DNA from: Spirochaetes bacterium GWF1_51_8
Lineage (GTDB): Bacteria; Spirochaetota; Brevinematia; Brevinematales; GWF1-51-8
Assembly (NCBI GenBank): GCA_001829415.1
Contig: MIBE01000032.1
Location: 123,141 to 138,544 of the forward strand
DNA length: 15,404 bases
Reading direction: 5' to 3'
Of this stretch, positions 1 through 15,404 are shown one piece after another. The position numbers and the translations under genes were made by a program. A model generated the notes under the pieces. The model was not told where the DNA came from, made no database searches, and saw only the letters and a program-made list of their open reading frames with translations. Within the stretch, counting starts at the first letter, position 1, and the number at the start of each line of letters is the position of its first letter.

Positions 1-303
1 TCCTTAGGGTTATACTAATCTATATCAAGTATCGTGCCATCTTTTCGCATTGTCGCGGAATGCGCGGAGATCGCTTAAGATTATATGATATAAAGAGATA
101 CATATACTTTTAGTAACCCGGAAAACCATATTTCGGGCGGGAAGGCTGTGGCAAAGCGACACGGAAAAAAGGGGGGATTCGGTGAAAATTGAATAAAATG
201 GGAACAAAAAAACGAACAAGGGATAAGTATGCACCATTATGACACAGTTATATCATAATAACACATCCGGTATCTTGGCATTCGCCCTTTCCGGCGCTGT
301 TAC

Positions 304-332
304 TTGTATTTTTTGCTTACACCGTGTATAAT
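304..332 (+). promoter_or_regulatory. Putative sigma70-type promoter of the aroF-tyrA-cmk operon
   Basis: TTGTAT (304-309), a 17-nt spacer, then TATAAT (327-332). It lies ~38 nt upstream of the ATG at 370 and is followed by the RBS GAGGAGG (356-362). Found by eye only. Confidence 0.4.
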
Positions 333-369
333 ATGGAAAGGTTGACGGCTCAGACGAGGAGGATTGCGC

Positions 370-1389
370 ATGATTATCGTATTGAAACCGCAAACGGAAC
401 CGGAACAGATAAAACATATTGTCGATATGATCGAGAAAGTGGGACTGCGTACCCACATTTCCGCCGGGGAACACCAGACGATTATCGGCGTAATCGGGGA
501 TAAGACCAAGCTGGCCAATTACCCAATCTCGTCCATCTCGTGCGTGGAATCGGTGGTGCATGTCTCGAAGCCGTACAAGATGGCGAGCCGCGACTTCCAC
601 CCGGAAGACACGATTATCGATGTCAAGGGCGCGAAGCTCGGCGGAGGCAATCTCTGGATTGTCGCCGGGCCGTGCAGTATCGAGAGCGAAGACCAGCTCC
701 GTACTGTCGCGAAGTTTGTCAAAAACGCGGGCGCGAACCTGCTCCGGGGCGGAGCTTACAAACCCCGCACTTCCCCATACAGCTTCCAGGGCCTCGGCGA
801 AGAAGGTCTCAAGCTCCTGAAAAAGATCGGCGAGGAAACTTCTCTCGCGACAGTTACCGAGGTAATGGATACGGCCGATGTCGAACTGGTGGCGGAATAC
901 GCCGACGTACTCCAGATCGGTACGCGCAACGCCCAGAATTTTTCCCTGCTCAAGCAGGTCGGTAAACTTAAAAAACCTATAGTTCTCAAGCGCGGTATGT
1001 CCCAGACTATCGAAGAATGGCTCATGTCCGCGGAATATATCATGTCCGAAGGCAACCAGGAAGTCGTATTGTGCGAACGCGGCATCAGGACGTTCGAGAC
1101 CGCCTACCGGAACACGTTCGATGTGCTCGCTATCCCGGTGCTGAAAGAACGGACTCATCTGCCGATTATCGTCGACCCGAGCCACGCGTCCGGGATGTGG
1201 CAGTACGTGATCCCGATGGCGCTCGCGGGTCTCGTGTCCGGCGCCGACGGCGTCATGATAGAAGCGCATCACGAACCGGAAAAAGCGATGTCAGACGGCG
1301 CCCAGTCGTTGAAACCCAAGAAGTTCGATCTGCTGATGAGCGAGATCAGGAAGATCGCGCCGGTTGTCGGAAAAGGAATCAATCTTTAG
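370..1389 (+). CDS. aroF: 3-deoxy-7-phosphoheptulonate (DAHP) synthase, type I-beta, with an N-terminal ferredoxin-like/ACT-type regulatory domain (Thermotoga-type architecture)
   Basis: N-terminal regulatory module MIIVLKP...GVIGDK, fused to a DAHPS/KDO8PS-like barrel with LWIVAGPCSIES, LLRGGAYKPRTSPYSFQGLG, VLKRG, IVDPSH and the C-terminal HHEPEKAMSDGAQSL. The ORF track starts at TTG 364. GAGGAGG at 356-362 sits 7 nt before ATG 370, so 370 is preferred. Confidence 0.9.
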   Translation: MIIVLKPQTEPEQIKHIVDMIEKVGLRTHISAGEHQTIIGVIGDKTKLANYPISSISCVESVVHVSKPYKMASRDFHPEDTIIDVKGAKLGGGNLWIVAGPCSIESEDQLRTVAKFVKNAGANLLRGGAYKPRTSPYSFQGLGEEGLKLLKKIGEETSLATVTEVMDTADVELVAEYADVLQIGTRNAQNFSLLKQVGKLKKPIVLKRGMSQTIEEWLMSAEYIMSEGNQEVVLCERGIRTFETAYRNTFDVLAIPVLKERTHLPIIVDPSHASGMWQYVIPMALAGLVSGADGVMIEAHHEPEKAMSDGAQSLKPKKFDLLMSEIRKIAPVVGKGINL

Positions 1390-1484
1390 GGCGTTTCGGT
1401 CATCGCGGCATCTTTTGAAATTGAAGATGTTAAAAGCTTATAGAATCGCCCAATTTTTCGGGATATCCATAATGAGGAGAAGGT

Positions 1485-2333
1485 ATGCCAGGTAAGGTAT
1501 ACGGCATTCACGGTCTGGGGATCATGGGAGGCTCGATAGCCCTCGCGGTCAAATCGTATATGCCCGACAGCAAGGTGATCGGATTCGGACGCGGTAAGGA
1601 AAAGCTCCAAGCCGCCAAGCGTCTTGGGATTATCGACGAAGTCTGCGACGATTCGCCCGAGATGATCGCGAGTCTCGATTATTTCATCATCGCGACGCCC
1701 GCGCAGAATATCGCGGATGTTTTCGCGCAATATCACAATTTCCTGAACGACGACGTGATCATCATGGACGTCGCGAGCGTGAAACGGATCGTCATCAAGG
1801 ACATCAGCAAGATCAATCACCGCGGCTTGAACTTTGTCGGCACTCACCCGATGGCGGGAAGCGAAAAGTCCGGCATGGAGTTCGCGCGAGCCGATCTTTT
1901 CGATAAAAAAATAGTCGCCGTTATCGGCGAAGGCCGTGAGGAAATCCTCGCGAAAGTCCGCGATTTCTGGAAATCGATGGGCGCTCAGATCGTCCTTGTT
2001 TCCGCCGACTTCCATGACGAAATAGTCGCGTCCACCAGCCACAGCCCGCACCTCATTTCGTCGGCGCTCTCCAGGCTTCTGGAAAAGGACGGATGGTCGG
2101 AAGTCCGCTTCTTCGGCCTTTACGGCAAGGGGCTTCTCGATACGACGAGGATCGCGCAGGGCAACCCCGAGATGTGGGCGGATATCATCCTCGTGAACGG
2201 CGATAACGTCGAACGCTCGCTGATCGATTTCTCGCGCGAGATACAGAGCGTGATCGACCTCATCCGTAAGAATAAACGTGAAGAACTGATCGAATATCTC
2301 AGGCTCGCCAAGGAATTCCGGGAGAGTCTGTGA
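1485..2333 (+). CDS. tyrA: Prephenate dehydrogenase
   Basis: N-terminal dinucleotide-binding motif IHGLGIMGGSIA, the GTHPMAGSEKSG motif, and SHSPHLIS typical of prephenate/arogenate dehydrogenases. RBS GAGGAGAAGG lies just upstream. It follows aroF in the same orientation. Confidence 0.85.
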   Translation: MPGKVYGIHGLGIMGGSIALAVKSYMPDSKVIGFGRGKEKLQAAKRLGIIDEVCDDSPEMIASLDYFIIATPAQNIADVFAQYHNFLNDDVIIMDVASVKRIVIKDISKINHRGLNFVGTHPMAGSEKSGMEFARADLFDKKIVAVIGEGREEILAKVRDFWKSMGAQIVLVSADFHDEIVASTSHSPHLISSALSRLLEKDGWSEVRFFGLYGKGLLDTTRIAQGNPEMWADIILVNGDNVERSLIDFSREIQSVIDLIRKNKREELIEYLRLAKEFRESL

Positions 2334-2989
2334 TCATTACGATCGACGGCCCCGCCGGAAGCGGAAAAAGCACGATCTCGAAGATGCTCGCACAAAAGCT
2401 TGGAATCTCGTTTCTCGATACCGGCGCGATGTACCGCGCGGTTACCCTTCAAATCCTCAACAGTAAAACACCTATCGCGGAATCCGCGCAGATGGAAAAC
2501 CTTCTCGATTCTATCGAACTGAAGCTCGACGGCGGACGGATATACCTGAACGGCCGGGATGTGAGCGGGGAAATCCGCGCGGCGGAAATCGACCGGAATG
2601 TCTCGAAGGTCTCCGAACTGAGGAGTGTCCGTGTGAAAATGACGGCGCTCCAGCAAAAAACCGCATGCCGGAGAGACTATGTCTGCGAGGGGCGCGATAT
2701 GGGTTCGGCGGTCTTTCCCGATGCGGATTTCAAGTTCTATCTCGACGCTTCCCCGGGCGAACGCGCCCGCCGCCGTGCCGAACAGTTGAAACGGAACGGG
2801 ATGCTCGCGTCGATTGATAATGCCGTCCTCGCGAGGCTGAAGGACGAGATGATCGAACGGGACCGTCAGGACACCGCACGCGAGCTTTCGCCGTTGACAG
2901 TTCCCGTCGGCGCGGTCGTGATCGACACCACTGGGCTATCGCTGCGGGATGTTCTTCAGAAAATCGTCTCGTCAGTCGATAAAAAGTAA
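2330..2989 (+). CDS. cmk: Cytidylate kinase
   Basis: P-loop IDGPAGSGKST, then LDTGAMYRAVT and GRDMGSAVFPDADFKFYLDASPGERARRR, all classic Cmk blocks. The GTG start overlaps the tyrA stop (GTGA), consistent with translational coupling. Confidence 0.92.
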   Translation: MIITIDGPAGSGKSTISKMLAQKLGISFLDTGAMYRAVTLQILNSKTPIAESAQMENLLDSIELKLDGGRIYLNGRDVSGEIRAAEIDRNVSKVSELRSVRVKMTALQQKTACRRDYVCEGRDMGSAVFPDADFKFYLDASPGERARRRAEQLKRNGMLASIDNAVLARLKDEMIERDRQDTARELSPLTVPVGAVVIDTTGLSLRDVLQKIVSSVDKK

Positions 2990-3025
2990 TCCGCTTCAAC
3001 CCGTGTGTTTTATAAGGAATCGATA

Positions 3026-3490
3026 ATGACCGATTACCATGAAATATCCGAACTTCTCCCGATGAAACCTGAAGAACTAATAATTGTTGAAAAAAAGTAT
3101 CGTAGTGCGAAGCGCTTCAGGCTCTTTTTTATCCTGTTCCAGATTATCTGGATCGGGATGATAGTCACGGGAATAGTAAATAAATTTTATCCCGTTGCGG
3201 TATTCGGCGGGCTTCTGAGTGCCGCATATTTCATATGTACTATTTACTATAATAGAAGATTAAAATTGTTCAGTGAGGATTTGGACGAGCGGAATGTAGA
3301 AGTCATAAAAGGTACGGTGGGGGAAAAAAGGATTAAACCCGGGCGTGTTTTCAGATTTTTTACAATCAGCATAAACGGTAAAAAATACGATCTTCCCCGT
3401 AGGCTTTACACTCAGGTGATTGCCGGGACGGAAGTCACTATCCCTGTCGCGAGACACTCGCGGATTGTTCTATTACGGGAAAACCTTTAA
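3026..3490 (+). CDS. Hypothetical membrane protein: two TM helices plus a beta-rich C-terminal domain
   Basis: Two adjacent hydrophobic helices (FRLFFILFQIIWIGMIVTGIV and VAVFGGLLSAAYFICTIYY) are followed by a ~80-aa soluble domain. AAGGA (3014-3018) lies 7 nt before ATG 3026, so this is preferred over the track's GTG 3005. GC is visibly lower than in neighbouring genes (22/60 hand-counted for 3061-3120). No family recognised. Confidence 0.55.
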   Translation: MTDYHEISELLPMKPEELIIVEKKYRSAKRFRLFFILFQIIWIGMIVTGIVNKFYPVAVFGGLLSAAYFICTIYYNRRLKLFSEDLDERNVEVIKGTVGEKRIKPGRVFRFFTISINGKKYDLPRRLYTQVIAGTEVTIPVARHSRIVLLRENL

Positions 3491-3526
3491 AAACCCTGTT
3501 TTTTTCTCGTTTTTATATGCGTTTTC

Positions 3527-3554
3527 TTGCTTTTTTATAAAAGTAATATAAGAT
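3527..3554 (+). promoter_or_regulatory. Possible promoter of the HEAT-HEAT-lipoprotein operon
   Basis: TTGCTT (3527-3532), a 16-nt spacer, then TAAGAT (3549-3554), inside an AT-rich 114-nt intergenic region ~50 nt upstream of ATG 3605. Weak, pattern-only call. Confidence 0.3.
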
Positions 3555-3604
3555 AGTATGTAAGAAGACGGGATTTGGGGAAAATCTTTTAAAGGAGTAT
3601 TGTT

Positions 3605-4264
3605 ATGAGAACAAAGATTCTCGTAATGGCGATTTTCGGAATGATGATGATGTCGGCGAACGGATTCGCGACGGATTATGTCCCCGAAGATTTGACGATC
3701 GGCGGGGGAAAGCAGTCTCTGCTGACCCTGAAGGAACAGTTCTTCAAGACATCCGACCGCGACCAGCAGGTGATTATTGTGAAGACGATCAATAAGCACA
3801 CCAGCACGGATAAGTTCGCGCTTCTGGCCGAGATTGTCGAGTTCGATGTCCGCACGGACAAGCTGGGCAACTTCTGTCATCCCGATGCGGTTTTGATCGC
3901 GCTGGAAGCATTAGTCCAGACCAAAGACCCTAAGTGGGAAACAATTTATTTCAATCTGATCAACAAGTACGACAACACCAAGGTCAGGATGACCGCGGCT
4001 AAAGGCCTCGCGTTGATCGGAAGCCCCAACATGGTTCCCAAACTCGTCAACATGATTAAAAACGAATTGAGCTATAAGAATTTCCGTGAAGACAACCAGA
4101 AGATGGTCGCGGACGATATGGTGGTCGAGGCGATTGTGATGGCGCTCGGCGAGATCGGCGATCCCCGCTGTTTCCCCGCCCTGCTCGAGATAGTGACCGT
4201 CCAGAACCACCGTTTCCAGACTATTCAGGCCGCATGGAACGCGATGGAGAAGCTTCAGTGGTAA
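3605..4264 (+). CDS. Secreted HEAT/PBS-lyase-like repeat protein
   Basis: Signal peptide MRTKILVMAIFGMMMMSANGFA. Helical repeats carry HEAT-like signatures (AAKGLALIGSPNMVPKLVNMI; ALGEIGDPRCFPALLEIV). RBS AAGGAG lies 7 nt upstream. The C-terminal ~60 aa are paralogous to the next gene. Confidence 0.75.
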   Translation: MRTKILVMAIFGMMMMSANGFATDYVPEDLTIGGGKQSLLTLKEQFFKTSDRDQQVIIVKTINKHTSTDKFALLAEIVEFDVRTDKLGNFCHPDAVLIALEALVQTKDPKWETIYFNLINKYDNTKVRMTAAKGLALIGSPNMVPKLVNMIKNELSYKNFREDNQKMVADDMVVEAIVMALGEIGDPRCFPALLEIVTVQNHRFQTIQAAWNAMEKLQW

Positions 4265-4277
4265 TAGGAGAGTGATC

Positions 4278-4718
4278 ATGAAGAGGCTCTGGCTCCCGGC
4301 TTTCCTTTTGATTCTCGCTGTATCCGGCTTTGCTGAAGAGAAGCCGAAGGTTTCACTCACGGACGAGGTCAATAAGTCATACAGGGTTTTACTCGACCTG
4401 AACAACACTTTTGAGGATAGAAAGAAAGCGGCCGCGCACCTGAAAGACATGTTTGTCAACGGTAAGGACGAGACGGTGATCGACGCGATTGTCGATCTCC
4501 TTCTCTACGCTTACGACCAGAGCAATTACAAGGAAGAGAACGATAAGGAATATAAAAGCGACATGATCGCTCTCGAATTGATCCAGATACTGGAACTTTC
4601 AGGCGACCCGAGGATATTTCCCGCCCTGCTCAATATCGTAGTAAAACCGAACCACGCCCAAGCCACTATTATGGAGGCGTGGAAAGCGATCAAGATGATA
4701 AAATGGAAGGATAAATAG
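4278..4718 (+). CDS. Secreted HEAT-like repeat protein, a shorter paralog of the upstream gene
   Basis: Signal peptide MKRLWLPAFLLILAVSGFA. The C-terminus ELSGDPRIFPALLNIVVKPNHAQATIMEAWKAIKMIKW aligns with GEIGDPRCFPALLEIVTVQNHRFQTIQAAWNAMEKLQW of the 3605-4264 product. GGAG (4267-4270) lies 7 nt before ATG 4278, preferred over GTG 4272. Confidence 0.7.
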   Translation: MKRLWLPAFLLILAVSGFAEEKPKVSLTDEVNKSYRVLLDLNNTFEDRKKAAAHLKDMFVNGKDETVIDAIVDLLLYAYDQSNYKEENDKEYKSDMIALELIQILELSGDPRIFPALLNIVVKPNHAQATIMEAWKAIKMIKWKDK

Positions 4719-4727
4719 GAGGTTACT

Positions 4728-5183
4728 ATGTATAGAATATTCATCACCCTCGTAATAGGAACCGTGTTCGGCGCGGTATTGCTGTCATGCGGAAGCGATC
4801 CTGTCAAACCGAACGGGGGAGATACCAATAAAGTGGTTACAGCCGATAAAACGAACAGCGCCGTAGTCCAGCCCGTAACTAAAGATAAATTCGACGACAC
4901 GGACTACAAGAATGTTATCGCCGTGCTCAAGACCGCGCTCAATGCCGAAAAGAATAACCCGTCCTCGCTCAATAAGCTCGATTCCGGTAAGGCGTTCGCT
5001 CTCGTGGCGAAGTTCATCAAGCTGAAACTCAATGTAAAGGAATACGGATTTTCCGCGGGCGATATAGACACCTATAAGGCGCAGGCGAAGAAGAAGTTTA
5101 AAGAGATTTTAGAAGACCCTACGGCGGCGAAAGACACTAAGGAAAAGGCAACCGCCGAATCCGCGAAAGTAGACCAAATCTAA
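4728..5183 (+). CDS. Lipoprotein, Lys/Ala-rich helical
   Basis: Signal peptide with lipobox (GAVLLS-C-GSD). AGGAGG lies 5 nt upstream, and the gene starts 9 nt after the previous stop. A strong terminator follows. Confidence 0.7.
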   Translation: MYRIFITLVIGTVFGAVLLSCGSDPVKPNGGDTNKVVTADKTNSAVVQPVTKDKFDDTDYKNVIAVLKTALNAEKNNPSSLNKLDSGKAFALVAKFIKLKLNVKEYGFSAGDIDTYKAQAKKKFKEILEDPTAAKDTKEKATAESAKVDQI

Positions 5184-5197
5184 CTCGATATTCTATA

Positions 5198-5225
5198 GGG
5201 CGTGTTTCGGCACGCCCTTTTTTTA
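5198..5225 (+). terminator. Rho-independent terminator of the HEAT-HEAT-lipoprotein operon
   Basis: Perfect 7-bp GC-rich stem GGGCGTG (5198-5204) / CACGCCC (5211-5217), a 6-nt loop TTTCGG, then a run of 7 T. It starts 14 nt after the stop at 5183. Confidence 0.8.
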
Positions 5226-5241
5226 TTCCCGGGAGGAATCG

Positions 5242-5364
5242 ATGACTTCACTTTGGCAGATGATCTCACCCCATTTGACGACGATAGGGATAATCGCGGG
5301 AGCCGCGGCAGTGATAGCCATAATGATTGTTGTCATAGTACGGCTTCGGAAGGAAAACAAATAG
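5242..5364 (+). CDS. Candidate small single-pass membrane peptide (40 aa), below the ORF-track cutoff
   Basis: My translation: MTSLWQMISPHLTTIGIIAGAAAVIAIMIVVIVRLRKENK*. GGGAGGA (5231-5237) lies 4 nt before the ATG. It has one hydrophobic helix plus a basic tail and is paralogous to the next mini-ORF. Caveat: it begins 17 nt after a strong terminator and I see no promoter. Confidence 0.4.
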   Translation: MTSLWQMISPHLTTIGIIAGAAAVIAIMIVVIVRLRKENK

Positions 5365-5383
5365 GGGTTCGCCGGTGTTCGGG

Positions 5384-5491
5384 ATGTTCGAAGGAATAGA
5401 GACTTTTTTCGTACTAATCGGTTTGGCCGGGTTCGTGATTGTCACCGTGATCGTAGTAGTCATTGTAAGGGTGTCGCGGAAAAAGAGTTAG
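5384..5491 (+). CDS. Candidate small single-pass membrane peptide (35 aa), tandem paralog
   Basis: My translation: MFEGIETFFVLIGLAGFVIVTVIVVVIVRVSRKKS*. It has the same architecture and a similar C-terminus (VVIVRVSRK vs VVIVRLRK) as the 5242-5364 product. The RBS is weak. An in-frame GTG at 5375 is an alternative start. Confidence 0.35.
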   Translation: MFEGIETFFVLIGLAGFVIVTVIVVVIVRVSRKKS

Positions 5492-5573
5492 AGTAACAGA
5501 ACGCCTTTTTCGATGCCCTTCACCGGCAGGTTGTCTGATCCCTAGTGTGGGAACGGGATAACCGCGCGTTTTT
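5488..5573 (-). pseudogene. Decayed duplicate of the radA 3' end (last ~27 codons plus stop)
   Basis: Minus-strand translation 5573->5488 gives KRAVIPF PH*GSDN LPVKGIEKGVLLL*. The authentic RadA C-terminus (6708->6607) is KRAVIPF QQKGIKPPDGLSV LPVKSIEEGIALL*. The nucleotide blocks match ~22/26 and ~30/39 by hand alignment, with a net 18-nt deletion. Both copies end in TAA. Similarity stops abruptly at 5573/5574 vs 6708/6709. Confidence 0.7.
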
Positions 5574-6606
5574 ATTCCTGTGATTACTTTTCCAGATACT
5601 GATTTTCAATCTGAAAAACGGTACGAACTTTTCCAACAAACCACAGATGAATGACTCTAACCGAATGTGAAAAATCGATATCATATTAAAAACATGGAGT
5701 GAAAAACGGAGAAAAGAATGAAAAAATACTTGCTGCTCATTTGCATGAGCTTAATCGCACAGAAGGCATTTCCCTTCCAGTATCATTTCCTCAATACGGA
5801 AACCAGCCGCAAGGAAGTACTCCTGCTGCTGAAAGAAGCGGGTGTGCCGGAAGAGGACTTGAAGATATGGAAGACCTTGGTAGAGAAATATTATCAGAGC
5901 ATCGATTTTGTGAACGTTACCAAGAAAGGATGGCAAAATTCCGGTTCAACCGATGATTATTTTAAGAAGACTTTCAACTGGGATGGATTGTTTAACTGCC
6001 GGATGTCCTGTTTTTTGTTGGTTCACGGATTGGTCGGTTTGGATAAATTTCAACGGAAAAGCAACCCGATGCCCCATCTTGAAAATGAAATCGGGTCGCT
6101 CAAGGAAATAACCGGTATAGAGTTAACCGATAAAGAAAAGGATATTTACCGCAGCCTGTTTTACGGAGTAACTCTGCCTATACAGAAGATTGACGATTCT
6201 ATATTTGAAAAGACGGAAAACTTCTTCCAGGTGTGGTGGAAAAAGGAAGGTTTTACCTTTCCTCAAAACGAGAACCTGAAAATTGTATTTGTCCTGATTG
6301 TCGAGCCCCAGCAAAAATATGCCAGCGCGGACCACGTGGCCCTCTTGCTAAAAAAAGATAAAGATCTGTACCTGATTGAAAAACCCACCTATTTCAGCCC
6401 GCCTACGGTAAGCAAGTTTGAAAGTTATGAAGAACTCGGCGAGTTTCTCTATGAGCCTTTCGAGGACTGGGTTGAAGCGAAGGGAGAAAAAGGGATAGCG
6501 GTAATGCTCAACGATAAGATAGTCTGGAAACGGATTATCGGGAATCAAGAATAACCATAACAGTTTTGTATCGTGATCATCACGGCAGTCCGGTTGAGAA
6601 AAAGCG
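5574..6606. other. Putative inserted low-GC segment bounded by the radA 3'-end duplication
   Basis: It lies between the radA 3' relic (5488-5573) and the intact radA 3' end (6607-6708) and carries one gene. Hand-counted GC is 22/60 (5701-5760) and 23/60 (6181-6240), against 33/60 in radA (6781-6840). No recombinase gene is present. Confidence 0.45.
5718..6554 (+). CDS. Orphan secreted protein of unknown function, with a possible Cys-His hydrolase-like arrangement
   Basis: GGAG (5707-5710) lies 7 nt before the ATG. Signal-peptide-like N-terminus MKKYLLLICMSLIAQKAFPF. The 278-aa ORF is uninterrupted and low in GC. Candidate catalytic-type motifs are FNCRMSCFLLV and ADHVALLL...DLYLIEK. Its size and pattern vaguely recall DUF4300-type secreted proteins, but that is from memory and unverified. 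Confidence 0.7.
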   Translation: MKKYLLLICMSLIAQKAFPFQYHFLNTETSRKEVLLLLKEAGVPEEDLKIWKTLVEKYYQSIDFVNVTKKGWQNSGSTDDYFKKTFNWDGLFNCRMSCFLLVHGLVGLDKFQRKSNPMPHLENEIGSLKEITGIELTDKEKDIYRSLFYGVTLPIQKIDDSIFEKTENFFQVWWKKEGFTFPQNENLKIVFVLIVEPQQKYASADHVALLLKKDKDLYLIEKPTYFSPPTVSKFESYEELGEFLYEPFEDWVEAKGEKGIAVMLNDKIVWKRIIGNQE

Positions 6607-7953
6607 TTAAAGAAGCGCGATCCCCTCTTCGATGCTTTTCACCGGCAGAACGGACAGGCCGTCGGGCGGCTTGATCCCTTTCTGCTGGAACGGGATGACC
6701 GCGCGTTTGAACCCCAGCCGTTTCGACTCCTGGAGCCGTTTCTCCATCCTGAATACCGGGCGGACCTCTCCGGTCAGCCCCGCTTCCCCGAAAACAATCG
6801 TATCCAGCGCCGAGGGTTTGTTCTTGAGCGACGAGTAGACCGCGAAAATGACCGCGAGGTCGAGCGCGGGGTCTTCGATCTTCAGGCCGCCCGTGATATT
6901 GACATAGACGTCGGACGCGGAAAGGTTCGCGCCGAGTTTTTTCTCCATGATCGCCGCGAGCATCGAGAGACGGTTGAGGTCGATCCCATCGGCGGCGCGG
7001 CGGGGATAGTTGAACTGCGACGCGGTACATAGCCCCTGTATCTCCACAGGGAATACGCGGTTCCCTTCGATCATCGGGAAAATCGCCACGCCGGAGACCT
7101 CGCCGGAATGGATCGAGGTGAACGCGGTCGAGATATCCTCGATCCCTGTCAATCCGCTCTCGCCCATCGTAAAAAATCCCACCTCGTCGGTAGAAAAGAA
7201 ACGGTTTTTCAGCGAACGTAAAATTCTGTAATAACCCCGGCTGTCGGTTTCGATATACAGCACGGTATCGACAAGGTGCTCGACTATTTTCGGCCCGGCG
7301 ATATCGCCGCCTTTGGTGATATGGCTGACTAAAAAGAGCGGGATACCCAGCCCTTTGGAGAGCGAGATGAGTTCGTGAGCGGACTCGCGCACCTGAAGGA
7401 CGCTTCCGGGCAGGGACGCGTAACGGGGCGAGTAAAGGGTTTGGAGCGAGTCGGCGAAAAGGATGTCCGGCTTATGCGTATCGATCTGCGAGACGACGTG
7501 TTCGAGGTTGTTGTCGTTGAGGAGATAGAGCCCGGCGGTCTTGATTCCGAGTCTCGCCGCTCGCGACTTGACCTGCGCGTTGGACTCCTCGCCGTTGATA
7601 TAGAAGACTTTACGGCCGACCGAAAGGGACGCGGCGGTCTGAAGAAGCAGGGTGGATTTCCCGATTCCCGGCTCGCCGGAGAGAAGCACCGCCTGCCCGG
7701 GTACGATCCCGCCCATCGCGCGGTCGAACTCCCCGATTCCGGTGGAGAAACGCGAGCTTTCGGAGTACTCGACCTTGTCGATGGCGATAGGGCCGGTTCC
7801 GGGGGTGTCATGCACGGATACCGCGGTATCGGCGGGAGACTCGACCTCTTCGACGAACGAGTTCCACTCGCCGCACTGGGGGCATTTACCGAGCCACTTG
7901 GTCGTTTTATATCCGCATTCCTGGCAGAGGAATACGCTGCGGGTTTTAGCCAT
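6607..7953 (-). CDS. radA: DNA repair protein RadA/Sms
   Basis: N-terminal zinc finger CQECGYKTTKWLGKCPQCGEWNS, Walker A GEPGIGKSTLLLQ, RadA-specific motif LKNRFFSTDEVGFF (a KNRFG variant), and a Lon-protease-like C-terminal domain (YVNITGGLKIEDPALDLAV, GEAGLTGEVRPV). Confidence 0.95.
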   Translation of the reverse strand: MAKTRSVFLCQECGYKTTKWLGKCPQCGEWNSFVEEVESPADTAVSVHDTPGTGPIAIDKVEYSESSRFSTGIGEFDRAMGGIVPGQAVLLSGEPGIGKSTLLLQTAASLSVGRKVFYINGEESNAQVKSRAARLGIKTAGLYLLNDNNLEHVVSQIDTHKPDILFADSLQTLYSPRYASLPGSVLQVRESAHELISLSKGLGIPLFLVSHITKGGDIAGPKIVEHLVDTVLYIETDSRGYYRILRSLKNRFFSTDEVGFFTMGESGLTGIEDISTAFTSIHSGEVSGVAIFPMIEGNRVFPVEIQGLCTASQFNYPRRAADGIDLNRLSMLAAIMEKKLGANLSASDVYVNITGGLKIEDPALDLAVIFAVYSSLKNKPSALDTIVFGEAGLTGEVRPVFRMEKRLQESKRLGFKRAVIPFQQKGIKPPDGLSVLPVKSIEEGIALL

Positions 7954-7958
7954 AAGGT

Positions 7959-8309
7959 TTATTTCTTGCCGGACTTCTTACCGGATTTCGCGGGAGCCTT
8001 TTCGGATGTGTGTTCCACATCCCAATCGTCTATCGGCGAATCGGATTCTTTTTTCTTTACGGCGGTCTTCGCGGCGGCGGTCTCTTCTTCTTCCTTGGGC
8101 TTCCGGTTGAAGATCAGGCGGTAGGTCAGCAGGCCGAGGAGATATCCGATCACGAGGGTGACGAGGATGATGACGATCACCGGCACAGACGGCGCGCTCC
8201 AAAACAGGAACGAGAGCGGGGCGGGCGTAAGGTTTTGGATAATGAGGACCGTGACTATAATGACGAGCAGGGCGATCGCGCCGATCTTGATTCCCGTTGC
8301 GGTTTTCAT
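7959..8309 (-). CDS. LapA-domain (DUF1049-like) inner-membrane protein with a Lys/Glu-rich tail
   Basis: Two TM helices flank the QN-containing motif (ALLVIIVTVLIIQNLTPAPLSFLFW...VPVIVIILVTLVIGYLLGLL), followed by a charged tail. AGGGGAG lies 6 nt before ATG (complement 8307-8309). The track's longer start (8363) would run through the promoter. The stop is 5 nt before the radA start, so the two are probably co-transcribed. Confidence 0.6.
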   Translation of the reverse strand: MKTATGIKIGAIALLVIIVTVLIIQNLTPAPLSFLFWSAPSVPVIVIILVTLVIGYLLGLLTYRLIFNRKPKEEEETAAAKTAVKKKESDSPIDDWDVEHTSEKAPAKSGKKSGKK

Positions 8310-8334
8310 AAGTTTCTCCCCTTGTGTTTGGGAT

Positions 8335-8363
8335 ATTGTAATACGCGGTGCGGGGTAAATCAA
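8335..8363 (-). promoter_or_regulatory. Putative sigma70-type promoter of the lapA-like/radA operon
   Basis: On the minus strand: TTGATT (complement of 8358-8363), a 17-nt spacer, then TACAAT (complement of 8335-8340), ~25 nt upstream of the ATG at 8309. Confidence 0.45.
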
Positions 8364-8475
8364 GTATTTACCGGAAACCGTCCGGATAAAGCGAAATCCA
8401 TCCTTTTCCGCCGGTATGGAAAAAATCTTCCCCCAAGTGACACTTTATCCAGAAAGCCTTGTTAAATAAGCAGTC

Positions 8476-8503
8476 TCTAAAATTTGTAATACCAGATTTT
8501 AGA
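8476..8503. promoter_or_regulatory. Inverted repeat (possible operator or 5'-UTR hairpin) upstream of the TonB-dependent receptor gene
   Basis: TCTAAAAT (8476-8483) and ATTTTAGA (8496-8503) form a perfect 8-bp inverted repeat with a 12-nt spacer. It ends 13 nt before the RBS GGAGG (8517-8521). It is not Fur-box-like. Confidence 0.25.
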
Positions 8504-8526
8504 AATTAAAAATTCCGGAGGTTGGA

Positions 8527-10872
8527 ATGAAAAAGTTACTGTTTGCTTTATTGGTAATCGGGCTGGCGAAGACCGGCTTGTTTTCTGCGGTGCTGAAGAT
8601 TCATGTATTCGACAACAAGAATCAGCCCGTGCACAACGCGGCGGTGTCCATAGTGGAACTGAACCGCCTTTTCAATACATCGGACGGTCCCGAGATTACG
8701 GTCGAGGTGACAAACGGTGTGTATACCCTGATCGCGGCGGCGGAAGGTTATTATAAGAAAAAACAAAGCGTCGCGGTGAATGGTGACCGGACGATCGATA
8801 TTGTAATCACCGGCGGGACCTACAATCTCGGCGAAATCACCGTGTTCGGAAAGGCCAACAAAGGCGAAGCGATCAGCAAGACAAAGGTTTCCGAAGGACA
8901 GATTAAGGAAGTCACGCAGGGTTTTGTCAACGATGTGGTAAAGACATTGCAGATGATGCCGGGTGTCGCGACAAGCGGAAGCACCTTCGATAGCCGGATG
9001 TATATTCAGGGCGGGACGTTCTGGGAAACCATTTCAAGTTTCGACAATATCATTGTCATTACCCCGTTCCGTTGGGGCGGAAGAATCTCCATCTTCAACC
9101 CGAACTGGGTGAACGAGATCGAGTTATACACGGCGGCCTTCCCGTCCATCTACGGACAGGGATTGTCCGGTGTGATCGACGTAAAGAGTAAAGACGGAAA
9201 GACGAACGCGATCGGGGGTCTTTTCGATCTCTCTGCCGCTACGATGGAATTTATGCTCGAAGGCCCGTTGGGACCGAACGATACCTTTCTTATCAACTTG
9301 CGCCGGACGTTCTATGATTTTATCGCTAACGGCGGACAGGCGGGTGTGCAATATCCATACTTTTGGGACGGCTTATTGAAATACAGCCATATGTTCAACC
9401 CGAATGAAAAACTTTCTTTCGACGTGTTCGGTTCCGCGGAGGGAATGAAAGTGACACTTTCCGCGTCCGATGTCGATCCGAACATGGCGGGCGGGAATTT
9501 CGAATATCTCACCTATATCCTCATCGCCTCCTGTAATTATTATTCTAAGTCCGAGTTGGGCGACGAATTAATCCTGACGGGCGGTTTTACATATAACAGG
9601 CAGGACCTCAATTATAACCAGGATATCGCCACTCAGTTTAAAATTCTGGGAGACCAGTACTCCGGACAATTGGGATTGAACTACTATATCAACTCGCTCG
9701 AACGGAACCGTATCAAGCTCGGTTTTGTTACTATCGGGTACAAAGCCCGTTTGGAATCGGATATCGATCAGTATGTCCTGGATTACGCCATGAACTGGAC
9801 GAATATCGCGAATGTCCACAATGTCAACGATAACATCTATATCCTATACAGCAGCGCGTATGCGATGGACGGCATCGAATTGTTCGATAACTTCATCATT
9901 CAGGCGGGCGTGCGCGGCGAAGTCTTCAAGGCGTATATCGCGGACGGACAGGAGACCGGGTGGATGTATAATATCAACCCCCTCGTCGGTTTGAAGCTCG
10001 AGTTTACTAAGTATTGGGACGTTTTCGTGCGGGCTTCTAAGGCCAATCAATTCCCGTTCAATGTCAACAATCTTCTCTTCAACTACAACATCAAGGATGA
10101 AAGGAACTATCAGGCTATCGCCGGAATCGATTTTGAAAACAAGGAACTTTGCTTCCGGTTGGAAGGGTTTTATAAATCTTATAATAACATCGTCGAACAG
10201 GATATTGCGTCGCAACTGAATAATAACGGCCTGCGCGAAGCGTTCGGATTCGACGTCTACCTTCAGAAAAAGGCCGAGCCCAACGGCTGGTTTAACGGAT
10301 GGGTGTCCTATACCTATATCAACGCGATCGAAAAGATAACAAACCGTTCGCCCGAAACCCTCGCCCAGCAGTATAAGTCGCCGCTTGACGAATGGTTCGT
10401 TCCCGATTATGTCCGCAACCACACCGCTTCGGCGATCGTGGAATTTACATACCGCACTAACGATACGACCCCCGGACTCAATTTTATGAAGGATTGGAAG
10501 ATCAGCCTCGATGTCCGCGTGATGAGCGGGAAGCCTTACACCCCCGCCACCAACTTTTCCCAGCTCGCTATTACAAACGGAACCGACGTCTACCAGAAGT
10601 TTCTGCTTTACTACGGAAAATTCAATAGCGAATGGACCGCTCCCCAGATCAATATTAGTCTGAAAATATCGTTCCCGTACTCCCTGTTCTCCCTGCTGGA
10701 ACTTTTCGGGGTAAAAAATTTCGAAACGTCGAGTTATTTCTCGTTTGGCAACCTGCTGAACTGGGAAAACGTCGTGGATTATTCGTATACTGTCAAGGAC
10801 GGCGCGCTTCAGAAGGTGGCGATCAAGGACCTCGGGTTTACGTTTTTAGGCGGAATGCAGATCAAGTTCTAA
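8527..10872 (+). CDS. TonB-dependent outer-membrane receptor with an N-terminal carboxypeptidase-regulatory-like domain
   Basis: Signal peptide MKKLLFALLVIGLAKTGLFSA. CarbopepD_reg-like beta-sandwich (LKIHVFDNKNQPVHNAAVSIVE...YTLIAAAEGYYKK). TonB-box-like LGEITVFG. Plug motifs (VKTLQMMPGVATSG, RMYIQGG, ELYTAAFPSIYGQGLSGVIDVKSKDG). A long beta-barrel region ends in the OMP-typical ...GGMQIKF. Confidence 0.85.
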   Translation: MKKLLFALLVIGLAKTGLFSAVLKIHVFDNKNQPVHNAAVSIVELNRLFNTSDGPEITVEVTNGVYTLIAAAEGYYKKKQSVAVNGDRTIDIVITGGTYNLGEITVFGKANKGEAISKTKVSEGQIKEVTQGFVNDVVKTLQMMPGVATSGSTFDSRMYIQGGTFWETISSFDNIIVITPFRWGGRISIFNPNWVNEIELYTAAFPSIYGQGLSGVIDVKSKDGKTNAIGGLFDLSAATMEFMLEGPLGPNDTFLINLRRTFYDFIANGGQAGVQYPYFWDGLLKYSHMFNPNEKLSFDVFGSAEGMKVTLSASDVDPNMAGGNFEYLTYILIASCNYYSKSELGDELILTGGFTYNRQDLNYNQDIATQFKILGDQYSGQLGLNYYINSLERNRIKLGFVTIGYKARLESDIDQYVLDYAMNWTNIANVHNVNDNIYILYSSAYAMDGIELFDNFIIQAGVRGEVFKAYIADGQETGWMYNINPLVGLKLEFTKYWDVFVRASKANQFPFNVNNLLFNYNIKDERNYQAIAGIDFENKELCFRLEGFYKSYNNIVEQDIASQLNNNGLREAFGFDVYLQKKAEPNGWFNGWVSYTYINAIEKITNRSPETLAQQYKSPLDEWFVPDYVRNHTASAIVEFTYRTNDTTPGLNFMKDWKISLDVRVMSGKPYTPATNFSQLAITNGTDVYQKFLLYYGKFNSEWTAPQINISLKISFPYSLFSLLELFGVKNFETSSYFSFGNLLNWENVVDYSYTVKDGALQKVAIKDLGFTFLGGMQIKF

Positions 10873-10898
10873 TAGAAAAATAAGTGAGGAAACAAAAA

Positions 10899-11666
10899 AT
10901 GTATAAGAAAACAATTCTTTTATTGGGGTTAGTGATTGGCGCGCCGTTAATGGCCGCGGGACAAAGTACGAATGCCGTTACCAATGCGCAGACGGCGGGG
11001 ATAGTCAGTAACACGAAAGCGGGAGTAAATCCCGCTCCCGCCCCGAAGCAGGAAAGTTCCAGCTTTAATATTAAAGAGTTTATGGATATGGGCGGTATCT
11101 TCATGTGGCCTCTTCTGCTCTTTTCGGTCCTCGGGATGGCATACTTGATGGAACGCGGCTTCTTCTATTTTCGCAGACGTGTAAACGACGAGAAACTGTT
11201 CGCGATGTGCAAGAACGGCGGATCGGTCGGAGATATTAAAAAACATATTGAAAAAAATCCTTCGCGTCTCGGGGATGTCCTGAGCGAAGTAATGCGGCTC
11301 TCAGATACCCGGAAAAGTATTATGGAGTTGGATGAAGTACTCGAAGCGTCGCTCAATATCCATATCCTGAATCTCCAGAAAGGGTTCGTCATCATCAATA
11401 CTCTGATTAATCTTTCGCCGCTTGTCGGCTTTCTCGGAACGGTCTCGGGGATGATCTTCGCCTTCCGCACCATCTCGTTCGCGGAACAAGTCTCGATCAG
11501 TCTTGTCGCGCAGGGGATTTATGAAGCGCTGATTACTACGGAAGTAGGCTTGGTGATCGCTATCGTCCTTAACTTCGTATACAGCATGTTTGTGAATAAA
11601 GTGGAAAACTTCACAAGCAAGACGATCGACGCGGGCGAGAACCTGATAGAAAAACTGGTCAGTTAA
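10899..11666 (+). CDS. exbB: MotA/TolQ/ExbB-family proton channel with an N-terminal signal peptide and periplasmic extension
   Basis: Characteristic blocks are FMWPLLLFSVLGMAYLMERGFFY, LSPLVGFLGTVSGMIFAF and GIYEALITTEVGLVIAIVLNFVY. GAGGA (10886-10890) lies 8 nt before ATG 10899, preferred over GTG 10884. The N-terminus MYKKTILLLGLVIGAPLMAAGQS looks like a signal peptide. Confidence 0.88.
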   Translation: MYKKTILLLGLVIGAPLMAAGQSTNAVTNAQTAGIVSNTKAGVNPAPAPKQESSSFNIKEFMDMGGIFMWPLLLFSVLGMAYLMERGFFYFRRRVNDEKLFAMCKNGGSVGDIKKHIEKNPSRLGDVLSEVMRLSDTRKSIMELDEVLEASLNIHILNLQKGFVIINTLINLSPLVGFLGTVSGMIFAFRTISFAEQVSISLVAQGIYEALITTEVGLVIAIVLNFVYSMFVNKVENFTSKTIDAGENLIEKLVS

Positions 11667-11667
11667 A

Positions 11668-12057
11668 ATGAGAACGATCAAAGTAGGCGGAAAAAGGGTC
11701 AGCACGGAGATTCCTACTTCGAGCCAGTCCGATATCGCGTTTTTGTTGATCATCTTCTTTGTGATCACGACGTCGTTCGCGCTGAAAACGGGTATCAAGC
11801 TCGATATGCCGAAAAAGTCGGAAACGGTAAAGATGGTGAGCGTCCAGCAGATCGATAAAGTGCTGATCACGAAGGACGGATACCGGATTAACGGCAGTAT
11901 GACGCCGGAAGAGGAACTGCCCGCAGTGCTCGTGACATTGAACAGGCCGAACCTGCTGGTTGAAATCCAGAAGGGTGTGAAGTACCAGCATGTCCTGACA
12001 CTAATCGGGATGATACCCGCTACGGGCGCGAAAATTTCTATCAGGATGGAAAAATGA
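11668..12057 (+). CDS. exbD: ExbD/TolR-family biopolymer transport protein (copy 1)
   Basis: N-terminal TM helix with the conserved Asp (SQSDIAFLLIIFFVITTSF) and an ExbD-like periplasmic domain. The start is 1 nt after the exbB stop. Confidence 0.85.
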   Translation: MRTIKVGGKRVSTEIPTSSQSDIAFLLIIFFVITTSFALKTGIKLDMPKKSETVKMVSVQQIDKVLITKDGYRINGSMTPEEELPAVLVTLNRPNLLVEIQKGVKYQHVLTLIGMIPATGAKISIRMEK

Positions 12058-12470
12058 AATTACGAAAAACTTTTTCCAATATCAATATCCCCGTTGCCGC
12101 AATGGCGGATATCGCGTTTCTCCTGCTGATCTTTCTCATGGTCGTCTCTTCGATGGACCAGAGTAAGAAGATCAAGATCAATCCTCCGACAGTCGTCCAA
12201 ACCTCGTCGATCTCACAGGACAAGGTATTTACGGTATTCGTGGATAAGGACGGTTTTTACTTTTATAAGGGCGAGGGTAAGGATGTGAGCGAGCTCGAAT
12301 TCCTTTACGAGAAACACGCAAGCCTTTTCCCCGATGCGATTGTGCAGATAGTCGGAGATCAGGAAACGGAGTATGAATCGATCGATCTCTTGCTGAATAC
12401 GCTCCGGAAAAACGGACGGATCGATGTGGCGTTTATCGCGAAAAAACAGGGCGGGGGAGGCGGTCAATGA
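12054..12470 (+). CDS. exbD: ExbD/TolR-family biopolymer transport protein (copy 2)
   Basis: TM helix with the conserved Asp (AAMADIAFLLLIFLMVVSS) and a periplasmic domain. ATGA overlaps occur at both ends (12054-12057 and 12467-12470). Confidence 0.85.
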   Translation: MKLRKTFSNINIPVAAMADIAFLLLIFLMVVSSMDQSKKIKINPPTVVQTSSISQDKVFTVFVDKDGFYFYKGEGKDVSELEFLYEKHASLFPDAIVQIVGDQETEYESIDLLLNTLRKNGRIDVAFIAKKQGGGGGQ

Positions 12471-12997
12471 AAATCAAGTGGTTGATCGGTTCCCTTACCC
12501 TTCACCTTGTTATCATCCTGGTGTTCCAAATCCGGATGGGGAGTAAAGGTTCTCAGCCGGTACCCGTCAATATTATTCGGATACAGGATTTCCAGGCACA
12601 GGAAGCGGTCGCTGAGGTTTCCGGGGATATCCGTGAAGTCAAACAGCAGGTGATCGAGACCAATATCGTCAATAAGACCCAAAACGTTTATCCGTCCGGC
12701 CCGACCAATTTCTATCCGTTCTATATGGTAGATTCCTTGCCGACCGCGATCGGCGATATCGATCCGCCGTATCCCGCGCAAGCGCGGAAACTCGGCATCG
12801 AAGGCAAGGTAGTTCTGCTCGCGGATATCGATGAGAATGGAATTGTCCGGCATGTAAAAATCGAATCGTCCCCGCACGATTGCCTCTCGCAGTCAGCGTC
12901 GAACACGATCTTCCTGACAAAGTTCGTCCCGGCGAAGATCAACGGTATCTGCCAGCCGGTAGAAGTGCGGTTGACGCTGAATTTCAAATTAGAATGA
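12467..12997 (+). CDS. tonB: TonB-family energy transducer (short form)
   Basis: N-terminal anchor with SxxxH (GSLTLHLVIILVF). The C-terminal TonB_C domain (PPYPAQARKLGIEGKVVLLADIDENGIVRHVKIESS...VEVRLTLNFKLE) carries the YP motif. It is translationally coupled to exbD. Confidence 0.8.
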   Translation: MKIKWLIGSLTLHLVIILVFQIRMGSKGSQPVPVNIIRIQDFQAQEAVAEVSGDIREVKQQVIETNIVNKTQNVYPSGPTNFYPFYMVDSLPTAIGDIDPPYPAQARKLGIEGKVVLLADIDENGIVRHVKIESSPHDCLSQSASNTIFLTKFVPAKINGICQPVEVRLTLNFKLE

Positions 12998-13388
12998 GGT
13001 ATTGTGTACGGCTAATCCCATTATGATTGTTGTACTATATATTTTTAGTGAGCCTGCGACAAAGCTGAGTTGCGAAATCGAACCGTGTACCGCGGTCATT
13101 GCGTGACAGCTAATGCCTTTACAAATGTGATACGAGCTTTTAAATGATAGCCTGCGATGGGACACGAACCGCCGGTAGTATGGCCTCGGATTGCACATCC
13201 TTCGGCAGGCTCAGGATGACATGCCGGTCGAGGGATGCGGGGGCGGAAATGCAATAAAAGTCATTAAGGTGTTCGATTAAATCCGTGCGGATCAGTAAAG
13301 TCCGTGTCATCCGCGTTCTGTTGGGGCTGAATATTCATCCCAATTCGGCACGGATAACGCGTATTATAAGGATTAGCGCGCGCGGCGC

Positions 13389-14396
13389 TTAAATATAGTT
13401 ATACACGTAGCGGTAGATCGTGTTCTTCACACGGTCGCTCATCCGGTGGAACTGGAGATGGATGATGAACATGTTCTTTTTCTTCACGATGTTCAGCACG
13501 CTCCCGTAGGCGATATAACTTTCCTCGTTGATCGAGAAGTCGAGCTTGAGGTTACTTCCCTTCTTCACCGGCTCGTCGGACATGATCGAAGCGCCGCCGG
13601 GGCTGATATCGATCACGACGCCGAAATGGGTCTTGCCGAGGAGCGCGACCGGCTTGCCCTGCTCGGAAGTGGTGATGCTGAAACGGAAAAACTTGCTCGT
13701 GAAACGCGCCTTCCTGCGGGGATACTCGCGGCGCTGGATCCGTTTGATATCGGCAGTGTGCGCGATCAGAAGAGACTGGAGACGCTTGCTGTTCACGACG
13801 TTTTCGATTGTGCTTTTAAAGATATAGCCCGCGTCGTTGTAACGCCAGAAGTAGATTTCGACCGGTTTGTCCTTCCAGTCGAGAGAGAACGGCTCTTTGA
13901 TCTCGGGCATCGAGCAGATCAGGTTCTTGCGGTCGTTCATAATGAGGATGGTGTAGAACTTGCCGAGGCTTCCGACCTTCATCGACAGGAGCTGGTTCGC
14001 TTCGATCTCCATCGTACTGCGGAGCCCTTCGCGCATACTGTAGTAATGGTTATAGATTTTACGTTTGATCTCGAAGAGCGACAGAATGCGCTTTTCTTTT
14101 TCTTCGGGGGAAAGGTTCGATTTTTCGATTCCCTGGATGTTTTCGAGGACGACCTTTTCCAGCAGTCCGGCGTCCGAGAAGATCAGGTACGGCTTCGAGA
14201 TACCGGACTTGACAAGGATATCCTTGACTTCTTTGATATCGTTTTTGCTCAGTCCGACCGAAAGAGCGAGCTGATTGAACTCGGTGGAGAACGGCTTCCC
14301 TTTCTGTTTCTTCTGCATGTTATGCACGAGGACAGCGATGAGGACGGAAATAGTCAGCACGAGAACGAAAATAATGATGAGCGCGATAATCGGCAC
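13389..14396 (-). CDS. Membrane-anchored PilZ-domain c-di-GMP receptor (YcgR-like N-domain plus PilZ)
   Basis: N-terminal TM helix MPIIALIIIFVLVLTISVLIAVLV. PilZ signature RxxxR (QRREYPRRKARF) and D-x-S-x-x-G (VIDISPGGASIMS). The start is GTG, with GGGGG 5 nt upstream, 12 nt after the TPR gene stop. Confidence 0.85.
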   Translation of the reverse strand: MPIIALIIIFVLVLTISVLIAVLVHNMQKKQKGKPFSTEFNQLALSVGLSKNDIKEVKDILVKSGISKPYLIFSDAGLLEKVVLENIQGIEKSNLSPEEKEKRILSLFEIKRKIYNHYYSMREGLRSTMEIEANQLLSMKVGSLGKFYTILIMNDRKNLICSMPEIKEPFSLDWKDKPVEIYFWRYNDAGYIFKSTIENVVNSKRLQSLLIAHTADIKRIQRREYPRRKARFTSKFFRFSITTSEQGKPVALLGKTHFGVVIDISPGGASIMSDEPVKKGSNLKLDFSINEESYIAYGSVLNIVKKKNMFIIHLQFHRMSDRVKNTIYRYVYNYI

Positions 14397-14408
14397 GTCA
14401 GCCCCCGT

Positions 14409-14990
14409 TTAGAATTTTACTTCTTTACCGTATTTCCCCCAAACCTCGTTGTATAAAAGTTTCAGTTTCGTGAATACCTGCGGATACTTGCTCTGTATTT
14501 CCGCCTCGAGCTTGTCGATCTCCATCGTGAGCTGTTCGGCTTCCATCGTGTCGCCCTTGAGCTTGAGCGAGATCGCGCGCATGATAAGCGAGAGGTAGTA
14601 ACGTTCCTTCGATTTACCGGCGTTCTCGGGAAGCAGGTATTTATCGGTCGCGATCTTGTAGTACTTCGACGCGAGATTGTATACCCCTTCACGGAAGTAA
14701 ATCTCGCCGAGGTTGAAGTAGATATCCGCTTCGTTAGGCAGATACTGGGTGGCGTTTTCGTAATATTTGATCGCGGTTGAATAGGCTTTCTTGTGCATCA
14801 ACCAGTCGCCCATTCCCTTGAAACGGAGGCCGATGATCTGGTTCTTGTCCGCGCTGATCAAACGGAATCCGTTGACCTGAAACTCGGACTTGACGGGGAG
14901 ATTCGGCGGTAACGCTATCGCGGTGCCGACCCCGATAATAACCAGACTAAGCGCAACTATGACCGAACATTTCCGAAACTTTCCAGACAT
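14409..14990 (-). CDS. Membrane-anchored or secreted TPR-repeat protein
   Basis: N-terminal anchor MSGKFRKCSVIVALSLVIIGVGTAIA. TPR-like repeats (AYSTAIKYYENATQYLPNEADIYFNLGEIYFREGVYNLASKYYKIA). AGGAG lies 6 nt before the ATG. The 5' end overlaps the murC 3' end by 44 nt. Confidence 0.8.
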   Translation of the reverse strand: MSGKFRKCSVIVALSLVIIGVGTAIALPPNLPVKSEFQVNGFRLISADKNQIIGLRFKGMGDWLMHKKAYSTAIKYYENATQYLPNEADIYFNLGEIYFREGVYNLASKYYKIATDKYLLPENAGKSKERYYLSLIMRAISLKLKGDTMEAEQLTMEIDKLEAEIQSKYPQVFTKLKLLYNEVWGKYGKEVKF

Positions 14991-15404
14991 CTCCCGCTCC
15001 TAATGTGATCACGATGGAATCGGAATGAAGATAGGGCTGTAGCGCCTCGGTGACATCGTCGAGGCTTTTCAGGTAGAGCACGTTGTCCTCGCCCATGATC
15101 TTTATGATCTCATCGTAAATAATTTTCGTGGAAATATTGTGAATATTCTCTTCGCGCGCGGCGTAAATCTCGGTCAGGACGACCTTATCAGCTTCGGCGA
15201 GAGACTTGGCGAAATCCTTATAAAAATGCTCGGTGCGCGAGTACAGGTGCGGCTGGAATACGGCGATCAACTGCGCGTTCTGCTTATCTGAGAGCTTCCT
15301 CGCGGCGGATAATGTCGCGCGGATTTCCGAGGGGTGATGGGCGTAGTCGTCGATCACGGTCAGGTGCTCCTCGGTATGCTTGACCTGGAAACGGCGGTTC
15401 GCGT
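14947..15404 (-). CDS. murC: UDP-N-acetylmuramate--L-alanine ligase, C-terminal part (N-terminus lies beyond the window edge)
   Basis: The frame stays open to the window end. My translation upstream of the track's 'M' reads ANRRFQVKHTEEHLTV-IDDYAHHPSEIRATL. The RRF and DDYAHHP(S/T)E motifs are diagnostic for MurC, and the C-terminal ITLGAGDV is typical of Mur ligases. Confidence 0.9.
   Translation of the reverse strand, partial: ANRRFQVKHTEEHLTVIDDYAHHPSEIRATLSAARKLSDKQNAQLIAVFQPHLYSRTEHFYKDFAKSLAEADKVVLTEIYAAREENIHNISTKIIYDEIIKIMGEDNVLYLKSLDDVTEALQPYLHSDSIVITLGAGDVWKVSEMFGHSCA

Follow-up and report, generated by a model that had tools for sequence, protein, structure and literature searches.

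The target-site duplications known from insertion sequences and transposons span 2-14 bp, and the Campbell-type single crossover of a circle with a segment homologous to the chromosome leaves the insert between direct repeats of that segment. Joining can also be guided by microhomology, as it is in the homology-facilitated illegitimate recombination of transformable bacteria and in template switching (FoSTeS/MMBIR). Most of the known examples of these microhomology mechanisms are amplifications, deletions or events of laboratory transformation, and a single-gene insertion that became fixed where convergent stop codons overlap is not known among them. Homology-facilitated illegitimate recombination finds mention in a paper on B. 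subtilis (PMC6382021), and another deals with gene amplification in starving E. coli (PMC3161906). A further class comprises the islands, prophages and ICEs that enter gene ends and restore the gene with a copy borne by the element, an example being the islands with dusA-specific integrases treated in PMC4482086. A search of the literature for radA as a recorded target of integration gave nothing directly relevant.

Here we analysed a stretch of 15.4 kb (its whole length being called the window) from the genome of a groundwater member of the Brevinematales, Spirochaetes bacterium GWF1_51_8, in which the 3' end of radA is present twice and the two copies bracket one gene of the DUF4300 family (Table 1). 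The locus is a genuine, neat scar of an insertion, and as a genome event it is of an ordinary kind. The explanation that we regard as somewhat probable is a duplicative insertion at the junction of radA and a small open reading frame, mini-ORF2, which was joined illegitimately via microhomology and without a resident site-specific recombinase. The target gene is a member of the RadA/Sms family, its product scoring 499.6 bits against the equivalog TIGR00416 (cutoff 403.05) over residues 1-443, and the protein is 78% identical to RadA of the closest syntenic relative, DeMMO6_14 (L008). The C-terminus of this intact RadA translates exactly as an earlier note on the same DNA had quoted it. Mini-ORF2 gave a weak match to GGIII-CTERM that falls under the family cutoff, and L008 has a small ORF with the architecture and position of mini-ORF1, the sequence similarity between the two being weak.

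Table 1. Features around the radA end, in window coordinates
Feature	Position	Strand	Basis
Mini-ORF1, 40-aa single-pass membrane peptide with basic tail	5242..5364	+	ORF list
Mini-ORF2, ATG at 5384, ~35 aa, membrane peptide ending RKKS and stop	5375..5491	+	sequence, ORF list
Left repeat copy	5479..5571	-	alignment statistics, translation, derived states common with working copy
Mini-ORF2-internal part of left repeat copy	5479-5487		
Decaying remnant of radA codons 415-448, KRAVIPFPH-(stop)-GSDNLPVKGIEKGVLLL-(stop)	5488-5571	-	translation; part of left copy
Left junction 22-mer, CAGGAATAA joined to AAACGCGCGGTTA	5559..5580	-	match to L088 10802-10823
Left spacer, GC 35%	5572..5654		
Cargo cassette, 63 nt upstream plus DUF4300 gene	5655..6554	+	Pfam PF14133, L088 alignment, structure match
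DUF4300 gene, 278 aa, signal peptide	5718-6554	+	Pfam PF14133, E = 1.4e-27
Right spacer, with palindrome CGTGATCATCACG at 6572-6584	6555..6597		
Right repeat copy	6598..6708	-	alignment, translation
Remnant of mini-ORF2 tail	6598-6606		part of right copy
Working radA 3' end, codons 415-448 and stop	6607-6708		part of right copy
radA (sms), intact, 448 aa	6607..7953	-	TIGR00416, E = 7e-150

Local alignment of 5479-5571 with 6598-6708 identified an imperfect direct repeat with a score of 45, while 1000 shuffles scored 15.4 +/- 2.2 with a maximum of 25, and a separate repeat search of the window recovered the same pair; the direct duplication of the radA 3' end that the earlier note had described is hence upheld. 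The copies are ~75% identical and differ by indels. Their best-conserved block (21/22 bases, 5550-5571 and 6687-6708) lies at the boundary of the repeat, other blocks are as conserved as this one, and with the indels present no clean core can be defined. Two details of the earlier description need correction. The boundary is at 5571/5572 rather than at 5573/5574, the Lys codon AAA at 5571-5569 being matched by 6708-6706 and the peptide of the relic reading from 5571, and the similarity does not end at the two TAA codons, as had been thought, since it continues for ~9 nt beyond both of them (GAAAAAGnG); in the left copy this extension is the 3' end of mini-ORF2. The in-frame stop of the relic, its net 18-nt shortening relative to the working radA end and the 2-nt overlap between its TAA and the TAG of mini-ORF2 are all present as described. 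The left copy might instead be read as an element conserved for a function, for instance a terminator or an antisense regulator, or as a chance similarity, because it falls within the 3' untranslated region of mini-ORF2, lies antisense-like to the radA end and is followed by a T-run. We find this barely credible: the copy is absent from L008, its in-frame stop and indels speak against a function, scans at the relic and the spacers found no Rfam RNAs, terminator-like sites or tRNAs, and chance would have to produce a similarity ~13 standard deviations above the shuffles.

The site without the insert is represented in L008, on contig JAGVBZ010000020; L008 is syntenic with the window on both sides. 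Its radA directly overlaps the counterpart of mini-ORF2 (ending in RRKKSSD and stop) by 11-12 nt at the radA stop, with a single radA end and no DUF4300 gene there. This empty site comes from a single relative with ~75% nucleotide identity, and it bears out the earlier view of an insertion scar in which the original end of radA was displaced and survives as the relic. L009 likewise lacks DUF4300 after radA and, like L008, has no second radA end. No relative was seen that keeps the relic without the DUF4300 gene. A genome scan yielded no relative closer than L008 and L009 (78-79%), a metagenome scan no RadA above 57% identity, and a search of 5.8 billion proteins no RadA between 78% and 100%. 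Comparison of the two copies with these relatives revealed that the relic and the working end both encode Pro-Phe (TTC) at a position where L008, L009 and the outgroups have Pro-Tyr (TAC), and that both have AAA where L008 and L009 have AAG; on the sequences compared, Phe (TTC) and AAA are derived states common to both copies. Because of these states and of the same ~9-nt tail after the stop codon, both copies originated from the junction of this very lineage, and the idea that the working radA end had been imported with the insert is not supported in the form in which it was put.

The gene enclosed by the copies matches DUF4300 (PF14133) with 97.4 bits (cutoff 27) over profile positions 2-251 of 252, and its product is a secreted protein. 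A profile search with it finds PDB 9ow2 at E = 5e-49, and the AlphaFold2 model (pLDDT 89) has as its best structural match the same entry, a C. difficile surface protein. The low GC content that had been claimed for this gene is real, its 42.7% (GC3 54%) standing against 58.7% in radA (GC3 76%) and a window mean of 50%. Its sole close homologue lies in L088, a locus of 20.8 kb, where positions 9905-10810 are 80.5% identical at the nucleotide level to 5655-6554 of the window, the homology stopping exactly at the stop codon. There the gene sits between a housekeeping xerD and an ABC transporter; it adjoins xerD and not radA, and no radA-end repeats flank it. More distant homologues (about 35% identity) have neighbourhoods without radA and without a recombinase. 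The earlier note had asked whether the cargo travels with a recombinase or with a radA end; its close homologue has only the housekeeping xerD as a recombinase gene beside it. We also considered this xerD as a dedicated integrase and rejected it: the protein is a housekeeping XerD with thousands of homologues at E <= 1e-40, several of which are named XerD, and in L175 an orthologue 86% identical has no DUF4300 beside it, which argues against such a role.

The two cargo genes are related more recently than the genomes that carry them: at conserved residues, third-position identity reached 0.71 in DUF4300, against a pooled value of 0.52 in seven flanking orthologues (Fisher p = 1e-7), and the difference held against radA alone (p = 0.006). 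Since synonymous sites are less diverged than in core genes, the comparison indicates that the cargo was exchanged between lineages later than speciation. The exact XerD of the L088 locus and the exact RadA of the empty site co-occur in JGI sample 3300007351, both being also in NCBI, and because of this shared sample we suggest that the L088 contig and the empty-site relative are one organism.

The 22-mer spanning the left junction unites a DUF4300-type fragment (QE and stop, CAGGAATAA) with the first codons of the radA relic (AAACGCGCGGTTA). It is identical at 20/22 bases to L088 10802-10823, which comprises the DUF4300 stop codon and its 3' flank, in inverted orientation, and the match is unique in the window (0.00 expected). 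The L088 flank, AGACGCGCAGTTA, and the radA sequence AAACGCGCGGTTA share 11/13 bases, and each follows immediately on the DUF4300 stop codon; such microhomology between donor flank and target was found at the left junction only. The edge of the insert and the edge of the duplication coincide to the base (5571/5572). From the similarity to the sequence downstream of the cargo gene in L088 we infer that the left junction was formed by microhomology-guided illegitimate recombination, which fits it better than recombination at an att site does.

Under this explanation, radA and mini-ORF2 would have been convergent in the ancestor, with overlapping stop codons and no intergenic DNA. Once the lineage had separated from its nearest relatives among those sampled, a segment of about 1.03 kb (5572-6597) would have been inserted, bringing with it a DUF4300 gene under its own promoter and duplicating ~93-111 nt of the junction, namely the last 33 codons of radA and ~9 nt of mini-ORF2. 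The left copy would still complete mini-ORF2 while its radA part decays as a relic, and the right copy would complete radA, its own mini-ORF2 part having decayed. Pairing would have taken place between the radA codons for Lys-Arg-Ala-Val and the sequence 3' of the cassette (A[G/A]ACGCGC[A/G]GTTA), either during template switching in replication or through the integration of a circular intermediate that carried a copy of the junction, these being the candidate routes. That the boundaries of insert and duplication agree to the base argues for a single event. A simple one-step join, however, does not account for a junction fragment whose orientation is opposite to that of the intact DUF4300 gene, and one has to suppose either several template switches or a rearrangement that came later. 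The coincidence of the boundaries also bears on a history of two independent events, in which the radA/mini-ORF2 junction was first duplicated in tandem on a small scale and DUF4300 was inserted between the copies later, in an unrelated step. Selection would tolerate such a duplication of the overlap, which would create the only non-coding DNA of the junction, but the left end of the insert falls on the duplication boundary with microhomology between cargo flank and radA, as expected from one event, and we consider the two-step history very doubtful.

The flank of the L088 gene can be read in yet another way, namely that the insertion predates the split, that L008 lost the insert by recombination between the ~100-nt repeats and that the cassette re-inserted beside xerD, taking 13 nt of the relic along. 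Repeats as long as these, in direct orientation, permit a precise deletion that leaves a clean junction, and by hand comparison AGACGCGCAGTTA is nearer to radA of the window (11/13) than to that of L008 (8/13). Yet the derived Phe occurs in both window copies but not in L008, L009 or the outgroups, so that gene conversion or a parallel change would have to be invoked, L009 is also without DUF4300 after radA, and a product of repeat recombination should bear the full ~100-nt repeat instead of 13 nt; this makes an older insertion improbable to a high degree.

The preferred explanation, illegitimate joining through microhomology, agrees with what is known of microhomology-guided recombination in the 11/13 junction of cargo flank and target, in a target duplication that flanks a templated insertion, in what may be a short inverted segment at one of the junctions and in the lack of a dedicated recombinase. 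The layout is also exactly that of Campbell-type integration, each complete gene using one repeat. Such an integration needs a circle in which about 100-140 nt of the radA/mini-ORF2 junction had already been joined to the DUF4300 cassette, and neither a circle of this kind nor a plasmid backbone was seen. With insertion sequences and transposons the locus has in common a direct target duplication that flanks the insert, whereas the duplication here is ~100 bp long, no transposase is present and a candidate pair of terminal inverted repeats (5571-5596 and 6523-6548) was not significant (p = 0.35), in accordance with the earlier statement that inverted terminal repeats are lacking.

The earlier note had favoured the architecture of an integrative element, and in part the locus does conform to it. 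Like the elements that insert at the 3' ends of genes, it has copies of the gene end as direct repeats on either side of lower-GC, foreign-looking DNA, the target gene is intact and a relative has the empty site. The locus could thus be the remnant of a site-specific element at the radA 3' end whose integrase and remaining island were deleted and whose attL and attR decayed, the attP having carried a radA end from a closely related host. The best-conserved block of the repeat (21/22) lies where an att core is expected, a point that counts against our preferred explanation; CAGGAATAA with the 13-nt junction adjoins DUF4300 in L088 and could be a core retained at a secondary site; and the cargo is low in GC and was exchanged between lineages. 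Nevertheless, Pfam and NCBIfam scans found no integrase, transposase or recombinase among the main ORFs of the window, which has no tRNA either, as the earlier note had said of integrase and transposase, and no phage or defence signal was found around DUF4300 or its neighbours. The island is a single gene of ~1 kb, unlike those of gene-end integrative elements, and in the repeats, ~75% identical with indels, no clean identical core can be delimited. Both repeats are derived within the host lineage, with its specific states, and extend past the stop codon into the tail of mini-ORF2. The cargo homologue elsewhere is not bracketed by repeats, the recombinase beside it in L088 is the housekeeping XerD whose L175 orthologue lacks DUF4300, and the only other site in L088 within 2 mismatches of the core (<=2), at 18025 on the opposite strand, does not bracket the cassette. 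With microhomology at the left junction and no recombinase, we judge an integrative element to be unlikely here.

We give little credence to a related view, according to which DUF4300 would be a single-gene mobile cassette without a recombinase, spread among Brevinematales with a core A[A/G]ACGCGC[G/A]GTTA after its stop codon and mobilised in trans by an Xer-type tyrosine recombinase of the host, radA codons 415-418 mimicking the cassette core by chance. If true, this would constitute a new type of minimal integrative cassette, with a loose resemblance to integron cassettes or to elements making use of Xer.

As a duplicative insertion, the locus offers a clean natural example of a gene placed between convergent genes with overlapping stop codons, which was possible only because the overlap was duplicated and each gene kept one copy. 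It combines the empty site with a relic in decay and with a junction in which the way of joining is recorded, and it presents a secreted DUF4300 gene exchanged among related uncultured spirochaetes without visible mobile-element machinery. It may aid in interpreting the small "orphan" islets of metagenome-assembled genomes, and it raises no new biological question. Around another lineage-specific gene of the window (3005-3490) no flanking duplication was detected.

Some minor observations concern the spacers. The palindrome CGTGATCATCACG lies in the right spacer where it had been reported, and an extension of the repeat leftward into mini-ORF2 that would include it (5433-5445 against 6571-6583) was rejected, the resemblance of 11/13 bases being not significant (p = 0.19). 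Neither the donor flank in this lineage nor a source for the right junction (6555-6597) could be traced, and the 33-nt alternative junction of L003 is absent from the window, from the retrieved loci and from viral contigs. On the left, the junction match extends weakly past the 22-mer (p = 0.02), and the segment between 5572 and about 5596 possibly derives from a DUF4300 3' end in inverted orientation. A minus-strand ORF (5520-5684) considered as a decayed inverted DUF4300 C-terminus was discarded, with no similarity at the protein level (p = 0.24-0.49). One population contig (L005) has a deletion of 27 nt in the left spacer, at 5618-5644.

The imperfect direct repeat of the radA end described in the earlier note proved to be real, the alignment of 5479-5571 with 6598-6708 reaching a score of 45 against 15.4 ± 2.2 (maximum 25) in 1000 shuffles; a separate repeat search of the window returned the same pair. 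That the left copy is a functional element or a chance similarity seems to us very improbable. The homologous boundary lies at 5571/5572, the Lys codon occupying 5571-5569, and not at 5573/5574 as first placed. Read on the minus strand from this codon the left copy, a relic, gives KRAVIPFPH-stop-GSDNLPVKGIEKGVLLL-stop and the real RadA C-terminus KRAVIPFQQKGIKPPDGLSVLPVKSIEEGIALL-stop, and the similarity goes about 9 nt (GAAAAAGnG) past both TAA codons, into the final codons of mini-ORF2 (...RKKS-stop) in the left copy and into a non-coding remnant in the right copy. Extending the repeat further left, to take in the 13-bp palindrome, gave nothing significant (P = 0.19). The TAA of the relic overlaps the stop of mini-ORF2 by 2 nt (TTAG) in a convergent stop-on-stop arrangement, with the working radA end 1.1 kb off. 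The segment between the copies is, as had been claimed, clearly lower in GC than radA (42.7% in the DUF4300 gene, GC3 54%, against 58.7% and 76%; window mean 50%), and in the window only the 161-aa gene lies below it.

The source of the window is an uncultured population of Brevinematales (Spirochaetota) in Rifle groundwater, listed at NCBI as Spirochaetes bacterium GWF1_51_8, and JGI contig Ga0209416_1001705 carries exact copies of its DUF4300 and RadA proteins. Integrase, transposase and tRNA genes are all absent from the window.

Features of the window in gene order, with the mini-ORF positions of the syntenic relative
Feature	Position	Strand	Remarks
DAHP synthase, prephenate dehydrogenase, cmk			first block
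161-aa hypothetical	3005-3490		follows cmk
HEAT-repeat protein	3605-4264		
148-aa hypothetical	4272-4718		
Hypothetical	4728-5183		
Hairpin	5197-5218		9 pairs (6 G-C), then T-run
Mini-ORF1	5242-5364		single-pass membrane peptide
Mini-ORF2	5375-5491		single-pass membrane peptide
DUF4300 gene	5718-6554	+	
radA	6607-7953	-	TIGR00416, E = 7e-150
LapA-domain gene, TonB-dependent-receptor-like gene, exbB-exbD-exbD-tonB			beyond radA
Mini-ORF pair of DeMMO6_14	7503-7694, 7333-7461		positions in the DeMMO6_14 sequence (L008)

Among the genomes scanned, one per species, two are close relatives with RadA 78-79% identical, and several others reach 54-57%. One of the two, Brevinematales DeMMO6_14 (contig JAGVBZ010000020, assembly GCA_020059465.1), is syntenic with the window on both flanks, with exbB, the receptor gene, lapA and radA on one side and two hypotheticals, the HEAT gene, cmk, PDH and DAHP synthase on the other. 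Between its radA and a 152-aa gene there are two mini-ORFs and nothing else: the DUF4300 gene is absent from this interval, and radA (...GIALIG-stop, TGA) directly overlaps the second mini-ORF (...RRKKSSD-stop, TAG) by 11-12 nt. Nor does this relative carry a second copy of the radA end, the alignment scores falling inside the shuffle range; the pattern named in the note as refuting, a relative without the gene that keeps the relic sequence, was therefore not seen. The proposal of an insertion scar with a displaced ancestral radA end is supported by this empty site, the relic keeping with mini-ORF2 the convergent relation seen in DeMMO6_14, and an insertion accompanied by duplication is close to certain. 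That the insertion is ancient and was later lost precisely from DeMMO6_14, leaving there a single radA end, appears improbable.

Four-way alignment of the relic, the working copy, DeMMO6_14 and the second close relative (L009) showed that the two window copies share AAA where both relatives have AAG, GT[C/T]ATCCCGTTC where they have GT[A/G]GTGCCGTAC, GGTGAA where they have GTAAA, and GCATCGAA where they have GTATCGA[G/C]. Both copies also encode Pro-Phe, the residues being Pro-Tyr in the two relatives and in five of six more distant RadA sequences (the sixth, L014, diverges at this position), so that the Phe is derived and predates the duplication. The shared derived states and the common tail past the stop show that both copies come from the radA/mini-ORF2 junction of this lineage or of a very close relative, and that they arose after the split from DeMMO6_14 and L009. 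The working radA end is thus no foreign imitation that a distant element brought in, and the earlier suggestion that an integrative element brought its own replacement radA end finds no support in that form.

Among 5.8 billion proteins and 1.84 billion cluster representatives, the DUF4300 protein has a single close homologue (P0002/P0322, 81% identical), the following ones being at most 35% identical. Its gene lies on a 284,628-nt contig (L088), flanked by a 307-aa tyrosine recombinase and an ABC transporter. The recombinase proved to be the housekeeping XerD, with thousands of homologues at E <= 1e-40, several of them named XerD; its best homologue outside the family is about 45% identical, and a Rifle contig carries an 86%-identical orthologue without DUF4300 beside it. 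Exact copies of this XerD and of the empty-site RadA both occur in JGI sample 3300007351, and NCBI has both sequences; from this co-occurrence the empty-site genome most likely has a DUF4300 copy at its xerD locus. Nucleotide homology between the window and L088 is limited to 5655-6554 (80.5%), that is 63 nt upstream plus the gene, its end coinciding precisely with the stop codon. At conserved residues, the identity of third codon positions was 0.71 in DUF4300; for seven pairs of flanking orthologues it was 0.44-0.59, or 0.52 when pooled (P = 1e-7 for DUF4300 against the pooled pairs and P = 0.006 against radA by itself, Fisher's test). Hence the common ancestor of the two DUF4300 genes is more recent than that of the genomes, which indicates exchange of the cassette since the divergence of the lineages. 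Distant DUF4300 genes, in other Brevinematales and elsewhere, stand in unrelated contexts with neither a recombinase nor radA. Some genomes contain neighbouring pairs of DUF4300 paralogues, and a short metagenome contig (L174) bears a tandem pair at 179-997 and 1020-1838.

The left junction reads CAGGAATAA/AAACGCGCGGTTA in the window (5580-5559, minus strand) and CAGGAATAA/AGACGCGCAGTTA in L088 (10802-10823), where the slash marks the exact end of the homology between the two and CAGGAATAA in L088 encodes Gln-Glu-stop, the final three DUF4300 codons. Used as a pattern, the L088 22-mer matched the window once at up to 3 mismatches (0.00 expected), and in each of the two sequences the match runs across a structural boundary. 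The radA relic therefore starts, to the base, at the end of a DUF4300-type stop codon. A tandem duplication first, followed by an unrelated insertion, is an improbable history for such a boundary, about as much so as the secondary loss in DeMMO6_14. Over the 13 nt past the L088 stop, 11 positions are like the radA codons Lys-Arg-Ala-Val; this is what a microhomology join of the cassette 3' flank to radA would leave, and such microhomology would explain why the duplication starts at codon 415.

The best explanation, which we hold with moderate confidence as a whole statement, is a single duplicative, microhomology-guided illegitimate insertion; candidate routes are replication template switching and a circular intermediate that bore a copy of the junction and became integrated. 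Since ancestral radA and mini-ORF2 overlapped, insertion was tolerable only with the overlap duplicated; selection then preserved the left copy as the end of mini-ORF2 and the right copy as that of radA, and the redundant halves decayed. Its main rival, a decayed integrative element targeting the radA end, fits the geometry, the conservation of the block where the repeat ends and the recurrence in L088 of the junction of CAGGAATAA plus core, but neither a recombinase, nor a second core beside the L088 cassette, nor a larger form of the island was found for it; we consider it unlikely, and the other three alternatives less likely than this one. Under the preferred insertion, one feature calls for a further step: the DUF4300 3' fragment at the left junction has an orientation opposite to that of the intact gene, which sits 140 nt off on the other strand. 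Its upstream extension (TCTGGAAA...) is weakly supported (P = 0.02 with L088 and 0.05 with the intact gene of the window), no protein-level DUF4300 signal was found in the fragment, and the corresponding inverted repeat within the window is not significant. Either several template switches (a fold-back-like structure) or a later rearrangement inverting or duplicating part of the cassette would produce it. The event belongs to an ordinary class of genome change, here unusually clearly documented in an uncultured spirochaete.

The DUF4300 family comprises exported proteins of unknown function. AlphaFold2 gave a confident model of the cargo protein (pLDDT 89, pTM 0.86), whose one significant match among structures is the surface protein CD630_07380 of C. 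difficile (9ow2). Matches below significance include papain-/transglutaminase-like Cys-His enzymes (such as vasohibin, viral deubiquitinases, SseI, NAT), and Cys94 and His206 are nearly invariant in 23 homologues; a candidate secreted cysteine hydrolase is a reasonable guess and not a finding.

Three independent assemblies of the population (L003, L004, L006) break exactly at 6608, within the radA stop codon. In scaffold L003 (2625-2666) a gap is followed by 33 nt of unrelated sequence (TCTTGTAGTGCCACTCGAAGACCGGAGGCGTGA), found neither in the window nor in the related loci and viral contigs searched, joined to radA at 6614, which would swap the last codon and stop for an open reading frame; it is either a strain-level structural variant at this junction or an assembly artefact. 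One population contig (L005) lacks 27 nt of the left spacer (5618-5644), a deletion polymorphism, and scaffold L003 has a gap at the matching place, which suggests that this spacer is unconstrained.

The mini-ORF pair has kept its position and architecture in DeMMO6_14 (single-pass membrane, basic C-termini) and barely its sequence, and mini-ORF2 has a sub-threshold match to a GGIII-like C-terminal transmembrane model (E = 3e-4, 20.6 bits, cutoff 22). Ahead of the pair, directly 3' of the 151-aa gene, lies the strong intrinsic-terminator-like hairpin, so that the mini-ORFs would need their own promoter or read-through. The 161-aa hypothetical, with predicted membrane segments, is a second lineage-specific single gene (flanks 2990-3520) and the window minimum in composition (GC 40.7%, GC3 45%); it is missing in DeMMO6_14, where the cmk-HEAT gap is about 100 nt, and it has no Pfam, NCBIfam, PADLOC or PHROGs match and no duplication at its flanks. 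The 148-aa hypothetical and the HEAT-repeat protein cross-match each other's DeMMO6_14 orthologues (tblastn, 40-43% over 60 aa), the former being probably a diverged HEAT-repeat paralogue.

Just downstream of radA in L009 (~6290-6720, minus strand), at the position of DUF4300 in the window, we observed a non-coding element of about 400 nt that is 75% identical, with fully conserved blocks, to L088 13835-14240. There it occupies part of a gene-less stretch of 640 nt that separates an SLT gene from a patatin gene. The 3' flank of radA is thus a synteny breakpoint in the second relative too. Rfam gives no match to the element. A consensus fold of the two sequences contains 75 pairs, of which 13 show compensatory changes, and the element is a candidate for a new structured RNA or for mobile non-coding DNA.
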